DNA of 64,000 bases from Deltaproteobacteria bacterium (GTDB taxonomy: Bacteria > Desulfobacterota > Desulfobaccia > Desulfobaccales > 0-14-0-80-60-11). The translations under genes and the position numbers were made by a program. The stretch lies in NCBI GenBank assembly GCA_016874975.1, contig VGSQ01000002.1:98-64097 (forward strand), written 5' to 3'. How positions within the stretch are numbered: position 1 is the first letter of the stretch; every line of letters begins with the position of its first letter. Positions 1-64,000 of the stretch are shown here, one piece after another. Below the pieces are notes generated by a model. The model did not search any database. It was not told where the DNA came from and saw nothing but the letters and a program-made list of their open reading frames with translations.

Positions 1-260
1 GCACCTCGGCGTGGGCGCAATATTCCGTCCAGAGCGATGACCGGGCCGGATGGTTGGAGAAACTGGCCGCCGCGGGGGTGCCCACGGCCATCTATTACCC
101 GGCGCCGCTGCACCTGCAGCCCGCTTTTGCCTATCTGGGGTATGGCCCCGGCGACTTCCCGGTGAGCGAGCGCCTGGCCGGACGCATCTTCAGCCTGCCC
201 ATGCACCCGTATCTGGAGGAAGGGACCCAGCGGCACATTGTCGAGGTCTTCCTGAGGTAA
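1..260 (+). CDS. DegT/DnrJ/EryC1/StrS-family sugar aminotransferase, C-terminal fragment (5' end outside window)
   Basis: The frame of ORF 54..260 stays open to position 3 (TSAWAQYSVQSDDRAGWLEKLAAAGVPTAIYYPAPLHLQPAF...FPVSERLAGRIFSLPMHPYL), which is the typical C-terminal tail of this PLP aminotransferase family. Flippase and GT genes follow. Confidence 0.8.
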   Translation, partial: TSAWAQYSVQSDDRAGWLEKLAAAGVPTAIYYPAPLHLQPAFAYLGYGPGDFPVSERLAGRIFSLPMHPYLEEGTQRHIVEVFLR

Positions 261-261
261 G

Positions 262-1569
262 ATGGCTTCACCCCTGATCGCCTCGCTGCGCGCCCTGCTG
301 CCCGGCAAGGGGAGCTTCGCGGCGCACGCCCTCACCATGATGAGCGGCACCACCCTGGCCCAGGGGCTGATGATCCTCTCCGCCCCCGTCCTCACCCGGC
401 TCTTCACGCCGGCGGACTTCGGGGTGTTCGCCCTGTTCGTCTCCGTCACCAGCCTCCTGGGGACGGTGGCGGCAGGGCGCTATGAACTGGCGGTGCTGCT
501 GCCCGGCGAAGACGGCCAGGCCGCCAATGTGGCGGCCCTGGGCGCCCTGATCAGCGTGGCCGTGAGCCTCATCTGTCTGGTGGGGGTGGTCTGGGGGGGC
601 GACGCCGCCGCGGCCCTGCTGGGCTTGCCGGGACCGGCCTCCTGGTTCTGGCTGGTCCCGCTGAGCGTGTTGTTCAGCGGCCTCTATCAGGTGGCCACCT
701 ATTGGTGCACCCGTCGCCGGGCCTTTCCGGGGCTGGCCGTCTCCCGGGTGGGCCAGGCCGCAGTGGACACAGCCGGCAAGGTGGGAACGGGCCTGTTTAC
801 CTCCTGGGGGCCCCTGGGCCTCATGGGTGGACAACTGGCCGGGCAGGCCGCGGCTCTGGGGTGGCTCCTCGCCCTGTTTTGCGGTCGGGCGGCCGGCTTT
901 CCCTGGACCAGGCTCGCGGCCGCCGACATGCGCCGTCAGGGCCGCATCTACTGGCGCTTTCCGGCTTATGACAGTTGGGCCATCCTGGCCAACTCGGGGG
1001 CCTACCTGTTGCCGCCGCTGCTGCTGAGCCATTTCTTCGACGCCGCGGTGGTGGGCGCCTATTTTCTGGCCTACCGCGTGCTGAACTGGCCGGTCTTCTT
1101 CCTGAGCGAGTCCCTGGCGCAACTCTTCTTCCAAAGATATGAGGAGAAGCGCAAGACCGGCGGGAAGATGGAGTTTTTATGGCGCATGGTCAAGCTCCTG
1201 GCGGCTCTCTCCCTGGCGCCGGGGCTGTTGCTGTTGCTGTTTGCGCCCGCCCTCTTCGGACTGGTTTTCGGGGCCCAGTGGGTCACCGCCGGTGAATACC
1301 TGCGCCTCATGGTGCCCATCATTTTCTTCCGGCTGGTGGCCTCTCCTTTGAGTTCGGTGTTGTGGGCGGAAGGCCGAAATTCCTGGCAATTGGCCTGGCA
1401 GGCGACCTTCCTGGCGGCCACGGTGGGCTCCTTTTTGCTGGGGGGCCGGGCCGGGGACATACACCAGGCCCTGATAATTTATTCAGGGACCGCTTCGGTT
1501 CTGTATCTCGGTTATATCGGCCTGGTGGTTGCCGCGGCCAAAAAGCCCCGGATGGCGGCAGTTGTTTAA
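262..1569 (+). CDS. Polysaccharide flippase, Wzx-like (MOP superfamily) polytopic membrane protein
   Basis: 435-aa highly hydrophobic ORF. Its start abuts the upstream stop and it sits within a glycosyltransferase cluster. No catalytic motif could be checked by eye. Confidence 0.65.
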   Translation: MASPLIASLRALLPGKGSFAAHALTMMSGTTLAQGLMILSAPVLTRLFTPADFGVFALFVSVTSLLGTVAAGRYELAVLLPGEDGQAANVAALGALISVAVSLICLVGVVWGGDAAAALLGLPGPASWFWLVPLSVLFSGLYQVATYWCTRRRAFPGLAVSRVGQAAVDTAGKVGTGLFTSWGPLGLMGGQLAGQAAALGWLLALFCGRAAGFPWTRLAAADMRRQGRIYWRFPAYDSWAILANSGAYLLPPLLLSHFFDAAVVGAYFLAYRVLNWPVFFLSESLAQLFFQRYEEKRKTGGKMEFLWRMVKLLAALSLAPGLLLLLFAPALFGLVFGAQWVTAGEYLRLMVPIIFFRLVASPLSSVLWAEGRNSWQLAWQATFLAATVGSFLLGGRAGDIHQALIIYSGTASVLYLGYIGLVVAAAKKPRMAAVV

Positions 1570-1763
1570 CACGGCTCCGGCAAGAACCGGCAGGTTCCAA
1601 CGGCGCCGCCAGGCCCCGGGGGCTTTGCTGCACGTCCGGCAGCCGGTGTGGGTGGGGTGGTGACGCTCATTCCCGATTACGACGATTGGCTACTGCGGAC
1701 CTCTGATTCTCATGGACCCCAAATGCGTGCATCCGGGCCGCCATTGGCCGACCCGGCGGAGGC

Positions 1764-2963
1764 ATGGCCGGAAACGGAAACCTCATGGCAGGCCGACCCA
1801 AAAAACTGTTGATGGTCATCTCCACCCTGGAGGGCGGCGGGGCCGAAAGGGTGGTGACCTACCTGTTGCGCTTTCTGGACCGGAGGCGGGTGGCCCCGGT
1901 GCTGGTGTTGCTCCAGGAAAAGATCGACTATGCGCCGGACCTGCCGGCCGATGTAAGGGTTGTTTGCCTCAGCCGGGGCAGCATCCGCAACCTGCCCCGG
2001 CTTTTGCTGGGTCTGGTGCGGGTCATGCGGAAGGAACGGCCCGACCTGGTGGTGTCGTTCCTCACCTTTGCCAACCTGCTCACCATCCTGGCGCACCGGC
2101 TGGCGGGGGTGGAGGCGGGGCTGCTGGTCAGTGAACGCAATCATGTGAGCCGCAGCCTGGACCATGTTCGCCTGGGCGGCGTCAAAAAATTGCTGGTGCG
2201 GCTGCTCTACCGGCGGCCGCACAGGATCCTGGGCGTCTCCCGGGGGGTGTGCCGGGACCTGACGGGTAATTTCGGGGTGGAGGCGGCCCGCTGTCTGGCC
2301 ATCCCCAACCCCTGCGACCTGGAGCGCATCGCCCACCGGTCCCGCCAGCCGGCGGACCACCCCTGGTTTCAGGAGGACCTCCCGGTCTTCGTGGCGGTGG
2401 GCCGGCTGACCCGGCAGAAAAATTATCCGCTGCTCCTCAAGGCCGCGGCCCTGGCCCGGGCCGATGCGCCTCTCCGGCTCATGATTCTGGGGGCCGGGGA
2501 GTTGCGCCGGGAACTGGAGGCGCTGGCCGGATCGCTGGGGATCGCCGACGCGGTGGCCTTCCTGGGTTTCCGGGAGAATCCCTTCGCTTACCTGGCCCGG
2601 GCCCGAGGCCTGGTGTTGTCGTCCTCCTGGGAAGGATTCCCCAACGTCCTGCTGGAGGCCATGGCCCTGTCGGCGCCGGTCATCGCCACCCGCTGCCCCA
2701 GCGGCCCTGAGGAGATCATCACCCACGGGGTGAACGGCCTGTTGGCGCCGGTGGACGACCCGCCGGCCCTGGCCGCGGCGCTGACCCTGCTGGGCACCGA
2801 CGCCGACCTGGCCGGGCGTCTGGGCAAGGCGGGCCGCCTTCGGGTGGAAGATTTTCAGGTGGGGCTCATGGTCCGGGAGTATGAAACAGTCTTTGGCGAA
2901 GCCTGGCGGGGCGCGGCCGGCGAGCCCGCGCCGCTTCAGTCGCCGGGCGAGGTGCGCCCATGA
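1764..2963 (+). CDS. Glycosyltransferase family 4 (GT-B)
   Basis: C-terminal GT4 signature SSSWEGFPNVLLEAMALSAPVIATRCPSGPEEIITHGVNGLLAP. N-terminal LLMVISTLEGGGAERV. The start could also be Met8. Confidence 0.85.
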   Translation: MAGNGNLMAGRPKKLLMVISTLEGGGAERVVTYLLRFLDRRRVAPVLVLLQEKIDYAPDLPADVRVVCLSRGSIRNLPRLLLGLVRVMRKERPDLVVSFLTFANLLTILAHRLAGVEAGLLVSERNHVSRSLDHVRLGGVKKLLVRLLYRRPHRILGVSRGVCRDLTGNFGVEAARCLAIPNPCDLERIAHRSRQPADHPWFQEDLPVFVAVGRLTRQKNYPLLLKAAALARADAPLRLMILGAGELRRELEALAGSLGIADAVAFLGFRENPFAYLARARGLVLSSSWEGFPNVLLEAMALSAPVIATRCPSGPEEIITHGVNGLLAPVDDPPALAAALTLLGTDADLAGRLGKAGRLRVEDFQVGLMVREYETVFGEAWRGAAGEPAPLQSPGEVRP

Positions 2964-4297
2964 TGTTATTCTTAAGTCTCCACCTCCTCGTGCTCATTCT
3001 GTTCTATTGCCTCTGGCGGGTCTTCAGCGAGCGCGAGCGGGGCTTCATCTGGCCCGGCGGCGCTCCGGCGGCGCTCAGCACCCCCCGCGGCTTTGTGCTC
3101 AAGCTGGCCCTGCTGGCCCTGGCCTTGCGTCTCCTCTGCCTGGCGGTCATCATGCTGTTCTTCCCGGAGATGATCGACCGGGGCTCCGCGGTCTACGGCT
3201 GGCGGGACGACCTCACCTACCACGAAGACGCCACGGCCTTCATGCACCTCTGGAAGGGGATGTACGCCACGCCGTCCGAGAAAACGCTCTCCATCGACTA
3301 TCTGGGCTATCCCCTGCTGCTGGCGGCCGTTTATTACGTCACCGGCCCCTACCATGTGATCGGCGTGCTGGTCAACATTCTTTTCGGGGTGCTCACTTGC
3401 ATCATCACCTACCTCCTGGGCCGGGAGACCTTTGACGAAGACATCGGTCGGCAGGGGGCCGTGCTGCTGGCGCTGCTGCCGCTGCACGTCTACATCTGCT
3501 GCTTTACCCTGAAAGACCCGGTGCTGCTGCTGCTCATCGTGCTGGCGATCTATTTCGGCCATAAGGTGATTTTCGGAAAAAAGGCGGCGCTCTGGCTGCT
3601 GCCCGTCTGCCTGAGCCTGGCCGCCATGCTGATCCTCCGCCGGCAGGTGGCCCTGGTTTTGGGGGGCCTCATTCTGGCAGGACTGGTCCTGTCCCGCCCC
3701 TGGCGGGCGGTGAAGCTCGCCCCTCTGGCGGCGGTGCTGATTTTTGCCACCTTCCTGGGGTACAACCATTTTAAAGAATTCACCTTGATGGATTTCTATT
3801 CGGAGGACATCCTGGAGGACCAGCACGAGATGGTCCTCTCCATGCAGGCGATGACTCCCGAACTGGAACAGAAGGGAGGGCTCCTGCTGGCCACGGTGGG
3901 GTACATCCTGCCCTTCCCCACCCTCTATCCCCTGGAGAAGGACTCTGATCCCGCGTATCAGTTGGAGAGCGCCGCCTTCATCTGGAACCTGCTGGCCGGG
4001 CTGTCCCTGGTGGGCGTGCTGCTGTGCTGGCGGCGACGGTTCCGGGACACCTGGCTCATCTGGACCCCGCCCCTGGTCTTCTTTATGGGCCAGGCCCTGA
4101 TGTATTTGGACACCATCCTGGACCTGCGCCGCGGCAAGTTCATGCTCACCCCCTTCGCCTGCCTGCTCGCGGTCTACGCCCTAAGAGAGTGGAAGTCCCC
4201 GGCCCGAAGGCTGTGGTTCTTCATCTACCTGATCATTGTCCTTTTCGGGATGCTGGTGTACACCTATTTTCGGTTGAAAAGCCGAGGAATGATTTAG
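2960..4297 (+). CDS. Polytopic membrane protein, GT-C/ArnT-like glycosyltransferase or polymerase (function uncertain)
   Basis: 445-aa ORF with many predicted TM segments. ATGA overlap with the upstream GT4 gene. Location inside the polysaccharide cluster. Confidence 0.55.
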   Translation: MMLFLSLHLLVLILFYCLWRVFSERERGFIWPGGAPAALSTPRGFVLKLALLALALRLLCLAVIMLFFPEMIDRGSAVYGWRDDLTYHEDATAFMHLWKGMYATPSEKTLSIDYLGYPLLLAAVYYVTGPYHVIGVLVNILFGVLTCIITYLLGRETFDEDIGRQGAVLLALLPLHVYICCFTLKDPVLLLLIVLAIYFGHKVIFGKKAALWLLPVCLSLAAMLILRRQVALVLGGLILAGLVLSRPWRAVKLAPLAAVLIFATFLGYNHFKEFTLMDFYSEDILEDQHEMVLSMQAMTPELEQKGGLLLATVGYILPFPTLYPLEKDSDPAYQLESAAFIWNLLAGLSLVGVLLCWRRRFRDTWLIWTPPLVFFMGQALMYLDTILDLRRGKFMLTPFACLLAVYALREWKSPARRLWFFIYLIIVLFGMLVYTYFRLKSRGMI

Positions 4298-4315
4298 GGG
4301 CCACCCGGAGGGCAG

Positions 4316-5512
4316 ATGACCAACCACCTGGTGGTTTTCCTGGATGAGCTTTACACCCGGGTGGGCCGGCGCTATTATGGCCGGCACGCTACCCTGCTCT
4401 TCGTGTTGCAGTTGGCGCAGCATTTCGACGCCGCCACCCTGATGGTCAATGTTCGGGACCAAGGCGCCCCCGGGGCGGACGAACCCCTGGTGGCCGACCT
4501 GTCCGACTCGCGCCTGGAGGTGGTGGAGCTCCCCCCTTACCGCTCCCTGGCCGGCAGCCTCGCCAAGCTGCCGGCGGTGGCGGGCACCTTTTGGCGGCGG
4601 CGCCGGGAGATCGACTCGGCCCGGACCGTCTTTATCCGCGTGCCCTCTCTCATGGGCCTGCTGTTTGGGGAGTTTTGCCGACTCCGAGGCCGGGACCCCT
4701 GGTATCACGTCTGCGCCAACCTGGAGACCCAGGCCAACCCCATACGCCGGGGCGGCTCGGGTGAGGGGCTCTGGAAGATACTGGCCCGAAGTCTCAGCCT
4801 GCTCCAGCATGTTGCCGTCCGGGGCCTCCGCATGTCGGCGGTGGGCGCCGAACTGGAGGAGAAGTTCTCCAGGGGCGTCCCCCTGGTGCCCCGTCCCCGC
4901 GCGGTGTTTAACCATTTTGAGTCGCTGCTGGGGGAAGCCATGCTGTTCCGCCGGCCGGACACCTGCCGGGGACCGGAAATCAGGCTGTTGCGGGTCTGCC
5001 AGCTGGACCACTCCAAAGGCATGGAAGTGCTTCTGCCTGCCGTTCGCATCCTGCGGGAGCAGGGCCTGCCCGTGAGACTGGAGGTGGTGGGCGGGGGCGC
5101 GCCGGATTATCTGCGGCGGCTCAAGGACCTGGCGGCGTCCCTGGGATTGACCCCCGTCACCACCTGGCTGGGGCCTTTGACCTATGGCGACCTGCTGCGG
5201 ACCTACCGGGAGGCGGACCTCCAGGTGCTCTCCTCCTGGGGGGAAGGCCTGCCCCGGGTCATCCTGGAAGGCTGGGGGTCCTGCCTCCCCCTGGTCAGCA
5301 CCGCGGTGGGAGGCATCCCCCGCCTGGTGACCCACGAGGAGAGCGGCCTGCTGGTGCCGCCCGGCGACCCGGAGGCCCTGGCCCGGGAAATCGCCCGGCT
5401 CATCCGGGACGGGGAGTTGCGGCGCCGACTCATCGCCCGGGGCTTCGCCCTGGCCCAAGAATATTCCCAGGAACGCCAGACGGCCCGGCTGGCGGCGTTG
5501 TTGCGTGCATGA
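4316..5512 (+). CDS. Glycosyltransferase family 4 (GT-B)
   Basis: SSWGEGLPRVILEGWGSCLPLVSTAVGGIPRLVTHEESGLLVPPGDPEALAREI matches the GT4 C-terminal nucleotide-sugar binding region. Confidence 0.85.
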   Translation: MTNHLVVFLDELYTRVGRRYYGRHATLLFVLQLAQHFDAATLMVNVRDQGAPGADEPLVADLSDSRLEVVELPPYRSLAGSLAKLPAVAGTFWRRRREIDSARTVFIRVPSLMGLLFGEFCRLRGRDPWYHVCANLETQANPIRRGGSGEGLWKILARSLSLLQHVAVRGLRMSAVGAELEEKFSRGVPLVPRPRAVFNHFESLLGEAMLFRRPDTCRGPEIRLLRVCQLDHSKGMEVLLPAVRILREQGLPVRLEVVGGGAPDYLRRLKDLAASLGLTPVTTWLGPLTYGDLLRTYREADLQVLSSWGEGLPRVILEGWGSCLPLVSTAVGGIPRLVTHEESGLLVPPGDPEALAREIARLIRDGELRRRLIARGFALAQEYSQERQTARLAALLRA

Positions 5513-5546
5513 GGTCTTGACAATTTTTCTTAATGCAAAGGAGCTG

Positions 5547-6059
5547 ATGATGATTCGCCGACTTCTTCTCCTGAGCGCCGGCTGTATGGCGGCGCTGGCC
5601 CTGAGCCTGCCGGCCCCGGCGCCGGCCGCCCCCGGCTGGCTCACCTACAAGGGGGCCTGGTTCGACATCAAGCACCCCCAGGGCTTCGTGGTGCGGGAAT
5701 CCCTCCCCAGCGCCACCTCCACCCGGGGTTATGACAGCGTTTTTTTCACCTCTCCGGACGGTCTGGTGGAGTTTTACGTCTACTCCCCGCAATGGAGCGG
5801 CGAGCCCACCGACATCCTGCCCAACCCGCTCATGGAAGTGGTCACCGACCGCAAGGAGCAGCGGGGCAAGGACCGCACGGTGCTTTTTCTCACCCTGAAG
5901 GCCAAAGACGGCAGCTATTGGCGCTCCCTGGCCGACACCCGGACCGTCCACAACACCCGCACGGTTTTCGGCATCAAATACCTGAACATGGCCGGGTATG
6001 AGAAATACCGCCCGGATTACCTGCGCTTCAAGCAGTCCCTGAGGCAGTATGCCGATTAG
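5547..6059 (+). CDS. Secreted hypothetical protein
   Basis: AAGGAG RBS at 5538-5543, tandem ATGs at 5547/5550, signal peptide MMIRRLLLLSAGCMAALALSLPAPAPA. I recognise no family. Confidence 0.6.
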   Translation: MMIRRLLLLSAGCMAALALSLPAPAPAAPGWLTYKGAWFDIKHPQGFVVRESLPSATSTRGYDSVFFTSPDGLVEFYVYSPQWSGEPTDILPNPLMEVVTDRKEQRGKDRTVLFLTLKAKDGSYWRSLADTRTVHNTRTVFGIKYLNMAGYEKYRPDYLRFKQSLRQYAD

Positions 6060-6888
6060 CGCCTCCCCTCCTCTCCGGTGGCGCCTGCTGCTGCGCCTGG
6101 TCTTGGCCGGCCTGGCCGGGCTCTTCCTGGGAGCCCCGGCCGGGCCTCTGCAGGCGCAGGACCTGGTGGAATCCCAGGGCATACGGTTTCGCCTCATCTC
6201 CGGCGGCGCGTATCAACTGGGCAGCCCGGCCGGCGAGGCCGGCCGCTACGCCCACGAAGCCCCGCCCTACGCCGTTGCCCTCAGGCCTTTCTATCTGGCC
6301 GAGACGGAAACCACCAACGCCCAATACGCCCGTTTCCTTCAGGCTACGGGCCACCCTGCGCCTCTCTACTGGAAAGATAAAAAGCTGAACGCCCCCTCCC
6401 AGCCCGTGGTGGGCGTGACCTGGAACGACGCCCAGGCCTTCGCCCGGTGGCTCACCCGCAAGACCGGGGTCACCCATCGCCTGCCCACCGAAGCGGAGTG
6501 GGAGGCCGCCGCCCGGGGGGGCCTGGCGGGCCAGCCCTACCCCTGGGGCGGGGAAGCCCCCGACGCCGGCGGCCGGTTTCGCGCCAACTACAACCCGGGG
6601 AATTTCGCCGCCGACGGGTTCGCCACCACCGCCCCCGTAGGCTCCTTTCCCCCCAACGGCTATGGCCTCTATGACATGGCCGGCAACGTGGCCGAGTGGT
6701 GTCAGGACCAGGTCCGGACTCCCGCCTTCGGCGGTCCCTTCGGCCGGGGGGAAGTCCGTCTCCTCAAGGGGGCCTCCTGGTACTCCCGGGCCCGGGACCT
6801 GCGCTGCGCCGCCCGCCAGTTCGCCCCTCCCGCCAGCGCCGACGGTTTTATCGGCTTTCGGGTTGTCAGGCTCCTTCCCGGCCAATAA
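6049..6888 (+). CDS. Formylglycine-generating enzyme (SUMF1/FGE-sulfatase) domain protein, exported
   Basis: Signal peptide plus family motifs GVTWNDAQAFARWL, RLPTEAEWEAAARGG, YPWG, GLYDMAGNVAEWCQD, KGASWYS, GFRVVR. Confidence 0.85.
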   Translation: MPISASPPLRWRLLLRLVLAGLAGLFLGAPAGPLQAQDLVESQGIRFRLISGGAYQLGSPAGEAGRYAHEAPPYAVALRPFYLAETETTNAQYARFLQATGHPAPLYWKDKKLNAPSQPVVGVTWNDAQAFARWLTRKTGVTHRLPTEAEWEAAARGGLAGQPYPWGGEAPDAGGRFRANYNPGNFAADGFATTAPVGSFPPNGYGLYDMAGNVAEWCQDQVRTPAFGGPFGRGEVRLLKGASWYSRARDLRCAARQFAPPASADGFIGFRVVRLLPGQ

Positions 6889-6894
6889 TTTTGC

Positions 6895-6924
6895 TTGACA
6901 TGTATAAACGTAATCGTGTATAGA
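6895..6924 (+). promoter_or_regulatory. Candidate sigma70-type promoter of cooS with overlapping imperfect palindrome
   Basis: TTGACA (6895-6900), 18-nt spacer, TATAGA (6919-6924), in an AT-rich patch 50 nt upstream of the cooS ATG. The spacer contains TGTATAAACG-TAAT-CGTGTATAGA (8/10 symmetric). Confidence 0.35.
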
Positions 6925-6974
6925 CATGAATAGATGATAATAAAATTTTTATAAGGTAATAAAAAGGAGCAGTT

Positions 6975-9002
6975 ATGGCCGATTTAGAGAAGCTGACCAT
7001 GGACGAAGCGGCGCAGGCGATGCTCAAGAAGGCGGCTGCCGAGGGCATTGAGACCATTTTCGACCGCGCCGAGAAGATGAAACCCTGCCCCATCGGCATT
7101 GAGGGGGCCTGTTGCCGCATTTGCGCCCAGGGTCCCTGCCGGGTGCCCATGCCCAAGAAGAAGGCGGGCGAGGAAGCCCCGGCGGAGAAGAAGGCCCGCA
7201 TGGGTCTGTGCGGCGCCACCGCGGAGACCATCGTGGCCCGGAACTTCGCCCGCATGGTGGCGGCTGGTTCGGCCAGCCACAGCGACCACTCCCGGGGGGT
7301 GGCCAAGCTGTTCATCGAGGTGGCCCAGGGGAAAGCCCAGGGTTACGAGCTCAAAGACGTCACCAAGCTCAAGGCCGTGGCTAAGGACTGGGACGTGGCC
7401 ACCACGGTGGGCGAGGGCGAGGACGCCAAGCCCCGGCCCAAGAACGAGATCGCCCTGGAGCTGGGTCGGAAGATTCTGGCCGAGTTCGGGCAGCAGGACG
7501 GCGAGATCAACTACGTGAAGCGAGCCCCCAAGAAGCGTCAGGAAATCTGGCGCAAAGAGGGCGTGGTGCCCCGGGGCGTGGACATTGAGGTGGTGGAGCT
7601 GATGCACCGCACCCACATGGGGGTGGACCAGGACTACAAGAACCTCATCAAGCAGTCCACCCGCTGCGCCCTGGCGGACGGCTGGTCCGGATCCATGATC
7701 TCCACGGACCTGCAGGACATTATGTTCGGCTGCCCGGTGCCGGTGGCGGGCGAGATCAACCTGGGGGTGCTCAAGGAAGACCACGTCAACGTCATCATGC
7801 ACGGCCATGAGCCGCTCCTGCCCGAGATGCTGGTGGTGGCCTCCCGGGAGCCGGAGCTGATCCAGTACGCGCAGTCCAAGGGCGCCAAGGGCATCCAGTT
7901 GGCGGGCATGTGCTGCAGCGCCAACGAAGTGATGATGCGCCACGGGGTGCCGGTGGCGGGCAACTACCTGCACCAGGAGCTGGGCATCATCACCGGTGCG
8001 GTGGACGCCATGGTCATCGACGTACAGTGCGAGATGCAGTCTCTGGCCAACGTGGCGGCCTGCTATCACACCAAGGTGGTGACCACCGACACCCGGGCCA
8101 AGATCGAAGAGCATCCGTCCGTGGTGCACATCGAGTTTGACGAGCACCACGCCCTGGACGTGGCCCGGCAGGTGCTGCGCACGGCCATCGACAACTTCCC
8201 CAACCGGCGGGCGCCGGTGATGATCCCGGCGGCCTCCACCCCCACCATCGTGGGCTTCAGCTACGAGACCATTCGCTACCTGTTGGGCGGCTCCATCCGG
8301 GGCACCTACTACACCCTGAACGACAACGTCATCGGCGGCCGCATCCGGGGCGTGGCCGGCGTGGTGGGCTGCAACAACTGCCGCACCACCCAGGATTCCA
8401 GCCACATGACGGTGATCACGGAGCTGTTGAAGAACGACGTCATCGTCTTGAGCACGGGCTGTGCGGCCATGGCCGCGGGGAAATACGGGCTGCTCACCCC
8501 CGAGGCGGCCACCAAGTACTGCGGTCCGGGTCTGGCGGAGATCTGCGAGACGGTGGGCATCCCGCCGGTGCTGCACATGGGGGCCTGCGTGGACAACTCC
8601 CGCATTCTGATGGCGGCCACGGCCTGCGTCAAGGCGGGGGGCCTGGGCGCGGACATCAGCGACCTGCCCGCGGCGGGCTGCGCGCCGGAGTGGATGAGTG
8701 AGAAAGCCATCGCCATCGGCCAGTACTTCGTGGCCTCGGGCGTGTACACCCTGTTCGGGGTGACCTTCCCCACCACCGGCTCCGAGATCCTGACGGACTA
8801 CCTGTTCAAGGGTCTGGAGGACGTGTACGGCGGCAAGTGGGACTTTGTGGCCGACCCCGAGGAGATGGCCAGGCGCATGATCGCCCACATCGACAAGAAG
8901 CGGGCCGCGCTGGGCATCGACAAGGCCCGGGAGCGGGTGCTCTACGACATGGCCATGCGCCGGGAACTGGAAGAAGCCGCCCGCGCCGCGGAAGAGGTCT
9001 AA
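6975..9002 (+). CDS. cooS: Anaerobic carbon-monoxide dehydrogenase catalytic subunit
   Basis: AAGGAG RBS. 675 aa with CODH cluster-ligand motifs CPIGIEGACCRICAQGPCRV, HGHEPLL, GMCCSANE, GVVGCNNC, and HMGACVDNSR near the C-terminus. Confidence 0.95.
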   Translation: MADLEKLTMDEAAQAMLKKAAAEGIETIFDRAEKMKPCPIGIEGACCRICAQGPCRVPMPKKKAGEEAPAEKKARMGLCGATAETIVARNFARMVAAGSASHSDHSRGVAKLFIEVAQGKAQGYELKDVTKLKAVAKDWDVATTVGEGEDAKPRPKNEIALELGRKILAEFGQQDGEINYVKRAPKKRQEIWRKEGVVPRGVDIEVVELMHRTHMGVDQDYKNLIKQSTRCALADGWSGSMISTDLQDIMFGCPVPVAGEINLGVLKEDHVNVIMHGHEPLLPEMLVVASREPELIQYAQSKGAKGIQLAGMCCSANEVMMRHGVPVAGNYLHQELGIITGAVDAMVIDVQCEMQSLANVAACYHTKVVTTDTRAKIEEHPSVVHIEFDEHHALDVARQVLRTAIDNFPNRRAPVMIPAASTPTIVGFSYETIRYLLGGSIRGTYYTLNDNVIGGRIRGVAGVVGCNNCRTTQDSSHMTVITELLKNDVIVLSTGCAAMAAGKYGLLTPEAATKYCGPGLAEICETVGIPPVLHMGACVDNSRILMAATACVKAGGLGADISDLPAAGCAPEWMSEKAIAIGQYFVASGVYTLFGVTFPTTGSEILTDYLFKGLEDVYGGKWDFVADPEEMARRMIAHIDKKRAALGIDKARERVLYDMAMRRELEEAARAAEEV

Positions 9003-9175
9003 GGATAAACGGCTGAGGAATGCCTGGAGGAGGGGCTCAGGGTAAGAGGTTTTTATCTCCCCCCGACCCCTCCGCCCGGGCGGCATGGGCTTCCGGCCCA
9101 TGTCTTCGGCAAGACTGGTCAACGCGGCATCGCTCACCGTCGGCAACCGGGATAGAGCCAAACCAGGGACAGGAA

Positions 9176-9212
9176 GGGCAGGGATCGGACGTCCCTGCCC
9201 TTTTGTCTTTTT
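9176..9212 (+). terminator. Rho-independent terminator downstream of cooS
   Basis: GGGCAGGGA-TCGGACG-TCCCTGCCC stem-loop followed by TTTTGTCTTTTT. Confidence 0.6.
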
Positions 9213-9431
9213 CCCGCCTCTGTCCGGCAGCCGCGCCTGAGCCTGCGAGGCTCTCTCCAGAAGGATGAAAAGCTGTGGTGGCGCAGGCTCCCAGCCTGCG
9301 TGGGTACATCCGGGGGCGGGTGTCATCCAGAGGGCGCGCCGTGCACGCCCAGGTCTTTTCATGCTTTGCGGGTGAGCCTCGGGCTCATGCGCGATTTTCT
9401 CAAGGGCGCCCGGCCCTTAACGACGACGGCG

Positions 9432-9650
9432 TCACCTGGCCCCGGCCCTGGGTTTGGGGGTGGCCGGAGGGGCGTTGGTCTGCATTTTGGTGGCGCCGCT
9501 CTGGTTGGCGGCCTTCTGGGGCGTCTTGCTGCCCTGGTCCCGCCATTTGGGGTCCAGAGGTTTGGCGGTCCGCAACTGGCCCCAGGCCGGCTCCGCGCCC
9601 AGGAAGGCGCCCAGGCTCAGGAGCACCAAGAAGATTCTGAAGTGTCGCAT
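9432..9650 (-). CDS. Small secreted protein (72 aa), hypothetical
   Basis: Internal Met of ORF 9432..10124, preceded by a GGGAGG RBS. Signal peptide MRHFRIFLVLLSLGAFLGAEPAWG. The upstream part of the long ORF looks non-coding. Confidence 0.45.
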   Translation of the reverse strand: MRHFRIFLVLLSLGAFLGAEPAWGQLRTAKPLDPKWRDQGSKTPQKAANQSGATKMQTNAPPATPKPRAGAR

Positions 9651-9858
9651 CGTGCCTCCCTTTGACTGACATGCCTGCCACTTCCGACCCGCCCCACGGT
9701 CTCGGGAAGACCTTTCCCGGACGCCGGAGGGCCTTCGTAGCAAGTATCGGACCTGCCGGGAAGAAATATTACCGAATCCGTTCCCATACGGGTCAAAACC
9801 GCAGTTTTTTCCAGAAGCGCCGGCTTCAGGGCGATGGCGCCGAAACCGACGCTCCCCA

Positions 9859-11385
9859 TCAGGGTCCCACCCGCTCCTTTTCCCGGAGGATATAGGTGAG
9901 AAGTTCCTTGGCGAAGGGGGAATAAAGGTGGATAGACTCCGGTTCCAGTCCGATGTTGAGATATTGGAGCCGTAAAAAATCCCCGTCCGGGGCAAATTGC
10001 GGCAGGACGCCGGAAAAGAAGAAGCCGTCCGCTTCGGCGGCCTCGCACAGGTGCGGGGCGCCGCCTTGCCCCAGCGGCAGACAAAGGCCCACCACTTGGG
10101 CCCCCGCCAGGTCGCAAAGGTCACGGCGGGCCTGGATGATCTTCGGCCGGGTATCGCTGCCGATGCGGTTCACCTGGATGGTGCCGACACCCGAAACCTG
10201 GTCAAAATGAATCTTTATTTCCCCGGGGCCCGTGGGCAGGGTCGGGTCCAGAAATTTCGTTTCCACCTCCAGGTTCCCATAAATTTTCGTCAGCATTTCC
10301 CGGTGCCGGGGGGGTGGGAAGAGAGTTTTGGGCGCAGGCGGCGCCAGGTAATGAAAGATGAACACCAGGGTTTGCCGTTGGAGTCCGGGATCAGCTTCCC
10401 TTTCCCATGAGCTGGAGGGCCCATCCCGGCGCGGGAGCCTGTTAAAATGCAGTTCCAGGTCCGAAAGCTTGAGGCCGGTGACGCGATAGCCCAGACCGAC
10501 GGCAATCTGCTGGCTGATGGTGTGGATGGTGACCGCCTCGCCGAACAGACCGACCAGCCCCAGAGTCTGAATCTCGGCCTGGAGGCGTTGCCCCAGGAGT
10601 TTGGTTAACCCCCGGCCCCGGTGGGCCGGCGCCACCATAAAAGCGCCGACCGATCCCAGAGGACCGAGGTCCCACCGCGTCATCCCCAGATGCGCTGCGA
10701 ATTCCCCGTCCCCGGCCACGGCCACCACGCCCACCAGCCGACCGGTGGCCAGGTCGTGATCCAATCGGTCCGGATAATAGAAATCCTTGTGGGGGTAAGT
10801 ATAGCCGTAAACGCGATAGATTAACTGGGCGACCCGGAGGCCCTCTCCCGGCCGCAGCAGCCGGACGGTGTAGGTCTCGGGGGCCGCCGGTTCGGCCGGT
10901 TCGAGGCGGTCGCCGGCCGCTTCGGCCTCCGGGGGCGGCGGGCCGCAGACCCCGGTCAGGTTCTTGGTGAGGCGCAATTCATTGCCCTCCACCCCATGGT
11001 AGCTCCAATGCACTTCGTCGAAGCAGGAAGAGACGGAGGCCATTCCCCGGCAGACCGGGGCCGGACTTGCGGGGTCGGGGGTGGCGTCCCTGACCCCCTG
11101 CATCTGGTAGAAAGGCAAACCCTGATCGCCGAGGGACAGGACCAAAGTCGTCGGCGTCAAGGTCCCCGACAGTTTCAGAGTGCCGGGATTCTCGGCGTCG
11201 AAGGCGTGCTCGACGGCATTCCGGCAGGCCTCCCAAAACGCCAGGGAGAGGGATTCCCTCTGATCTTCGGGAAGTCCGGCCAGGCGTGTCAGGCCCCGCA
11301 CATAATCCTGCACCAACTGCTGCATCCGCATCGCCGCCGGCAGGGTTAGTTCGGTTTGCACTATGGAAGCCACAAGGCGCCTCAC
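9859..11385 (-). CDS. Fusion protein: RsbW/SpoIIAB-like HATPase (anti-sigma kinase-like) N-terminus + GNAT N-acetyltransferase domain + C-terminal uncharacterised domain
   Basis: N-terminal LAFWEACRNAVEHAFD (HATPase_c N-box-like). Central GNAT acetyl-CoA motif VAPAHRGRGLTKLLGQRL. 508 aa. Confidence 0.65.
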   Translation of the reverse strand: MRRLVASIVQTELTLPAAMRMQQLVQDYVRGLTRLAGLPEDQRESLSLAFWEACRNAVEHAFDAENPGTLKLSGTLTPTTLVLSLGDQGLPFYQMQGVRDATPDPASPAPVCRGMASVSSCFDEVHWSYHGVEGNELRLTKNLTGVCGPPPPEAEAAGDRLEPAEPAAPETYTVRLLRPGEGLRVAQLIYRVYGYTYPHKDFYYPDRLDHDLATGRLVGVVAVAGDGEFAAHLGMTRWDLGPLGSVGAFMVAPAHRGRGLTKLLGQRLQAEIQTLGLVGLFGEAVTIHTISQQIAVGLGYRVTGLKLSDLELHFNRLPRRDGPSSSWEREADPGLQRQTLVFIFHYLAPPAPKTLFPPPRHREMLTKIYGNLEVETKFLDPTLPTGPGEIKIHFDQVSGVGTIQVNRIGSDTRPKIIQARRDLCDLAGAQVVGLCLPLGQGGAPHLCEAAEADGFFFSGVLPQFAPDGDFLRLQYLNIGLEPESIHLYSPFAKELLTYILREKERVGP

Positions 11386-11566
11386 TGACAGAAATTCCGG
11401 CGGCGGTGCTTACCGGGCTCGGAAAATGGGTGGTCCCGGATCGCGGCGCCTCTAACAGCGGGGGGCAAAGGTGGTCAGCTTCTGCCCCCTCACCCCCAGC
11501 CACCGGCCATCCCTTTATAAGCGGGAGGCATGTCCGACCCGCCGCGCCGGGAGCGATCCACAGGTC

Positions 11567-11998
11567 TCAGGGCCGCATCTCCTCCAGGGCGGCCTTCACT
11601 TCCTTGGGATGCGTCAGGCCGTACCAAAACATCTCTTCCCCCCCCTGCCGCCGGGACACGACCACGTTGCCCACCTGGAGCAACGTCTGGGTGAGCCCTC
11701 GCCGGATGGTCACGGCGCCCACGTTCTCCCAGGGCAGTAATTCTTCCTGCGGAGGCCAGCGCCAGACCTTCATGAGACCCCGGGGGGTGGCCCGGTACTC
11801 CTGGCCGAAGAGGTGGTAGGCCACCCCGACGGCGATGAGCAGACCCACCAGCCATCCCAGCCACACCGGCACCCCTACTGCCGGGTTGATGAGGGGCCCG
11901 AAAAAGGCAATGGCCATGGCCACATAATAGACGAAAAAGGCCCGGGTGCAGGGCCGCCAGACCCGACTTTCCGCCGACGCCGTCTTGTTCTCCGTCAT
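11567..11998 (-). CDS. Membrane protein with bacterial PH (bPH_2, YdbS/YdbT-like) domain
   Basis: Two N-terminal TM helices (FFVYYVAMAIAFFGPLI, WLGWLVGLLIAVGVAY) followed by a ~70-aa soluble domain, as in bPH_2 proteins. Confidence 0.55.
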   Translation of the reverse strand: MTENKTASAESRVWRPCTRAFFVYYVAMAIAFFGPLINPAVGVPVWLGWLVGLLIAVGVAYHLFGQEYRATPRGLMKVWRWPPQEELLPWENVGAVTIRRGLTQTLLQVGNVVVSRRQGGEEMFWYGLTHPKEVKAALEEMRP

Positions 11999-12258
11999 CG
12001 CTCCTCCGCACTTGCGCCGCCTGCCGCTCCGGGGCCATACGGTCTGAGGCCGGGCGGCTGCCGCACGGTGCTTATTCTATAATATCATGATGTCGGGGTC
12101 CTCATCCTTCTTCTTGCAAAACAAAAGCACCGCTGGTTGCACAAAGTCCCCCGGCTGGTTACCATAGCAGCATCGCCATGGGAGGGCATAGGACCGCTCG
12201 GGATGGCGCCGCCGGCAGAGCGGCTGGGCGGCCCTCTCCCGACGCTCGGGGTAATTCC

Positions 12259-13032
12259 ATGCTTGGCCGGCTGGCTGTCTACATGATTCTGGTCTGGGTG
12301 AGTCTCCTCTTCGGCGCCGTGGGTTCGGGTCCGTTTCCCGCCATGCTGTGGGCCCAGGAGACGGGCGGAGACCGGGCCCGCCTACTCCTGGAGCAGGGCG
12401 ACGCCCGGTTGCGGCAGAAGGACTATCAGAAGGCCAGGGTTTATTATCAACAGGCCCTGAAGGCCGACCCCAACCTGACCGAGGCCCATTTCGGGCTCGG
12501 TCTGTCCTTCGCTGGCCAGGAACGCCTGGAGGAGGCCGCGGCGGCCTTCGCCGAGGCCGTGCGCCTGCGCCCCAACTGGGCCCGGGCTCAGAACAACCTG
12601 GGGGTGGCCTATCTCAAACTGAAGCGCCTGAGCGAAGCCCTCCTGGCCTTCCGCACCTCCCTGCGCCAACAGCCCGGCGACCCGGAAACCCACTACAACC
12701 TGGGGGTGGTCCTGGGCGGACTGGGACGCCATCAGGAAGCCCGGGCCGCCTTTGCCGAAGCCGTGCGCCTCAAGCCCGACTATGCCCAGGCCTGGAAAAA
12801 CCTGGGCATGGCCTATCTGAAGCTCAACCGCCCCAAAGAGGCCCAGGGCGCCTTCGAGACTGCCGTGCGCCTAGGCCCTCGGGACCCCGAGGCCCACTTC
12901 GGCCTCACCCTCGCCCTGGCGCACCACGGCGACGGCCAGGGGGCGCAAAAATCCTACCAGACCGTCAAAAGCCTGGACCCGCAGATGGCCAGGAGACTGG
13001 AGGAAATGCTCCGCCCGGACCGGAGCCGATAA
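12259..13032 (+). CDS. TPR-repeat protein with N-terminal signal/anchor
   Basis: Start chosen at MLGRLAVYMILVWVSLLFGAV. Six or so 34-aa TPR units (AHFGLGLSFAGQERLEEAAAAFAEAVRLRPNWARAQNNLGVAY...). Confidence 0.85.
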   Translation: MLGRLAVYMILVWVSLLFGAVGSGPFPAMLWAQETGGDRARLLLEQGDARLRQKDYQKARVYYQQALKADPNLTEAHFGLGLSFAGQERLEEAAAAFAEAVRLRPNWARAQNNLGVAYLKLKRLSEALLAFRTSLRQQPGDPETHYNLGVVLGGLGRHQEARAAFAEAVRLKPDYAQAWKNLGMAYLKLNRPKEAQGAFETAVRLGPRDPEAHFGLTLALAHHGDGQGAQKSYQTVKSLDPQMARRLEEMLRPDRSR

Positions 13033-13034
13033 CT

Positions 13035-14099
13035 ATGATAGAAAACCTCGTCCGTCAGGTGCAGGCCAACTGTCAGGTGGCCAACGCCTCCCAGGCCGGC
13101 AATTTTTCCCTGTGCGGCCTGCTGTTGCGCCTGCGCCAGCTTTATAAATGGGAGCACGGCCTGCTGCCCTGGCAGGAGCCCGAGCCCGCCCCCGTGCTGG
13201 CCTGGGTCGAAAGCCAGGAAAACCTCTGGGAATCGCTGGAGGGGGAAGCTCCCGCCGCCCTAAGCGTCAACGGCTCCCTGGCCGACCCCTTTGCGGTGGA
13301 CACCCTCAACGCCTGGCTGAAGGCCCACGGCCTGGCCTACGGGGCCGGCCTGAGCCGGGGGCTGGCGCCCACCTTCTTTCTGGGCGAACTGGCCCAGGTC
13401 CGCCGCCTGGGGGAAGCCACCGTGTTCATCCTGGACCGGGAGCTGGCCCGGGACCTGGACGGCAGCCCCGCCCTGTGCCAGGACACCCTGATCTACGTGC
13501 GCCGCCAGACCCTGGCCTTCTACCTCTGGGACCGGCTCTCCGATCCCACCCAGCAGGGCAATCGCCTGGTCAACGCGGCCCTGGAAAGCCGGGGCCTCAG
13601 CCTCCTGGACCTGCTGCGTCAACCCCACCGCCATCAGGCCCGGTTCCAGGACCTGCTGGCCGACGAAGTGGAGTCGGCCCTGCACCACGAACTGGGCGAG
13701 CTGGGGGAAAAAGGGATGCGCCAGGCTTTTTACGCCCTCCTGGAGCGCTTTCCCCAGAGCCGGGCCGAAGTCTGGGGGCGCGGCCTCAAGGACGCCCTGG
13801 CCGAAGTGAGCGACAGCGGCCGCCTGGCCTATCTCATCCGGGAGCGGCGCTTCGCCTCCCTGGCCCTCTTCCTGGCCTGGCAGCCGGGCCTCTATCCGCT
13901 CCTCCTGCCCGAGCTGGAGCCGGCCTGCCGGGAACTCAGGGACGGCGGCTGGGAGGCCCTGGAGGAGGCCCGGGGGCGGGCCCTGGAGCGTCTGCGGGGG
14001 ATTGCGGCCGAACTGCAGGACCTCCTGGAGGCCCGGCGGTCGGACTCGGAAACCCAGGCGGAGCTGGACCGCCGCTTCCTCCAGCCGCTGGGGCTCTAA
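13035..14099 (+). CDS. Conserved hypothetical protein (354 aa), co-operonic with the TPR gene
   Basis: ATG 2 nt after the TPR stop. Starts MIENLVRQVQANCQVANASQAGNFSLCGLLLRL. The long N-terminal extension in ORF 12348..14099 overlaps the TPR gene out of frame and is rejected. Confidence 0.6.
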   Translation: MIENLVRQVQANCQVANASQAGNFSLCGLLLRLRQLYKWEHGLLPWQEPEPAPVLAWVESQENLWESLEGEAPAALSVNGSLADPFAVDTLNAWLKAHGLAYGAGLSRGLAPTFFLGELAQVRRLGEATVFILDRELARDLDGSPALCQDTLIYVRRQTLAFYLWDRLSDPTQQGNRLVNAALESRGLSLLDLLRQPHRHQARFQDLLADEVESALHHELGELGEKGMRQAFYALLERFPQSRAEVWGRGLKDALAEVSDSGRLAYLIRERRFASLALFLAWQPGLYPLLLPELEPACRELRDGGWEALEEARGRALERLRGIAAELQDLLEARRSDSETQAELDRRFLQPLGL

Positions 14100-14274
14100 A
14101 GTTCGGAGCACCGGCAGACCTGCGCCTTATCCCAAGACTTTTTCACGACTTGTCCTTTCCCCCGCCTTGGACTATAATGAATTGAAATATCTGTCTGTCT
14201 TTGAAACGTTCCTTACTTCCCTTTCCCCCGGTGGGAGGGGGCTAGGGGGTAATTCTGACCTGGAATTTTCTCTC

Positions 14275-14322
14275 GTAGGGCGCGTCTTACGCGCCAAAGC
14301 TGGTGCGTGAGACGCACCCTAC
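14275..14322. repeat. Double-hairpin copy of the GTAGGGTGCG...CGCACC intergenic repeat (module R1)
   Basis: GTAGGG-CGCGTCTTACGCG-CCAAAGCTG-GTGCGTGAGACGCAC-CCTAC. Two inner hairpins (GGCGCGT/ACGCGCC and GGTGCGT/ACGCACC) nested in an outer GTAGGG/CCCTAC inverted repeat. Confidence 0.8.
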
Positions 14323-14356
14323 ATTCATTGTCATTCCCAGACTCTCCGGCGCCGAC

Positions 14357-15904
14357 ATGCTCGATCCCCATGCCCAAAAAGTCCTGATACTGGATTTCGG
14401 CTCCCAGTACACCCAGCTCATCGCCCGGAGGGTGCGGGAGCTCAAGGTCTACTGCGAGATCCATCCCTACTTCATGCCCCTGGACCGCATCCGGGCCTTC
14501 GCCCCGGGCGGCATCATCCTGTCGGGCGGCCCCCGCAGCGTCTACGAGGACGACGCGCCCTTGCTCGACCCCGCGGTCCTCCACCTGGGGGCGCCGGTGC
14601 TGGGCATCTGCTACGGCATCCAGCTCCTGTGCCACCTCCTGGGCGGGAAAGTGGTCCCCGCGGTCTCCCGGGAATACGGCCGCAAGGCCTTTGAAATCCG
14701 GGACGCCCAGGATCTCTTCTACGGCCTGCCGGTCCGGGAGACGGTCTGGATGAGCCACGGCGACCGGGTGGATGAGGCGCCTCAGGGCTTTGAGATCATC
14801 GGCGCCAGCGATTCCAGCCCGGTGGGCGCGGTGCGGGACGCAGGCCGCCGCCTCTTCGGGGTGCAGTTCCACCCCGAGGTGCACCACACCCCCCGGGGCA
14901 AGGAAATCCTGGCCAATTTCCTCTTCCGCATCTGCGGCCTCAAGCCCCTGTGGACCATGGCCTCCTTCATCGAAGCCACCACCGAGGCCATCCGCCGGGA
15001 GGTGGGGGAGGACCGGGTCATCTGCGCGCTGTCCGGCGGCGTGGACTCTTCGGTGACCGCGGTGCTGGTGCACCGGGCCGTGGGCGAGCGCCTCACCTGC
15101 ATCTTCGTCAACAACGGTCTCTTGCGCCACCGGGAGGCCGAAGAGGTGCTCCACCTCTTCCGGGACCAGCGCCACCTCAACATCATTTACGTGGACGCCG
15201 CCGACGCCTTTCTGGCTCGCCTGGACGGCATCACCGACCCCGAGGAAAAGCGGGTGCGCATCGGCCACGAGTTCATCCGCATCTTCGCGGAGGAGGCCCG
15301 CAAATTGGGGGGCGTCAAGTACCTGGCCCAGGGGACGCTCTATCCCGACGTCATCGAAAGCGTCTCCTTCAAGGGGCCGTCGGCCACCATCAAGACGCAC
15401 CACAACGTGGGCGGCCTGCCTGAGGTGATGCCCCTCCAACTCCTGGAGCCGCTCCGGGAGCTTTTCAAGGACGAGGTGCGGGAGGTGGGCGCGGCCCTGG
15501 AGCTGCCCGACTCCCTCATCTGGCGCCACCCCTTCCCCGGCCCCGGCCTGGCCATCCGCATCCTGGGGGAGGTCACCCCCGAGCGGCTGGCCGTGCTGCG
15601 GGAGGCGGACGCCATCGTCATGGAGGAGATGGAGCGGGCCGGCGTCTACCGTCAGGTCTGGCAGGGGTTCGCGGTGCTGCTGCCCATCCGCACGGTGGGG
15701 GTGATGGGGGACGAGCGCACCTACGAGAACGTCATCGCCCTGCGCATCGTGGACTCCCAGGACGCCATGACCGCGGACTGGACCCGCCTGCCCCACGATT
15801 TCCTGGCCCACCTCTCCAACCGCCTCATCAACGAGGTCAAGGGGGTCAACCGGGTGGTGCTGGACATCTCGAGCAAACCGCCGGCGACGATTGAATGGGA
15901 ATGA
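14357..15904 (+). CDS. guaA: GMP synthase (glutamine-hydrolysing)
   Basis: Start at [28 protein letters not shown]. GATase and ATP-PPase (SGGVDSSV) motifs. Ends with the canonical PPATIEWE. Confidence 0.95.
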
Positions 15905-15940
15905 TAATCATTTTCTATCTAACCAAACAGGAGAAACAAA

Positions 15941-16276
15941 ATGTATGAGGGTTTATGGACAGTTGAATTTATATCGGAGATGAATCGAACTGGCAAGGGT
16001 GTAATAATATTAACGAAAGATGGGCGCCTTTTAGGGGGCGATTCCGGTTATTACTACTCAGGCACATATAATATTGCTAACGATAACAAAATATCTGGTC
16101 AAGTTCTTGTCATCAGATATAATCCTAATGCCATGTCTGTCCTAGGAGATAAAAACAATTTTAAGCTTTATTTTACTGGTCAAATTGATAATCTTCATTT
16201 GTCGGCAACCGCTAAGACCCAAGAAATGCCTCAATACACAATGAAAATTATTGCTAACAGGAAGGCTGATTTTTAA
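15941..16276 (+). CDS. GrlR-like (lipocalin-like beta-barrel) small protein; candidate antitoxin/partner of the downstream RSH protein
   Basis: AGGAG RBS and AT-rich codons. The pattern GLWTVEFIS..G.GVIILTKDGRLLGGDSGYYYSGTY...VLVIRYNPNAMSVLG parallels the GrlR family (G.Y...FIS...G.G...I..G...GGD...Y.G......RYN...SVL). Similarity judged by eye only. Confidence 0.55.
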   Translation: MYEGLWTVEFISEMNRTGKGVIILTKDGRLLGGDSGYYYSGTYNIANDNKISGQVLVIRYNPNAMSVLGDKNNFKLYFTGQIDNLHLSATAKTQEMPQYTMKIIANRKADF

Positions 16277-16278
16277 CA

Positions 16279-16911
16279 ATGAAATATAATATTGAAGAAA
16301 TTTATGCGGAATATAAAATAAGAGAAGAGAATGCCCTGCTTCTCATTGAGGAGGTTAAATTTATTATATTAGAATGTATCAATAGGGAAAAAATTAATAT
16401 TCACTCATTAAAGAATAGATTCAAAGAGTTTGATTCATTTTTAGGCAAAGTAGAGAGGAAAAAGTCAGAAAATCCCTTTCATGAAATATATGATTTAATA
16501 GGTTTTAGAATTACCTGCTTGTTTCTGGAAGACATTCAAAACATTAGTGATTTGCTAAAAATAAATTTTGAATTAATAGAAACTTTTGACTCTATGGAAG
16601 AAGGAGATTATGATGTGTTTGGATATATGGCTTGTCATCATAAGGCCATGCTAAAACATAATTCAAAATTTAATGGAATAGCAAAAAATTACCCATTTGA
16701 GATACAAGTTATGACTATTGCTAAAAATGCCTGGGCCTCTATTTCCCATCACCTTTTTTATAAAAAGGAGTTTTTCCTCCCGGACAACCTGAAACGAGAT
16801 TTCCATGCCTTGAGTGCTTTGTTGTATATTGCTGACAAGCAATTCTCATTACTTCGCAAAGAGCAATTTGTATATTATTTAGAACAAGTTGATAAATTGA
16901 ATGGGGACTAA
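16279..16911 (+). CDS. Stand-alone RelA/SpoT-homologue synthetase (nucleotidyltransferase) domain protein, small-alarmone-synthetase/toxSAS-like
   Basis: Ordered RSH synthetase motifs SLKNRFKEFDSFLGKVERKK, YDLIGFRITCLF, FGYMACHH, FEIQVMTIAKNAWASISHHLFYK. No HD hydrolase or C-terminal regulatory domains. Starts 2 nt after the upstream ORF. Confidence 0.8.
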   Translation: MKYNIEEIYAEYKIREENALLLIEEVKFIILECINREKINIHSLKNRFKEFDSFLGKVERKKSENPFHEIYDLIGFRITCLFLEDIQNISDLLKINFELIETFDSMEEGDYDVFGYMACHHKAMLKHNSKFNGIAKNYPFEIQVMTIAKNAWASISHHLFYKKEFFLPDNLKRDFHALSALLYIADKQFSLLRKEQFVYYLEQVDKLNGD

Positions 16912-16913
16912 TA

Positions 16914-17939
16914 GTGAGTAATAGTAGACCATCGGTCAATTTTTTCCGAGAAATATTAGGACAAATTCAGGTCTTAATATATTTGAAAACAGCCTTGCAG
17001 GTTGGCCGCCTGGCCCACGCCTATCTGTTCCTGGGTCCCGAAGGGGTGGGCAAGGCCTCCACCGCCCGGGCCCTGGCCGCGGCCCTGAACTGCGAGAGTC
17101 TGCGGGAGGACGGCGACGCCTGCGGGAGGTGCCCCTCCTGTCGCCGCCTGGCCGCCGGGACCCATCCCGATTATCTGGAGATTTTTCCCACTTCCGAGGG
17201 CCGGCAGCCTCAGATCAAGATCGAACGGATTCGCGATCTGCGTCGCCTCACGGCCTATCCGCCCCTGGGCGGCGGCTGGCGGGTGGTGCTCATCAAACCC
17301 GCGGAAGCTTTGAACGACGCCGCGGCCAACGCCCTGCTGAAGACCCTGGAGGAGCCCCCGGAGCAGAACCTGTTGGTGCTCACCGCGGGGGTGGAGGACA
17401 ACCTGTTCCCCACGGTGGTCTCCCGCTGCCAGAAGCTGGCCTTTACGCCCCTGCCCCTCCCCCTGATCCGGGATGAACTGGCGCGGCGGGGCGCCGAGCC
17501 CGCCCAGGCCGGCCTGCTGGCGGCCCTGAGCGGCGGCTCCCTGGCCCGGGCGTTGGCGCTCAATTATGACGAGATGGTGGAAAAGCGCCGCCAGGTGCTG
17601 GCCGACCTGGAGCAGCTTGCGGACGGCAACACCGCGCCCCTGCTGGACTGGGCCCAGCGTCTGGCCAAGCAGGCGGGCGAGGCGGAGGCCTTCCTGGGGC
17701 TGGCCGCCCTGTGGCACCGGGATCTTATCCTCCTGGGCCAGGGCGCCCCGGCGGAGCTGCTGGCGAACCGGGACTGCCTGCCGGAGATGGAGGCAGCCTG
17801 CCGCCGGCAGCGCCCTGGGGTCTGGTTCCGCCGCTTCGCCGCCATCGCCGCGGCCCAGCGGCATCTCCGGGCCAACCTCAATCCCGAACTGACCCTGGAC
17901 TTCCTGGGACTACATCTCCGAGGAGGCCCTACCCCATGA
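16914..17939 (+). CDS. holB: DNA polymerase III subunit delta-prime
   Basis: FREILGQ...GRLAHAYLFLGPEGVGKA Walker-A-like region, Zn module CESLREDGDACGRCPSCRR, and SRCQKLAF. GTG start 2 nt after the RSH stop. The first ~20 codons are AT-rich. Confidence 0.85.
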   Translation: MSNSRPSVNFFREILGQIQVLIYLKTALQVGRLAHAYLFLGPEGVGKASTARALAAALNCESLREDGDACGRCPSCRRLAAGTHPDYLEIFPTSEGRQPQIKIERIRDLRRLTAYPPLGGGWRVVLIKPAEALNDAAANALLKTLEEPPEQNLLVLTAGVEDNLFPTVVSRCQKLAFTPLPLPLIRDELARRGAEPAQAGLLAALSGGSLARALALNYDEMVEKRRQVLADLEQLADGNTAPLLDWAQRLAKQAGEAEAFLGLAALWHRDLILLGQGAPAELLANRDCLPEMEAACRRQRPGVWFRRFAAIAAAQRHLRANLNPELTLDFLGLHLRGGPTP

Positions 17940-18772
17940 ATCTGGTCAAAATCCGTCTGGAAACCGGCCAGCGGTGCTGCCAGACCGTGCAGATGGCCCA
18001 GGACGTCAAGCCCGGGGACCAGGTGGTGGTGCAGACCGACGAGGGGCAGGAAATGGGCACCGTGTTAACGGTGTTCACGGACGAGTCCCTGCAGAAGGCG
18101 GCCTCCCGCTGTCCCAGCGTGGTCCGTCTGGCCACCCTGGAAGACCTGGCCCAGGTCCAGAGGAACCGGGATCAGGAACGCCGGGCCTTCGGCTTCTGCC
18201 AGGAGCGCATCCAGGCGCGGCAGCTTCCCATCCACCTGGTGCGGGTCGCCTGCCTCTTCGACGCCAGCAAGATCATCTTTTATTTCACCGCCCCCGGCCG
18301 GGTGGATTTCCGGGAGTTGGTGAAGGATTTGGTCCAGGAATTCCGCACCCGCATCGAACTGCGGCAGATCGGCGTGCGCCACCGGGCCCGCATGGTGGGG
18401 GGCATCGGCATCTGCGGCCAGATGCTCTGCTGCGCCAGCTTTCTCAAGGACTTTGAGCCCGTGTCCGTGCGCATGGCCAAGGAGCAGCAGCTCAGCCTCA
18501 ATCCCAGCAAAATTTCCGGAGTCTGCGGCCGGCTGATGTGCTGCCTGGTCTATGAATATCACTCTTACCAGGATCTCAAGAAGCATCTGCCCCGGGTGGG
18601 CAAGAAGATCAGGCTCCCCGAAGGCGAAGGCGAAGGCAAGATCATCCGTTACAATCTGATCCGCCAGACCGTGACTCTGGAAAGCGCAGAGGGCGAGGAG
18701 CTGGAGATTCCCCTGTCCCAACTTTCACTGAGCAACCACCTCCGGGACCTGGAGGGCGACGAGGGGAAGTGA
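17936..18772 (+). CDS. PSP1 domain protein (YaaT/RicT-like)
   Basis: ATGA overlap with the holB stop. Has ACLFDASKIIFYFTAPGRVDFRELVKDL and the Cys-rich GICGQMLCCASFL...CGRLMCCL motif. The holB-yaaT synteny is conserved in many bacteria. Confidence 0.85.
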   Translation: MNLVKIRLETGQRCCQTVQMAQDVKPGDQVVVQTDEGQEMGTVLTVFTDESLQKAASRCPSVVRLATLEDLAQVQRNRDQERRAFGFCQERIQARQLPIHLVRVACLFDASKIIFYFTAPGRVDFRELVKDLVQEFRTRIELRQIGVRHRARMVGGIGICGQMLCCASFLKDFEPVSVRMAKEQQLSLNPSKISGVCGRLMCCLVYEYHSYQDLKKHLPRVGKKIRLPEGEGEGKIIRYNLIRQTVTLESAEGEELEIPLSQLSLSNHLRDLEGDEGK

Positions 18773-18778
18773 GGCGCC

Positions 18779-19450
18779 ATGGACGACCTGGATCGGACCC
18801 TGGAGGCCCTGAAGGTCCAGATCAAAAAAGAAATTGTGGACAACTACTTCGCCGAACGGGTCTACCTGGAGGGTGAGGTCCAGGCCCTGGCCCAGGAGGT
18901 TGACCACTACCGGGAGCACTACAACCAGGCCGCCCGACTCTTTCAAGCCTTTTACCAGGCCTTGGGCGGGTCGGAGGCGGTCATCCGCCGGGTCATGCAG
19001 TTCCTCCGGGTGGACCCCTGGCCGGGCTATGAAGAATACCGGCGATTGCCGGGGCCGATTCAGGCCGGGCTTCTCCGGGGCCGGGCCCGCCGGGGTCTGA
19101 CGGCGCGTCGCCGCCGTCTCCACCTCATCCTGGACCTGTACGACGAGTTGCGCCGCCTCCTGGAGAAGCTCTCCGCCGAGCACGGGGACATCCTGGTGCA
19201 CCTCAGGCTGCTCAACGAGGATATCGACAAGTTCAACCTCTCCTTCGACTTCGGCCTCATCGCCGCCCAGATAGAGGCCATGGAGGGCGGGCCGGCCGTT
19301 ATCGCCGGTGGTCTCCAGGCAGGGGAGCGGGAGGAGTTGTCCACCCGCATGCGCCTGAAGCGCCGGTCTCTTTCCCCGGCGGAACTGCCGCCCCCGCCGC
19401 CGCTGCCGCCCCTCAAGGAGGTCAAAGGGGGGCTAACCGCCCTTTTGTAA
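18779..19450 (+). CDS. Hypothetical coiled-coil protein
   Basis: 223-aa ORF starting 6 nt after the previous stop. I recognise no family. Confidence 0.5.
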   Translation: MDDLDRTLEALKVQIKKEIVDNYFAERVYLEGEVQALAQEVDHYREHYNQAARLFQAFYQALGGSEAVIRRVMQFLRVDPWPGYEEYRRLPGPIQAGLLRGRARRGLTARRRRLHLILDLYDELRRLLEKLSAEHGDILVHLRLLNEDIDKFNLSFDFGLIAAQIEAMEGGPAVIAGGLQAGEREELSTRMRLKRRSLSPAELPPPPPLPPLKEVKGGLTALL

Positions 19451-19470
19451 CCGGACGGATGGAGGTTACC

Positions 19471-20130
19471 ATGAACAGACCCCTGCCGGCGCTGCTGCTG
19501 GTTGCCATGCTGTCGGCGACGGGCTGCGTCGGGGCGACCTATTCGGTGCAGGTCAACGGCTATACCGAAGACCGCATCCAGGCCCCCTGGGCGCCCGGCG
19601 CCGCCTTCTGCGTGGTGGAAAACCGGGACGCCAAGAACCCACTGCTGGAACGGGAGATCAAAGCCAAGGCGGAGCAATTGTTGTCGCAGCGGGGCTTTCG
19701 GCTGGTCCCCGCCTCCCAGGCCGCCTATTTCCTGGCCTTTACCTACGGCTTGGGGCCGGCCGCCAATGTCCCCTGGAGCTATCCCGATTACGCCGCCAAT
19801 ATCGGCTTCGGCATCGGCGGCGGCTATTGGGGGCCGTCCTTTTTCCTGTGGCCGGGCTTCGCCAGCTATCCCAGCCGTCCCCAGAGCTGGTACGACCGCT
19901 GGCTCCTGCTCAACGTCTTTGAGGCCAAAACCTTCCGGGAAAAGGGCGAGCGGCGCACCCTCTGGGTGGGGGAAGCCCGGAGCAGCGGCGCCTCCGGCGA
20001 TTTGCGGCAGGCGGTGAATCCTTTGCTCTTTGCCGCGTTCGCCCGGTTCGGCCAGAACACCGGCCAGGCCGTCACCGTGGAGGTGGATTCCCAGGAACTG
20101 CGCTACCGGGAACTGGAACAGGCGCGCTGA
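19471..20130 (+). CDS. Lipoprotein, hypothetical (DUF4136-like by context)
   Basis: MNRPLPALLLVAMLSATGC lipobox at the internal Met of ORF 19459..20130. Confidence 0.6.
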   Translation: MNRPLPALLLVAMLSATGCVGATYSVQVNGYTEDRIQAPWAPGAAFCVVENRDAKNPLLEREIKAKAEQLLSQRGFRLVPASQAAYFLAFTYGLGPAANVPWSYPDYAANIGFGIGGGYWGPSFFLWPGFASYPSRPQSWYDRWLLLNVFEAKTFREKGERRTLWVGEARSSGASGDLRQAVNPLLFAAFARFGQNTGQAVTVEVDSQELRYRELEQAR

Positions 20131-20157
20131 TATGCGACGGCGAACCTCAGGAGAGAC

Positions 20158-21513
20158 ATGACCGGCGACATATCAGCAAACCGCAGTTTGGGGGACTTCT
20201 TCCGGCGGCGTCTCTGGGAAGGCGAGGCGGAGGGGCTCCAGGGTCTGCCGCTCCGGGGTCTGCGCCTGCTGGTGCTGGCCGGCCGGGGCCTCCTGCGCAA
20301 CCGGGGCTGGCTCCAGGCCGCCATCCTGGCCTACGCCACCATGCTGGCCCTGATCCCCCTGCTGGCCCTGCTCTTCGCCATCCTCAAAAGCTTGGGCCTG
20401 CAACGTTTGCTGGCCTCCCATCTGATGGACCGGCTGGCCCCCGGCTCCCAGGAGTTCGCAGCCCAGATCCTGGAATATATCGAACAAACCCAGGTCACCT
20501 CCCTGGGCGTCTTCGGGGTGGTGTTTCTCCTGGCCGCCCTGGTGATCCTGATGAGCAACGTGGAGCGGGCCCTCAACTGCACCTGGCAGGTGTCCCGGAC
20601 CCGCCCCTGGCTGCGCAAATTCAGCGACTATCTGAGCATCTTTCTCATCTTCCCCATCCTCATGGCGGTGGCCATCTCCCTGTCCAGCGGCATCCTGAGC
20701 CAGCCTGACATCCGCCACTTTCTGTCCACCTTCATGCCGGAGTTCTTCTTCTCCGCCACCACCAGCCTCTTTTCCCTGGGATTGCTGTGGGTGGCTTTCA
20801 CCTTCATTTACCTGGTGATGCCCAACACCCGGGTAACCTTTCGGGCCGCGCTCCTGGGGGGCGTGGTGGGGGGCAGTCTGTGGCAGCTGGCCCACTACAT
20901 CTTCGCCTGGTTTCAGGGCATGGCCACCTACTACAACGCCATTTACGGGGCCCTCTACCACCTCCTCTTCCTGGTCGTCTGGATGTTTTACAGCTGGCTC
21001 GTGGTGCTCTACGGCACGGAAATAGCCTATGCCTCCCAGAACATGGGGCGTCTGCTGCGCCAGGTCCGACGGCCCGGCGCCTCCGGGGAAGCGGTGGACG
21101 AGCACCTGGCCCTGGCGGTCCTGGCCCTGGCGGCCGACCGCTTCCTGAAGCGCCGGACGCCTCTGAGCGTGGACGAACTGGAGGAGATGGTGGGGGGACA
21201 GGACCACCTGGCGACGCGAGTGGCGGAGGTGTTGCAAGCCTGCCGATTGCTGGTAGTGGTCCCCCCTGCCGCGCCGGGGGACGCCGCCTGCTTTCTGCCG
21301 GCCCTGCCGCCGGACCAGGTGACGGTGGGGGAGGCGCTCCACCATCTGCGCCAAAGCCGGGGAGAGGCCCTGGCCGCCCGCGCCGCCGGGGCGCCGGCCC
21401 TGGAGGCCGTGGTGCAGCGTCTAATGGCCGCCGCTCCCCCCTCCCCCTTGGACTCCCTGAGCCTCAAGGAGTTGGTGGCGCGATTGGAGGCGGAGGGACC
21501 GGTCCAGGCATGA
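20158..21513 (+). CDS. YihY/BrkB (virulence factor BrkB) family membrane protein with ~150-aa C-terminal extension
   Basis: AAILAYATMLALIPLLALLF and LNCTWQV...RPWLRK motifs, six TM helices, and the typical YGALYHLLFLVVWMFYSWLVVLYGTEIAY tail. Confidence 0.8.
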   Translation: MTGDISANRSLGDFFRRRLWEGEAEGLQGLPLRGLRLLVLAGRGLLRNRGWLQAAILAYATMLALIPLLALLFAILKSLGLQRLLASHLMDRLAPGSQEFAAQILEYIEQTQVTSLGVFGVVFLLAALVILMSNVERALNCTWQVSRTRPWLRKFSDYLSIFLIFPILMAVAISLSSGILSQPDIRHFLSTFMPEFFFSATTSLFSLGLLWVAFTFIYLVMPNTRVTFRAALLGGVVGGSLWQLAHYIFAWFQGMATYYNAIYGALYHLLFLVVWMFYSWLVVLYGTEIAYASQNMGRLLRQVRRPGASGEAVDEHLALAVLALAADRFLKRRTPLSVDELEEMVGGQDHLATRVAEVLQACRLLVVVPPAAPGDAACFLPALPPDQVTVGEALHHLRQSRGEALAARAAGAPALEAVVQRLMAAAPPSPLDSLSLKELVARLEAEGPVQA

Positions 21514-21548
21514 ACCGGAGGAGGGCCGGCGTGGGGGTGGCGAATCTG

Positions 21549-21684
21549 CTTGAAAAGTCGTTCCGTAGGGTGCGCACCGCGCACCATTGCCCGGGCCTGA
21601 CGGCGAGCAGAGACGCCCGCCCCACCGGCATTTTCATGGGTTACGGGTGGGCCAAAGGCCCATGCGCGACTGCTCTGAAAAGTT
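21549..21684. repeat. Composite intergenic mosaic repeat (modules R1 + GACGCCCGCCCCACCGGC + TTTTCATG-hairpin)
   Basis: CTTGAAAAGT...GTAGGGTGCGCACCGCGCACCAT...AGACGCCCGCCCCACCGGC-ATTTTCATGGGTTACGGGTGGGCCAAAGGCCCATGCGCGACTG...CTGAAAAGTT. The same module order recurs at 50219-50415 and 54705-54810. Confidence 0.85.
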
Positions 21685-22048
21685 AAGAAAGAGGTTGGCA
21701 TCCTGCAGAGGGTTTTCAAAACCGCCGCCCGTTCCCAGGACAAAGGGAGAATTTTGCAAGAGCCTCCTCCGGCAACACCATTTCCAACAGACGCAAGGCC
21801 ATATCTCCTCCCGAGGCGGCCTCCGCCCGGCGTCGCTGCCGTAAGGGGCCCGGGCGCGGATCCCGGTTCCTGGCTCGGCCGCCGGGCGCGCAAGTTCGCC
21901 GACGCACCTGCAGACAGTCGTGGCGACCGCGCCGGCCGCTCATTTAGAGCCGCGGCAGGGCGGCGCCGCATCTCTTCTGCGGCCGGGTCTTCCGGGCCTC
22001 TCCGCTTCAGCATGGGGCGACCCACGCGCTGCACCCTGCCTGCTGCCG

Positions 22049-24949
22049 TCAGGTGGAAGCTCGGGCCGGGGCGATGATTCTCCGGACCAGCTTGTCGATT
22101 TCCACTACGATCACCACCGTGACTGAGATCAGAGCGATCCTGAGCCATTCCATCGGCAGAATGGGCTCCATGCGAAAGACCCATTGCAGGGAGGGAAGAT
22201 AGATGGCCGCCAGGTGGGCCCCGAAGGCGGCGATGGTGCCGAAAAAGAGGAACGGGTTGCCCACGGGATTCAGGCGGAACAGCGACTGCCATTCGGAGCG
22301 GCTGTTGAAGGCCTGGAAAAACTGGAAGAAGACCATGGTGGTCACCGCGATGGTCCGGGCCTTTTCCAGAGACATCCCCTGTTTCAGGGCATGGATGAAG
22401 GCATAGATCACCCCCGCGGAAATCAACAGGGCCACGATGATGGTGCGCTCCACCAGCAGGCGGTTGAAGATGCCGGCCCTGGGGTCTCGGGGCGGCCTCT
22501 TCAAGACGTCCTTTTCTCCCGGCTCGAAGGCCAGGGCCATATCCTGCAAGCCGTTGGTGACGATGTTGATCCACAGAAGCTGGGCCGGCAGATAGGGCAG
22601 CGGCAACCCCAGCATCACGGAGGCCAGAATGGTGATGATGGAGGCGATGCCGGTGGGGATGAGGAAAAAGGTGACTTTGCGGATGTTGTCGAAGACGACG
22701 CGTCCCAGTTCCACGGCCCGGTAGATGCTGGCGAAATTGTCGTCGGCGATGACCATGTCTGAGGCTTCTTTCGCCACGTCGGTGCCGGTTTTCCCCATGG
22801 CCACGCCGATATGGGCCGCCTTCAGGGCCGGGGCGTCGTTCACCCCGTCTCCGGTCATGGCCACGATCTCGCCGTGTTTGAGCAACTGCTGGGTGATGCG
22901 CAGCTTGTGTTGGGGAGAAACCCGGGCATAGACCGACACCTTCTGCACCAGGTGGAAGAGGTCGGCGTCGCTCATGGTCTCGATTTCCTTGCCGGACAGG
23001 ACGTTGCGCACCGCCCCCTCCGGTCCGGCGCGGTGCACCAGGCTGGCGAGCAGGTTTTTGACCAGTCCCAGAAATTCCGGATCGCTCATGGCCAGCACGT
23101 GCCTGCCGGTGAGGCTGGCGGGTTGGAACTGCCCCAGACCGGAGCGCACGGCCAGAATCCGGGTCACCTCCTGCATCAGGGAGAGGATCTCGTCATCGGT
23201 CAGCGCCTCCATCGGCTTGGTGGTGAGGTCCTCCACCGCCTCCTCTTCGGGGGCGATGCCCAGTTTTCTGGAGATGGCCAGGGCGGTGACCGCATGGTCG
23301 CCGGTGATCATCACCACCCGGATGCCCGCTTCTTTGCAGCCTGCCACCGCCTCCACGGCCTCGGGGCGGGGCGGGTCGATCATGCCCTGCAGACCGGCGA
23401 AGATCAGCCCGGTTTGCAGGTCTGCCATGGTGATCTCCGTCTGCTCGGCGGGAATTTCCTTGTAGGCCATGCCCAACACCCGCAGCCCCTCCCGGGCAAA
23501 ATGCTCCGCCACTTTGGGAACGTCCTCCCAGGCGTCCAGACGGCACTCGGCGCAGATCTCCAGCAGTTTTTCCGGGGCTCCCTTGACAAAGACCAGGTTC
23601 CGGTCGCCGTGCCGGTGCAGGGTGGCCATGTAGCCCCGGTCCGATTCAAAGGGAATGAGGAAGAGTTCCGAATATTTTTCCCTCTCCTCTGCAAGGTTCA
23701 ACCCCGCTTTCAGGGCGGCCACAATGAGCGCCCCTTCAGTGGGGTCGCCGTCCACCCTGTAGGCCTCCTCTTCTTCGTAGACCTCCGATTCGTTGCTCAA
23801 CAGACCGATCCTGAAGAGCATGGCCAGTTGTTGGTCGGCGCCGGCCTTGACGGGCCGGCCCTCCTCCAGAATCTCTCCCGTGGGGTTATAGCCGGTGCCG
23901 GTCAATTCATAGATCTTGCCACCGTCATAAGCCCGTATGACGGTCATTTCATTCTTGGTGAGGGTGCCGGTCTTGTCGGAGCAGATCACCGTGGTGCTCC
24001 CCAGGGTCTCCACGGCCGGCAGTTTCCGGATAATGGCCTGGCGCTGGGCCATGCGCGCCACCCCGATGGCCAGGGCGATGGTCACCACGATGGGCAGGCC
24101 CTCGGGGATGGCGGCCACGGTGGCGGCCACCGCGGTCATGAACATGTCTTTGACGCTTTCCCCCACCAGGATGCCCACCAGAAACAGCAATGATGCCGCC
24201 ACCAGCACGATGACGCCGATGGCCTGGGCAAAACGGTCGATCTTCTCCTGAAGGGGGGACCGGGTGACTCCGATCTCCTGGACATCCTTGGCGATGTGGC
24301 CCAGGACCGTGCGGGGGCCGGTGGCCACCACCACCCCTTTGGCCCGCCCGTTGACCACCACCGTGCCCATGAAGGCCATGTTGAGCTGATCGCCGGAGGT
24401 GAGATGGTCCTCCTCGATCAGGGCGCTTTTTTTCTCCGACGGGACGGATTCGCCGGTAAGCATGGACTCATCGGTCTTGAGTTCGATGGTCTTGAACAGC
24501 CGCACATCCGCCGGCACCCGGCCCCCGGAGGCCAACAGCACGATATCGCCGGGGACCACCTCTTCCCCGTTGATCTCCACCTCCTTGCCGTCCCGGAGCA
24601 CCCGGGCCTTGGCCACCACCATCTTTTTCAGGGCCTGCACCTGCTTTTCGGCCTTCACCTCCTGGATATAGCCGATGAGGGCGTTGAGCAGCAGCACCGC
24701 GGCGATCACCCCGGTGTCCTTGTATTCCTCCAGGAAAAAGGTCACCACCCCGGCAATCAGGAGAATATAGATCAGGGGGCTTTTGAATTGATGCAGGAGG
24801 ATTTTCAGTCGGCTGATCTTCTCCGCTTCGGCCAGGCGGTTGGGGCCGAACTTCTTCAGACGCTCCTTGGCGTCGGAAGCGGATAATCCGAGTTCAGAGG
24901 TCTCCAATTCGGCAAAAATATCCTCCGCCTCACGCTGATACCAATTCAT
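22049..24949 (-). CDS. Cation-transporting P-type ATPase (P2, Ca2+/Mg2+-type)
   Basis: Start at [12 protein letters not shown] with a GGAGG RBS. Motifs [19 protein letters not shown], and [13 protein letters not shown]. 966 aa from this start. Confidence 0.9.
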
Positions 24950-25259
24950 GTTTCCTCCATTGACGCCAGGGCTCCGGGAGGGCTCACCGGAGATGGTGGA
25001 AGATGGGAGCCCGCCTCCCCGGAGCCTGGTTTCCGAGTTGCCGCCCAAGAACAGAAACGATGCTGTTTTACCGGATAGCGCCTAATCTCAGACGATATCC
25101 GGGCAGTCGCGGCTGCGCCCGGGGTCTTTCCAACGGGATGAAAGGCAGCTTCCGGGGGGAGGACCGGGGGAGCGGCGGCTCCCGTGGCACAGGCGTCTCG
25201 CCTGTGATTCCCTCCTCCTGGCCCCCTCCTGCGAGGGGAGGGGGAATAAAGGAACTTTT

Positions 25260-25362
25260 ACCGTGAAAATTCCGGTTCTGTAGGGGCGGGTTTGAAACCA
25301 ACCCCTACAAAAGGTTTTTCATGCCCGGGGGTGGCCCCGTTGGGGCCATGAGCATTTCATAG
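25260..25362 (+). repeat. 103-bp dispersed repeat, copy 1 (GTAGGGGCGGGTTTGAAACC hairpin + TTTTTCATG-GGCCCC hairpin)
   Basis: Differs from 30413-30515 at only 3 positions, and both copies are in the same orientation. Confidence 0.9.
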
Positions 25363-25512
25363 CAGGCTCCGCCACAGTATCTTCAAAGGCGCCTCCGTGT
25401 GCCGGGTCGGATGCCGCCGGGAAGGCGGGTCGACAACGTCCGGAACCAGGGCGGAGGGCGCAGGCCGGCCCTCCAGGCGCCGCGCCCCGGGTCATTTCCG
25501 CCGATGGCCCCT

Positions 25513-26748
25513 CTAGTTCGAGCCGGGGACCCGCTTCAGGGTGAAATTGGTCTCAAAAGAGGCAAAGAGATCCAGGTACTGCTCCAGGTTGCGGCTCAGG
25601 AGAAACCTTTGCCGCACGGTCTCCCGGCCGGCTTCCCCCAGGCGCCGCCGCAAGGCTTCATCCTGCACCAGTTGTACGATCCGGGCGGCGGCCTCTGTCA
25701 CCGTGTTCACCAGGAAGCCGTTGACCCCGTCCTCGATCTGGTAACGGATGCCGCCCACGTTGCCGCCGATGACCGCCGCGCCCTTCCACATGGCCTCGGA
25801 CACGGTGAGGCCGAACCCCTCCCGCAGGGATTTCTGCAGGACCACCGCGGCCCGGCTTTGCAAGGCGTTCACCAGGGCGGTGTCCTGCACTGATAAGATA
25901 ATAATGCGCTCCTCCTGGCATTCCAGCAGGGATTCGTAGATTTCCGGGCCTTCCGGGTCGTCGGTGGCGACGTTGCCCAACAGGACCAGGGTGCAGTCCA
26001 CCTCTTTCCGGGCGATTTTGAAGGCCTCCACCACCCCCTGGGGGTCTTTCCAGTGGTCGAAGCGGGAGACCTGCACCACCAGCGGCAGGTCGGTGGGAAT
26101 ACGGTAGTGCTCCAGCCGCTCATCTATCTCCGCTTCGCTCAAGGGAGCGTTTTTGATGGTGAAGGGATCGATGGCCGGCATGAAAAAGAGCTGGGGGGTT
26201 TTGAGCTCCCGGGTGTATTCCTTGATGCTGAAGATGACGGCATCGTATTTTTCCACAAAGGGGCTGAGGTAGTTCCATAACTCCGGGTCGGGGGCGCTCA
26301 GGTCCACGTGGCCGCGCCAGATCCAGGGGCCCCGCTTGCGGTAATGGTTGATCAGAGGCAGGGGCTGGGGGTCATGGATGATGACCACGTCGTGCTCCAG
26401 GTGGGTGCGGATGGCATTTTCGTAGACCACCGCCTCGTAAATTTCCTTCTTCCGGTCGGTGAGGTTGATCTCCCCGCCCTGCAGGGCGTTGTGCATCTTT
26501 TTGGTGATGCTGAAGAAGTCGGGAGACCCCTGGATCACCCGCCAGCCGGTCTTGATGCCGACGCTGTTCATCAGGATGCTCATGGAGCCCAGCAGCTCCG
26601 CCACTCCGCCGCCGTAGTAGGTGGAATTGACGTTGACCACGTGCAGGTCCCGCAGGTTTCTGGCCTTCCCGAGGATGCGCGCCACGGTCTCGGCGCCGAC
26701 AAATTGTGCATAATCCTCGATATTAACGATCCGGGGGTGATTGATCAT
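25513..26748 (-). CDS. treT: TreT-like GT4 glycosyltransferase (trehalose glycosyltransferring synthase family)
   Basis: Start at MINHPRIVNIEDYAQFVG with an AAGGAG-like RBS. N-terminal NVNSTYYGGGVAELL, FFSITKKMHNALQG, IIHDPQPLPLI, WIWRGHVDLS, and C-terminal GT4 EGFGLTVSEAMWKGAAVIGGNVGGI. Confidence 0.7.
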   Translation of the reverse strand: MINHPRIVNIEDYAQFVGAETVARILGKARNLRDLHVVNVNSTYYGGGVAELLGSMSILMNSVGIKTGWRVIQGSPDFFSITKKMHNALQGGEINLTDRKKEIYEAVVYENAIRTHLEHDVVIIHDPQPLPLINHYRKRGPWIWRGHVDLSAPDPELWNYLSPFVEKYDAVIFSIKEYTRELKTPQLFFMPAIDPFTIKNAPLSEAEIDERLEHYRIPTDLPLVVQVSRFDHWKDPQGVVEAFKIARKEVDCTLVLLGNVATDDPEGPEIYESLLECQEERIIILSVQDTALVNALQSRAAVVLQKSLREGFGLTVSEAMWKGAAVIGGNVGGIRYQIEDGVNGFLVNTVTEAAARIVQLVQDEALRRRLGEAGRETVRQRFLLSRNLEQYLDLFASFETNFTLKRVPGSN

Positions 26749-26918
26749 GACCGTCTCCTTTTCTTTGCCTGACCTCATGCTGAAGGCGGGAAAAGGGGCC
26801 CCGGGGCGGAAACCCGGAAGCCCTGCCCACCCGGCCCGCGTCGTTTTCCGGCACGGCGACCGCAGCCTCCCTCCGGGCTGCTGATTTTACCCCCTGATGA
26901 TAGACTCCGGGTCGGCAA

Positions 26919-26938
26919 TTATGGTAAGTTTACCATAA
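26919..26938. promoter_or_regulatory. Perfect 20-bp palindrome, candidate operator in the divergent treT-like/UPF0182 intergenic region
   Basis: TTATGGTAA-GT-TTACCATAA (9-bp arms). Confidence 0.35.
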
Positions 26939-27174
26939 CTGTCCGGTGAAGGATGTTGCCGGAACCGGTTCTTCGGCCCCTTCTCGGGATGGGGGTGGGG
27001 GAGGGGGGCGAATGAGTCCACTCTTCAATTATCGTGATAAAATAACCGTCACCACTCTATCCCTCTCCCCTTCAGGGGGGATCTCAGGACGAAATTGTCT
27101 TCCGAAGCACATCGCCAGCCCTGGCAGAAAATCCCTGCGGTCATGGAATGACCGAGTGATCCGGAGCCTCTGAC

Positions 27175-29799
27175 ATGCGCCGCCTGAAACGATGGATACT
27201 TATCCTGGGAGCCGCCCTCCTGGGCCTCGGTGGTCTCTATCTCCTGTTCGGTTTGCTCTTCACCGATTTTCTGGTGGATATCTGGTGGTTCCAGTATTTA
27301 GGGTACGGCTTCTATTTCTGGCAGAAACTGCTTTACCGCTACCTGGTGTTTGTCTCTTTCACCTTGCTGTTTTTCCTGGTCTTTTTTCTTAATTTCTGGG
27401 TGGCGACGCGTTTTCTCGGCCGGGTCTCCCTGGCGGAGATCAAGCCCAAATCGTGGGGTCCTCTGCGATACACCCGGCTGTTGGAGAAATTTCGCCAGCG
27501 TTCGCTGAAATTTTACATCCCTTCCTCCCTCTTGTTGGCCCTGCTGGTCTCCTATCCCCTGTACCACCGCTGGGAGGATACTTTGCTGTTCCTTTTCGCC
27601 CCGGCGGCGGGCCTCCAGGATCCGGTCTACGGCAAGGATGTGTCGTATTACCTCTTTTCCCTGCCCATCTATCTGCTCCTCCTGCGGGAGCTGCTGTTGT
27701 CCGTGGTGTTCCTGTTCCTGGGTCTGTCCTTCTTGTATTGGCGGGAGAGCCGCATCCTGTTCGACCAGGACCTCCACCTGCCCCGGGGGGCCAGGGTTCA
27801 CCTCAGCGTGCTGGCCTGCATCGGTTTTCTTATGGGCGCCTGGGCCTTCATCCTGCAGCGGCACACCCTGCTGTACAGCACCTCTCATATGCCCCTGTTT
27901 TTCGGGCCCGGCTTCACCGAGATGTGGGTCGTGGTGCCCCTCATCTGGCTGTCCATCGTGTTTCTCCTGGGGCTGGCGGTCTCCCTCATCCTGTACATTC
28001 ACACCCGCCGGGGGCTGAAAGTGCTCCTGGCGTTCGCCGCCCTGTTCTTCCTGGCCCTGGGGGCGCGGTACTCCCCTTTCCTCCCCGGCCTGGTGCAGAA
28101 ATACATCGTCGCCCCTAACGAAATCGCCCGGGAAAAGACCTTCATCAGACACAACATCCAGGCCACCCTGGCCGCCTATGATTTGGCCGAGGTGGAGACC
28201 CGGGATTATCCCATCCGGGAAGTCCCCTGGGACCTGCGGGGCGCCAAGGTCCAGGAGACGTTGCGCAACATCCCGGTGTGGGACAAGGAGGCCCTCCTGG
28301 AGGTGTTTCGGGAACTCCAGGAGCTGCGGACCTATTACGACTTCAACACCGTGACGGTGGACCGCTATACCGTCAGCGACGTGTACCAGCAGGTCTTCCT
28401 GGCGCCCCGGGAACTGGACCTGGAAAAACTGCCGGCGGGGGCCAGGAATTGGCTGAACGAGCGCCTGAAGTACACCCACGGCATCGGCGTGGTGATGATC
28501 CCGGCGGCCCAGCGGGGCGAAGATCCCATGACCTGGTATATCCGGGGCATCCCCCCCCGGTCGGACTACGGCTTTAAGATCGAGCAACCCGCGGTCTATT
28601 ATGGTCTGGGAAAGCTCCGTCCCGTCATCACCCCCAACGACAGCCGGGAGATCGGCTATCCGGAAGATTCCCTCAACGTCATGGTGGACTATGCCGGACG
28701 GGGCGGGGTGCCCGTCTCCTCTCTCTTCCGGAAACTCATCTTCGCCCTCTACTTCAAGGAAAAGGACATCTTCTTCACCACGCAAACCAACCCCCGGAGT
28801 CGCATACAATTCCGGCGCAACATTGTGGAGCGGATCAAAACCCTGACCCCGTTCTTCATCCTGGACCGGGACCCCTACCTGGTGGTCACCCCCAAGCGGC
28901 TCTACTGGATCCAGGACGCCTACACCGTGTCCAATCGGTATCCTTACTCCCAGGCCTACGGCAAAGAGATCAATTACATCCGCAACTCCGTCAAAATCGT
29001 GGTGGACGCCTATGACGGCACCGTGGATTATTATCTGGCCGACCCCCGGGACCCCATCGCCCGGGCTTACGGCCGCATCTACCCGGGGCTGCTGAAAAGC
29101 CTGGACCTCATGCCCGCCGACCTGAAGAAGCACATCCGCTATCCCCGGGACATGTTTGACGTCCAGATGGCCATCTACTCCAAGTACCACCAGACCGACC
29201 CGGAGGTCTTTTATAAGCAGGAGGACATCTGGGAGTTCTCCACCCTTCCCCATGAAGGAAGGATGATCCGGATGGACCCCAGATACCTGACCCTCAACAT
29301 TCTGGATAAAGAAAAGGATGAGTTCATCCTGCTGTGCCCCATGAACCCCAAGGCCCGCACCAACCTCCGGGCCCTGTGTGTGGTGGGTTGCGACGGTCCC
29401 AATTACGGTAAGATCGTGGTCTTTCGCTTTCCCAAAGGCGTGCTGGTGCACGGCCCGCAACAAGTGGAGGCCTTTATTAATCAGGATACGGTCCTCTCCC
29501 AGCAGTTCACCTTATGGAACCAGATGGGTTCCCACGTGGAACGGGGCAAAATGATCATCCTGCCCATCGCCGAGACCATTGTCTACGTCCAGCCCGTGTA
29601 TCTCAAGGCCTCGGTGGGCTCGACGATTCCCCAACTGAAGCGGCTGATTCTCTCCAAGGGGGAACTGGTGGTCATGGAGCCCACGCTGGAAAGAGGGCTG
29701 GAGGTGCTGAACGCGCGCATTCGGAGCAGCTCGGAGCATAGATTCCCCACCAAGTCTCCCCGCGTAGGGGCAGAGGAGGACAAGGAGGAGAAACCCTGA
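27175..29799 (+). CDS. UPF0182 family membrane protein
   Basis: 874 aa. N-terminal polytopic region with FTDFLVDIWWFQYLGY, and a large C-terminal domain typical of UPF0182 (COG1615). Confidence 0.85.
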   Translation: MRRLKRWILILGAALLGLGGLYLLFGLLFTDFLVDIWWFQYLGYGFYFWQKLLYRYLVFVSFTLLFFLVFFLNFWVATRFLGRVSLAEIKPKSWGPLRYTRLLEKFRQRSLKFYIPSSLLLALLVSYPLYHRWEDTLLFLFAPAAGLQDPVYGKDVSYYLFSLPIYLLLLRELLLSVVFLFLGLSFLYWRESRILFDQDLHLPRGARVHLSVLACIGFLMGAWAFILQRHTLLYSTSHMPLFFGPGFTEMWVVVPLIWLSIVFLLGLAVSLILYIHTRRGLKVLLAFAALFFLALGARYSPFLPGLVQKYIVAPNEIAREKTFIRHNIQATLAAYDLAEVETRDYPIREVPWDLRGAKVQETLRNIPVWDKEALLEVFRELQELRTYYDFNTVTVDRYTVSDVYQQVFLAPRELDLEKLPAGARNWLNERLKYTHGIGVVMIPAAQRGEDPMTWYIRGIPPRSDYGFKIEQPAVYYGLGKLRPVITPNDSREIGYPEDSLNVMVDYAGRGGVPVSSLFRKLIFALYFKEKDIFFTTQTNPRSRIQFRRNIVERIKTLTPFFILDRDPYLVVTPKRLYWIQDAYTVSNRYPYSQAYGKEINYIRNSVKIVVDAYDGTVDYYLADPRDPIARAYGRIYPGLLKSLDLMPADLKKHIRYPRDMFDVQMAIYSKYHQTDPEVFYKQEDIWEFSTLPHEGRMIRMDPRYLTLNILDKEKDEFILLCPMNPKARTNLRALCVVGCDGPNYGKIVVFRFPKGVLVHGPQQVEAFINQDTVLSQQFTLWNQMGSHVERGKMIILPIAETIVYVQPVYLKASVGSTIPQLKRLILSKGELVVMEPTLERGLEVLNARIRSSSEHRFPTKSPRVGAEEDKEEKP

Positions 29800-30378
29800 T
29801 CAGGTTCTCTGCATGATCTGGTCATACAGCCTTTCGGCGTCTTCCCGGCGGCACAATTCCGTGCCCGGGGTCATCACCCCGGCCGCACCGGCGGCCACCC
29901 CGAAGCGCAGGGCCTCCCGCCAGGGCCGGCCCCGGGCCAGGGCGAGCACCATGCCCGCCACGGTGCTGTCGCCGGCCCCCACCTTGCTTTTGATGGGCGC
30001 CAGGGGCGCCCGCAGCCGCTGTGCGCCCTGGGCGGTGGCCGCCAGGACCCCCGCGGCCCCCAGGGAAACCACCACCACCTCGCTCTTGCGGCGGGCGACC
30101 AATTCCAGGGCCAGGCGTTCCTCCTGCGTCTCGTTCGCCAATTCCCGGCCCGTCAGTTCGGCAAACTCCCGCAGGTTGGGTTTGATCAAAAACACCCCCT
30201 CCTCCAAGGCCAGGCGCAGGGCTTCCCCGGAAGTGTCCACCACCAGCCGGGTATCCTGTTCTTTCGCCAGCCTGGCGATCCGGCCGTAAAAATCCGCAGG
30301 CGCCCCGGGAGGCAGACGCCCGCTGGCCACCAGGTAATCCACCCGGGGGAGGAGGCCGGCGATTTCCTCCAGTTGGCA
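29800..30378 (-). pseudogene. PfkB-family sugar kinase (1-phosphofructokinase-like), 5'-truncated
   Basis: Only the C-terminal ~190 aa are present (VASGRLPPGAP..., LIKPNLREFAELTG, GAGDSTVAGMV). The N-terminal ~100 aa of the fold are replaced by repeat-derived sequence (MKSFRRVRLTHHC). Confidence 0.7.
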
Positions 30379-30412
30379 ATGGTGCGTAAGACGCACCCTA
30401 CGGAAGGACTTC

Positions 30413-30515
30413 ACCGTGAAAATCCCGGTTCTGTAGGGGCGGGTTTGAAACCCGCCCCTACAAAAGGTTTTTCATGCCCGGGGGTGGCCCCGTTGGGGCC
30501 ATGAGCATTTCATAG
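30413..30515 (+). repeat. 103-bp dispersed repeat, copy 2
   Basis: Near-identical to 25260-25362. Contains the perfect hairpin GTAGGGGCGGGTTTGAAACCCGCCCCTAC. An inverted R1 module at 30379-30401 immediately precedes it. Confidence 0.9.
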
Positions 30516-30675
30516 GAGACAGCTTGGGAAAAAACTGTCCCTGTTCCCCTTGTCCGCAGGCCCCCGGTGCGTGCCCACGGTGTTGTTTATCTTTATAAAA
30601 TCCCTTGATATTTCGCCAAATACCTGGTAGGGTCGGGCCATCATTGCCACCACCCACCTGCGAGGAGGGAACAAG

Positions 30676-30978
30676 ATGGAAACCTTTGTGATGTTTGGCC
30701 GGTATACCTCCGAAGGCATTCAGGGCATCAGCGCCGAACGGACCAAGAAGACGGTGGACCTCTTAAAACAGCACGGCGGCGAGCTTAAGGCCGCCTACGC
30801 CCTGTTGGGAGCCACCGACCTGATGCTCATCGTCTCGCTGCCGGGCGTCGCCGAGGCCATGGAAGTCTCGGTGGCCTTGAGCAAGATGACGGGCATCGCC
30901 TTCACCACCTCCCCCGCAGTGACCGTGGAGGAATTCGACAAAATGATGTCTCCGGGCAAGAAAGGGGCAAAAAAGTAG
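30676..30978 (+). CDS. GYD domain protein
   Basis: 100 aa. FVMFGRYTSEGIQGIS...LGATDLMLIVSLPG...MTGIAFTTSPAV is typical of the GYD family. Confidence 0.8.
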   Translation: METFVMFGRYTSEGIQGISAERTKKTVDLLKQHGGELKAAYALLGATDLMLIVSLPGVAEAMEVSVALSKMTGIAFTTSPAVTVEEFDKMMSPGKKGAKK

Positions 30979-31041
30979 CTCGGAGAACTGCGGACGAATG
31001 ATGCCGAGGGGGCAGGAGGCGCGACGGCTCCGCCTCCTCTC

Positions 31042-31770
31042 TTACCTTTGGAGGGGGCCGGTTGCCGATGGCGGGAGGTTTGCGTCCCGCAGCACGGCCG
31101 TTATGAGCGACGGTCCGTCGGCGAAGGAGTTCAGGTGGTAGGGGGCCTCCAGATGGCGATTGCGGTAGGCCACCAGGGTGACCCCGGCGTTGGCGGCGAA
31201 TTCCTGGTCCACCTGGGAATCGCCGATGTAAATGACTTCGTGCGGCTCCACCCCGAAGTGGTCCCGAAGGCGCCAGAAGGATTCGGGATGGGGCTTGGGT
31301 CGGCTGACGTCCAGGGCGCAGACCACCAGATCAAACTGGTCCGCCAGGAGGTGATGTTCCAGCACGGCCCGGGTGGTGGTGGTGCGGTTGGTGGCCAGGG
31401 CGGTCTTGAAGCGGGGCCGGAGGTAGCGGAGGAATTCCCGCAGATGCGGCTCTTCCTGCATCATGGGGATGAAGGGCCGATAGTCCAGGGTGCGGCAAAA
31501 CTCCAGCACCGCTGCGAAATCGGGAAACCCGCGGAAAAGATAATCCAGGGATTCCCGAAAGGTGTGGCTGTGGACGTAGTCCGTGGCCTCCTCGCTGAGG
31601 AGCGGCCGGCCGAAGTTTTCCAGGATGACATTGTAAAAGGCGATGTTGGCCTGCCGGGAGTCGAAGAGGACCCCGTCGCAGTCGAAGCCCACAAGTTTCA
31701 GCACGGCATTCTTTCCCGCACCCGGGGCCGGCGCAACCCCGGCCGAGTGCGTTCTGGGGATGGACCGCAC
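31042..31770 (-). CDS. HAD-superfamily hydrolase (phosphoglycolate phosphatase-like)
   Basis: DCDGVLFDS (motif I), ATNR (motif II), YIGDSQVD (motif IV). The start codon is uncertain. Confidence 0.8.
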   Translation of the reverse strand: MRSIPRTHSAGVAPAPGAGKNAVLKLVGFDCDGVLFDSRQANIAFYNVILENFGRPLLSEEATDYVHSHTFRESLDYLFRGFPDFAAVLEFCRTLDYRPFIPMMQEEPHLREFLRYLRPRFKTALATNRTTTTRAVLEHHLLADQFDLVVCALDVSRPKPHPESFWRLRDHFGVEPHEVIYIGDSQVDQEFAANAGVTLVAYRNRHLEAPYHLNSFADGPSLITAVLRDANLPPSATGPLQR

Positions 31771-31953
31771 TCGCGGTTGCCTTGAAGATATCGGCTCCCG
31801 TCAACCTTGTCAACGGCAGGGGCTGGGTGCACCGAAAGGGCGGCGGCGGCGAGGTTTCGGGGAAAAACTCATGAGATCTTTATCCTGCTGCCATGATGCC
31901 AGTCTGTTCCCAGGCGTCTATTTTTTCCAGGGGCTCCTGCCGGGAGTGCGGCC

Positions 31954-34900
31954 ATGACCCGAAGCCGGCTGCTGTATCTGGTATTCTTCCTGATGATGCT
32001 TCTAGCCGCCCCGGGGCAGGGTGCGGACCCTCTTCTGGAGGAGGCCCTCTCCTTAAACCGGCAGGCGATGCAGCTTTATCAGGCCGGCCGCTATCAGGAG
32101 GCCCTGCCTTTGGCTCAGCGGGCCCTCGCCATCAGAGAAAAGGCCTTCGGTCCCGAGCATCCCCACACCGCCGTCGTCGTCAACACCCTGGGTCTGCTGT
32201 ATGAGGGCCTGGGAAAATATGACCAGGCCCTGCCCCTGTTACAGCGGGCTCTCAAGATCAGGGAACAGGTTTTAGGGCCGGAGCACCTCGACACCGCCTC
32301 CAGCCTCAACAACCTGGCGGGACTGTACCGGGTCATGGGCGCCTATGAGCAGGCCCTCCCCCTGTACCGGAGGTCCCTGGCAATCTACGAAAAGGCCCTG
32401 GGCCCCGAGCACCCCCTCACCGCCACCAGCCTCAACAACCTGGCCCTCCTGTATAAAGCCATGGGCGCCTATCAGGAAGCCCTGCCCCTGTACCGGCGGG
32501 CTCTCAAGATCAGAGAACAGGTTTTAGGGCCGGAGCACCTCGACACCGCCTCCAGCCTCAACAACCTGGCGGAACTGTACCGGGTCATGGGCGCCTATGA
32601 GCAGGCCCTGCCCCTGTACCGGAGGTCCCTGGCGATCTACGAAAAGGCCCTGGGCCCGGAGCACCCCCTCACCGCCACCAGCCTCAACAACCTGGCCCTC
32701 GTGTATAAGGGCATGGGGGCCTATCAGCAGGCCCTGCCCCTGTTCCGGCGGGCCCTGGCAATCGATGAGAAGATCCTGGGGCCGAAGCATCCCGACACCG
32801 CCGTTGATCTCAACAACCTGGCCGAGCTGTACCGGGTCATGGGCCTCTATGAACAGGCCCTGCCCTTATACCAGCGGTCCCTCAAGATCAGGGAAGAGGT
32901 TCTGGGAGCGGAGCATCCGGCCACGGCCACCGCTCTGAACAACCTGGCCATCCTTTCCGCAACCATGGGCGCCTACGGGCAGGCTTTGTCCCTGTACCAG
33001 CGGGCCCTCAGGATCAGGGAAAAGGTCCTGGGGCCGGAGCACCCCCTCACGGCCGACAGCCTGGGCAACCTGGCTGAACTCTACTACACCCAGGGGCGCT
33101 ATGAGGAGGCCGAACCTCTCTTCCAGCGGGCCCTGAGGATTTCGGAAAAGGCCTGGGGCCCCGGACATCACGCCACCGCCGCGGCCCTCAACAATCTGGC
33201 CGAACTGTATCGGGTCATGGGGCTCTATGAACAGGCCCTGCCCTTGTATCAACGGGCATTGGAAATCAAGGAGCAGGTGCTGGGGCCGGAACACCCCTCC
33301 GTGGCGCTCAGCCTGAACAACCTGGGGGGGCTGTACCTGGCCCGGAAAGAATACCGGTCGGCGGAGGCCTGTTTCCGGAAAACCCGGGTTAAGGCCGGCC
33401 TGATCTACCTTCACCTGGCCCAGGGACAATGGCGGGAAGCCCTGGAGCTGCTCCAGGACCAGGCCCCCAGCTGGCGGGCCACCCCCCAATACCGGGTGCA
33501 GCACCATGCCCAGCAAGGTCTGGCTTTGGCCGGAGCGGGGCGCCTCAGGGAGGCGGCCCTGGCGCTGCACCAGGCGGTCAAGGGAGTGGAGGAGCTGCGC
33601 CGCCGGGCCTCCGGGGAGAAGGGGGGCTTTTTCCAGGCCGGTCTGCTGGGAGGCTACATCCGTCCCTACCAGGAGCTGGTGAGCGTCCTGGCGGAGATGG
33701 CCCTCAAAGCCGAGGCCCTGCCGCCGGGCCTGGAGGATTACGGCCCCGACGCCGCGGCCGCGGCCTTCTACTTCGCCGAAGCCACCAAGGCCCGGGTCCT
33801 CCTGGAGTCTCTGGCCCGGACGGCCGGGAAGGAGGCCGCGGTGGAGATTCCGGCCGAGCTGCGGGCCCGGGAAGAGAGCCTGCTCAACCAACTGGCCGCG
33901 CTGGAGAGCCAGTGGGAGAAGGCTCTGCAGGGCGGCGAAGCGGCCGTCAAAGAAGTGCAGGAGCAAAAGGCCCGCCTGGACGGCGAACTTAAGGCCCTGA
34001 TCCGGGAGTTGCGTCGGAAATACCCGTTATACGCCGCGCTGCACCACCCGCTGCCCGTCCCTGCCGCCGACCTGCCTCTCAAAGACGACGAAGTTCTCCT
34101 GGAGTATGCCCTGGGCGAAAAGGCCGGCTACCTCATGGTGGTGCGGCGGGGCGGCGTCAAAAAGGTGATGCAGCTACCGGTCGGCCGGGAGGGGATGGAG
34201 GAACAGGTCAGGGCCTTCATGAAGCCTTTTCTCGACCAGGACCCCGACGGCTTCTCCCTGTCTCGCGCCAAACAATTATACGATCTGCTCCTGGCCGGGG
34301 TGTTGCCTGAGGTCAAGGAAGAGGAGCGGCTGATCATCATCCCGGACGGCATCCTGGGTCTGCTGCCCTTCGAGGCCCTGGTGATGCAGCCGGGCCGGGA
34401 GGTTAAGGACAGCCTCTTCGTGGGTGACAGGCATCAACTGAGCTATTATCAGTCCGCCGCGGTGCTGGCCTTGAAGCGGCGTTTGCAGGCGGCCTCCCCG
34501 ACACGCCTTCTGTTCGCCCTGGGGAACCCGGTGTTCAGCGAGAGCGACCCACGCTGCCGGACTTCCCCCCCGGGAGCAAAGCCTGCCTCCGGGAAGGCGG
34601 CGCCTCCGCCGGAGGCCGCCTTTACCGCCCTGGCCACCCATGCCGCCTGGGGCAAGACCTCCCGCAGCCGCGCCCAGGGGCAGGAGCTGCGGTACGAGCC
34701 TCTGGAGGAAACGGAGGCTGAGATTCGGACCATCGCCCGGCTCCTGGGGATCGAGCCTTCCCCCCCCGACGTGCTCCTGAACCTCCAGGCCACGGAGACC
34801 ATCCTGCGCCAAAGCCCCCTGGGGGAATACCGCTACCTCCACTTCGCCACCCACGCCGACCTGTCGGACAAGGTCCAGGGCATCAGGGAGCCCTTCATTC

Positions 34901-35268
34901 TCCTGGGCCAGGTGGGGAATCAGGCCGGGGACGACGGCTTCCTCACCCTGAGCAAGGTGTTGGGCCTGAAGCTCAAGGCCGACATGGTGGTCTTGTCCGC
35001 CTGCCTCACCGGGCGGGGACAGGTCATGGCAGGGGAGGGGGTGGCCAACTTCGCCCGGGCCTTCCAGCACGCCGGGGCCCGGAGCGTGGTGGTGAGCCTC
35101 TGGCCGGTGGCCTCCCACGAGGCGGTGGAATATATGGTCCTGTTTTACGGCCACCTCAAAGAGGGCAAATCACGCGCCGCGGCGCTGCGGCTGGCCCGCC
35201 GGGACATCAGAGCCAGATATCCCCGACCCTTTTTCTGGTCGGTGTTCATCATCCACGGCGAAGGGTAA
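31954..35268 (+). CDS. TPR-repeat + CHAT (caspase-like protease) domain protein, exported/anchored
   Basis: N-terminal signal-like LLYLVFFLMMLLAAPG. About 10 kinesin-light-chain-type 42-aa TPR units. C-terminal CHAT domain with a His (YLHFATHADL) and Cys (VVLSACLTGRG) dyad. Confidence 0.85.
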   Translation: MTRSRLLYLVFFLMMLLAAPGQGADPLLEEALSLNRQAMQLYQAGRYQEALPLAQRALAIREKAFGPEHPHTAVVVNTLGLLYEGLGKYDQALPLLQRALKIREQVLGPEHLDTASSLNNLAGLYRVMGAYEQALPLYRRSLAIYEKALGPEHPLTATSLNNLALLYKAMGAYQEALPLYRRALKIREQVLGPEHLDTASSLNNLAELYRVMGAYEQALPLYRRSLAIYEKALGPEHPLTATSLNNLALVYKGMGAYQQALPLFRRALAIDEKILGPKHPDTAVDLNNLAELYRVMGLYEQALPLYQRSLKIREEVLGAEHPATATALNNLAILSATMGAYGQALSLYQRALRIREKVLGPEHPLTADSLGNLAELYYTQGRYEEAEPLFQRALRISEKAWGPGHHATAAALNNLAELYRVMGLYEQALPLYQRALEIKEQVLGPEHPSVALSLNNLGGLYLARKEYRSAEACFRKTRVKAGLIYLHLAQGQWREALELLQDQAPSWRATPQYRVQHHAQQGLALAGAGRLREAALALHQAVKGVEELRRRASGEKGGFFQAGLLGGYIRPYQELVSVLAEMALKAEALPPGLEDYGPDAAAAAFYFAEATKARVLLESLARTAGKEAAVEIPAELRAREESLLNQLAALESQWEKALQGGEAAVKEVQEQKARLDGELKALIRELRRKYPLYAALHHPLPVPAADLPLKDDEVLLEYALGEKAGYLMVVRRGGVKKVMQLPVGREGMEEQVRAFMKPFLDQDPDGFSLSRAKQLYDLLLAGVLPEVKEEERLIIIPDGILGLLPFEALVMQPGREVKDSLFVGDRHQLSYYQSAAVLALKRRLQAASPTRLLFALGNPVFSESDPRCRTSPPGAKPASGKAAPPPEAAFTALATHAAWGKTSRSRAQGQELRYEPLEETEAEIRTIARLLGIEPSPPDVLLNLQATETILRQSPLGEYRYLHFATHADLSDKVQGIREPFILLGQVGNQAGDDGFLTLSKVLGLKLKADMVVLSACLTGRGQVMAGEGVANFARAFQHAGARSVVVSLWPVASHEAVEYMVLFYGHLKEGKSRAAALRLARRDIRARYPRPFFWSVFIIHGEG
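32251..32754 (+). repeat. Tandem 252-bp duplication inside the TPR region (two TPR units per copy)
   Basis: 32251-32502 and 32503-32754 differ at roughly 15 positions by eye. The protein copies are ALKIREQVLGPEHLDTASSLNNLA(G/E)LYRVMGAYEQALPLYRRSLAIYEKALGPEHPLTATSLNNLAL... Confidence 0.9.
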
Positions 35269-35338
35269 GCCCTCAGGGCCCTGAAGGGACGGCGGCTCAG
35301 GGCCTTTTCCCTGTCATCGGCAGCAGATTGCGTCCAGA

Positions 35339-35369
35339 GGCGGTCCGTGAGCCGCCCCGCGGTTTTTTT
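35339..35369 (+). terminator. Candidate terminator after the TPR-CHAT gene
   Basis: GGCGG-TCCGTGAG-CCGCC followed by CCGCGG and a T7 run. Confidence 0.4.
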
Positions 35370-35703
35370 CCATCAGGTTTGCGGCAACTCCGAAAGAAAA
35401 CGGAATCGGGCGCGAGTCCCCGGAAAACCGGGCTGCGGGGAGAACAGCCCGCTCCTCGGTCGGTCTCTGGTTGACGCCCCCTTTTCCAGAATCCTGCCGA
35501 TTGTGTTAAAATCTTGGAACATCCTGGCGCTCCCCGTGGGTCGGCAAGGAGGTGAACCGGATTGACCGGGCCTCACCGGGCCAGGTTAAAGGAAACGCGG
35601 GGGTGTTTCGAAATAACGGCAGGGCTCGGGGTCCTGGAAAGAGATTTGCTCAGCCTGCCTCATGGACAGGACCCCGGGCGCACATCCCAAAGGAGGGACC
35701 TCT

Positions 35704-36711
35704 ATGGCGAAAGTAGCCATCAACGGCATGGGCAGAATCGGGCGGGCCGCCTTCAAGATCATCCTGGAGACCCCGGAGTTGGAACTGGTGGCCATGAACG
35801 ACCTCATGGACCTGGACAATCTGGCCTATCTCCTCAAGTACGACACCGTCTACGGGCGCTACGGCAAGTCGGTGGCCGTTGAGGGCAACAACCTGGTGGT
35901 GGACGGCAAGGCCTACCCGGTCTACAAAGAAAAAGACCCCACCCAGCTCCCGTGGGGAAAGCTGGGCGTGCAGGCGGTCTTTGAGTGCACCGGCGTCTTC
36001 ACCAAGGGGGGCGACCTGGAGAAGCACCTCCAGGCCGGGGCGCAACTGGTCTTTCTGTCCGCTCCGCCCAAGACGGACGATGTCTGCTGCATCGTCCACG
36101 GGGTGACCACGCCGGAGAAGGGGACCCGGATCATCTCCTGCGCCAGTTGCACCACCAACTGCATCACCCCGGTTTTTGAGGTCATGGCCCGGCGCATCGG
36201 CGTCAGGAAGGCCATCATGACCACCATCCACGCCTACACCTCGTCCCAGGCCATCGTGGACGGCCCCGCCAAGAAGTGGCGCCGGGGCCGGGCCGGGGCC
36301 GCCAACTTCGTGCCCACCTCCACCGGCGCGGCCAAGGCCACCACCAACGCCCTGCCCCAGTTCCACGGCAAGTTCGACGGCGTGGCGGTGCGGGGGCCGG
36401 TGCCCTGCGGCTCCCTGGCCGATCTGGTCTTCCTCACCGAACGGCCCACCACGGTGGAGGAAGTGAACCACATCTTCCGGGAGGAGGCCGCCGGCGACCG
36501 CTACCGGGGCATCATGGGCGTGGCCGAAGACCCCATCGTCAGCGCCGACATCATCATGGATTCCCGAGCCTCGGTGGTGGATCTGGAGATGACCCAGGTG
36601 GTGGACGGCGACCTGGTGAAGATTATGACCTGGTACGACAACGAATGGGGCTACACCAACCAGATGATCCGGGAAGCCCGGCGGTCGTTGCAGGAACTGG
36701 GGATGCTATAG
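35704..36711 (+). CDS. gap: Glyceraldehyde-3-phosphate dehydrogenase, type I
   Basis: AAGGAGG RBS. MAKVAINGMGRIGR NAD-binding motif, catalytic ASCTTNC, and WYDNEWGY near the C-terminus. Confidence 0.93.
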   Translation: MAKVAINGMGRIGRAAFKIILETPELELVAMNDLMDLDNLAYLLKYDTVYGRYGKSVAVEGNNLVVDGKAYPVYKEKDPTQLPWGKLGVQAVFECTGVFTKGGDLEKHLQAGAQLVFLSAPPKTDDVCCIVHGVTTPEKGTRIISCASCTTNCITPVFEVMARRIGVRKAIMTTIHAYTSSQAIVDGPAKKWRRGRAGAANFVPTSTGAAKATTNALPQFHGKFDGVAVRGPVPCGSLADLVFLTERPTTVEEVNHIFREEAAGDRYRGIMGVAEDPIVSADIIMDSRASVVDLEMTQVVDGDLVKIMTWYDNEWGYTNQMIREARRSLQELGML

Positions 36712-36780
36712 AAGGCTTGTGGTGAGGGTCGGGGGAGTCTCGACTTCCCCGGCCCTAACAGAGTTAAGGGATTGGGGGGG

Positions 36781-36799
36781 TAAGGGCCTGCGGCCCTTA
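36781..36799. terminator. Perfect hairpin between the convergent gap and AT-rich gene
   Basis: TAAGGGCC-TGC-GGCCCTTA. No clear U-run, so function as a bidirectional terminator is tentative. Confidence 0.35.
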
Positions 36800-36832
36800 G
36801 CCCCCTCTCTCAGCTTGTACCTTATATTATTT

Positions 36833-37535
36833 TTATAAAGTTAAATCCCAGGCTGCCCGGTAACCATCAGTAAAAATTACTTTTTTAAACCCCATCTCAC
36901 GCCATTTAGCAGCCAATTTGCCATCATTTGTCAATTGGTGGACAAGTGGTCGCCCCATAAGCACCCATTTCAGCTTTAATGTTCTAGATTCCTTCCCTAA
37001 AACCTTTACAGAGATGTCATATCCGCGATTTAAAAATTCATTCTCTAACAAGCCTGCATACAAAATGCGCTTAGCCTCTAGGTCCTTTTCTTTGGCTTTC
37101 TTAGCAAGACGGTCCAATTCACAATAATGGGCCTCCACTTTTTTTAATAAACGTTGAGCCTCAGGATATTCTTTGTCGGAGGCCTCGATAGATTTTAGAA
37201 GGGCTTCGGCTTCAGGGATACGGTGCTTTCCTGGTTTATAATTAGACTTGTCAGCAAGAATTGCCTTCGCTTCGAGGAGGCGTTGAGCAGATGGCTTGCT
37301 CTCAGTTTTAGCAGAGGGTTGAATTTCATCGGTTGATTTGCGGGGTTCCTGAATATCAATAATTTTTTTTAGCGGATTCGGGTTTTGAGCTATGGATTGG
37401 CGCCGATGGATGGATTGTAGTTGTTTTTTGGGACGGATCGTTTGGAGTCTTGAAGAAGATAACGTAAATCGCTACGAGGGCAAGAATTAAGGGAACATAT
37501 TTTAATGGCAGATATGGGCTTCGGCCATTAGACAT
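36833..37535 (-). pseudogene. AT-rich gene for a membrane-anchored protein, interrupted by a +1 frame change at an A8 homopolymer (frameshifted, phase-variable or slippage-dependent)
   Basis: GGAGG RBS and ATG at 37535. The N-terminal frame (MSNGRSPYLPLKYVPLILALVAIYVIFF...) stops at 37356-37358 just after the A8 run (T8 on + strand, 37363-37370). The +1 frame is open from ~37480 to the stop at 36833. ATG to stop is 703 nt, one more than a multiple of three. Confidence 0.5.
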
Positions 37536-37577
37536 GACCGCCTCCTAAAACTTCGACCTAAAATTCCTAACCAGACA

Positions 37578-38201
37578 TTACATAATTCGAATACCCTTCT
37601 TCGGTTCCGGCTGCGGCTCGGGGGCCGGGGCTTTCTTTTCCTCGGGCGGCGCCTTGGCCGGAGCGGGTTTCTCCGTCGGCTTGCCGGGCGGAGGTTCGGC
37701 CGCCTCCGCCGGTTTGGGAGTCCGGCGGGGTTTGGTTTCCTCGGCGGGCTTTTTCCTGGCGCCGGGTTCTGCGGTCTCCGCCGGTTTCACGGGCTTTTCC
37801 GGCAGCCCCGGCTTTTCCGGTCTGGCGGTCTCCGGCGGCCTGGGCAGACCAGGCGGGGGCGGCGCCGCTTCCACCGCCGCGGGGGAGAGGAACCGGGTGG
37901 CCACCCACCCCAAGGTGCCGTCCTTCTTCACCCGAACCTGGGACCAGTCGTCCGATTCGCCCAACTTCTCCACAATCTCGTTGCGCTCCAGCGCGGCCAC
38001 CTTGGGGCAGTCCATGCCCGGACAGGCCCGCAGGTTGAGACGGCTGGCGTTCACATAGAAAATCGGCCGGGGGGCGGCGGGGGGCGGCGCGGCAGTCGGC
38101 GGCGCCGGGGCCGGCGGGGGCGTCTGGTAGATCACCGGCGTGCAGCCGAAACCGGCCAGGACCAGGAGCGTCAGCCACGCCCAGGTTATTCTCAACCGCA
38201 T
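37578..38201 (-). CDS. SH3 (SH3_3) domain lipoprotein with Pro/Ala/Glu/Lys-rich tail
   Basis: Start at MRLRITWAWLTLLVLAGFGC (lipobox). SH3b-like YVNASRLNLRACPGMDCPKVAALERNEIVEKLGESDDWSQVRVKKDGTLGWVATRFL. Confidence 0.75.
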   Translation of the reverse strand: MRLRITWAWLTLLVLAGFGCTPVIYQTPPPAPAPPTAAPPPAAPRPIFYVNASRLNLRACPGMDCPKVAALERNEIVEKLGESDDWSQVRVKKDGTLGWVATRFLSPAAVEAAPPPPGLPRPPETARPEKPGLPEKPVKPAETAEPGARKKPAEETKPRRTPKPAEAAEPPPGKPTEKPAPAKAPPEEKKAPAPEPQPEPKKGIRIM

Positions 38202-38226
38202 TGCTGGCAGAGCGTTCACGTCAGGC

Positions 38227-38988
38227 TTAACCTCCCGATTCAACCTTGCTGTCTTTGATCTTCCAGTCACCGTTGGCCTTTTCCAGGATCACCCGGTAAG
38301 AGGGCCGGTCCAGGGTGTAGTCCTGGGTGCGGTGGTCGTAAAGCTGGATGCTCCAGACGAACAACACCTGGACCTGCCGCTCGTTCAGACGCTGCAACTG
38401 GGAGATGCGGTACGACACCTCTTTGATGTCGTAATTCTTCCACAGCTCCAGCATCTGGTTCTCCAGGATGCCCAGTTTGGGATAGTTTGGGTCATAGCAA
38501 CTGAGCCATTTGTGAATGTCTTTGTTCAAATGGGAGGAGCGGATTTTCTCCGCCAGCCGCTCCACTTCCCGGCGCAGGGTTTCCTCCGCGCCGGGGCCGG
38601 GGGTTGGGATGCCGCCGGGGGTGGAACGAATCAGCCATTTCACCCCATAGTAGCCCCCCACTCCCATGACCAGCACCAGGGACAGCAGCATCAAGGCCTG
38701 GAAAGGCCGGCGGCGCCGGCTCCGAGCCGCCTCGGCCGGACGGGAAGCGCGGGGATAGAAGAGGGGAGGCCGCTGACCCTGGTAAACCTGCTCATCCCGG
38801 CCGGCGGGCGCCACCCGGAGGGGCAGGCCGCACTCGGTGCAGAACTTCTGCCCCGGAAAGGTAAGCCCTTCGCAGCGGGGACAGGGCCGGCCGACGCTCA
38901 CCGCCGCGCCCTTCAACAACTGCCCGCACCGCTGGCAAAAGCGGTGCTCTTCCCCATGCACCAATTCGCACTGACTGCAATAGTTCAT
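38227..38988 (-). CDS. Zinc-ribbon protein with TM helix and NTF2/SnoaL-like C-terminal domain
   Basis: Two CxxC...CxxC ribbons (CSQC...CQRC, CPRC...CTEC), TM segment ALMLLSLVLVMGVGGYYGV, ~130-aa C-terminal domain. Confidence 0.7.
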   Translation of the reverse strand: MNYCSQCELVHGEEHRFCQRCGQLLKGAAVSVGRPCPRCEGLTFPGQKFCTECGLPLRVAPAGRDEQVYQGQRPPLFYPRASRPAEAARSRRRRPFQALMLLSLVLVMGVGGYYGVKWLIRSTPGGIPTPGPGAEETLRREVERLAEKIRSSHLNKDIHKWLSCYDPNYPKLGILENQMLELWKNYDIKEVSYRISQLQRLNERQVQVLFVWSIQLYDHRTQDYTLDRPSYRVILEKANGDWKIKDSKVESGG

Positions 38989-39333
38989 ACGGGGTCTCGC
39001 TCGGAATGGGCCAACATACGTAGATTGTTAACACAATCTGGCCGCAAAGGGAAGCACATTCCTCGCGCCCCGGTTTCTTATCCCCAAAGCGCCGCCCCAG
39101 GAGCCGCCGCCGCCCGGAGGAAAGCCGTCTTGCCTGCATCCTGTCCTTTTTGACCGACGGCGCGCCCAAAAGGTTAAGATAACCAGGCGGCGGGGAAGGC
39201 TCCGGCCTGGCAAAATGTGCCGGAGGCGCCGCGGGGGGCGCAGGCTCCAGGTTTTCCGTCCTCCCCCTTGTCTCCGGGAGCTTTCGGACAATTTTCTCTG
39301 GCCATATCGATACTTTTCTAATAGAATAACGAC

Positions 39334-39720
39334 ATGCGCGGTAAAAAGCCTGATCACGGCCGGGGCACGGCCCTGGCGGAGAGCCCGACGGCGCCGCATG
39401 GGGTCCGCATCAAAGGGCGCCTCTGGCTGGAAAAGGACGGGGAGACCTTCCTCAGTTGGGGCCGCGTCGTCCTGTTGGAGCGCATCCGGGAGCACGGCTC
39501 CATCGCCGCCGCGGCCCGTTCCATGGACATGGCTTACAGCCACGCCTGGACCCTGGTGAAAAGCATGAACGCCCTGGCCGGGGAGGAACTGGTGGCCCGC
39601 ACCTTCGGGGGACGCCACGGCGGCCGGGCCTGGCTCACCCCCGCGGGAGAGGCGGCCGTGGCCCGCTTCTGGGACCTGGCGGCCCGTTTCCGGGAATGGT
39701 TGATGGATCAAGGGGAATAA
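39334..39720 (+). CDS. ModE-like winged-helix regulator (N-terminal domain only, no Mop domains)
   Basis: GRVVLLERIREHGSIAAAARSMDMAYSHAWTLVKSMN...GGRHGGRAWLTPAGE matches the ModE/LysR-type HTH N-terminal domain. Sits directly upstream of tupABC. Confidence 0.75.
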   Translation: MRGKKPDHGRGTALAESPTAPHGVRIKGRLWLEKDGETFLSWGRVVLLERIREHGSIAAAARSMDMAYSHAWTLVKSMNALAGEELVARTFGGRHGGRAWLTPAGEAAVARFWDLAARFREWLMDQGE

Positions 39721-39763
39721 AAGATATTGTTTTGCAATGCGATATCTTTTGAAAATTATATCG
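39719..39763. promoter_or_regulatory. Overlapping inverted repeats upstream of tupA, candidate ModE-type operator
   Basis: AAAAGATAT-N14-ATATCTTTT (39719-39750) and CGATAT-N12-ATATCG (39740-39763). The octamer ATATCGAT also occurs upstream of the regulator gene at 39304-39311. Confidence 0.4.
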
Positions 39764-39778
39764 ATTGAAAGGTAGATC

Positions 39779-40600
39779 ATGATGGTTAACAGGATAGTCC
39801 TTTGGTGTTGTTCTGTCAGCCTCCTCATGGCCGGGACCGCTTTCGCCCAGACCCGGATCAAGTGCGCCTCCACCACCAGCACCCAGAATTCCGGGTTGTT
39901 CGATTTTTTGTTGCCCATCTTCGAGAAAAAGACGGGCCTCAAGGTGGACGTGGTGGCCGTGGGCACCGGCGCGGCCATTGAAATCGGCAAACGGGGCGAC
40001 GCCGACGTGGTCATGGTGCACGCCAGGGAACTGGAGCTCAAGGCCGTGGAGGAAGGTTGGTTCAAGGACCGCCACGACCTGATGTACAACGACTTTGTCA
40101 TCATCGGCCCCACGGACGACCCTTTAAAAATCAAGGGCATGAAGTGGGTGGTGGAGGCCTTCCAGAAAATCGCCGCCCAGGACAAGGCTCCTTTCGTCTC
40201 CCGGGGCGACAGGTCCGGCACCCACACCATGGAGCTGGGCATCTGGAAGAAGGCGGGGGTGGACCCCAAGGGCCAGAAGTGGTACCTGGAGGTGGGCCAG
40301 GGCATGGAGAAGACCCAGCGCATCGCCAACGAGAAAAGGGCCTACACCCTGACCGACCGGGGCACCTGGCTGGCCGCCAGAGACAAGGACAAGCTGGAGA
40401 TGGTCATCGTGCTGGAGGGCGACTCCAGCCTCTTCAACCAGTACGGGGTCATGGCGGTGAACCCGGAGAAGCACCAGCAGGCCAAATATCAAGAGGCCAG
40501 GATGTTCATCGACTGGCTCATCTCCACGGAAGGCCAGAAGGCCATCGGCGACTTCAAGGATAAACACGGCAACCAGCTTTTCACGCCGAACGCCAAGTGA
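39779..40600 (+). CDS. tupA: Tungstate/molybdate ABC transporter substrate-binding protein (TupA type)
   Basis: Signal peptide. STTSTQNSGLFDFLLP anion-binding motif, VAVGTGAAIEIGKRGDADVVMVHA. Oxyanion specificity cannot be decided from sequence alone. Confidence 0.8.
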   Translation: MMVNRIVLWCCSVSLLMAGTAFAQTRIKCASTTSTQNSGLFDFLLPIFEKKTGLKVDVVAVGTGAAIEIGKRGDADVVMVHARELELKAVEEGWFKDRHDLMYNDFVIIGPTDDPLKIKGMKWVVEAFQKIAAQDKAPFVSRGDRSGTHTMELGIWKKAGVDPKGQKWYLEVGQGMEKTQRIANEKRAYTLTDRGTWLAARDKDKLEMVIVLEGDSSLFNQYGVMAVNPEKHQQAKYQEARMFIDWLISTEGQKAIGDFKDKHGNQLFTPNAK

Positions 40601-40634
40601 GGGGTCGATCTTGAGGTGAGGGCTGGGGGGTTAT

Positions 40635-40725
40635 GGTGTCAGGTGCCAGGTGCCAGGTGCCAGGTTTCCTCTGGTTCCCAAGCTCCTGCTTGGGAACCGG
40701 AATGCTCGCCAAGCTCACGCTTGGC
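40635..40725 (+). repeat. Heptamer array (GGTGCCA)n + conserved double hairpin element, copy 1
   Basis: GGTGTCA GGTGCCA x3 GGTTTCC, then GGTTCCCAAGC-TCCT-GCTTGGGAACC and GCCAAGC-TCAC-GCTTGGC. Starts 35 nt after the tupA stop. Confidence 0.85.
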
Positions 40726-40813
40726 CAGAGTATCGCTGCGTTTGGGTGTGGGGAGTCAAGGCGCCATGATGGCCATCTCTGATTTCGGCTGCCTTTACCT
40801 GAACTGAACTTCC

Positions 40814-41533
40814 ATGGAAACCATCTTCCAGGGTTTGGTCAGCGCCGTTCGCCTCATCGCCGGTTTCAACCCGGAGTTGCTGGGGATTATCTTCCTGTCC
40901 CTGCAGGTGTCCGGCCTGGCCTTAGGCGCCGCCAGCGCCTTGGGGCTGCCCCTGGCGGCCCTCCTGGCCCTGAAGCGCTTCCCTCTGCGGGGCCTGCTGT
41001 TGGGCCTCCTCAACACCGGCATGGGGCTCCCGCCCGTGGTGGTGGGCCTGCTGCTCTACCTCATCCTGTCCCGCAGCGGCCCCCTGGGCTTCCTGGAGCT
41101 GCTCTACACCCCCGGCGCCATGATCATCGCTCAGACCATCCTGGCCTTTCCCATCGTTACGAGTCTCTCCCACGCCGCCATCGTGGGGGTGGACCCGGTC
41201 ATCCGCCTGGCCGCCCAGACCCTGGGGGCCACCCCCCGCCAGGAGGCCGCGGCGGTGGTGCGGGAGGCCCGCTACGGCATCGGCGCCGCCGTCATCGCCG
41301 CCTTCGGCCGAGTCAGCGCCGAAGTGGGGGCGGTGCTCATGGTGGGGGGCAACATCGCCCACTACACCCGGGTCATGACCACCGCCATCGCCCTGGAGAC
41401 GGACAAGGGGAATTTTGACCTGGGCATCGCCCTGGGGATCATCCTGCTGACCCTGTCCCTGTTGGTGACCGTGGCCCTGCGGGCCGTGCAACGCCGGGGC
41501 CGGGCCCCAACGGGGGTGCGGCTGTGGGATTGA
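40814..41533 (+). CDS. tupB: Tungstate/molybdate ABC transporter permease
   Basis: 239-aa polytopic protein with a binding-protein-dependent transport EAA-like region (AAQTLGATPRQEAAAVVREARYG). Confidence 0.8.
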   Translation: METIFQGLVSAVRLIAGFNPELLGIIFLSLQVSGLALGAASALGLPLAALLALKRFPLRGLLLGLLNTGMGLPPVVVGLLLYLILSRSGPLGFLELLYTPGAMIIAQTILAFPIVTSLSHAAIVGVDPVIRLAAQTLGATPRQEAAAVVREARYGIGAAVIAAFGRVSAEVGAVLMVGGNIAHYTRVMTTAIALETDKGNFDLGIALGIILLTLSLLVTVALRAVQRRGRAPTGVRLWD

Positions 41534-42180
41534 CGGTGCAGTTACACAAAATCGCCAAGGCCTACCAGGGGAACCGCATCCTGGCGGACTGCTCTTACAC
41601 CTTCGCGGCCGGGGGCGCCTATATCCTCATGGGCGACAACGGCAGCGGCAAGTCCACCCTCTTCCGCCTGGCGGCCCTGCTGGAGCCCCCCGACCAGGGT
41701 GAGGTGCGCTATCTCCAGGGGGACCTGACGCTGCCCCCGGACATCACCCTGAAACGACGCCTCACCATGGTCTTCCCTCGGGTGGGGGTCTTCAGCCGCA
41801 GCGTCTCTGAGAACGTGGCTTACGGCTTAAAAATCCGGGGCCTGCCCCGGGACCGGGTCCGGGAGCAGGTGGCCCGGGCCCTGGAAGAGGTTGCCTTATC
41901 ACACAAAACGCACCAGCCCGCCGCCACCCTTTCCAGCGGCGAGACCATGCGCCTGGGGCTGGCCCGGGCCCTGGCCGTCGAGCCCGAGGTCCTTTTCCTG
42001 GACGAACCCACCACCCACATCGACCGGGCCAACACCCGCCTCATCGAGGACTGCCTCCTCCAGACCCTACGGGAGCGGGCCCTGACCCTCATCCTGATCA
42101 CCCACGACCCGGCCCAGGCCCACCGGCTGGGAGGGCGGCGACTGCTCCTCCAGGAGGGCCGGATCGTGGAGGTGGATTGA
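41524..42180 (+). CDS. tupC: Tungstate/molybdate ABC transporter ATP-binding protein
   Basis: Walker A GDNGSGKST, signature LSSGETMR, Walker B VLFLDEPT. 10-nt overlap with the permease gene. Confidence 0.8.
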   Translation: MGLTVQLHKIAKAYQGNRILADCSYTFAAGGAYILMGDNGSGKSTLFRLAALLEPPDQGEVRYLQGDLTLPPDITLKRRLTMVFPRVGVFSRSVSENVAYGLKIRGLPRDRVREQVARALEEVALSHKTHQPAATLSSGETMRLGLARALAVEPEVLFLDEPTTHIDRANTRLIEDCLLQTLRERALTLILITHDPAQAHRLGGRRLLLQEGRIVEVD

Positions 42181-42375
42181 GCGCCAACTTCCCAAGAAAA
42201 TATCTTCCCCGGAAAGAATTTCCGCACCTTTTTGAGACAGACTCATGCCCTCGTGATGACAATTGGTAATCATATAAACATGTTATCCAAAATCACGCTC
42301 TGGCGCCATTCTTTCCGATAAGGTCCATGGGGAGGTGTCTCTTTTCCTCCCGACCCTTACGCGAGGTGGTATGCC

Positions 42376-42660
42376 ATGGCGACTCCCAAGAAGCTGTTTT
42401 TGTCCGCGACCACGGGCCTGTTGGCCTTGTCCCTCATTTTCCTCTCCGGCCTCACCCTTTTGCCGGTGCAGGCCGACGTGGACGAACTGGCCCTGGTGCA
42501 GCAGGCCATCCGGGTCAAGGGCGGCAAGTGGCGGGCCGAGGAGAACGAGATTTCCCGGCTGCCCAAGGAAGAGCGCAAGAAGCGCCTGGGTCTGATCGAA
42601 GCCGCGCCCGGCATCAGTCGCCCGGCCGCGTCCCGCTGCATTGTTGTAATGAGGAAATGA
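42376..42660 (+). pseudogene. 3'-truncated gene: signal peptide plus N-terminal pro-region resembling exported papain-like (C1) peptidases
   Basis: The sequence MATPKKLFLSATTGLLALSLIFLSG...VQQAIRVKGGKWRAEENEISRLPKEERKKRLGLI is plausible. The ORF then runs into the opposite-strand gene start and ends without any catalytic domain. Family assignment is by recollection only. Confidence 0.35.
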
Positions 42661-42779
42661 TCCAGCTTCCGGGGTTGGGCAAACTGCTTACCGCCCTGGG
42701 AAGTTTTCATCTCTCCCCGCTCCCCGATCTTGATTTTCCCACGTTCCGCCAACTGGGGCGTTAAACCTTTTACAGCCAT
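42640..42779 (-). pseudogene. N-terminal fragment of a phage/plasmid-type hypothetical protein
   Basis: Strong AAGGAG RBS. MAVKGLTPQLAERGKIKIGERGEMKTSQGGKQFAQPRKLDHFLITT looks protein-like. The rest of ORF 42357..42779 is antisense to the signal-peptide gene and looks non-coding. Confidence 0.4.
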
Positions 42780-43189
42780 GAGAATTTCTCCTTAAAAAGT
42801 GTTTTAAAAATAGGGCGCCAGGGCCCAGGCGCAGCAGTAAAAAGCCACTGCCAGGAGCAGCAGCTCCAGGAGGTCCTCCAGGGCCAGGAGCCGCTCCATC
42901 CAGGTGCCGCCTCTAAGAGGCCACAGCCAGTCTTCCTTTTTCATCCGCCGCCCTCCGGTGGTATCTCAGGGAAAGGGTCCAGTTCAGGCCGCAGGTGCAT
43001 TTGCTGAAAAGCCTGGCCCCTTTGAGAGGTCCTTTTCCTGCACCCCCAGCACGATTTCTTCGCCGCAGAAACAGGTGATGGTGGTCTGTTTCGCCTTTTT
43101 CATCCCCCGCATCTTTCCTCCTTTCTCCCCACAAAAGTTTGGGGCCGCCGGATCGGCGGCCCCGTTGGATTATTAATGGTTAAGGTTCG

Positions 43190-44001
43190 TTAGCCGATAA
43201 GCTGGCTCACCTCCTGCCGGGAGGCGCTCTCCAGCATGGCCTTCTTCACCAGGTTCAAGTGCTTGATGATCAAGTCGATCTTTTCCAGGTTTACGTGGGT
43301 GTTCCCCTGGTACACCTTGGCCAGCACCCGGCAATCATCCGGGGAAAAGGATTTCACGATGAGGCCCGTGACCGCGTCCAGGACCTTCTCCCACCGGGAG
43401 ACCAATTCCAGGTCTTCCTTCTTGGGCAGGGCAAACAGGGCGGTCTGCTTCTTGGCGTCTACCATGGCGGTGACGAACCGCCGCAGGTGGTTATAGGTTG
43501 AAAGCTCCCCGGCCCTGATCTTCTGGAAGACCAGCTCCTGGTCGTCCGGGTTCGCCAGCCGGCTCATTTCGAAGGCCTGGGATGGGGAGATGATCCCCTG
43601 CACCATGGCCTCCTGGAACTTGGGGGCCAGCTTCAGCAGGCTCAGGCGCTCATCCACCCGCCACACCTGTTTGAAGCCCAGCTTTTGGGCCAGTTCCTCC
43701 CTGGTGTAGCCGGAGTCGATCATGGACTGAAAGGCCCGGGCCTCCTCCAGGGGGGTCAGGTCCTGGCGCTGGATGTTTTCCACCAGGGCCATTTCCGCCA
43801 CCTGCTGGTCATCAGCCTCCAGCACCCTGACCGGGACCTTTTCCAACCCGGCTAGGTGAGCCGCCCGCCAGCGCCGCTCCCCGGCGATGAGCATGAACCT
43901 GCTATCCCGGGGCGCCACCACCAGGGGCTCGATCAACCCTTGCTCCTTGATGGAAAGAGCCAGTTCTTCCAGGGCCTCCCGCGGAAAGAACTTGCGGTCG
44001 G
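43190..44001 (-). pseudogene. ParB/Spo0J-like N-terminal-domain protein, 5' end disrupted by a group II intron
   Basis: ALEELALSIKEQGLIEPLVVAP...LIAGERRWRAAHLAG...ALVENIQRQDLTPLEEA is the ParB box II/III region. The reading frame upstream of codon PDRKFF is intron sequence. Confidence 0.8.
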
Positions 44002-44467
44002 GTAAAGAGGTCTCATTACTGAGGCCCCCCCCTAAGAACCGGACGTGAGAGTTTCCCCTCATCCGGCTCAAGTCGTTCAAAACCCCCACATGGTCAATGA
44101 AGGGTCGGCAACATACTGGCAATCTTGTTTATGCAACTGCCGATGGCAGATAGGATGCAAAAGCTGAAGATTTGACAGTACGTCTTTCCCGCCCTGAAGC
44201 TTCGGGATAACGCGGTGCATGTGCCACCCCGTTACCAGCGTGAAGTCTCCATGACAGATCGGACACTTTCCCTTCTGGGCCTGCCAAAATCTCCTAACCC
44301 TTCCATATAAAGCCAGGTCATTCTTGACCAAGAGAGCTTTCCTATTCTCAAAGTAAGGTTCCCAGGCCATATCATGTTGGTGATAGTTTGCCCACCCCCG
44401 AATAATCGGGTTTAGCAATTTAATCACCGATTCTTGTTTGGCTGTTTTGTAATCCTTCTGAAAACGG
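44002..44467 (-). mobile_element. Group II intron, 3' fragment: C-terminal maturase (X) + HNH endonuclease region of the IEP, then domains V and VI
   Basis: IEP remnant LNPIIRGWANYH...CPICHGDF...HMHRVIPKLQGGKDVLSNLQLLHPICHRQLH. Domain V on the minus strand at 44036-44069, GAGCCGGAUGAGGGGAAACUCUCACGUCCGGUUC, has the AGC triad, GAAA tetraloop and AC bulge. RT domains and intron domains I-III are absent. Confidence 0.85.
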
Positions 44468-44587
44468 GATTAGGTGGTCATAGCTTGAATCTTTGTCAGG
44501 AAACATGAACCCCAGGTTCACCGGCACAGTTGTCCTCTCCTGCGCCTCTCATGTCGGCAATTCAGAAGCGCTCCTCGACTTGCCGGC

Positions 44588-45826
44588 CTATTTCCCCGCT
44601 GAAGGGTCGGCGGCGGCGCCGGGCTCGTTTTTCTCCTGCACCCCCAGGCGCCCCGCAGATTCCTGCGCCGCCGCCCTCTGGCGGCCGGTGATGGGCACCA
44701 GCACCCTGAGAGGCTCCTTGATCCCCACCGTTTCCGCGAAGGTGTGGAGGCGTTTGCGGATGAGCGGGTTCACCTCCTGCCCTTTGGCGATCAACATGGT
44801 GTTGTCCTTGGTGAAGACGTCGTCGTCCAGGATCATGGAGTCCGTCAGCTCGCGCAGCGTCACCCGCTTCAAGTCGTAGCGGGACTCGATCCACAGCACC
44901 GCTTCCAGGGCGGTGAGCAGGGCGGGGTCGTACCAGCCGGGGCGCTGCTTCAGCTTCTGCACGGCCTGGGTGCGGGACAGGCCGGCGGTCTCCAGGATGT
45001 CGAAGTCCAGCACCACCTTGAGGAGGCGGCTCCCCAGGGGGATGTCCGGCCCTTTGCGGGCGTCCTGGGGGATGCCGGAGCCGTCGAAGCGCTTTTCCTG
45101 GTAGGCGATGATCTCGCTCACCTCCTCCAGGCGGGGGATGCGTTTCAGGAGGTCTGCGGCCACGAAGGGGTGCATTTGGAGCAGCTGGTTCTCCTCGGCG
45201 CTCAGGGGCCGGCACCGGTAGATCTTGGTGAGCACCTCCGGCGGCAGCAGGATGAAGCCGATCTGGGAGAGCATGGCCGCGGTCTCCAACTGCCAGAGGT
45301 GGGGCGCCTTGACCACGAAGGCCACTTCCCGCACGTACCGGGTGATGCGGGAGGCCCGCCCGAAGGCCTCGGGATTGATGAGAGAGAGGATCTGGGTGAG
45401 CACCTGGATGCCGCCGCTCAGGGTCTTTTCCAACAGCTCCCGTTCGGCCAGCACCAGCCGGTGCTGGTTCAGCCCCATCTCCAGGGCCTTGGTGAGGACC
45501 TCCGGGGGGCAGGGTTTGGTGAGGAAGCGGAAGATGTGCCCCTCGTTCACGGCCTCGATGGCCGCGGTGAGGTCGGCGTTGCCGGTGAGCATGATGCGCA
45601 CGCTGTCCGGCGAGAGCTCCTTGACCCGGGCGAAGAAGCGGATGCCGTCCATGCCGGGCATGCGCAGGTCCGAGACGATGACCGCATAGGGGCCGCCGGA
45701 GGAGACGGCCTCCAGGCCCTGGTGGGGTCCCAGGGCCGCGTCGACCTCAAAAAAACGGCGCAACTGGCGCTGCATGGCCGCCAGCAGGTGGGCGTCGTCA
45801 TCCACGAAGAGAATCTTGGCGCTCAT
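44588..45826 (-). CDS. Response regulator with degenerate HD-GYP-like output domain
   Basis: REC domain (ILFVDDD...VSDLRMPGMDG). The output aligns to HD-GYP, but LHDIGK is LSQIGF and HHExWDGSGYP is YQEKRFDGSGIP. Confidence 0.8.
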   Translation of the reverse strand: MSAKILFVDDDAHLLAAMQRQLRRFFEVDAALGPHQGLEAVSSGGPYAVIVSDLRMPGMDGIRFFARVKELSPDSVRIMLTGNADLTAAIEAVNEGHIFRFLTKPCPPEVLTKALEMGLNQHRLVLAERELLEKTLSGGIQVLTQILSLINPEAFGRASRITRYVREVAFVVKAPHLWQLETAAMLSQIGFILLPPEVLTKIYRCRPLSAEENQLLQMHPFVAADLLKRIPRLEEVSEIIAYQEKRFDGSGIPQDARKGPDIPLGSRLLKVVLDFDILETAGLSRTQAVQKLKQRPGWYDPALLTALEAVLWIESRYDLKRVTLRELTDSMILDDDVFTKDNTMLIAKGQEVNPLIRKRLHTFAETVGIKEPLRVLVPITGRQRAAAQESAGRLGVQEKNEPGAAADPSAGK

Positions 45827-45841
45827 AGCTCCTTTCCCTTG

Positions 45842-47035
45842 CTAGCCCGCCTGGCAGAACCATTCCCAGCGGTCCAGCCGGTCCCCCAGGTTGAGGGTGG
45901 TGAGATACTCCAGATCCACGGGGCTGGGGGCCGGGCCCGCCTTGGGCTCATGGGACTGATGTTCCAGGTGGTTGGCGGCGTGCACCACGGTGAGGCAGTT
46001 GAATTCCTGGGGCTGCTGCCGGGCGGGCTCGTGGTGGAAGGCCACGGCCTGGACGATGTCGTGGGGGAGCCCCCACAGGGTTAGCAGATAGGCCCCCATT
46101 TCGGCGTGGGTGACCTGCAGCACCCGGCGCTCCGCCTCCCAGACGGTGAGGCCCTGCTCCCGGGCCGTTTCCATGACCTCCCCATAAGCCTCGGCCAGGT
46201 TGGCGGCCATCACCAGCTTGCCCACGTCATGCAGCACCCCGGCCATGAAGCTGTCGTTGACCTGGGCCTCCCCCCGTCGTTCCTTGACGGCGATGGTGCG
46301 GGCGAAATTCGCCACGGCCAGGGAGTGGGTCCAGAGCCGGTGGACGTCCAGGCCCGACAACCTGGCCCGGTCGAAGCGGGAAAAAATCTGCACCGACAGG
46401 ACCAGGACCTTGAGGGTCTCCAGCCCCAACAGCTCCGCCGCCTGGGCCGGGGAGGAGACGTGGCGGCAGAAGCCGAAAAAGGCGGAATTGACCAACTGGA
46501 GGATCTTGGCCGTCATGCCGATGTCCCGGGCGATGATCTCCCCTATCCGCTTGATGGAGGCGTCCTCTTTCTGGAGTTCCTCCATCACCTCCAGGTAAAG
46601 GGAGGGCAGGCTGGGCAGCGTGTCGATCCGGGAGACCAGCCGCCGCAGGGAATCGTCTTCCAGCATCCCCCGCAGCAGCCGGGCCCGCTCGATGGTGGCC
46701 TTGAGGGTGGCGTCGTCGCAGGGTTTGGCCAGGAACTGGTGGGCCGGCTTCACCGTCTTGATGATCATGCTGCGGTCGGACTGGCCGGACAGGATGATGC
46801 GCACCACATGGGGATAGCGGGCCTGGACCTCGGCCAGGAGCTGGGCCCCGTCCATCCCCGGCATGCGCATGTCCGTGACCACCACGTCCATGGGCCGGCG
46901 CGCCAGGATCTCCAGGGCCTCCGCGCCGCTGTCGGCAAAGGCCATGTCCCAATCCTGGCGCATGCCCCGCAACATGCGTTGCAGGCCTTGCAACAGGTTG
47001 GGCTCATCGTCCACGAACAGCAGTTTAATCTTCAT
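45842..47035 (-). CDS. Response regulator with HDOD output domain
   Basis: Start at [15 protein letters not shown] (overlaps the kinase stop by 11 nt). REC domain ([11 protein letters not shown]). HDOD motifs [32 protein letters not shown]. Confidence 0.85.
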
Positions 47036-49847
47036 GACGGTCCTCCGCGCCGGCGTTCTCCCCCACCGGCAGGCGCAGGATGAAGGTGGCGCCCCGGCCC
47101 GCTTCGCTGTCGAAGGTGATGCTGCCGCCGTGCTGTTCGGTGATGACGCGGTAAGCGATGGCCAGCCCCTGCCCCGTGCCTTTGCCCACCTCCTTGGTGG
47201 TGAAGAAGGGATCGAAGATTTTCCCCCGGATCTCCTCGGGGATGCCCGGGCCGCTGTCCGCCACCCGCACCTCCACAAAGCGGCCGTCGGTGCGGGTGGT
47301 GACGGTGATGACGCCCTTCTCGCCGGCGTCCCGGTCCACCACGTCGCCGATGGCGTGGGCGGCGTTGACCAGGAGATTGAGGAAGACCTGGTTCATCTCC
47401 CCGGGCAGACACTGCACCAGGGGCAGGTCGGCCTCGAAGTGGGTGACCACGTCGGCCGCGTACTTCCACTCATTGCGGGCCACGGTGATGGTGTTCTCCA
47501 GAGCGCGGTTGAGGTCCGTGGCCTTTTTCTCCCGGGCGCCGGGGTGGGAAAAGTCCTTCATGGCCCGGACGATTCTGGCCACCCGCTCCACGCCCTCCAG
47601 GGACTGGGCCAGGGCCGGGGGGATTTCCTGGAGGAAATATTCCACGTCGGCTTCTTGGAGAATCTCGGCCCAGCCCTCCCGCACCCGCTCCAGGGCCGTC
47701 TCCGGCGGGAGCCCTGCCAGGAAGCTGCTGAGCTTCTCCAGGGTCTGGGTCAGCTCCCCGAAAGCGTCCCGCAGGAAACGGGTGTTGTCGCCCACATACT
47801 GGATGGGGGTGTTGATTTCGTGGGCGATGCCCGCGGCCAACTGCCCGATGGACTCCAGCTTCTGGGCCTGGGCCAGTTGGCTCTGGAGGATGCGCCGTTC
47901 GGTGATGTCCGCCCCCAAAAGGAGGAGCCCGGCCGGTTTGCCCTCATCGTCGTGGATGGGGCTGAGGGTGAGGCCCAGAAAGCCGTCCTTGCCGTCCCGG
48001 CGGCGGTAGGCGACGTCGTCCAGGCGCAGGGGCCGGCCTGTCTCCCATGCTGCGGCCAGTCCCTGGGCCACCCGCTCCTCATCCCAGTTCAGGCCGATGT
48101 CCGAGAGGGGCTGCCCCCAAACCTCCCGAGACGTCAGACCGAAGACCCGTTCCGCCGAGTGATTCCACTGGATGATGAAGCCGTCGCCGGAGAGGCTGAT
48201 AAGTATGGAGGGCAAGGCGCCCATCAGTTGCTTCATGTCCGCGTGGGCCCGCCGCAGGGCCGCCTCCCGGCGCTTCTGGTCGGTGAGGTCCAGGATCACC
48301 CCCACCAGACCCCCCAGACTGCCGTCCCGGTGAGTAAAGGTGGCCTTGCGGAACTCCACCTCCCGCACCCGGCCCTCGGCATCCTGGACCTGTGATTCAT
48401 AGACCTTCACTCCAGGCCGCTCGAAGAGTGCCTGGTCCATGCGGTGGTGCAGCTCCGCCGACTCCGGCGGGTAAAGGTCGAACACGGTCTTGCCCACGAT
48501 CTCGCCCTGGTCCCGGCCCAGGTAGCGGGCGAAGGCGGCGTTGCCGCCCAGGTAGCGGCCGGCCGCGTCCTTGAAGAAAATGGGGCTGGGAATAGTGTCC
48601 ATCAGGGTCTGGAGAAAATGAAACTGGTCCTGAAAGATTTCCTCCAGCCGCTTCTTTTCGGTGATCTCGTAGAATACTCCTTCCACGAAATCCACCTTGC
48701 CCTCGGGCGTCAGAAAAATCCGACTGCGCTCCTCGATCCAGACGGGGCGCCCCCGGGCATGGCGCACCCGGTATTCCCGGACGTAGCTGCGGTCGGTCTT
48801 CAAGGCCTGGAGAAAGACCTCCTTCACCCCCTCCAGATCGTCCGGCTTAATGATGTCCATCCAGGTGAGCCGCCGGGCGTCGAAGTCCTCCTTGCGGTAG
48901 CCCAGCATCTCTTCGATGCGGTTGTCATAGAAGTCGATGGCCCCGTCGATGTATCCCCTGAACACCATGGCGGGGATGTTGCCCACCAGGGTGAAGAATT
49001 CCCGCTCTTTTTTGCGGACGTCGAACTCCGCCTTCCTCAGGGCGGTGACGTCCTGGGTGATCTGCAGCACCCCCACCAGCTGGCCCTGGCCGTCCCGGAC
49101 CGGATAGCCCCGGATCTCCCAGATGCGGCCGGCGGCGTTGACCATCTCGCCTTGGTGGGGCTCGCCGGTGGCGGCCACCTTCCTCAACGGGCAGTTCGGG
49201 CAGGGGTCGGGGCGCTGGCGCCACAATTCGTGGCAGGTCCTGCCCAGCATCTCTTCGACCGGCAGTCCCAGGGAGTCGGCCGCGGCCCGGTTGGCCCAGA
49301 CGATGCGGTGCCCCAGGTCCTGGTAGGCCAACATCTCGGACAGGCTGTCCAGAATCAGCGATTTTTCCTGGTCCGCCTGCCGGCGCTGCTCCTCCGCGGC
49401 CCGCCGGTCGGTGATGTCCAGTCCGGCCCCCAACATGAAATGGCGCTGCTCCACCGGAGACCAGACCGGGGCGCAGCGCCATTCGATGAGGCGCTCCTCC
49501 CCGCTCCTGGTGCGCCAGGGATTTTCCTGCGGCAGGCGCAGCTCCGGGGCGAAGGGGTCGGCGAAGCGCCCCTCCACCACCGGCTTCCAGGCCGGCGGCG
49601 CCAGGAGCTCCATAATATTCCGGCCCAGCGCCTCCTGCCGGGAATAACCCGTCAGCTCCTCACAGGCGCGGTTGAACAGGACGATGCGGCCGTCCAGCTC
49701 CGTTAGCACCAAGAGGCAGTCCACCGTCTCCACCAGGGCTTCCAGGAGCTGATAGGTCTTTTCCAGTTCCGCCGGCAGTTGGGCGCGCCGCAAATTCTTG
49801 AGGATCTTTTTCCGTGAGAGCAACAGCGCATGACTTTCGCCGGTCAT
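47025..49847 (-). CDS. Multi-PAS sensor histidine kinase
   Basis: Several PAS/PAC modules, H-box GIAHEINTP, and HATPase N/G boxes ([26 protein letters not shown]). Start taken at [10 protein letters not shown] (GGGGG-rich RBS); the upstream ATG at 49895 is an alternative. Confidence 0.88.
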
Positions 49848-50089
49848 GGTTCCCCCGCCGTCTGGTGGGTTCAGCTTATACCAAGATGCGGTCATGGGGC
49901 GATGCCGACGGCCCTCGGGCGGCCCGCGGCCGTCGCCCCCGGCAGCAAAGACCGGCCTGCGGACGGACCTCCCCCGACCCGCTTGCCGGAATCGCTTAAC
50001 TGCTTATTCGGCAGGAACGGCAAAATTCTCGAGAGAAATCTAACCGCGGCGCCAAACCAGGGGAAGAAGCCGGGAAAGCAGGTTTTCTG

Positions 50090-50415
50090 CTCTGAAAAGT
50101 TCCTCAGGCGGCCTCGAGGGTCACCTGAAATCCTAAGTTCCGAAGGGTGCGCACTGCGCACCGTAAGGATGCTTAACTTTTCATAATTTATGGGTGAGCC
50201 CCAGGCTCATGAGCAACTGTCTTGAAAAGTCAGTGACCTTCTCTTTGCGCCCTTTGCGCCTTTGCGAGAAATTTTTCTCACGCTCAGCCACCAAGTTCCG
50301 TAGGGTGCGTCTCACGCACCATTGCCGGGGGTCGTCGGCGGGCAGGGACGCCCGCCCCACCGGCCTTTTCAGGTGTTATGTGCGGGCCGACGGGCCAGGC
50401 GCGACTGGTTGGGAA
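50090..50415. repeat. Dense cluster of mosaic intergenic repeat modules
   Basis: R1 hairpins at 50142-50164 and 50300-50322. TTTTCAT-hairpin modules at 50178-50230 and 50366-50415. GGGACGCCCGCCCCACCGGC module at ~50344-50363. Confidence 0.85.
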
Positions 50416-50575
50416 TAAAAAAATGTCAGGGTTTGCTGAATTTATTCTGCGAATCGCCGATGAAGATGCTGGAGGGGCGAATCGGCCTGTTAGGGTGGCG
50501 GCGCGCCTCAGAGGGGAGGCCCCGGCCGCAGCGGGACCGGCCGGTCCGGCCACCCCAGGTCGGAGGGGAGACACG

Positions 50576-52480
50576 ATGCTGAGCGCAGGGCAATGGGGAG
50601 ATGGCGGGGCCGAGTCCCGATCCTATCTCTGGCTGCCGCTGGCGGCCTGGACGCTGGTGGTGGCCGCCTCTCTGGGGATGAACATTATCCAGGAACACCG
50701 CAGCCTGCTGGAAACGGCCCGCCTCAGCGCCCGCATCAACTATGAGAAGGATATCCTCTACCGCCGCTGGAACGCCCTGCATGGCGGGGTGTATGCGCCC
50801 GTAACCAAAGATAACCCTCCCAACCCGCTGCTGGCTCACCTGCCGGAGCGGGACGGCGCCACCGCCGGCGGCAAGCAGTTGACCCTCATCATCCCGGCCC
50901 AGATGACCCGTCAGGTGTACGCCCTGGCCAATATGGACGGAGACATCCGCGGTTCCATCGTCAGCCTCAAGCCCTTCAATCCCCAGCGGACGCCGGATGA
51001 CTGGGAGGCCCGGTCGCTCAAGGAACTGGAGCAGGGCGCCCGGGAAGTGAGCGGGGTGGAGACCCTCAAGGGCAAAACCTACCTCCGGCTGATGCGGCCC
51101 CTCCTGGTGGAGCAGGGCTGCCTCAACTGTCACCAGGACTACAAGCTGGGGGACGTGCGGGGCGGCCTCAGCGTCGCCGTTCCCCTGGAACCCCTGTGGG
51201 AGGCCGGCCGGCCCCATCGCCTGGCCATGTGGGGCGGCCACCTTTTTCTCTGGCTGCTGGGTTCGGGGGGCATCATCTTCGGCTACCTGCGTCTGAAGGA
51301 CAATCTGCGGTTCCGGCGGGAGGCCGAAGTGGCCATGGTGGACGCCAACGAAAAGCTCAAGGTCATGGTGTACGAATCCAGCTTGCGCCACCGGCAGGCC
51401 GTGCTTTTAAACGACATGACGGAGATGCTGCAGTCCTGCCTCACCATGGAGGAGGCCCACCGGGCCCTGGGCCATTTCCTGCCCCGGCTCTTTCCCGAGG
51501 AGTCGGGCGCCCTCTACCTCTTCAGGGAATCGCCCAACTTCCTGGAAGCCGTGGCCGTGTGGGGCAGCGACCCGCCGACGGAAACGCTCTTTGAACCGCC
51601 CGACTGCCTGGCCTTGCGGCGGGGCCGGCTGCATCAGGTGGCGGACCACAGCCGGGGTTTGGTCTGCGCGCACCTGAACCAGGCGCGAGCCTCTTACCTC
51701 TGCGTGCCCCTGGCGGCCCAGGGCGAGACCCTGGGCGTGCTCCACCTGCGGGCCGAAGCCTGGGAGATCGGCATGGGCGGGGCAGGGGAGGAGGAGGGTT
51801 TGCCGGAGATGACCCGTCAGTTGGCCGGCCTCACCGGCGAGCAGTTGTCCCTGGCTATATCCAACCTGAAGCTGCGGGAAAGCCTGGCCCAACAGGCCAT
51901 CCGCGACCCCCTCACCGGTCTGTTCAACCGGCGCTACCTGGACGAAACCTTTCCCCGGGAGCTGCACCGGGTGAAGCGCAAAGGCGCCTCCCTGGGGGTC
52001 CTGATGCTGGACCTGGACCACTTCAAGCGCTTCAACGACACCTTCGGCCACAAGGCCGGCGACGTCCTGTTGAGCGCAGTGGGGAATTTCCTCAAGAGCC
52101 GCATCCGGCGGGAAGACCTGCCCTGCCGCTACGGCGGGGAGGAATTCGTCCTGATCCTGCCGGAGATCAGCCTGGAGGACCTGTGCCTCCGGGCCGAGGA
52201 ACTGCGCCGGGGCATGGAGGAGCTTCAGGTTTTCCACCAGGGGCAGTATCTGGGAGAGGTCACCGTGTCCCTGGGCGCGGCCCTCTACCCGAGCCACGGC
52301 GACACCCCCGACGCGCTGCTCCGGGCCGCGGACGCCGCCCTCTACCAGGCCAAACAGGAGGGCCGCAACCGCCTGGCGCTGGCCGGCCTGGCGCCCTCTC
52401 CCGAGCCCTCTGCCGCCCCCACTCCTGCCCCGGCCGCGCCGGCGCAGGCGCAAGAGCCCTCCCCCGAGGCCGATTTTTAA
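50576..52480 (+). CDS. Diguanylate cyclase with periplasmic heme-c sensor (DUF3365-like), GAF and GGDEF domains
   Basis: GGAGGGGAG RBS. TM, CLNCH (CxxCH) in the periplasmic domain, second TM, GAF-like region, and GGDEF with RYGGEEF preceded by an RRED I-site. Confidence 0.88.
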   Translation: MLSAGQWGDGGAESRSYLWLPLAAWTLVVAASLGMNIIQEHRSLLETARLSARINYEKDILYRRWNALHGGVYAPVTKDNPPNPLLAHLPERDGATAGGKQLTLIIPAQMTRQVYALANMDGDIRGSIVSLKPFNPQRTPDDWEARSLKELEQGAREVSGVETLKGKTYLRLMRPLLVEQGCLNCHQDYKLGDVRGGLSVAVPLEPLWEAGRPHRLAMWGGHLFLWLLGSGGIIFGYLRLKDNLRFRREAEVAMVDANEKLKVMVYESSLRHRQAVLLNDMTEMLQSCLTMEEAHRALGHFLPRLFPEESGALYLFRESPNFLEAVAVWGSDPPTETLFEPPDCLALRRGRLHQVADHSRGLVCAHLNQARASYLCVPLAAQGETLGVLHLRAEAWEIGMGGAGEEEGLPEMTRQLAGLTGEQLSLAISNLKLRESLAQQAIRDPLTGLFNRRYLDETFPRELHRVKRKGASLGVLMLDLDHFKRFNDTFGHKAGDVLLSAVGNFLKSRIRREDLPCRYGGEEFVLILPEISLEDLCLRAEELRRGMEELQVFHQGQYLGEVTVSLGAALYPSHGDTPDALLRAADAALYQAKQEGRNRLALAGLAPSPEPSAAPTPAPAAPAQAQEPSPEADF

Positions 52481-52713
52481 CGCCGGCCGGCCTCGCCATT
52501 CCATCCTCGCTTCCACCATAAAGTTGTTCCGTAGGGTGCGCACCGCGCACCATGGCCTGGGTCTGGCGGCGGGCGGGGACAACCCTGACCCCCTTGCGCC
52601 ATATTTTCCCCGCCGGCGTGGACATTTCCCTCCCAATGATTATGTTTAGAAATAATATTGTAAAAGCAAAAGCCGGCGCAGTCCGGCCCCCAACCTCCTC
52701 CTGTGAGGCCATC

Positions 52714-53616
52714 ATGTCATGCTGTCGGCCATCCTGGTTCCGGGCGGCGCTGATCATCTTCCTGGCCGCCCTGTTGACGGCCGTGGGGCTGACCTTCTCC
52801 CCGGGCCCGGTCATGGTTCAACCCCTTTTGGGAGCCAATATTCCCGACACCTCGGAGGCGCCCCTGATTATGAAAACATCTTCCACTGACGCAGGCAAAA
52901 ACCCGGCGATTCCCCCTCTGGACGCGGCCCCGCCGGGCCGTCTGGAAACGGCCACCTTCGCCTTGGGGTGATTCTGGGGTCCGGAGGCCCGGTTCGGGGC
53001 CTTGCAGGGCGTCATCCGCACCCGGGTGGGGTACGCCGGGGGCGCCCGGCCTGATCCCACCTACCACCGCCTGGGCGACCACAGCGAGGTGGTGCAGATC
53101 GACTTCGACCCTCGGCAGATCACCTACGCCCAACTGCTGGCGGTCTTTTGGCAGAGCCACGATCCCACGAGCCAGGCCTGGTCTCGGCAATATCGGACCG
53201 CGGTCTTCTATCACGACGACATCCAGCAGCGGCTGGCCCAGGAGAGCCGGGAGCGGGTGGCCGCCCGGCTGGGAGGCAGGATTCACACCACCGTGGAGCC
53301 GGCCACCACGTTTTACCTGGCCGAAGGCTACCATCAGAAGTATTACCTGCAGCAGTCCCGCACCTTCTGGGCCGAGTATCTCAGGGTGTATCCGGCGGTG
53401 GGCGACCTGATCAATTCCACCGCCGCCGCCCGGGTGAACGGCTACCTGGCCGGCTACGGCGCGGCACAGGACTTTCAGGCCGACCTGCCCCGCCTGGGGC
53501 TGTCCCCCGAGGCCCGGGAGAAGCTTTACACCCTGGTGGCCGGCTCGAGGCGCTTCCGCCAGGCCGAACAGAAAGGGGAAGAGGCCGGGGCCGCCTGCCC
53601 GCGGCCTGGCCAGTGA
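52714..53616 (+). CDS. msrA: Peptide-methionine (S)-S-oxide reductase MsrA, exported; in-frame UGA (selenocysteine) at the catalytic position
   Basis: ORFs 52552..52971 and 53002..53616 share one frame and are separated only by TGA 52969-52971. Read-through gives ATFALG-U-FWGPEARFGALQGVIRTRVGYAGG (GCFWG motif). N-terminal anchor MSCCRPSWFRAALIIFLAALLTAVGL. The start codon is uncertain. Confidence 0.72.
52985..53002 (+). promoter_or_regulatory. Candidate bacterial SECIS hairpin
   Basis: AGGCCC-GGTTCG-GGGCCT begins 13 nt after the UGA. The loop contains GGUU. Confidence 0.5.
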
Positions 53617-53620
53617 GGCA

Positions 53621-53711
53621 GGTGTCAGGTGTCAGGTGTCAGGTTCTATGTTTCACTCTGGTTACCAAGCTCCCGCTTGGGAACCGGATTGCCCGCAAAG
53701 CTCTGCTTTGC
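53621..53711 (+). repeat. Heptamer array (GGTGTCA)n + conserved double hairpin element, copy 2
   Basis: GGTGTCA x3 GGTTCTA, then GGTTACCAAGC-TCCC-GCTTGGGAACC and GCAAAGC-TCT-GCTTTGC. Starts 5 nt after the msrA stop. Homologous to 40635-40725. Confidence 0.85.
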
Positions 53712-53984
53712 TCCTGGACACACCCGGCGGGATGCGCCCCGCTTTCCCGCCCTACAGCTCTGAGCCCCATAACTATGCATAACTTTTCATGCTTTGCGGG
53801 TGAGCCGGAGGCTCATGAGCAACTGTACTGAGAAACACTTAAATGTCCAGCGCCGTTTCTCCCAAGCGCGAAACATCAGGGTCAGGCGGAAGGCGCTTTT
53901 CAGGGATGTCCCAGGGGCAAAGATCGTGCCGGGTCGCCATGATTCTTAACTTTGGGCGAGTTGACGAAAGGAGAACAGTTAACC

Positions 53985-54503
53985 ATGCGGCTTTCTTCCT
54001 TCCTGCCCCGGGCGCTGCTGGGGGCCGCCTTGCTGCTGACATTGATGGTGGCCGCCGGGGACCCTGTACTGGCCGGACCCTCTTCCCCCCCCAAAGGAGA
54101 AAAACCGGTGATCGAAAAAGTGGTGAAAACCGACGAGGAATGGCGCCGCCTGCTGACGCCCGAGCAATACCGCATCCTGCGGCAGAAGGGCACGGAGCGG
54201 GCCTTCACCAGTAAATACCATGACTTCAAAGGCAAGGGGGTTTACCACTGCGCCGGGTGCGACCTGCCGCTGTTCAGCTCCGAGCAGAAGTTCGACTCGG
54301 GCACCGGCTGGCCCAGCTACTGGGCCCCGCTGGCCCCGGAGCAGATCCGCACCCAGGACGATTCGAGCTTTTTCATGAAGCGCATCGAAGTGCTGTGCGC
54401 CCGCTGCGACGGTCATCTGGGGCACGTCTTCAACGACGGCCCGCCGCCCACCGGCCTGCGCTACTGCATGAACGGCGCGGCCCTAAAATTTATGGGAAAG
54501 TAG
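53985..54503 (+). CDS. msrB: Peptide-methionine (R)-S-oxide reductase MsrB, exported
   Basis: Start at MRLSSFLPRALLGAALLLTLMVAAG (signal peptide). Zn-binding CAGC...CARC. GWPSY, HLGHVFNDGP, and catalytic RYCMNG. Confidence 0.9.
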   Translation: MRLSSFLPRALLGAALLLTLMVAAGDPVLAGPSSPPKGEKPVIEKVVKTDEEWRRLLTPEQYRILRQKGTERAFTSKYHDFKGKGVYHCAGCDLPLFSSEQKFDSGTGWPSYWAPLAPEQIRTQDDSSFFMKRIEVLCARCDGHLGHVFNDGPPPTGLRYCMNGAALKFMGK

Positions 54504-54704
54504 GAGCTTTCCCCCAAAATTCCGGCGGCGCGCCATGGTCTCCCCCATATCAGGGGGCGCGCTGCGCACCCTACGGGCTGACCACCAGTTATAGGGTGGC
54601 CCGCGGCCGCCGACCCCGGCGTGCACGGCACGCCCTATGACAGTCCCGCCCTTTCTTCATCCGGGCAAAATCCTTGAGTTGTTTGCAGCGGCCGCACCAC
54701 CCGT

Positions 54705-54810
54705 CGTTCGTAGCGCACTGCGCACCATAACCATGGGCCGGCGGTGGGCAGGGACGCCCGAACTTTTCATGGGTTACGGCTGGCCCGACGCCCCAGGCGC
54801 GACTGCCTGG
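54705..54810. repeat. Composite mosaic repeat (degenerate R1 + GGGACGCCCG + TTTTCATGGGTTACGG hairpin module)
   Basis: GTAGCGCACTGCGCACCAT...GGCAGGGACGCCCGAAC-TTTTCATGGGTTACGGCTGGCCCGACGCCCCAGGCGCGACTG. Same module order as 21549-21684. Confidence 0.8.
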
Positions 54811-55045
54811 AAACCTTATGGCCCCGCCGTCCTTCCCCTCCCTTTTCCCCAGTCCACCGGCCAGGCAGAGCCTGGCCGGCCGGCGGGTTCCCCAGCGGGA
54901 GCTTGGGAACCAGGAAGAAACCCAAAACTAAGCCCTGACCCCACAACTTAAAAACTCATATTGTTTTCACATTGCCCTGCAACAAACAACGTAATCGGAT
55001 AATAACGCAGGGGCGGTTCGCAAACCTCCCCTCGATAAACGTTGG

Positions 55046-55073
55046 TTGCATGTGAAACGGAAAATGGTATAAG
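55046..55073 (+). promoter_or_regulatory. Candidate sigma70-type promoter upstream of the radical SAM gene
   Basis: TTGCAT (55046-55051), 16-nt spacer, TATAAG (55068-55073). It would place the heptamer array in the 5' UTR. Confidence 0.3.
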
Positions 55074-55074
55074 A

Positions 55075-55165
55075 CCTGAAGCCTAAGCCCTAAAAACTAA
55101 AAGCTAAAACCTGAAACCTAAAACCTAAAACCTATAACCCAGAACCCGGAACCCAAAACCCGGAC
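55075..55165 (+). repeat. Tandem heptamer array, 13 units, CCTAAAA/CCCAAAA type
   Basis: CCTGAAG CCTAAGC CCTAAAA ACTAAAA GCTAAAA CCTGAAA CCTAAAA CCTAAAA CCTATAA CCCAGAA CCCGGAA CCCAAAA CCCGGAC. Confidence 0.95.
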
Positions 55166-55204
55166 CCGCTCCCCCCTGCCGCCGGGCTTTGCAGGAGCGG
55201 GTGA

Positions 55205-56218
55205 ATGTGCTACAGTGCCAGGTATGCCGCCGGGGCGCCCGGCTTCGGCGCAGGGGATTTCATCAAGGGAAACATCGCCTCCATGCCCAGCAAAACCTAC
55301 AACGGTCTCTCCTCCCGCCTGAGAGGCCTGGCCCGGCAGGACCCCGCCGTCATCCCCAGCTTCTTCCGCTATGAATTCCGCCGCCGCTGGGGGGGCGCCC
55401 AGGACCGGCGCCTCACGGCCGGCGGCGGGGCCGTGCTGCCGGCTTTGATCAGCCTCAATCCCACCCGGCGCTGCAACCTGCGCTGCCGCATGTGTTTCCA
55501 ATACCGGCGGGAAAGCGAAATCCCGGACACCCTGGCCTGGTACCACGCCGACCAGGAACTGCCCCTGTCGGCCTGGGTCAACCTGTTGGACGAGGTGGCC
55601 GCCTGGCGCCTGCGTCAGAGCGGCCCCCACGGGCCCCCCTTGCCGCCCTGGAGCCGGCTCCTGGACCGGCTGGCCACCTGGCGCCCGGTGGTTTATGTCA
55701 CCGGCGGCGAGCCCCTGCTCTATCCACAGGTCGTGGAATTGCTGGCCGCGGCCCGGTCCCGCCGGCTGCTGGTGCACCTGCAGACCAACGGCACCCTGCT
55801 GGCCGGGGCGGCCCCGGACCTGGCCTCCCTGGGGCTGCAGATGGTGTCCGTCTCCCTTGACGGCCCCCCCGAGGTGCACGACCGCATCCGGGGCGTGCCG
55901 GGCAGCTTCCGGGTGCGCCGCCGGGCCCGGGGCCGCATCCCGGTGGGCTTCTCCCCGGACTTGCCGGACAGCCTGCTCAGCCCCTATTACCTGGACCTGG
56001 CGCACCCGTTCCCCCAGGAGTGCCGCCACCTGTGGATGGCCTGCCGCATCCTGCCGGACGGCTCGGTCTCCCCGTGCCTGCACCTGGTCATGGGCCGCAT
56101 CACCGAGGCGCCCCTCAGCCGCATCTGGAACAATGACCACTGCCGCAGCCTCCGCCGCCTGGCCGCGCAACGGCTGTTCCCCGGCTGCACCCGCTGCTGT
56201 TACCGGCGGTTTCAGTAG
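55205..56218 (+). CDS. Radical SAM enzyme with Cys-rich SPASM/twitch-like C-terminal region
   Basis: AGGAG RBS 7 nt upstream. CNLRCRMC (CxxxCxxC), VTGGEPLLY. C-terminal CRHLWMACRILPDGSVSPC...CRSL...GCTRCC. Confidence 0.85.
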   Translation: MCYSARYAAGAPGFGAGDFIKGNIASMPSKTYNGLSSRLRGLARQDPAVIPSFFRYEFRRRWGGAQDRRLTAGGGAVLPALISLNPTRRCNLRCRMCFQYRRESEIPDTLAWYHADQELPLSAWVNLLDEVAAWRLRQSGPHGPPLPPWSRLLDRLATWRPVVYVTGGEPLLYPQVVELLAAARSRRLLVHLQTNGTLLAGAAPDLASLGLQMVSVSLDGPPEVHDRIRGVPGSFRVRRRARGRIPVGFSPDLPDSLLSPYYLDLAHPFPQECRHLWMACRILPDGSVSPCLHLVMGRITEAPLSRIWNNDHCRSLRRLAAQRLFPGCTRCCYRRFQ

Positions 56219-56253
56219 CGTCGCCCGCGGGCGCGCCCGGGCATGGAGGGAGG

Positions 56254-56351
56254 GGTTTTGGGTTTTGGGTTTTGGGTTTTGGGTTTTGGGTTTTGGGTTT
56301 TGGGTTTTGGGTTTTGGGTTTTAGGTTTTAGGTTTTGGGTTTTAGGTTTTA
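56254..56351 (+). repeat. Tandem heptamer array, 14 units, GGTTTTG/GGTTTTA (complement of the upstream array)
   Basis: Nine GGTTTTG units, then GGTTTTA GGTTTTA GGTTTTG GGTTTTA GGTTTTA. An R1 hairpin at 56356-56378 follows directly. Confidence 0.95.
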
Positions 56352-56498
56352 GAGCGTAGGGTGCGCACCGCGCACCATGAATAAGGCCAGGGGAACCGGT
56401 TGGCGGCTAACGGCGTGGGGGGGGGGAACGGGGCAGGATCCCGGCAGCCCCGGCCCCCTCCCCCACCGACAACTTTTCCGATACCAAATTCTCTATCC

Positions 56499-57767
56499 AT
56501 GAGTGCCGAGCCTATGCCTCTTGCCGGGCGCCGGCGTGAACAATCCCGGGCCCGCCTGGCCGCCTGGGCCTGTTTTCTCGCCACCACGCTGCATCTGGCC
56601 TTTCTGCGCCCCAATATCACCCTCATCACCGGGGAGCGAGCCAAGGTCTTCTCCGGCCTGCTGTGCGCCCTGTGTCTGGCGGTCTGTCTCCTGGACGCCC
56701 GCCGCCGGGAGGCCGGCAGCCGCACCGAAGTCCTGGTCTCCCTGGCCCTGGCCGCCCTGATGGCAGCCAGCGGCCTGGCCGGCCTCACCCCCTTCTCTTC
56801 CTCCCTCAGGGGCTTCGTGGTCCTGGCCTCGGGACTGGGCGGCTTCTGGTGCGCCCGCCTCCTCCTGACCACCCCCGAAGCCCGGCGCTTCTTCGTCCGT
56901 TTCAGCCTGGCCACCCTGGCCGGCGTCCTGCTGGTGGGCCTCATCTCCCATCTGGTCTGGGGGGAGGTCCACCGCGCCCTGGACGTGAACCAACACCCCG
57001 CCGCGGCCCGCATCCTCCTGCTTTGGTTCGCCCCGCTGGCCGTGCTCCTGGGGCCCGACGCCCCCCCGCTCCCACGTCTGGGCGCCTGGCTGCTGCTGGG
57101 GTTGAGCTACCTCGTCCTTTACCTCAACATTCTCCGCTCCACCCTGGTGATCCCCCTCCTCCTGGGGGTGCAGGCCGCCCTCTTCAAGGCCTGGCGCTGG
57201 CGCTACCTGCTGCTGGCCGCCCTCCCCCTCTCCCTGGCAATCCTCTATTTCTTCCTCCACCTCCCCCCGGAGCGCACCGGCAAATCTGCGGAGCCCATCT
57301 ATTACCGGGTGGAAAACTACCGCTTCTCCCTCTATCTGGCCCTGCGCCACCCCGTCCTGGGCATCGGTCTCAGGGCCCCCCGGGAGGGCTTTCTGGATGC
57401 TTACGACATCAAGTATCCCCACGTCACCAGGGAACAGTTCACCGAGTCCGTGCGCCGCATCCGCACCTCGGAAAACATCTTTCTCACCTTTCTGGCCGAA
57501 GTGGGGATTCCCTTCACCCTCCTGTATGTGTTCGCCCTGGCGACCCTCCTCACCCGCCTGGTGCGCCGGGCCCGGGCTCCCGACCCCCGGGCGGCCCTCC
57601 CCCCCCTGGCCCTGCTCCTCCCTCTCACCGCGGGGCTCCTCCACTTCCAGGTCCTGGACGGACTTTTGCACCCCCAGGTGAGCTGGTTCTTTCACGTGCT
57701 GCTGGGCCTGATCGGCCGGGACCGGCACAAGGGGGGACGGAAGGGGGTTTTGGGTTCCGGGTTTTAG
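56499..57767 (+). CDS. O-antigen ligase/polymerase-like (Wzy_C family) polytopic membrane protein
   Basis: Start at MSAEPMPLAGRR. About 10 TM segments. The loop motif SENIFLTFLAEVGIPFTLL resembles HN.FL..LAE.G..G of O-antigen ligases. The last codons (GVLGSGF) are encoded by a heptamer array. Confidence 0.65.
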   Translation: MSAEPMPLAGRRREQSRARLAAWACFLATTLHLAFLRPNITLITGERAKVFSGLLCALCLAVCLLDARRREAGSRTEVLVSLALAALMAASGLAGLTPFSSSLRGFVVLASGLGGFWCARLLLTTPEARRFFVRFSLATLAGVLLVGLISHLVWGEVHRALDVNQHPAAARILLLWFAPLAVLLGPDAPPLPRLGAWLLLGLSYLVLYLNILRSTLVIPLLLGVQAALFKAWRWRYLLLAALPLSLAILYFFLHLPPERTGKSAEPIYYRVENYRFSLYLALRHPVLGIGLRAPREGFLDAYDIKYPHVTREQFTESVRRIRTSENIFLTFLAEVGIPFTLLYVFALATLLTRLVRRARAPDPRAALPPLALLLPLTAGLLHFQVLDGLLHPQVSWFFHVLLGLIGRDRHKGGRKGVLGSGF

Positions 57768-57787
57768 GTTCCGAGTTCCGGGTGTGC
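57746..57787 (+). repeat. Short heptamer array (GGTTTTG/GGTTCCG type)
   Basis: GGTTTTG GGTTCCG GGTTTTA GGTTCCG AGTTCCG GGTGTGC. Overlaps the stop codon (57765-57767) of the preceding gene. Confidence 0.85.
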
Positions 57788-57950
57788 GCCATGACCGGAC
57801 CCGGCCCAAACAGCCGATGGGGGAGGGAAAAAAGTCAGGAGAGAGTTTTTTTCCCCTCTACTCCCGAAGGGGGGAAAGGGGGGGACTGAACGGGGGTGCG
57901 GCCCCGGGGACGCAGGAAGGCCCCCGGTCAACCCGGGAGCCGTCGCCTCC

Positions 57951-60107
57951 TCAGATGGGGGCCTTGCTCTGCAGGGACTTGATGACCTCCGACTTCCCGG
58001 CGACGATGAGTCCGTCTCCGGCCTGCAGGATCTCTTTGCCCGTCGGAGCCGCCAGCCGGCGTCCATCCCGGCGTATGCCGATGACGGTGACCCCGAAGGT
58101 TTCGCGAAATCTGGTGTCTGCCAGGCTCCTGCCTACCAGGGGTGATTCGAAAGCCAGGGGAATTTCGGCGATGCTGAACCGTTCCTCCACGGCCTCTTCT
58201 TCGGCAAGGCGGCTGAGGGCCAGGAAAGCCTCCGCCTGAGCCAATTTCTCAGGCTCCCCCGACAGCACCAAACGGTCTCCCGGGTACAGCGGCATGTGGG
58301 AATCGGGGTCAAAAAAGGTCTTTTTGCCCCGGGTGACGGCGATGATGCTGACCCCGGTTTCCCGGCGCAAGGGGATGGCGCCGATGAGACTACCCGCAAA
58401 GAGGGAATCGGCTTCCAGGCGAAAAATTCTCAGGCCCACCGGCCAATCGACGCTTTCGGTAAAGACATAGAGCGCGGCGGCCAGGTAATCGGCCGCCTGT
58501 TCGGCGGCGTCGAAGAAAGGCCGCAGGACGATATCCGCCCCGGCCGTCAGGAAATCCCGGGCCTCCTCTTCATGGCGGGCGGTGAGTACCAACTTGCCGG
58601 CATAACCCTGGGCCTGGAGATTTTTTTTGAGATTCAGGTTGAGATTTCGGTCCCGCACCGTGCTGACCACCAGGCGGGCCCGGCCAAGAGGCAAATGCTC
58701 CAGTAATTCCGGGTCGCCCACATCGCCGTAGAAGACCGGCAGGCCTTGCTTCTGCCAGGCATCCAACACCGCGGGATCGAAGTCCACCCCCACCAACTGC
58801 CTTTTTCTCTGCAGCAATCGCAGGGCGATGCCGCCGCCGTAATTCCCCAGGCCGATCAGGATGATATCCGTGGCGGGGACTGTGTCCGTGCTGTCCAGGG
58901 TGGTTTCCTGATAGGGGACCTTTCTCTCAAAGGGTTGGAGCCAGGGGGACAAGAGTTGATACAGCGGCCCGGAATACAGGATGAGATAGGTGGAGATGCC
59001 GATGGTCAACAGCCCCACCAGGGTGATCAAGCCCATGGTCTCCATGGTGATGTGGCCCAGGCTCAACCCCAGGGCTCCCAGGATCAGGGAAAACTCGCTG
59101 ATCTGGGCCACCGTCAACCCGGCCAGGAAGCCGGTGCGTTTGCGGTAGCCCAGATAACCCATGATCACCAGGACAATGAGGGGATTGCCGATGAGGACAA
59201 ACAGGGAAAAGACCGCGGCATTCCCCACCTGCGCCCCCAGGAGGGCCAGGTTCAGGCGCGCCCCCAGGTCGATGAAAAAGAAGATCAGCAGAAAGTCACG
59301 CAAGCTGACCAGACGGGTGCTCAGGGCCTCCCGGTAGGGAGTGGAGGCCAGGGAGACGCCGCCCAGGAAAGCCCCCACTTCCTTGCTGAAACCCAGGGCA
59401 TCGCCGAGGGTGGCCAGCGAAATGGCCCACACCACCGCAAAGAGGACCAGGAGTTCCTGGGACCGGGCCAGATATTTCAGCAGGGCAGGGAGCACATAAC
59501 GAGTCATGAGAGCGATGCCCGCCAAAAAAGCGACGCCCGCGCCCAAGACCCATAAAACATGCAAGACGACGTTTTCCTGACCGCCGCTGCGACCCCCCAG
59601 GGCCGTCAGGCCGATCATGACCAGGACGACGACGATGTCCTGGATGATGAGAAAGCCGATGGCGATGCGTCCATGCAGGGAGTCTATCTCCCGCTTGTCG
59701 GATAAGAGCTTGACGATGATGATGGTGCTGGAAAAGGTCAGGGCCACGGCCACATAGACGGCTTCCACCACCGCCAGCCCCAATCCCAGCGCGATGACGA
59801 AGCCGAAGACGGAGGTGAACAACACCTGCCCCAGGCCGGTGGCCAGGGCCACCTTCCCGGTGGTGCGGATCAGGTGCAAATCCAGCTTGAGACCCACCAC
59901 AAAGAGCAGGAGAGCAATGCCGATATGGGCCAACAGTTCGATCTGGTCATGACTTCTGATCAGGCCGAAGCCGGAGGGGCCGATCAGGATCCCGGCTGCC
60001 AACAAGGAGACGATCAACGGCTGCCGCAGCACCAGTCCGATAATGCCCAACCCCGCCGCCGCCAGCAGAATCGCGGTGATCTCATGGAACATATTGTCAA
60101 ACATCAT
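57951..60107 (-). CDS. Kef-type cation:proton antiporter (CPA2) with TrkA-N and two TrkA-C (RCK) domains
   Basis: N-terminal Na+/H+ exchanger membrane domain (13 or so TMs), Rossmann ILIGLGNYGGGIA, and two C-terminal RCK_C repeats. Confidence 0.85.
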   Translation of the reverse strand: MMFDNMFHEITAILLAAAGLGIIGLVLRQPLIVSLLAAGILIGPSGFGLIRSHDQIELLAHIGIALLLFVVGLKLDLHLIRTTGKVALATGLGQVLFTSVFGFVIALGLGLAVVEAVYVAVALTFSSTIIIVKLLSDKREIDSLHGRIAIGFLIIQDIVVVLVMIGLTALGGRSGGQENVVLHVLWVLGAGVAFLAGIALMTRYVLPALLKYLARSQELLVLFAVVWAISLATLGDALGFSKEVGAFLGGVSLASTPYREALSTRLVSLRDFLLIFFFIDLGARLNLALLGAQVGNAAVFSLFVLIGNPLIVLVIMGYLGYRKRTGFLAGLTVAQISEFSLILGALGLSLGHITMETMGLITLVGLLTIGISTYLILYSGPLYQLLSPWLQPFERKVPYQETTLDSTDTVPATDIILIGLGNYGGGIALRLLQRKRQLVGVDFDPAVLDAWQKQGLPVFYGDVGDPELLEHLPLGRARLVVSTVRDRNLNLNLKKNLQAQGYAGKLVLTARHEEEARDFLTAGADIVLRPFFDAAEQAADYLAAALYVFTESVDWPVGLRIFRLEADSLFAGSLIGAIPLRRETGVSIIAVTRGKKTFFDPDSHMPLYPGDRLVLSGEPEKLAQAEAFLALSRLAEEEAVEERFSIAEIPLAFESPLVGRSLADTRFRETFGVTVIGIRRDGRRLAAPTGKEILQAGDGLIVAGKSEVIKSLQSKAPI

Positions 60108-60374
60108 GGCGCTTCACTCACATTGACACCGAGGTCGAAGGGAGATATTTTTTCCGGGGCTTCCCCTGTCTCCCCCGGCAGCCCCGACCCGACGCCGGCC
60201 GGCCGGCAGGATTTCATAATGGTTCATTTCCTGAAGACGACCCGCGGCGCTGCACCGGGGACAGAGGTTTGATATAATGCACCGTTATCGTCCCGCGGGC
60301 GGCCTGACGCACCGAAGGCCCTGCAGAACGCTGTCTTTGGGTGACTTTGCCATTCTATCTTGTCCGAGGCTGCG

Positions 60375-62069
60375 ATGAAATTCCTTCCTTCCCAGTTAAT
60401 ATATTTTCTCCAGACCCGGGAGACCACGAAAAAAATCCGCACCTTGCTCAAGTTTGTATTGTTGTTGGTTTTTTTGATTACTACCTACAGCCTGCTCTTT
60501 CACTTTCTGATGGAATACGAAGGCCGCCGGTTCAGCTGGATCACCGGCTTCTACTGGACGCTCACCGTGATGTCCACCCTGGGGTTTGGAGACATTACCT
60601 TCACCAGCGACTTGGGCCGGGTTTTTTCCATCGTCGTGCTGCTGTCCGGGATCTTATTGCTGCTGATCATGTTGCCCTTTACTTTCATCACCTTTTTTTA
60701 TGCCCCCTGGCTGGAGGCCCAGTCCAAGCTGCGGGTGCCCCGGGAGTTGCCGGAAGAATTCGATGATCATGTGATCTTTACCAGCTTCGACCCCATCACC
60801 ATCAGTCTGGTGGAACGCCTGAGACATTACCAACGCCCCTACGTCATCCTGACGCCGGATATCCAGCACGCGCTGGACCTCATCGATCAGGGCTACAATG
60901 TGGTGGTGGGAGACCTGGACGACCCCGAAGCCTACCGGCGTCTGCGAGTGTCCCAGGCCGCCATGGTGGTGGCAAATAATGACGATATGAAGAACACCAA
61001 TATCACCTTCACCATCCGGGAGATAACCACCCGGACCCCCATCGTCACCAATGCCGACCTGGATGAATCCATCGACATCCTGCATCTGGCGGGCAGCACT
61101 CAAGTGTTCCAGTTCATGAAAATGCTGGGGCAGGCCCTGGCCCGCCGCGCCCTGGGGATCAGCCCCCGGGCCAATGTCATCGGCCGCTTCGACCGCCTGC
61201 TCATCGCCGAAGCCGCGGCCATGCGCACCCCTCTGGTGGGCAAGACCCTTCAGGACAGCGGCATCCGGCAGGCCACGGGCATCAACGTGGTGGGTCTCTG
61301 GGAACAAGGGCAGTTTCAGGCCCCCCGGCCCCAAAGCCTCATCAATCCCACCACTGTGTTGGTGCTGGCCGGCTCCGAGGAGCAATTGGCCGATTATGAC
61401 CGTTTTATGGAAGGCGTGGGGGAATTGACCGCCCCCATCCTGATCCTGGGCGGCGGCCGGGTGGGGCGGGCCGCGGCGGAGGCCCTGGAGGAAAGAGGCC
61501 TTGATTTCCGTATCATAGAGAATAATCCCGACATCATCGAAGGGGACGACCGGATAATCCAGGGCAGCGCCGCCGACCTGCACACCCTCATCCGCGCCGG
61601 GATTAAAAGGTCTCCCTCAGTCTTCATCACCACCCACACCGACGACCTGAACATTTATCTGACCATCTACTGCCGCCGTCTGCGTCCGGACGTGCAGATC
61701 ATCAGCCGGGCCACTTTGGACCGCAACATCAGCATCCTGCACACCGCCGGGGCCAATCTGGTGATGTCCGCCGCCTCTCTGGCGGCCAACACCATCTTTA
61801 ATCTGCTCATCAGCAACAAGGTGCTCATGATCAGCGAGGGGCTCAACATCTTCCGGGTCAAGACCCATCCTTCCCTGGCCGGCAAGACCCTGAGAGCCAG
61901 CAAGATCCGGGAAGAGACCGGGTGCACCCTCATCGCCGTGCAGGCCGAGGGAAAAATGCGCCTCAATCCTGATCCTGACCTTCCCCTGAAGGCTGCGGAC
62001 GAGTTGTTCCTCATCGGCACCGGGGAGGCCGAGAAACTTTTCCTGACCCGCTACCCGGAAGTGCTTTAA
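60375..62069 (+). CDS. Potassium channel protein (2-TM pore) with tandem RCK (TrkA-N/TrkA-C) modules
   Basis: Pore helix and selectivity filter WTLTVMSTLGFGDITF. Two Rossmann-type RCK units (VIFTSFDP..., ILILGGGRVGRAAA). An extended -10 TGATATAAT at ~60272-60280 lies upstream. Confidence 0.85.
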   Translation: MKFLPSQLIYFLQTRETTKKIRTLLKFVLLLVFLITTYSLLFHFLMEYEGRRFSWITGFYWTLTVMSTLGFGDITFTSDLGRVFSIVVLLSGILLLLIMLPFTFITFFYAPWLEAQSKLRVPRELPEEFDDHVIFTSFDPITISLVERLRHYQRPYVILTPDIQHALDLIDQGYNVVVGDLDDPEAYRRLRVSQAAMVVANNDDMKNTNITFTIREITTRTPIVTNADLDESIDILHLAGSTQVFQFMKMLGQALARRALGISPRANVIGRFDRLLIAEAAAMRTPLVGKTLQDSGIRQATGINVVGLWEQGQFQAPRPQSLINPTTVLVLAGSEEQLADYDRFMEGVGELTAPILILGGGRVGRAAAEALEERGLDFRIIENNPDIIEGDDRIIQGSAADLHTLIRAGIKRSPSVFITTHTDDLNIYLTIYCRRLRPDVQIISRATLDRNISILHTAGANLVMSAASLAANTIFNLLISNKVLMISEGLNIFRVKTHPSLAGKTLRASKIREETGCTLIAVQAEGKMRLNPDPDLPLKAADELFLIGTGEAEKLFLTRYPEVL

Positions 62070-62295
62070 CAACGCCTTTGCAATACGCGAGTAAAGGAGT
62101 GACGAGTTGGACCGGTATATGGGGCTGGCGGCGGTGGTGGTCGGTCTGGTGACCTGTTTCTAGGGTGCGTCAGACTCATCTTCGACAGTTGTTGGTCGAT
62201 TTTAAGGGTCTTTGGAGCATAACTTCTTGAAATTACTAACCCAGGTTCCGGATAATGTTAAAAATGTAGTGGCCAACTAATGCCATTTTCGCTAT

Positions 62296-62735
62296 CTAAT
62301 GCAACAAATAGGAGCACTGGCAAAGCTCCTTGAAGCGAGTGGCGGTCAGGTTGAGCAATGCCTCTGCCATAGTATTCATCAGATCATCCAGGTAGGCAAA
62401 AAGCCGGTTCCGGCAGACATGTTTTTTTAATCCTACTACGTGGAATTATTGATTAACCCTTAACAAATACTGACAAATCCCCCCTGACCCCCTTTAGCAA
62501 AGGGGGGAAAATGAAAGGACTTTTGGACTACTGAACGCAGTAGCATTAACCACTGCCACAACTTCTCCACCGGGTTAAACTCGGGAGAATAAGGCGGGAG
62601 AGACTTAAGAATAATATTTTCAGGTACTTTTAAAGATTTTGCTTTATGCCAGCCGGCTTGATCCCAGGCGACTTCATCTCATGGTGTCAAACTGGGCAGC
62701 ACCAGTTGGAAAAGACGGCCAGCATGTCCAATTAT
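62296..62735 (-). mobile_element. IS630/Tc1-mariner-family DDE transposase remnant (C-terminal third, with stops, frame changes and a nested hairpin insert)
   Basis: Minus-strand translation gives VAWDQAGWHKAKSLKVPENIILKSLPPYSPEFNPVEKLWQWL (family hallmark LPPYSPELNP.E..W). After a ~100-bp insert carrying CCCCCTTT-AGC-AAAGGGGG (62488-62506), another frame gives NRLFAYLDDLMNTMAEALLNL. In-frame stops are present. Confidence 0.75.
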
Positions 62736-62867
62736 TTATGACGCTATGTATAGCGCCAATGCAGGGGGGTCGGGGGGGGGAGGATTCCGCAGGCGAGACA
62801 CCGGCGCCCCAGGAACCGCCGCTCCCCCAGCCAATCCTGTTCAGCGTTCCTCCCCTCCCCCTCCGCC

Positions 62868-64000
62868 TCAGTTCAAAGCCACCCAATCGGAGCTGGTGGC
62901 GCCTTTGGCCTTGTACCATTTGCCGTTGGTGGTATCCAACAGCTCCTCGCCGATGAAATAGGGGGTGACGCCGCTGGGCGCGCCGCTGCTGGTACGATAG
63001 CCCGTCTGGCCGCCCACCACCCAGGTCCCCGGCGCGCCCGCCGCGGTGCAGACCCAGTGGGTCGCCTTGCCCGCGTCCGGGCTGGAATTCAGCCGCACGT
63101 CCCCCTTGTTGCCGGAAATCCTGAGGCCCGTGCCGGACAGGGTCGCCTGCACCGGGTCTTTGAGATAGACCGCGCTCAGGTCCCACTCCATCTGCACGAT
63201 CTGGGTGGTGAGGTTCCCCCCGGAGGGCCCCGCCCCGGTGATGACCACCGTGTCCCCCCGGCAGAAGGTGGAGGGATTGGTGACATTGGTCAGCTTATAG
63301 GGCGTGGCCGTGCTGGTGTTGCAGGTCTGGTTGGCCGGGATGGCCGAAGCCACCGCCAGGCGCAGGCCGTAGAGGTAATATTGCCGCAGGAACAGGGAGG
63401 GCGTGATGAGCCCGCCGATGGTGGAGATGAAGCCGTCGTTCTTGTACTCCTGGCTCAGGCCGACGATGCCGTCGTCGTAGTACCGATGATTCACCACGCC
63501 GCCGAAGGAGCTCACCCCTTTGGTGCCCACCGCCACGCCGTTGGGCCCCTCGGTCACCATGGCGCCGCCGGCGGTGGGGGTAGACATGAAGATGGCCGGC
63601 CCCTCCAGGTCAGCCTTCCCCAGACCCGCCACTTCGGTGCAGGCCTGGCTGTCGGTCCGGTTGGGAATCACCGTCCGGTCCTTGTACAGCACTGAGTCGC
63701 CGGAATCGGCATAGCTGATGCTGCTCATTTTCAGGGAGATGACCCCGGTGCCGCTGCCGGAGGCGCCCACCAGGTAGCTCGGGTTTTTCAGGTGCAACTG
63801 GCAATCGGTGAAGGTGATGTGGTTATACCGGGGGTACATGGCGCCATCCCGGAAGTTGACGCCGTAGCTGGTGGCGTTCAGGCCTTCAAGCCAGCAGCGG
63901 TCAAAGTAAAGCTGCACCGTCTGGTGGCTCACGTCCACGTAGGCGGTGCTGGTGAAGCCGCCGAAGTCGTCGGCGGTCAGGCCGGAAAAGGTGGCGTGGG
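62868..64000 (-). CDS. Beta-helix (pectate-lyase/tailspike-like) protein, partial (5' end outside window)
   Basis: The frame stays open to the window edge. Gly/Thr/Ser/Asn-rich repetitive beta-strand-like sequence, ending ...FIGEELLDTTNGKWYKAKGATSSDWVALN, which is reminiscent of tail-fibre/tailspike C-termini. Assignment is weak. Confidence 0.45.
   Translation of the reverse strand, partial: HATFSGLTADDFGGFTSTAYVDVSHQTVQLYFDRCWLEGLNATSYGVNFRDGAMYPRYNHITFTDCQLHLKNPSYLVGASGSGTGVISLKMSSISYADSGDSVLYKDRTVIPNRTDSQACTEVAGLGKADLEGPAIFMSTPTAGGAMVTEGPNGVAVGTKGVSSFGGVVNHRYYDDGIVGLSQEYKNDGFISTIGGLITPSLFLRQYYLYGLRLAVASAIPANQTCNTSTATPYKLTNVTNPSTFCRGDTVVITGAGPSGGNLTTQIVQMEWDLSAVYLKDPVQATLSGTGLRISGNKGDVRLNSSPDAGKATHWVCTAAGAPGTWVVGGQTGYRTSSGAPSGVTPYFIGEELLDTTNGKWYKAKGATSSDWVALN

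Follow-up and report, generated by a model that had tools for sequence, protein, structure and literature searches.

The small alarmone synthetases RelQ (YjbM/SAS1) and RelP (YwaC/SAS2) are non-toxic (p)ppGpp synthetases of about 210 aa, and we know of no dedicated partner gene that either of them needs. GrlR, a protein of the LEE island of EPEC and EHEC, acts by binding and sequestering another protein, GrlA (PDB 2OVS and 4KT5, the latter being the GrlR-GrlA complex). To the best of our knowledge, GrlR-like proteins have so far been known only as this E. coli virulence regulator. The toxSAS modules, which comprise FaRel2/ATfaRel2, PhRel, PhRel2, split CapRel and FaRel, have been described by Jimmy et al. 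in 2020 (PMC7229694) and by Dominguez-Molina et al. in 2024 (PMC11782079). A conserved, toxin-antitoxin (TA)-like two-gene SAS arrangement signalled toxicity in each of the five subfamilies tested (PMC7229694), and neutralisation is tied to the substrate, with pZFD blocking the ATP donor site in the tRNA-targeting enzymes and Tis1-like partners blocking the acceptor site in the (pp)pApp synthetases (PMC11782079). Within the CapRel enzyme lineage, both fused and split versions occur (PMC11782079).

The locus described here is an AT-rich islet between guaA and holB that carries a GrlR-like gene (ORF A) directly followed by a gene for a RelA/SpoT homolog (RSH; ORF B). It lies in a 64-kb stretch of DNA, the whole of which was analysed and is called the window below. 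Its features are the following.

14303..15904, + strand: guaA (GMP synthase), the upstream flank; GC3 0.91, stop TGA at 15902-15904
15905..16995, no strand: AT-rich tract, ~32% GC against 64% GC for the window, opening right past the guaA stop
15929..15933, + strand: AGGAG ribosome-binding site (RBS), 7 nt before the ORF A ATG at 15941
15941..16276, + strand: ORF A, 111 aa (TAA at 16274-16276), GrlR-fold eight-stranded beta-barrel, proposed neutralising or regulatory partner of ORF B
16279..16911, + strand: ORF B, 210 aa, single-domain RSH (SYNTH) pyrophosphokinase, predicted from sequence and fold
16405..16464, + strand: ATP-donor phosphate-binding segment of ORF B, aa 43-62; R47, K49, S53, K57 and R60 correspond to FaRel2 R64, K66, S70, K74 and R77
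16489..16524, + strand: DxxGxR catalytic segment, aa 71-82; D72, G75 and R77 correspond to FaRel2 D90, G93 and R95 and are invariant in the family
16618..16641, + strand: G-loop (acceptor site), aa 114-121; invariant G115-Y116, aligned with the GY of RelQ 'SGYRSYH'
16696..16764, + strand: EIQ segment, aa 140-162; E141 and Q143, with Met145 where homologs carry Arg
16914..17939, + strand: holB (DNA polymerase III delta'), the downstream flank, with a GTG start at 16914
16914..16995, + strand: first ~28 codons of holB, AT-rich DNA that nevertheless encodes the conserved FFR(D/E)ILGQ...GRLAHAYLF N-terminus

Composition sets the islet apart sharply. In 200-nt windows, the GC fraction is 0.27-0.36 within it and 0.65-0.75 outside, and in 600-nt bins the rest of the 64-kb window never drops below 0.47. 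At 40-nt resolution, it drops to 0.28 at 15890-15900 and climbs back above 0.5 only at ~16980. A preliminary description of this DNA had reported a collapse of composition at the guaA stop, with 38/60 G+C at 15841-15900 and 16/60 at 16279-16338, together with the ORF spacing and the AGGAG RBS; our recount was identical, and each of these elements was found where it had been placed. The same description had bounded the islet at 15905-16913, of which the start holds but the end does not, because the AT-rich tract continues to ~16995, ~80 nt into holB. Gaps of 2 nt separate the ORF A stop from the ORF B start and the ORF B stop from the holB start. Mobile-element boundaries were looked for around the islet without success: we found no direct or inverted repeats flanking it, no terminators between the genes, no tRNA genes in the 64-kb window and no Rfam RNA match.

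At least 10 other contigs from related Thermodesulfobacteriota carry the same pair, still at about 30% GC, between their guaA and holB genes. In the Thermodesulfobacteriota, the GC3 of the pair is 0.2-0.3 vs 0.75-0.9 in its neighbours. The lineage of the window is the outgroup for guaA, holB and the pair alike, and the divergence of the pair tracks that of the host, with the ORF B of the window standing furthest from the other Thermodesulfobacteriota copies (53-57% identity). The shared position, taken with the host-tracking divergence, indicates that any acquisition was ancient. In this genome, the pair has long occupied the guaA-holB junction and is not a recent import, and across the Thermodesulfobacteriota it looks vertically inherited beside core genes. 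Horizontal acquisition had been proposed from the foreign composition; the syntenic low-GC pair across the clade speaks against a recent one.

The association between the two genes is observed in both directions. In the B-seeded search, all short ORF B homologs (174-229 aa) for which upstream sequence exists are immediately preceded by an A-type gene, in 23 non-redundant loci that span Thermodesulfobacteriota, Nitrospirota, Planctomycetota, Thiotrichales, Eubacteriales, Bathyarchaeia and a Woesearchaeota-labelled contig. Conversely, an RSH gene lies directly downstream of A in 58 of the 80 loci found by A-seeded search, 6 more of which have no room for one; among close A homologs with room downstream, B is missing from a single locus (L138). 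The survey thereby bears out the co-occurrence of GrlR-like and small RSH genes anticipated in the preliminary description, and no intact short B gene without A was seen among the surveyed loci. Elsewhere the two genes mostly overlap or are separated by up to about 13 nt, and their order and spacing are common to >60 loci in many phyla. The pairwise distances of A and B proteins are correlated (r = 0.895, a value reached in 0/5000 Mantel permutations), as is seen when two genes diverge together. The unit of two tightly coupled genes, A and B, is conserved in different phyla. GrlR-like genes also lie immediately upstream of a second, divergent RSH subfamily (354-391 aa, motif EIQITS). Full-length A stands beside a truncated or frameshifted B in 9 loci and alone in 11 loci, an asymmetry of decay that is confounded by the length of B, which is twice that of A, and by the A-seeded search that yielded one of the locus sets.

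The phyletic spread of the pair is patchy, and its GC lies below that of the host in 22/22 other loci tested. In locus L005, a Phd/PIN pair adjoins it. The patchy spread, the sub-host GC and this neighbour are traits of mobile elements. A role in defence, raised in the preliminary description, finds no sign in the context: the 94 neighbouring ORFs of 20 loci are mostly housekeeping genes, with an Eco57I-type methylase family and UvrD-like helicase families appearing twice each, and a defence-island setting is not supported.

ORF A has a single match in a Pfam scan, GrlR (PF16518), which it passes marginally (29.0 bits against a cut-off of 26.8, E 1.2e-6). A profile of the ORF A family matches only GrlR (2ovs/4kt5) in the PDB, with an E of about 1.1e-5. 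The AlphaFold model (pLDDT 94) has eight strands, and Foldseek aligns it with GrlR 4kt5/2ovs at a TM of 0.82-0.84 (E 3.5e-8 to 1e-7), the next match having an E of 2.5e-3. Family model, PDB profile and fold thus agree with the GrlR-like identity first proposed from the sequence. ORF A shares with LEE GrlR the eight-stranded barrel, the size and a GGD segment, but the two are only about 22% identical, ORF A has no GrlA/LEE context, and the gene that follows it encodes an RSH and not an HTH activator. The NCBIfam GrlR equivalog NF010652 gives ORF A 22.4 bits, far below its cut-off of 205. Because the SEDEDII of GrlR aligns with ANDNKIS in ORF A, the acidic patch of GrlR is not retained. ORF A has no DNA-binding domain, so autoregulation of the kind usual for type II antitoxins is not apparent. 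The PHROG profile phrog_2483 matches ORF A (E 9e-9), and searches of viral contigs, phage records and plasmid records gave no ORF A homologs. We also considered whether ORF A is Tis1-like or pZFD-like and rejected this, since Foldseek is significant for GrlR alone; neither Tis1 (6OX6) nor the CapRel pZFD is among the best 50 Foldseek matches listed.

ORF B has one Pfam match, RelA_SpoT (PF04607; 66.7 bits, cut-off 27, aa 47-164), and its predicted model (pLDDT 85.9) consists of the SYNTH core and flanking helices only. The single SYNTH domain claimed for it, without HD, TGS or ACT domains, is thus what both Pfam and the model return. The closest relatives are RelQ and RelP, whether the PDB is searched with ORF B (RelQ 5f2v, E 5.5e-13), with its family profile (RelQ/RelP E about 1e-24, CapRel E 1.3e-7, FaRel2 E 0.04, Tas1 unmatched) or with its model in Foldseek (RelQ/RelP at the top, E 1e-10; CapRel 3e-6). 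ORF B has the size of RelQ and RelP, their long N-terminal helix and C-terminal helices, and their RxKxxxSxxxK, DxxGxR, GY and EIQ motifs, but identity is only 22-27%, a GrlR-like gene is always upstream, and the Lys that stands four residues ahead of the G-loop GY in RelQ is Asp in ORF B, where the Arg behind this GY is Met. The NCBIfam YjbM/RelQ equivalog NF053588 scores ORF B at 61.8 bits against a cut-off of 320. ORF B is, judged on these profiles, related to RelQ and not a RelQ ortholog. The B proteins are near-neutral (median pI 6.3), and PADLOC returned only weak PDC-S33 matches within the SYNTH region.

Set against toxSAS, the pair has much in common: an RSH SYNTH gene and a gene for a small structured protein in a bicistron with the partner gene first, genes that abut or overlap, a patchy distribution over phyla, fused as well as split versions, and the ATP-donor residues. 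It differs in that the partner is a GrlR-fold barrel, which by Pfam and Foldseek is not pZFD/PAD1, Tis1-like, Panacea or SAH, in that ORF B is nearer to RelQ/RelP than to any solved toxSAS, and in that the pair is known here from genes and predicted folds. ORF B had been put forward as a toxSAS enzyme; this is not demonstrable, as both profile and predicted fold are much nearer to RelQ/RelP than to CapRel or FaRel2, and both toxSAS membership and toxicity are putative.

The fused versions are close ORF B relatives without A, proteins of 310-400 aa (about 340) with a conserved extra C-terminal domain; some stand alone, on a Mycobacterium prophage and on a Bacillus plasmid. They resemble CapRel(SJ46)-type fused TA proteins, in which an N-terminal SYNTH domain likewise carries a C-terminal extension, and the CapRel structure is a detectable homolog of ORF B (the profile match above), but ORF B itself ends at aa 210 without a C-terminal domain. 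For the C-terminal domain of these long proteins, neither CapRel nor the PDB or Pfam gave a match, and no Cys or Zn-finger-like motifs are visible in its sequences. That the long relatives are CapRel proper is not supported, given that the long form in L027 has no CapRel match, that its C-terminal profile brings up no relevant PDB entry, and that Pfam shows no domain in this part. Homology of ORF A to this domain was likewise rejected (hhalign probability 0.3%). By analogy, the fused long form and the split A-B pair follow the fused-versus-split logic known for CapRel.

We read ORF A and ORF B as a self-contained, translationally coupled TA-like module in which B is the RSH pyrophosphokinase and A its inhibitory partner, and we put the probability of this reading at roughly 0.52. 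ORF B would transfer pyrophosphate from ATP to an acceptor 3'-OH. A purine nucleotide, which would yield (p)ppGpp or (p)ppApp, is the likelier acceptor, and the CCA end of tRNA the less likely one. ORF A would bind ORF B and hold it inactive, as GrlR sequesters GrlA; the trigger would be the loss or displacement of ORF A, which would free ORF B and arrest growth. Against a TA module stands the nearness to the non-toxic RelQ/RelP enzymes, and the synteny and the housekeeping neighbours also fit a domesticated regulator.

A broader proposal, to which we give somewhat less than even odds, is that GrlR-fold barrels form a third class of RSH-neutralising partner beside pZFD and Tis1, in an RSH/GrlR family that would extend over at least six bacterial lineages and archaea and at least two divergent RSH subfamilies. 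If so, this would be the first non-LEE function for the large GrlR-like superfamily (1,347 representatives at 50% identity) and would give a function to the widespread ~110-aa GrlR-like proteins. Neutralisation of a RelQ/RelP-like enzyme by a GrlR-fold protein would add a third solution and test how general the pZFD/Tis1 dichotomy is, and it would blur the boundary between housekeeping and toxic small alarmone synthetases. The earlier suggestion that such a partner is undescribed agrees with our search of a literature library, in which no paper connects GrlR-like proteins with RSH enzymes, toxSAS, alarmones or antitoxins. The link is absent from the text of PMC7229694 and PMC12691689 and from the text and supplements of PMC10440598; the gene-neighbourhood tables of PMC7229694 lay outside the search.

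The strongest competing account holds that ORF B is a RelQ/RelP-type (p)ppGpp synthetase for host stress signalling and ORF A a subunit that regulates it or acts as its sensor, such as a ligand-binding barrel gating its activity, so that the pair would serve physiological signalling and have no role in addiction or defence. The nearest relatives of ORF B by sequence and fold are what this account predicts, as are the kept guaA-holB position with host-scaled divergence in the Thermodesulfobacteriota clade and the mostly housekeeping neighbours in other phyla, and the median pI is the one expected of an enzyme acting on nucleotides, not of a tRNA-binding protein. We nevertheless consider it unlikely. 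A signalling enzyme sits poorly with the patchy bacterial and archaeal spread and a GC below the host everywhere, with overlapping or abutting genes that strictly co-occur and have fused alternatives on a prophage and a plasmid, with the recurrent decay of B while A is retained, and with the Phd/PIN pair next to the pair in L005. Furthermore, the TA-like SAS arrangement marked toxicity in all five subfamilies tested (PMC7229694).

The active site of the window copy counts in favour of the TA-like reading. We compared ORF B with the ATP-donor and G-loop residues of FaRel2 (PMC11782079), mapping them by the offset from the profile-match coordinates. The four RelA/SpoT motifs previously quoted for ORF B are present at the segments listed above, E141, Q143 and Y116 map to FaRel2 E145, Q147 and Y128, and the ATP-donor site is intact; the conserved ATP-donor and Mg2+ residues and the G-loop Tyr are all there. 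Met does occupy the Arg position of EIQxRT, as had been noted. This Arg is found in 27/27 database homologs, whereas L018 has Met, L025 has Lys and the second GrlR-linked RSH subfamily has Thr, and the Arg-to-Met change is, across these sequences, not a class feature. In total, ORF B departs from the 27 homologs at 9 positions of at least 85% conservation, compared with 0-5 in close relatives; R145M, Q149K, F182L and H188Q fall at positions invariant in 27/27, and K105S at a 26/27 position. These departures at invariant or near-invariant positions suggest that the window copy may be attenuated. As proof of inactivation, R145M is weakened, since the FaRel2 donor contacts listed omit this residue and other GrlR-linked RSH genes carry Met, Lys or Thr there.

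Another account, which we regard as improbable, is that the family works, or once worked, as a TA module and that the ORF B of the window is catalytically attenuated or dead, the pair being kept only by its embedding in the guaA-holB operon. The 9 departures, the position of this copy as the most divergent of its clade and the disruption of B in 9 other loci would fit a decaying remnant. However, both ORFs have their full length, ORF B keeps every donor-site and G-loop residue, the EIQxRT Arg is missing from the FaRel2 contacts listed (PMC11782079), and the same position varies in L018, L025 and the second subfamily. Extra divergence is to be expected, as guaA, holB and A likewise place the host lineage as the outgroup. 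That A and B are unrelated chance neighbours in a hitch-hiking AT-rich fragment is effectively refuted by the same order and spacing in >60 loci of many phyla and by their correlated divergence.

The GC3 contrast kept at this one core junction points to selection on composition, for example to throttle a dangerous enzyme, or to repeated allele replacement at a hotspot. The locus offers a natural case for asking why a foreign base composition persists through long vertical descent in an operon of essential genes.

The preliminary description had placed a GrlR-like gene (ORF A) and a stand-alone RelA/SpoT (RSH) synthetase-domain gene (ORF B) in an AT-rich islet between guaA and holB. Its features and coordinates for the guaA stop, the AGGAG and both ORFs were accurate on re-check.

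Features of the guaA-holB interval (window coordinates)
15902-15904, forward strand: guaA stop TGA
15929-15933, forward strand: AGGAG, 7 nt ahead of the ORF A ATG
15941-16276, forward strand: ORF A, 111 aa
16279-16911, forward strand: ORF B, 210 aa, starting 2 nt past the ORF A stop
16914, forward strand: holB start GTG, 2 nt past the ORF B stop

The packing of guaA, A, B and holB resembles that of a single operon, and no terminator-like sites were found between these genes. The true guaA start is probably ATG 14357 rather than the mechanical ORF start (GTG 14303), since the MLDPH start motif of the orthologs sits there. The islet has a GC content of 0.27-0.36 against 0.65-0.75 on either flank, and elsewhere every 600-nt bin of the window is at 0.47 or above. 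At third codon positions the fraction (GC3) drops to 0.33 for A and 0.29 for B, compared with 0.91 for guaA and 0.82 for holB. Hand counts of 38/60 and 16/60 G+C were reproduced exactly. The low GC after guaA holds as described, but the tract does not end at 16913; it extends to about 16995 and takes in the first ∼28 holB codons (16914-16995, GC 23-40%). These codons specify the conserved N-terminus FFREILGQ...GRLAHAYLF, a motif that holB orthologs write in GC-rich DNA. Either the tract has spread into the neighboring gene or the islet carried the holB 5′ end in with it. We found no repeats flanking the islet, and no tRNA genes or Rfam match in the window. A second, milder dip in GC (36600-37800, 0.47-0.53) follows directly on a GAPDH-like gene and contains a 101-aa ORF (36833-37138, minus strand) with no assigned function.

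The pairing of A with B recurs well beyond the window. Scanning GTDB species genomes and IMG/VR with a B-seeded profile yielded 86 loci, and 6 more contigs were added; an A-type gene lies immediately upstream of B in 23 non-redundant loci, most with the genes overlapping or a few nt apart. These span Thermodesulfobacteriota, Nitrospirota, Planctomycetota, Thiotrichales, Eubacteriales, Bathyarchaeia and a Woesearchaeota-labeled groundwater contig. All 23 B genes are short (174-229 aa), the close B homologs without A are all 310-400 aa with a conserved additional C-terminal domain, and no short B without A was found where upstream sequence was available. When the survey was seeded with A, an RSH gene was immediately downstream in 58 of the best 80 of 153 metagenome loci encoding an A relative; the contig was too short to judge in 6, and A was solitary or had a different neighbor in 16. 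Among close A homologs with room downstream, B is missing from a single locus (L138). The cross-genome co-occurrence that had been proposed for survey is seen from both directions. A-A and B-B distances over 19 pairs correlate with r = 0.895, a value reached by 0/5000 Mantel permutations. No third conserved gene accompanies the pair, whose neighbors are heterogeneous and mostly housekeeping. In one low-GC groundwater contig, A-B is followed after 260 nt by a Phd/YefM-PIN toxin-antitoxin pair (L005:5896-6533).

B decays recurrently while A is kept: B is truncated, frameshifted or interrupted beside full-length A at 9 loci (L013, L034, L041, L044, L106, L110, L121, L146, L168), and full-length A stands alone at 11 loci and intact short B at 0. 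As an argument for a toxin-antitoxin-like module this asymmetry is no more than suggestive: the greater length of B makes it an easier target, and one locus set came from the A-seeded search.

A had been called GrlR-like, and it scores marginally above the Pfam GrlR cut-off (29.0 against 26.8 bits) and takes the GrlR fold in its predicted model. Against the PDB, GrlR is the only match of the A family profile (E 1.1e-5). The model is an eight-stranded barrel (pLDDT 94) that Foldseek places on GrlR (4KT5, 2OVS) at TM 0.82-0.84 (E 3.5e-8 to 1e-7), well ahead of the following match at E 2.5e-3; Tis1 (6OX6) and the CapRel pZFD entries, known neutralizing partner folds, are absent among the Foldseek matches listed. 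Orthology to LEE GrlR was rejected, A scoring 22 bits where the equivalog cut-off is 205, and the acidic segment SEDEDII of GrlR pairs with ANDNKIS in A. The broader GrlR-like superfamily, nearly all of it uncharacterized, is a large one with 1,347 representatives (50% identity, E ≤ 1e-3); among the best 150 listed, almost every one is a ∼110-aa single-domain protein.

The assignment of B likewise stands, with RelA_SpoT as its sole Pfam match (66.7 bits). Among solved structures its best matches are RelQ/YjbM and RelP/YwaC, both small alarmone synthetases (E 5.5e-13); a 28-member family profile gives RelQ/RelP at ∼1e-24, CapRel (7ZTB, 9ERV) at 1.3e-7 and FaRel2 at 0.04, and Foldseek with the confident AlphaFold model (pLDDT 85.9) returns the same order (RelQ/RelP ∼1e-10, CapRel ∼3e-6). 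The ATP-donor and catalytic residues of FaRel2 are R64, K66, S70, K74, R77, D90, G93, R95, E145 and Q147, with Y128 in the G-loop (PMC11782079), and 11/11 counterparts are present in B (R47, K49, S53, K57, R60, D72, G75, R77, E141, Q143 and Y116). Taken with the RelA_SpoT and RelQ/RelP matches, these residues make it plausible that B is an active pyrophosphokinase.

The main rival explanation, that the pair is a physiological, partner-regulated (p)ppGpp synthetase, draws on the affinity of B to RelQ/RelP, on synteny at a core-genome site and on the housekeeping character of the neighbors; we consider it unlikely. The best-supported reading, a toxin-antitoxin-like module, is suggested by the conserved bicistron, by the way A and B strictly co-occur and diverge in step, and by an alternative fused form on mobile elements, together with the patchy phyletic distribution and, suggestively, the asymmetric decay. 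A conserved bicistron predicted SAS toxicity in 5/5 subfamilies tested (PMC7229694). B would move pyrophosphate from ATP onto an acceptor 3′-OH, and A would bind B and keep it inactive, by sequestration on analogy with GrlR-GrlA (4KT5). Loss or displacement of A would release B. GrlR is a ClpXP substrate, which would suit a labile antitoxin. We lean toward a purine nucleotide as the acceptor because RelQ/RelP are the nearest relatives of B and the median pI of B proteins is close to neutral (6.3); tRNA is possible. Making (p)ppGpp or (p)ppApp in excess in the cytoplasm inhibits growth by itself (PMC12691689).

That the copy in the window's own genome is decaying is in our view a possibility, though an improbable one. 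The reported Met in place of the EIQxRT Arg is real (Met145). This Arg is present in 27/27 database homologs of B and absent from the listed FaRel2 contacts; further loci carry Met (L018) or Lys (L025) there, and a second GrlR-linked RSH subfamily reads EIQITS. The window copy also departs at K105S, Q149K, F182L and H188Q, positions (near-)invariant among relatives, and may be somewhat attenuated. Chance adjacency of A and B is excluded.

The pair also sits between guaA and holB in three other loci (L001, L003, L094), and with a guaA or holB flank, as far as the contig reaches, in L004, L008, L093, L095, L096, L097 and L099. At these loci it always has 30-32% GC against flanks of 59-70%. Identity between genomes is 79-87% for guaA, 63-71% for holB, 57-76% for A and 53-77% for B; for guaA, A and B the window's sequence stands farthest from the others, and for the most part this is also true of holB and PSP1. 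Thermodesulfobacteriota B proteins group together in the tree, and the GC of the pair is below that of the host, by 0.03 to 0.38, in 22/22 other loci tested. The foreign composition had been taken to indicate horizontal acquisition. With the low-GC pair syntenic across the clade, diverging with its flanks and below host GC elsewhere, such an event would be ancient at most; the pair appears to be no recent import and looks like a case of long vertical residence, or within-clade exchange, without compositional amelioration. The B-holB junction itself is recombinationally active, a site of rearrangement: in L001 the B stop is followed by ∼120 nt that duplicate the holB 5′ end (L001:5660-5780, cf. 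L001:7095-7220), then by an inserted Tll0287-like gene (L001:5948-6940) and intact holB.

A literature search found no paper tying GrlR-like proteins to RSH enzymes, alarmones or antitoxins, the gene-neighborhood tables of PMC7229694 lying outside that search, and GrlR is not mentioned in the NetFlax text and supplements examined; the preliminary description had likewise known of no GrlR-fold partner for RSH toxins. A-B would be a two-gene module resembling the toxic small alarmone synthetases (toxSAS), new in its partner fold and its RelQ/RelP-like enzyme, with its function predicted.

The long but close B relatives without a GrlR-like gene (L015-L049, L087, L173 [MW584157.1 gp42] and L174 [NZ_CP072056.1]; 310-400 aa) share the C-terminal motif INLDxLxAYLxxKFPDR...DVGxVR. 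This domain has no match in Pfam or the PDB and no Cys or Zn-finger-like motifs in its sequences, and it is unrelated to A. The 339-aa gp42 is a lone gene in the accessory region of the Mycobacterium abscessus prophage prophi68-1, and a 341-aa relative is a lone gene on the Bacillus mycoides plasmid pBM482; against PADLOC the long relatives give weak PDC-S33 matches in the synthetase region only. Long forms fall both outside and among short forms in a neighbor-joining tree, which suggests an ancestral fused form, with the arrangement of short enzyme plus separate GrlR-like gene as the derived state. CapRel and its split relatives follow the same fused-versus-split logic, but the parts are non-homologous.

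In a second type of module (L150, L151, L156, L158, L164, L165, L167; e.g., L156:2998-4440), the GrlR-like gene is more distant in sequence (108-120 aa), and the RSH immediately downstream, a few nt away or overlapping, is a long one from another subfamily (354-391 aa), with motifs DITDLxGLRIITYY and EIQITS. The partnership, at the level of fold, thus extends over at least two RSH lineages. There are also hints that GrlR-like genes move as cassettes with other partners. An orphan GrlR-like gene in L160 (1116-4350) is flanked on one side by a minus-strand gene of 349 aa that by eye resembles the integron-integrase type, and on the other by an ORF of 329 aa whose N-terminus looks Mrr-like.

Follow-up and report, generated by a model that had tools for sequence, protein, structure and literature searches.

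We find that positions 52714–53616 of the window (the whole 64-kb stretch of DNA that was analysed) very probably form one gene, encoding a 300-residue selenoprotein methionine sulfoxide reductase A (MsrA) of the CoMsrA subfamily that works by the mechanism proposed below. In particular, we have established the structure of this gene, its family membership, the conservation of its UGA, and the conservation and covariation of the hairpin that follows. The first-pass annotation had proposed a selenoprotein MsrA split by ORF calling, and this proposal is supported by the domain and structure matches and by the TGA and the hairpin of relatives; the annotation of the window is accordingly corrected from two called ORFs to one 300-residue selenoenzyme.

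Gene structure and reading frame

The ORFs at 52552..52971 and 53002..53616 lie in one frame, and the sole stop between them is TGA 52969–52971 (ORF list and translation); coordinates and translation agree here with what had been reported. The joined frame reads ...RLETATFALG-[UGA]-FWGPEARFGALQGVIRTRVGYAGG on read-through, and translation of 52714–53616 gives 300 codons with a single internal stop, inside ...RLETATFALG-stop-FWGPEARFG..., and a terminal TGA at 53614–53616. As called, the split msrA yields products of 85 or 139 residues from the upstream ORF and of 204 residues from the downstream ORF. The features of the gene are as follows.

52714..53616, + strand: complete msrA CDS of 300 codons, with M1, Sec86 (predicted, UGA), Cys295 and the true stop TGA 53614–53616 (translation; Pfam, TIGR00401 and PDB matches)
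52969..52971, + strand: in-frame UGA, the predicted selenocysteine (Sec) codon 86, at the catalytic position of G-[C/U]-FWG (sequence; TGA of relatives)
52619..52646, + strand: putative promoter-like site TGGACA-16-TATGTT in an AT-rich stretch 5' of msrA (consensus scan)
52706..52709, + strand: Shine–Dalgarno-like GAGG, 4 nt 5' of ATG 52714 (read from the sequence)

The start of msrA is likely to be ATG 52714, rather than ATG 52552, given the GAGG 4 nt upstream, the AT-rich, promoter-like stretch at 52619–52646 and the use of ATG 52714 as the start by one JGI gene call. The consensus promoter scan returned three sites, against 0.3 expected in shuffles.

Protein family and structural match

When U was scored as C, the read-through protein matched Pfam PMSR (PF01625) over residues 79–217, spanning the TGA, with E 2.6e-44 and 151.6 bits (cut-off 23.7), and NCBIfam TIGR00401 (msrA) with 136.8 bits (cut-off 108.1); PF20939 ('Selenoprotein methionine sulfoxide reductase A, helical domain') matched residues 232–264 with 28.6 bits (cut-off 23.7). 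The UGA had been said to replace the Cys of the MsrA GCFWG motif, and it does: the motif runs G85-U86-F87-W88-G89, within the PMSR match that crosses the TGA. Two domains are thus delimited.

52948..53364, + strand: MsrA catalytic domain, residues 79–217 (Pfam PF01625)
53356..53538, + strand: helical domain at the C-terminus, characteristic of selenoprotein MsrA, residues about 215–275 (PF20939; CoMsrA alignment)

Compared with the PDB, the read-through protein had as its top solved-structure matches 4lwj, 4u66 and 7c13 (E about 6e-59), which we take to represent the natural Clostridium oremlandii selenoprotein MsrA with its Sec changed to Cys (CoMsrA; 209 residues, catalytic residue 16; PMC4479559). 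Residues 76–275 of the window MsrA align with chain residues 6–205 (of 209), gap-free over 200 residues, and Sec86 falls opposite Cys16 of the CoMsrA structure chain. The CoMsrA active-site residues Tyr47, Glu55, Gln89, Tyr90, His137 and Tyr140 (PMC4333827) are kept in all six cases, as Y117, E125, Q159, Y160, H207 and Y210. Judged by its sequence, the window protein is a two-domain, CoMsrA-type MsrA, an identity that follows from the PF01625 and PF20939 matches and from the gap-free CoMsrA alignment in which the active-site residues are retained. It shares with CoMsrA (Clostridium/Alkaliphilus oremlandii OhILAs) the catalytic Sec in G-U-FWG and the PMSR plus PF20939 build (PMC4479559, PMC4333827). 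The two proteins also differ. CoMsrA, at 209 residues with its Sec at position 16, lacks both a signal sequence and any Cys (it is of the 1-Cys type), and glutaredoxin is its reductant (PMC4479559); the window MsrA has an N-terminal extension of 75 residues, where a putative signal or anchor lies, and a tail of 25 residues at the C-terminus, where Cys295 occurs in A-C-P.

The catalytic codon in relatives

Relatives were sought at the DNA level in two scans, one searching a single genome per species with a profile whose first position lies past the catalytic codon, the other searching metagenome contigs with a Cys-form profile. Alignment with Cys- and Sec-type MsrA sequences had been suggested as a check on the selenoprotein reading, and it came out in favour of that reading: among the matches listed, the catalytic codon is TGA in 126 loci besides the window and TGC/TGT in 9, figures that do not represent a population ratio. 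The hosts of these loci include uncultured Deltaproteobacteria, Desulfobacterales, Desulfomonile, Syntrophales, Anaerolineae and Dehalococcoidales, together with Nitrospirota, Synergistaceae, Halobacteroidaceae and the isolate Desulforamulus aeronauticus DSM 10349. On either side of the TGA of these relatives the protein is conserved (I-P-P-I-D...E-T-A-T-F-A-L-G before, F-W-G-P-D after), and the msrA TGA of the window is found identically in contigs of two other metagenome samples. As far as sequence can tell, the placement of the UGA exceeds chance, since the PMSR match spans it and 126 further loci have TGA as the corresponding codon.

Among the best 120 database homologues the catalytic residue is C in 84, 'W' in 25 and R in 1, and the remaining 10 have no recognisable motif; several of these 10 begin just past it. 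For two of the 'W' entries the underlying DNA was examined; the codon is TGA in each, and a code-4-type table had been used for translation. In one entry (L164) the true TGA stop of a Sec-MsrA was likewise read through.

The hairpin downstream of the UGA

52984..53003, + strand: putative SECIS core hairpin, with a 7-bp stem 52984–52990/52997–53003 (outermost pair G-U) and loop GGUUCG at 52991–52996 (minimum free energy, MFE; covariation; synonymous constraint)
52975..53014, + strand: predicted extended, interrupted stem-loop around the core, with lower stems 52975–52977/53012–53014 and 52979–52982/53007–53010 (MFE -22.6 kcal/mol, 46 nt)

The sequence AGGCCC-GGTTCG-GGGCCT lies at 52985–53002, 13 nt 3' of the UGA, a position that we verified, and a G-U pair (52984/53003) lengthens its stem to 7 bp. 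Its apical loop has G24-U25, numbered from the U of UGA, and the MFE of the core hairpin is -14 kcal/mol over a 26-nt stretch. Folding of this single sequence is not significant (z = -0.16 over 60 nt and about -1.7 over 26–46 nt), and 13.7% of synonymous recodings drawn from the codon usage of the window fold equally well. Single-sequence folding has little power here, since the E. coli fdhF SECIS itself gave z = -1.33 in the same test and the DNA is 63% G+C. An Rfam search of the 64-kb window returned no match to a SECIS family.

Comparison across relatives is far more informative about this element, and we consider the comparative evidence for it strong: that the hairpin is real rests on conservation, covariation and synonymous-site constraint over 122 relatives. 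Over 123 distinct Sec-type sequences the third position of codon 7 is C in 119 and that of codon 8 is G in 121 (CGG 75, CAG 35, AGG 8), and codon 10 is GGG in 111; in the same 123 sequences Gly codon 4, Pro codon 5, Gly codon 14 and Arg codons 17 and 19 are unconstrained (about 1.9 bits). The Cys forms differ from the Sec forms in this respect, with a third-position G at codon 8 in 2/9 and GGG at codon 10 in 1/9 (Fisher p = 1e-8 and 6e-7, respectively). Helix columns 17–22/28–33, again counted from the U of UGA, are 81% paired in the Sec-type alignment, and compensatory changes are seen at pair 19–31 (U-A 66, G-C 22, U-G 8, G-U 4) and at pair 18–32 (C-G 70, U-G 16, U-A 10, G-C 2). The covariation score is 0.178, compared with 0.093 in column shuffles (0/500 reach the observed score) and with values no higher than 0.07 for slid partner columns, and the pairing is echoed at the protein level as D-S-R-F-G-S (UCC...AGY) versus D-A-[RQ]-F-G-[A/Q/L] (GCC...). 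In the loop, G24 is present in 121/123 and U25 in 123/123 Sec-type sequences. With the window left out, a covariance model made from the 122 relatives matches 52969–53016 with 62.1 bits (E 6e-14); the match is partly coding homology, so that it indicates conformity with the family and is not proof in its own right. The window stem (16–22/29–35, loop GGUUCG) is one base off the family consensus, which leaves two non-standard pairs in the model alignment.

Two other approaches were set aside. RNAalifold on the 123-sequence alignment gave a different, weak structure (-1.38 kcal/mol) with no compensatory pairs, and it is the hairpin named here that beats the shuffled and slid controls. Uniform synonymous recoding of the relatives gave a mean z of -2.1 that is partly confounded by G+C, and the codon-level counts are preferred.

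In E. coli fdhF, the bases contacted by SelB, G23-U24, belong to the apical loop of an element of 17 nt located 11 nt past the UGA (PMC8659212); the fdhF SECIS sequence itself was matched in 5,419 genomes. The window hairpin resembles it as a stem-loop within the CDS shortly past the UGA, with G-G-U in the loop at +23–25 (+22–24 in fdhF) and a spacing of 12–13 nt (11 nt for the minimal fdhF element). It differs in that the bulged U17 of fdhF has no counterpart in the window, that the loop is GGUUC(G) rather than GGUC, and that the upper stem is uninterrupted and G+C-rich; by sequence it is a putative SelB target. The first-pass view that loop and position fit a bacterial SECIS is thus backed by the covariation and synonymous constraint of the relatives and by G24-U25, the single-sequence fold not being significant.

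Selenocysteine decoding

We propose that translation begins at ATG 52714 and that the hairpin at 52984–53003, with its GGUUCG loop, may act as a bacterial SECIS that recruits SelB with Sec-tRNA(Sec) at UGA 52969, so that selenocysteine would enter as residue 86 in the G-U-FWG active site; the second TGA, at 53614, has no comparable hairpin and would end the protein. Sec insertion itself at UGA 52969 is what we infer, and if msrA encodes a selenoenzyme the organism must decode UGA as Sec. Pfam searches found no selA, selB or selD among 40 ORFs scanned in the 64-kb window, and ARAGORN and Rfam found in the window no tRNA-Sec, nor a tRNA of any kind. The only Rfam match in the 64 kb is a group II intron fragment. 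A scan for in-frame TGA with coding signal on both sides gave only adjacent same-frame genes, and no second selenoprotein candidate, in the 64 kb, and extension of the contig by 10 kb upstream added polysaccharide-synthesis genes only, while on the downstream side it yielded no further sequence.

In the portions of the literature searched, Deltaproteobacteria, to which the host belongs, are described as the group richest in selenoproteins and Sec-MsrA is reported there (PMC1794560, PMC1976440), and Sec-MsrA with a GUFWG motif appears as an established family (PMC13188914). The Sec-MsrA of Syntrophobacter fumaroxidans, of the delta1 symbiont of Olavius algarvensis and of marine metagenomes belong to the same selenoprotein family as the window MsrA, and the deltaproteobacterial ones share its host group (PMC1794560, PMC1976440, PMC2398784, PMC13188914); the passages searched list the family and mention neither signal peptides nor a C-terminal Cys for these published proteins. 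By its sequence hallmarks the window gene is that of a bacterial selenoprotein, of an MsrA and of the CoMsrA-type subfamily, an enzyme type already known and common in public data.

The N-terminus and export

52714..52791, + strand: putative N-terminal signal peptide or signal anchor (MSCCRPSWFRAALIIFLAALLTAVGL), with R5 and R10 followed by a 16-residue hydrophobic core (hydropathy, sequence)
53985..54503, + strand: msrB, Cys-type, with a SelR domain and a signal-like N-terminus MRLSSFLPRALLGAALLLTLMVAAGDPVLA (Pfam SelR E 2.3e-52; NCBI name MsrB)

An N-terminal signal or anchor had been proposed, and what stands of that proposal, by inspection and hydropathy, is a charged n-region (R5, R10) and a 16-residue h-region; the peak 12-residue Kyte–Doolittle hydropathy of residues 1–26 is 2.99. 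The cleavage site (AVG-L) is ambiguous: there is no clear AXA, and a cut after AVG is a guess. Because R5 and R10 precede the core and no positive charge occurs for about 40 residues beyond it, the sequence favours an N-in, C-out orientation of this segment, whether cleaved or not. We consider export of the window MsrA plausible on these features, and suggest that the hydrophobic segment most likely serves either as a cleaved signal or as an N-in anchor that places the enzyme outside the cytoplasm; in that location MsrA would act on methionine-S-sulfoxide beside the putatively exported product of the adjacent msrB. The identification of the next gene as an exported MsrB is consistent with the SelR match and with an N-terminus that is signal-like by inspection and hydropathy.

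The combination of export with selenocysteine had been called uncommon, a view that the relatives do not bear out for this clade. With a hydropathy rule, signal-like N-termini were found in 98/122 Sec-type relatives (29 of them have a lipobox and 17 a twin-arginine motif, and in 2 a fused MsrB domain comes first) and, with a looser rule, in 106/120, that is, in about 80–88% over both rules. The passages searched of the selenoprotein literature make no mention of this combination.

Extracytoplasmic methionine-sulfoxide repair has precedents. Neisseria PilB (Trx-MsrA-MsrB) is an extracytoplasmic Msr system. The window MsrA and MsrB, both with signal-like N-termini, resemble PilB and E. coli MsrPQ (MsrPQ: PMC6316033) in their apparent extracytoplasmic role, but they have no fused thioredoxin domain and no DsbD/CcdA, MsrP or MsrQ nearby, and the catalytic residue of MsrA would be Sec rather than Cys or molybdopterin.

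Cys295 and enzyme regeneration

53596..53598, + strand: Cys295 codon TGC in the tail motif A-A-C-P; no other Cys follows Sec86, and this one is a candidate resolving residue (sequence)

The tail of the window MsrA reads ...GAACPRPGQ. A Cys within the last 15 residues, mostly in the context x-[AG]-C-P-x, occurs in 33/121 Sec-type relatives, and 77/121 are without any Cys; exported forms show no significant excess of the C-terminal Cys (30/106 vs 2/14, p = 0.35). CoMsrA is cysteine-free, cytoplasmic and recycled by glutaredoxin (PMC4479559), and the window MsrA, having Cys295, falls outside this 1-Cys type; it probably shares the fold of CoMsrA and not its regeneration chemistry. E. coli and bovine MsrA have resolving cysteines at the C-terminus (PMC4479559), and by analogy we propose Cys295 as the resolving residue. 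It would probably resolve the selenenic acid intermediate to give a selenenylsulfide, which may then be reduced by an extracytoplasmic thiol reductant. Pfam found no reductant gene (CcdA/DsbD, thioredoxin-like) among 40 window ORFs, and no recurrent neighbour was found among 71 genome loci of relatives, in which adjacency to MsrB is not conserved.

Alternative explanations

We consider it very improbable that the locus is a pseudogene, in which a Cys-type msrA was broken by a TGC/TGT-to-TGA nonsense mutation or by a sequencing or assembly error. Gene calling does divide msrA into two ORFs, and the downstream fragment is absent from NCBI-sourced proteins in which the neighbouring genes are present; but the TGA recurs in 126 other loci over many phyla with coding conserved on both sides, the TGA is identical in contigs from independent samples, and a co-conserved hairpin with synonymous-site constraint is unexpected in decaying DNA. 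We give as little credence to a true stop at this codon, in which case the locus would give two products, an exported peptide of 85 residues and an MsrA-like protein of 204 residues with its own start at TTG 53002. ORF 53002–53616 does have this TTG start, and a GGAG lies 16 nt upstream of it, at a spacing that is poor; the downstream product would have neither the catalytic residue nor the FWG motif, and the Pfam and PDB alignments cross the TGA unbroken. Close relatives with an independently initiated downstream protein had been named beforehand as an observation that would count against a selenoprotein. No conserved start past the TGA is found in the relatives, and the starts of the called fragments vary.

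Least credible of all is an organism-wide reassignment of TGA to Trp or Gly, as the 'GWFWG' database entries, with W at the catalytic position in 25 of the best 120 homologues, might suggest: two of these entries are TGA translated with the wrong table, and an enzyme with Trp or Gly as its catalytic residue would be inactive. Such a code is excluded, moreover, by the use of TGA as the commonest ordinary stop in the window, where it ends 23 of 52 ORFs picked by codon-position G+C (TAA 19, TAG 10), and by its terminating msrA as well. A genuine Sec-MsrA that is not extracytoplasmic, either because the N-terminus is a tether with the catalytic domain in the cytoplasm or because the start lies further downstream, is unlikely, although it deserves more weight than the three preceding explanations. 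It would accord with the lack of a clear AXA cleavage site and of a nearby periplasmic reductant gene, and with the cytoplasmic location and glutaredoxin reduction of CoMsrA (PMC4479559). Against it, the charge distribution about the core (R5 and R10 before, none for about 40 residues after) points to N-in, C-out, lipoboxes and twin-arginine motifs are plain at this position in relatives, the adjacent MsrB is likewise signal-like at its N-terminus, and the promoter-like and ribosome-binding-site-like sites fit a start at 52714. We retain the reading of the gene as a Sec-MsrA that is plausibly exported.

Wider implications

Knowledge of selenocysteine decoding and of MsrA chemistry is unchanged by this gene, and the interest, which is modest, lies in how widespread, exported and mis-annotated the Sec-MsrA clade appears. 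We put forward tentatively, as a joint reading whose chances we place somewhat below even, that the gene may represent a large, mostly mis-annotated clade of extracytoplasmic Sec-MsrA in anaerobes: its members would be found in Desulfobacterota, Chloroflexota, Nitrospirota, Synergistota and some Firmicutes, exported by Sec, Tat or lipoprotein signals; selenocysteine, not Cys, would be the prevailing catalytic residue; and about a quarter of the members, the window MsrA among them, have a C-terminal x-A-C-P-x Cys that could form a selenenylsulfide. Were this reading true, it would imply a periplasmic electron donor for methionine-sulfoxide repair unlike the glutaredoxin route of the one characterised enzyme, and it raises the modest question of how a selenoenzyme of anaerobes is reduced once it is outside the cytoplasm. 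Public protein collections, for their part, hold Sec-MsrA in damaged forms: some entries are split, others truncated, and others have 'W' at the catalytic site and read-through C-termini.

Sec-type and Cys-type relatives of MsrA

Sec-type MsrA genes, which carry TGA at the catalytic codon, are present in public protein collections with that TGA translated as tryptophan ('GWFWG'), and entries of this kind make up 25 of the best 120 homologues. Examples on public metagenome contigs are:

L164:851-1810, Sec-MsrA, TGA read as Trp
L165:995-1711, Sec-MsrA, TGA read as Trp

At L164 the gene's genuine TGA stop is likewise read through, which gives the protein a false C-terminal tail. Some Sec-type relatives (L033, L034, L045, L072 and L164) carry twin-arginine (Tat-type) signals, examples among the Sec-type proteins being RRSFMKLLG and, with a lipobox, RRTFVKTL; such predicted signals imply that these proteins would be exported after folding.

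In two Cys-type relatives, L131 and L161, the 48 nt that begin at the catalytic codon still contain a strong hairpin where the SECIS would lie, with local minimum free energies of -16.4 and -16.9 kcal/mol and z-scores of -5.8 and -3.6, respectively, against synonymous recoding. These hairpins may be fossil SECIS elements from a recent Sec-to-Cys change. Sec-type and Cys-type genes were seen in tandem in at least one relative (L009:6689-7834), where a second, Cys-type MsrA paralogue with a GGCFWC motif and its own signal-like N-terminus lies immediately downstream of the Sec-type gene.

Within the window, the family SECIS model (a covariance model built from 122 Sec-type relatives, with the window left out) gave a weak second match at 2482-2506 (+) in a glycosyltransferase gene (22.9 bits, E 4e-4), which was judged spurious since it is out of frame and is compressed to 25 nt.

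Repeats in the window

A REP-like palindrome, GTAGGGTGCGCACCGCGCACC, occurs five times in the window, against zero expected, in three exact copies and two with two mismatches:

21565-21585, REP-like element
50142-50162, REP-like element
52531-52551 (+), REP-like element
54554-54574 (-), REP-like element
56356-56376, REP-like element

Four of the five copies are found approximately 50-140 nt past a gene end, and those at 52531 (+) and 54554 (-) enclose the msrA-msrB pair. Possible roles of the element include a terminator or REP hairpin and a binding site for a regulator.

Tandem heptamers, mutually inverted, flank a radical-SAM/SPASM gene on both sides, and a shorter array immediately follows the msrA stop:

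53619-53644, CAGGTGT array, 3.7 copies, after msrA
55070-55160, TAAAACC-like array, about 10 copies, upstream of the radical-SAM/SPASM gene
55205-56218, radical-SAM/SPASM gene
56253-56350, GGGTTTT array, 14 copies, downstream of that gene

Other loci in the window

An island of about 1.1 kb (15900-17000) has 28-34% G+C, compared with 63% across the window, and was probably acquired horizontally; it carries this ORF:

16279-16911, RelA/SpoT-domain ORF

The PfkB-family kinase ORF at 29800-30414 (-) covers just positions 122-298 of its 302-position profile, and two stops within the in-frame stretch upstream suggest that the gene is disrupted or frameshifted. Rfam gives a group II intron match at 43997-44071 (-), scoring 60.5 bits over all 77 positions of the model, and this match overlaps the 5' end of a ParB-like ORF (43190-44122). 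Its surroundings show no obvious intron-encoded protein, and the match may represent an ORF-less or truncated intron. Finally, a Prismane/CO-dehydrogenase-family gene (6975-9002) and an ABC transporter (39334-42180; periplasmic binding protein, permease and ATPase, with a small HTH regulator adjoining) fit an anaerobic lifestyle; molybdate, tungstate or another oxyanion is a possible substrate of the transporter.

Follow-up and report, generated by a model that had tools for sequence, protein, structure and literature searches.

Inverted heptamer arrays around a radical SAM/SPASM gene of a Desulfobacterota-like bacterium belong to a described class of intergenic repeats at gene ends

How does a single bacterial gene come to lie between two long arrays of tandem heptamers, inverted relative to each other and ordered as mirror images? 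The question is raised by a radical SAM (rSAM)/SPASM gene of a Desulfobacterota-like MAG, considered here within a window of 64 kb, that is the whole stretch of DNA that was analysed. A preliminary description of the locus had suggested either a repeat-delimited cassette, serving as inversion or excision substrate, or some control at the RNA level through pairing of the two arrays. Judged by their sequence, the arrays fall into a class of intergenic heptamer repeats that has already been described from bacterial gene ends; nothing indicates that they delimit a mobile or invertible cassette, and an RNA duplex between the arms is possible on modelling grounds. The locus comprises the following features.

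55046..55073, plus strand: promoter-like site TTGCAT-N16-(TGg)TATAAG, a weak candidate in a stretch of 39-46% GC
55075..55165, minus strand (G-rich strand): upstream heptamer array, 13 degenerate CCTAAAA/CCCAAAA units
55169..55185, minus strand: G-rich leader CCGGCGGCAGGGGGGAG, directly 5' of the upstream array on the G strand
55205..56218, plus strand: radical SAM/SPASM gene, 337 aa, with CNLRCRMC (Pfam matches and alignment)
56237..56252, plus strand: G-rich leader CCGGGCATGGAGGGAG, directly 5' of the downstream array and starting 18 nt past the stop codon
56253..56350, plus strand (G-rich strand = coding strand): downstream heptamer array, 14 clean GGGTTTT/AGGTTTT units
56355..56378, plus strand: REP-like hairpin A CGTAGGGTGCGCACCGCGCACCAT, GTAG head and 7-bp stem, abutting the 3' end of the downstream array
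56415..56467, plus strand: strong G-run/C-run hairpin, located after the REP and before the start of Wzy_C, then ACUUUUCC
56514..57767, plus strand: gene of a Wzy_C (O-antigen-ligase-like) membrane protein (Pfam), whose last ~12 codons and stop come from the third leader and array copy
57722..57783, plus strand: third leader and array copy, leader CCGGCACAAGGGGGGAC, then GGGTTTT GGGTTCC GGGTTTT AGGTTCC GAGTTCC, overlapping the Wzy_C stop

Both arrays are built of 7-nt units in head-to-tail tandem, as in the class of intergenic heptameric simple-sequence repeats; the 13 heptamers initially noted at 55075-55165 were recovered with the same coordinates and count, as were the 14 units behind the gene, initially read as GGTTTTG/GGTTTTA and placed here at 56253-56350. 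At period 7, TRF gives 14.0 copies with 96% matches for the downstream array and 10-13 copies with 72-79% for the upstream one, the lag-7 autocorrelation being 1.0 and 0.88, respectively. On the plus strand, the first half of the upstream array reads CCTGAAG CCTAAGC CCTAAAA ACTAAAA GCTAAAA CCTGAAA CCTAAAA and the second half CCTAAAA CCTATAA CCCAGAA CCCGGAA CCCAAAA CCCGGAC, with 4 exact units out of 13 and the others one to three bases off; on the minus strand, it reads GGGTTTT GGGTTCC GGGTTCT GGGTTAT AGGTTTT AGGTTTT AGGTTTC AGGTTTT, then onward. The downstream array starts with ten GGGTTTT units, followed by AGG, AGG, GGG, AGG and AGG types, and the mirrored order of the units is real, GGG/CCC types being gene-proximal and AGG/CCT types gene-distal. 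By sequence, each array is G4-capable, through 10 consecutive GGG(T4) units downstream and five consecutive GGG tracts, GGGTCCGGGTTTTGGGTTCCGGGTTCTGGG, on the minus strand upstream.

Beyond the unit itself, a G-rich leader of 16-17 nt is common to the three GGGTTYY arrays of the window, including the copy at the end of the Wzy_C gene. The leader pattern, which was derived post hoc, has three matches in the window against 0.18 expected, and 3/3 lie 5' of GGGTTYY arrays; the G-to-A gradient of the units is likewise identical in direction across these three arrays. As a class-wide polarity, this gradient was rejected, arrays in other genomes being split 6 vs 7. Since leader and gradient are shared within the window and the gradient is not general elsewhere, the mirrored order points to common descent in inverted orientation. 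The shared leader further suggests the copying of a defined element, a point that counts against the reading preferred below.

The heptamers are not confined to the rSAM gene, since three or four further gene ends of the window carry them too, a second family being associated there with another hairpin.

40632..40716, plus strand: CAGGTGC x4 array and hairpin B, 33 nt past a stop codon
53614..53719, plus strand: CAGGTGT x4 array, then hairpin B TGGTTACCAAGCTCCCGCTTGGGAACC, the array beginning at the MsrA stop codon
54852..54945, minus strand: inverted partner of the 53614..53719 element, hairpin B and degenerate heptamer tail

The arrays starting at 40632, 53614 and 57745 overlap or follow stop codons, and a degenerate inverted copy lies at 54929; the inverted hairpin-B pair (53614..53719 and 54852..54945) in turn brackets msrB (53985-54503). 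A lag-7 periodicity scan of the 64 kb returned only four arrays and none at lags 5, 6, 8 and 9, so that the heptamer arrays cannot be put down to chance; no short tandem period other than the heptamer occurs in the window. Altogether, five or six arrays are found in 64 kb, four or five of them within one 4.2-kb cluster (53.6-57.8 kb) and one, at 40632..40716, in the other 60 kb. Such a strong local clustering is not predicted by simple genome-wide slippage. Two probable same-organism contigs, obtained from a metagenome scan with REP hairpin A, contain no heptamer array over their 23 kb. Regarding this hairpin, REP/REPIN sequences combine a GTAG head with a GC-rich hairpin, often occur as inverted doublets and are mobilised by RAYT transposases. 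Hairpin A is of this kind, with GTAG head, GC-rich stem and eight copies in the window, and is present on at least 119 metagenome contigs, many times as inverted doublets and with compensatory changes at the closing pair. The REP-like trait is limited to hairpin A, the heptamer arrays not being palindromic REPs, and in the window regions examined no RAYT gene came to light. Rfam returned nothing at gathering score for the array region, and only chance-level hits at E<=1.

Outside this organism, arrays of GGTTTTR x3 were found at no less than 119 loci of unrelated prokaryotes, the hosts among the matches listed including Bacteroidota, Cyanobacteriota, Acidobacteriota, Verrucomicrobiota, Desulfobacterota, archaea and others; a search for the leader motif beside these GGTTTTR arrays gave no match. 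For 88 arrays with ORFs on both sides, and with crude ORF proxies (longest non-overlapping ORFs), the nearest ORF is at a median of 25 nt when measured from the 5' end of the G strand and of 98 nt from its 3' end, the 5' side being the nearer one in 62/88 (p = 1.6e-4). In other words, an ORF end is found some tens of bases at most before the start of the G-rich strand, which points away from the ORF, as has also been published for Xanthomonas and Nostoc. The two arrays under study obey this rule at less than 50 bp, one starting 34 nt beyond the rSAM stop, on its sense strand, the other with its GGG (5') end 39 nt before the ATG at 55205 on the antisense strand, or 117 nt if translation truly starts at M27 (55283), as it may, the homologues beginning there. 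Once both ends of one gene are occupied under this rule, the mirror-image bracket is automatic. Both orientations occur within 8 kb at 20/119 loci among the matches listed; one of them, L114, has a single gene bracketed in the same geometry as the rSAM gene and another, L101, a divergent gene pair bracketed by arrays. Arrays scattered beside unrelated genes with no preference for pairing would, according to the preliminary description, have spoken against its reading: they do adjoin many unrelated genes, both in the window and at the 119 or more loci, yet inverted pairing is a recognised trait of the class (PMC4692102), and pairing as such is therefore not special to the rSAM gene.

Among long simple-sequence repeats, heptamer arrays show the strongest over-representation in many bacteria. 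Heptanucleotide repeats are known in cyanobacteria as the STRR of Calothrix and Anabaena, and long simple-sequence repeats with an excess of heptamers were reportedly surveyed by Mrazek et al. in 2007. These too are intergenic tandem heptamers with several unit sequences per genome, for which an origin by polymerase slippage was proposed; unlike the present arrays, the STRR carry a cyanobacterial label and different units, and they are not known to follow an orientation rule or to have a leader. Closest to the present case are the G-rich heptameric repeats GGGAATC and GGGGA(C/T)T of Xanthomonas and Nostoc (Rehm et al. 2015; PMC4692102), which are intergenic as well, with tandem 7-nt units bearing a G3-4 tract (2 to 26 units), frequent inverted pairs and neighbouring genes of any function; the GGGAATC repeats of Xanthomonas follow the same orientation rule, with 70-75 inverted pairs per genome (PMC4692102). 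They differ in that the unit here is GGGTTTT/AGGTTTT and the host a Desulfobacterota-like MAG, in that their pairs are close, convergent and within one intergenic region (PMC4692102), whereas the two arrays here diverge, with a whole gene (1.07 kb) between them, and in that the present arrays share a G-rich leader and are clustered rather than genome-wide, within 87 kb of sequence. The TAACTGA direct repeats of marine Beggiatoaceae, cyanobacteria and Bacteroidetes (MacGregor 2015; PMC4679880) are also intergenic heptamers beside unrelated genes with a patchy distribution across phyla, the very phyla that dominate the GGTTTTR matches listed here, but they lie mostly a few nt upstream of starts, on the sense strand, with 2-6 units and one inverted case (PMC4679880). 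In Geobacter metallireducens, another Desulfobacterota host, multicopy heptanucleotide and octanucleotide sets, mostly opposite-strand pairs, were reported (Aklujkar et al. 2009; PMC2700814); these comprise 4-5 tandem heptamers (GGGACCG, MTYCTGA) at dozens of sites, with several classes as inverted pairs at variable distance, but they are shorter and of fixed number (3-5), of other sequences and sometimes inside genes, and were interpreted, unlike here, as IHF/HU or regulator sites (PMC2700814).

As for the bracketed gene, the CNLRCRMC motif and the Cys-rich C-terminus noticed at the outset were borne out by Pfam matches to PF04055 (2e-17) and PF13186 (SPASM; 7e-11). Compared with homologues of 402-424 aa, it has nonetheless undergone a clean in-frame internal deletion of ~113 residues, mapped against six homologues to alignment columns 244-356, leaving neither the barrel's second half nor the linker to SPASM; about a third of the catalytic core is lost, and the Pfam Radical_SAM match ends at model position 129 of 166. 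By sequence, the protein lacks a complete partial-TIM-barrel core between CX3CX2C and SPASM and is probably an inactive, decayed copy of the enzyme; the locus therefore reveals no new rSAM system. The deletion is seen in all five independent assemblies, whose agreement also led to the rejection of an assembly artefact for both the deletion and the arrays. No precursor peptide is obvious, as first remarked, the upstream search giving only ORFs of 27-31 aa without homologues, and the HMM classification advocated in the preliminary description led to no named RiPP maturase family, NCBIfam matches being far below the cut-offs (72 bits at best vs 650). A RiPP maturase with adjacent precursor was rejected, with neither precursor ORF nor family match.

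In the closest rSAM relative, L006, the MsrA-rSAM-Wzy_C order is kept and the arrays are absent, rSAM and Wzy_C being 27 nt apart, a gap that suggests an ancestral operon. Heptamer arrays are absent from 8/8 examined loci of rSAM relatives, namely L006 and seven more. The Wzy_C neighbour had been deemed an unusual partner: the pairing is conserved in L006 but not in more distant homologues, whose contexts vary (glycan, sulfotransferase and other genes), and no conserved partner gene could be established for the rSAM family among the homologues examined. A cassette or mobile origin of the rSAM gene was rejected on the L006 synteny and the lack of arrays at the eight relative loci. Five assemblies from four samples of one lake are collinear with the window at 99.96-100% identity, all in a single orientation and, at the assembly level, with neither inverted orientation nor empty site. 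A comparison of array lengths among strains, as first suggested, reveals the same unit number in these five assemblies, possibly of one clone, which makes it a weak test of the variation between strains that is a trait of the class. Identical lengths in four lake samples are not what a hypermutable microsatellite would suggest.

Taken together, the arrays are best explained, and with somewhat better than even confidence, as two inverted copies of one lineage-specific element of leader and array, of the described heptameric class, placed at ORF boundaries by local copying and without any cassette. The element would consist of the 16-17-nt G-rich leader followed by GGGTTTT-type heptamers and would belong to the quadruplex-prone, G-tract type of intergenic heptameric simple-sequence repeats. 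Its copies would have arisen in this lineage through local copying, replication slippage having then expanded and homogenised the downstream copy, and the upstream copy having decayed, in 4 kb of sequence where REP-like hairpins and a second heptamer family are also packed around what is probably a decayed rSAM gene. Any effect would come from non-B structures at gene boundaries: the G-rich strand could fold into a G-quadruplex, as DNA or as RNA, or the arms, if co-transcribed, into a ~100-bp stem. The arrays would at most be boundary or stability elements for the flanking transcripts. To our knowledge, no function has been established for the heptamer-repeat class.

The pairing of the arms deserves closer attention, as the preliminary description made it central. 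In silico, the arms do pair in register across the gene, as an inverted repeat (55070-55176 and 56245-56351) of 107 nt and 79% complementarity with a spacer of 1068 nt. Of the 23 mismatches, 17 are transitions and 6 transversions, no exact match exceeds 19 nt, and 93% of the arm positions pair when G·U is counted, for a computed RNA duplex energy of -154 kcal/mol. The in-silico fold envisaged at the outset gives this long-range stem as the minimum-energy structure if both arrays are on one RNA, with 96 inter-array pairs predicted for 55074-56400; on its own, an arm has hardly any structure (-6.4 and -4.3 kcal/mol, or -22.6 with the G-quadruplex option of ViennaRNA, which places predicted quadruplexes in the downstream arm). 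So stable a predicted RNA stem leaves room for a selected RNA role. The high G·U rescue is compositional, because the downstream arm is almost all G + T and nearly all transitions opposite it give wobbles; G·U enrichment as a sign of selection for RNA pairing was rejected on this ground.

On this pairing rests a possible control of expression, in which one transcript would span both arms, from a start upstream of 55075 to beyond 56350, and its C/A-rich 5' arm and G/U-rich 3' arm would form a ~100-bp stem, cut by RNase III or masking the RBS, and would set the rSAM level and/or uncouple Wzy_C. Long-range stems are known from the sequences flanking 16S and 23S rRNA, which pair over 1-3 kb of RNA and are processed by RNase III. 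The present arms would resemble them, for this reading only, in joining 5' and 3' flanks, but rRNA stems are conserved, covarying and of demonstrated cleavage, whereas the arms here are simple repeats without conservation whose pairing is predicted. Besides the stability of the stem, the reading draws on the ancestral operon suggested by L006, on the lack of a canonical terminator between the rSAM stop and the downstream array, the next strong hairpins being past the array, and on the position of the promoter-like stretch, the only AT-rich one, close upstream of the 5' arm. The hairpin at 56415..56467 does not qualify as a canonical terminator and may be a structure of a transcript end or of a 5' UTR. 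The promoter proposed at 55046-55073 survives as a weak candidate, having a TGn extended -10, but it is not called by the consensus scan, its -35 matches at 3/6 and its -10 has a G at the last position. Moreover, the G·U rescue is a by-product of composition, the absence of arrays from relatives deprives the stem of covariation support, the gene to be regulated is probably inactive, and similar arrays occur singly at other gene ends, without partner. Such a control is on the whole unlikely.

It is also doubtful, and rather more so, that leader and array, with or without the REP hairpin, make up a small non-autonomous mobile element inserting at ORF ends, the bracket then going back to two insertions independent of each other, or to a foldback-type structure with arms that enclose a gene by chance. 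The leader and polarity common to three locally clustered copies, the replacement of the last ~12 codons and stop of Wzy_C by one of them, the fusion of second-family arrays to the conserved hairpin B at three places and the hairpin A abutting the downstream array all fit such an element, but it has neither target-site duplications nor defined termini, no direct repeats flanking the arms. Further points against it are that three copies only are seen, that the leader does not accompany the GGTTTTR arrays of other organisms, that no transposase or RAYT gene is present in the window regions examined and that the published class is not associated with mobile elements (PMC4692102). The pair lacks the traits of a MITE or foldback transposon, the enclosed DNA being an ancestral gene in conserved synteny and the pair a single one. 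More speculative still, and a long shot, the leader and heptamer unit might be a hitherto unrecognised self-copying boundary element targeting ORF ends, whose paired copies would give an RNase III-processed ~100-bp clamp or G-quadruplex caps, insulating or silencing the gene and uncoupling Wzy_C.

Heptanucleotide repeats are phase-variable in some pathogens, as for hmw1A/hmw2A and neuO. A contingency locus, in which copy-number changes of the upstream array or of the downstream one, 163 nt upstream of Wzy_C, would switch a surface-polysaccharide gene, could invoke these precedents together with the envelope-glycan nature of Wzy_C and the slippage-prone run of 10 identical units; it is very improbable, considering the constant array length in five assemblies and four samples, the other arrays of the window flanking MsrA and unrelated genes, and the fact that class arrays adjoin genes of all functions, phase variation being judged unlikely (PMC4692102). 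Scarcely credible, finally, is the initially proposed cassette, whereby recombination between the inverted arrays would flip or remove the 1.07-kb gene segment: a 107-nt inverted repeat of 79% identity does enclose exactly one gene, but Pfam reveals no site-specific recombinase or transposase within about 10 kb of the segment (the neighbours over ~10 kb being GGDEF, MsrA, MsrB, rSAM, Wzy_C, K+ transport, PAS kinase and response regulator), the arms share no perfect match longer than 19 nt, a single orientation is found in all five assemblies, excision by simple recombination is impossible for inverted repeats, and the rSAM gene stands in ancestral synteny, L006 and seven more loci being arrayless.

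Considering the arrays as copies of a lineage-specific element of the described class, the locus adds a new unit, GGGTTTT/AGGTTTT, in a Desulfobacterota-like lineage, and the 88 arrays from unrelated genomes bring independent support for a G strand reading away from the nearest ORF. The rare gene-spanning inverted pair with its shared leader hints that such arrays can be copied as units and need not arise by slippage only. If the self-copying boundary element were true, it would give a concrete role to widespread, functionless-looking heptamer arrays. The locus would also lend itself as a natural and convenient test case for the formation of RNA or DNA structures by paired arrays in vivo.

The radical SAM/SPASM (rSAM) ORF 55205-56218 (+) is flanked on either side by a low-GC island (n = 2), in a window of 63.4% GC, and by an array of tandem heptamers:

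55075-55165: upstream array, 13 units of CCTAAAA/CCCAAAA type, only four of them exact
56253-56350: downstream array, 14 units, ten perfect GGGTTTT, then AGG, AGG, GGG, AGG and AGG variants

In a repeat search, no inverted repeat in the window was longer than the one formed by this pair (55070-55176 vs. 56245-56351; 107 nt, 79% complementary, spacing 1068 nt). Seven is the sole short tandem period recovered by sliding autocorrelation over the 64 kb, lag 7 giving four arrays and lags 5, 6, 8 and 9 giving none, and this uniqueness confirms that the paired arrays of the preliminary description are real and not due to chance. The window corresponds to a 64-kb contig in a MAG that bears the label 'Deltaproteobacteria bacterium'; four JGI samples and an SRA run have each yielded this locus in an independent assembly.

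The product of the rSAM gene carries Radical_SAM and SPASM domains and reaches the cut-off of none of the NCBIfam families. Its homologues are 402-424 aa long, and alignment with them reveals a clean in-frame gap of ~113 residues between GSFR and VRRRARG, which takes out the second half of the barrel together with the linker to SPASM; the Pfam Radical_SAM match ends at model position 129 of 166. Since the identical 337-aa protein is found in all five independent assemblies, this deletion is real, and its junction, lying between short CGCCG-like repeats found in the relative's DNA, suggests a microhomology-mediated event. Judging from the fold, with support from mapping onto SkfB, PqqE and BlsE-type structures, the enzyme is probably inactive. 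It was also correctly observed that no obvious precursor adjoins the gene: the only ORFs of the AT-rich stretch upstream, of 27 aa (54972-55055 (+)) and 31 aa (54956-55051 (-)), are unlikely precursor-peptide genes because neither has an evident RBS or a counterpart visible in relatives.

Regarding pairing potential, the arms aligned in register show 23 mismatches (17 transitions, 6 transversions) and share a longest exact match of 19 nt. In plus-strand RNA, 93% of arm positions are paired with G·U counted, the predicted energy of the arm-arm duplex is -154 kcal/mol, and the in-register pairing initially proposed was borne out by in silico folding, where the MFE structure of 55074-56400 holds 96 inter-array pairs. 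Single arms are predicted to be almost without structure (-6.4 and -4.3 kcal/mol), and the G-rich arm to reach -22.6 kcal/mol when G-quadruplexes are allowed. G·U wobble rescue as a sign of selection was ruled out because the downstream arm consists almost entirely of G and T, whereby nearly all transitions in the opposite arm give a wobble. The promoter-like site reported at 55046-55073 fails a consensus scan, yet it possesses a TGn extended -10 and lies inside the only AT-rich stretch. Since no canonical terminator was found between the rSAM stop codon and the downstream array, and two hairpins occur 3' of the latter (a REP-like one, hairpin A, directly adjoining it, and a strong G/C one), it is plausible that both arms would be co-transcribed; pairing of the arms in RNA is possible from the predicted folds and would concern a gene that is probably dead. 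A 5'-3' RNA clamp maintained by selection is an unlikely explanation of the arrays.

Such arrays are not confined to this organism. Scanning 185,579 species genomes for GGTTTTRGGTTTTRGGTTTTRGG yielded at least 119 stretches, whose hosts among the matches listed include Bacteroidota (Kordia, with arrays of up to 74 units), many cyanobacteria, Pyrinomonadaceae, Verrucomicrobiota, Desulfobacterota, archaea and others. With the longest non-overlapping ORFs as gene proxies, the 88 arrays with an ORF on both sides among these listed matches lie at a median distance to the ORF of 25 nt from the 5' end of the G-rich strand (G strand) vs. 98 nt from its 3' end, the 5' side being nearer in 62 of the 88 (p = 1.6e-4); the two window arrays, with distances of 34 and 39 nt, both fit this rule. 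Exactly the same positional rule holds for the G-rich heptamer repeats of Xanthomonas and Nostoc, which form G-quadruplexes in vitro, are mostly transcribed, adjoin genes of all classes, have no established function and, in each Xanthomonas genome, make 70-75 inverted pairs (Rehm et al., 2015; PMC4692102). Among the matches listed, degenerate detection showed 20 of 119 loci to carry arrays of one family in both orientations within 8 kb, most being close convergent pairs; a single gene is bracketed as in the window at L114, from a cyanobacterial MAG, and a divergent gene pair at another locus, L101. Whatever the unit sequence, inverted pairing seems general to heptamer arrays. Metagenome contigs chosen for hairpin A only (721 kb) contained 24 arrays at lag 7, and 0, 3, 3 and 6 at lags 5, 6, 8 and 9. 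Inverted pairs with other units (GTTATCA/TGATAAC, CAGTCAG/CTGACTG, CGGTTTT/CAGAAAA) were encountered in contigs likewise chosen only for hairpin A (L137 342-612, L199 683-988, L196 2763-6703), with arms 137 nt to 3.9 kb apart. In the literature, TAACTGA arrays occur in Beggiatoaceae, cyanobacteria and Bacteroidetes (MacGregor, 2015; PMC4679880); that paper summarises Mrazek as ranking heptamers the most abundant long SSR class and mentions polymerase slippage as the proposed origin. The Geobacter metallireducens genome harbours multicopy heptanucleotide sets, several classes of which are in inverted pairs (PMC2700814).

A third array and a shared leader bear on the origin of the pair:

56514-57767: Wzy_C gene, its 3' end (57722-57783) being a leader+heptamer element
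57745-57783: third GGGTTYY array, overlapping the Wzy_C stop codon
55185-55169 (-): leader copy
56237-56252 (+): leader copy
57722-57738 (+): leader copy

The leader, CCGG..CA.GGRGGGAS (16-17 nt), precedes all three GGGTTYY arrays on the G strand; its pattern, derived post hoc, has three window matches vs. 0.18 expected. The three arrays also share their unit order, from 5' GGG-type to 3' AGG-type or degenerate. This polarity was not found in arrays of other organisms (6 vs. 7), nor the leader beside them, and because both are local to the three window arrays, the mirrored unit order reflects two inverted copies of one polar local element. At L114 (1-40), an AGGTTTT array after a stop codon also has GGAGGGA before it, as has the downstream array (56245-56252), which may be coincidence or a more general G-rich leader.

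The reading we somewhat favour, and the likeliest of those considered, is that intergenic heptamer repeats of a known kind occupy both boundaries of one gene. One local leader+array element would have given two copies at the two ends of the rSAM gene, the downstream one expanded and homogenised by slippage, the upstream one in decay; the mirror geometry would stem from the orientation rule of the heptamer class and the mirrored unit order from common descent. That the element is instead a small mobile one settling at gene boundaries appears improbable. The last ~12 codons and the stop of Wzy_C come from the leader+heptamer element, and the relative's C-terminus differs from there on. SSR phase variation of Wzy_C is very improbable.

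In the closest relative (L006; rSAM protein of 409 aa, 69% identity), the order is MsrA, rSAM, a 27 nt gap, Wzy_C and glycosyltransferases, with neither msrB nor heptamer array. Arrays are also absent from the rSAM loci of seven more relatives, where gene contexts differ, the rSAM-Wzy_C pairing being kept only in the closest one. Because L006 keeps MsrA-rSAM-Wzy_C and the relatives are array-free, the comparison places the rSAM gene at its ancestral position and makes the arrays additions in this lineage. With this synteny, and no recombinase or transposase within ~10 kb of the gene, the repeat-delimited cassette once suggested is unsupported, and DNA inversion or excision is hardly credible.

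Besides the arrays, the window carries several other repeats:

40632: CAGGTGY x4 + hairpin B
53614-53719: CAGGTGY x4 + hairpin B, beginning at the MsrA stop codon
54852-54945: degenerate inverted copy of the same
21560, 30375 (-), 50137, 50295, 52526, 54555 (-), 54711, 56351: hairpin A, eight copies
21554-21690, 50289-50420, 52520-52650, 54695-54818: ~130-nt composite element
9329-9410, 50137-50232, 53757-53838: parts of the composite element

CAGGTGY is a second heptamer family, fused to the conserved hairpin B. The inverted pair 53614-53719/54852-54945 (77 nt, 74% complementary), each arm of which joins a short heptamer array to hairpin B, brackets msrB (53985-54503); since msrA directly precedes rSAM in L006, without msrB, this gene appears to have been inserted together with the repeats on either side. 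Hairpin A (CGTAGGGTGCG-N5-CGCACCAT) resembles REP elements in its GTAG head and 7-bp stem. At least 119 metagenome contigs (L129-L247), of soil, sediment, lake and marine origin, contain this hairpin; its flanks are not conserved, it is often found in inverted doublets, with compensatory changes at the closing pair, and it constitutes a very widely distributed REP/REPIN-type family. The composite intergenic element (4-7 window copies) comprises hairpin A, a GGGAC..GCCC hairpin and TTTTCATGGGTTACGGGTGRGCC...GGCYCATG; a related 257-nt unit is repeated 2.4 times in tandem on a probable same-organism contig (L144 8631-9258). Two 109-nt copies (25257-25365 and 30410-30518; 95% identity) each contain the palindrome TTCTGTAGGGGCGGGTTTGAAACCCGCCCCTACAAAA, a second GTAG-headed hairpin type. 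At 43997-44071 (-), an Rfam match to the Group II intron catalytic domain (RF00029; 60.5 bits, E = 2e-9) falls in the 5' portion of a long ORF (43190-44122 (-)) encoding a protein with ParB_N/HTH_ParB domains. At 32086-33393, coding sequence contains a 126-nt (42-aa) unit repeated in tandem in about 9-10 copies (65-83% identity), its translated consensus looking like TPR-type repeats.

Four or five heptamer arrays cluster at 53.6-57.8 kb, the remaining 60 kb hold one, and none was found in 23 kb of two probable same-organism contigs (same lake, near-identical tetranucleotide usage and a shared repeat). At this locus, small repeats form a local hot spot around a gene in decay. Any activity of the arrays would consist in G-quadruplex/R-loop-type structures at gene boundaries, or, should both arms be transcribed together, in a long stem. 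Given the orientation of the arrays, a transcript that enters the gene, from whichever side, would bear a C-rich, G-free tract resembling a Rho loading site, and one that leaves it the G-rich tract.
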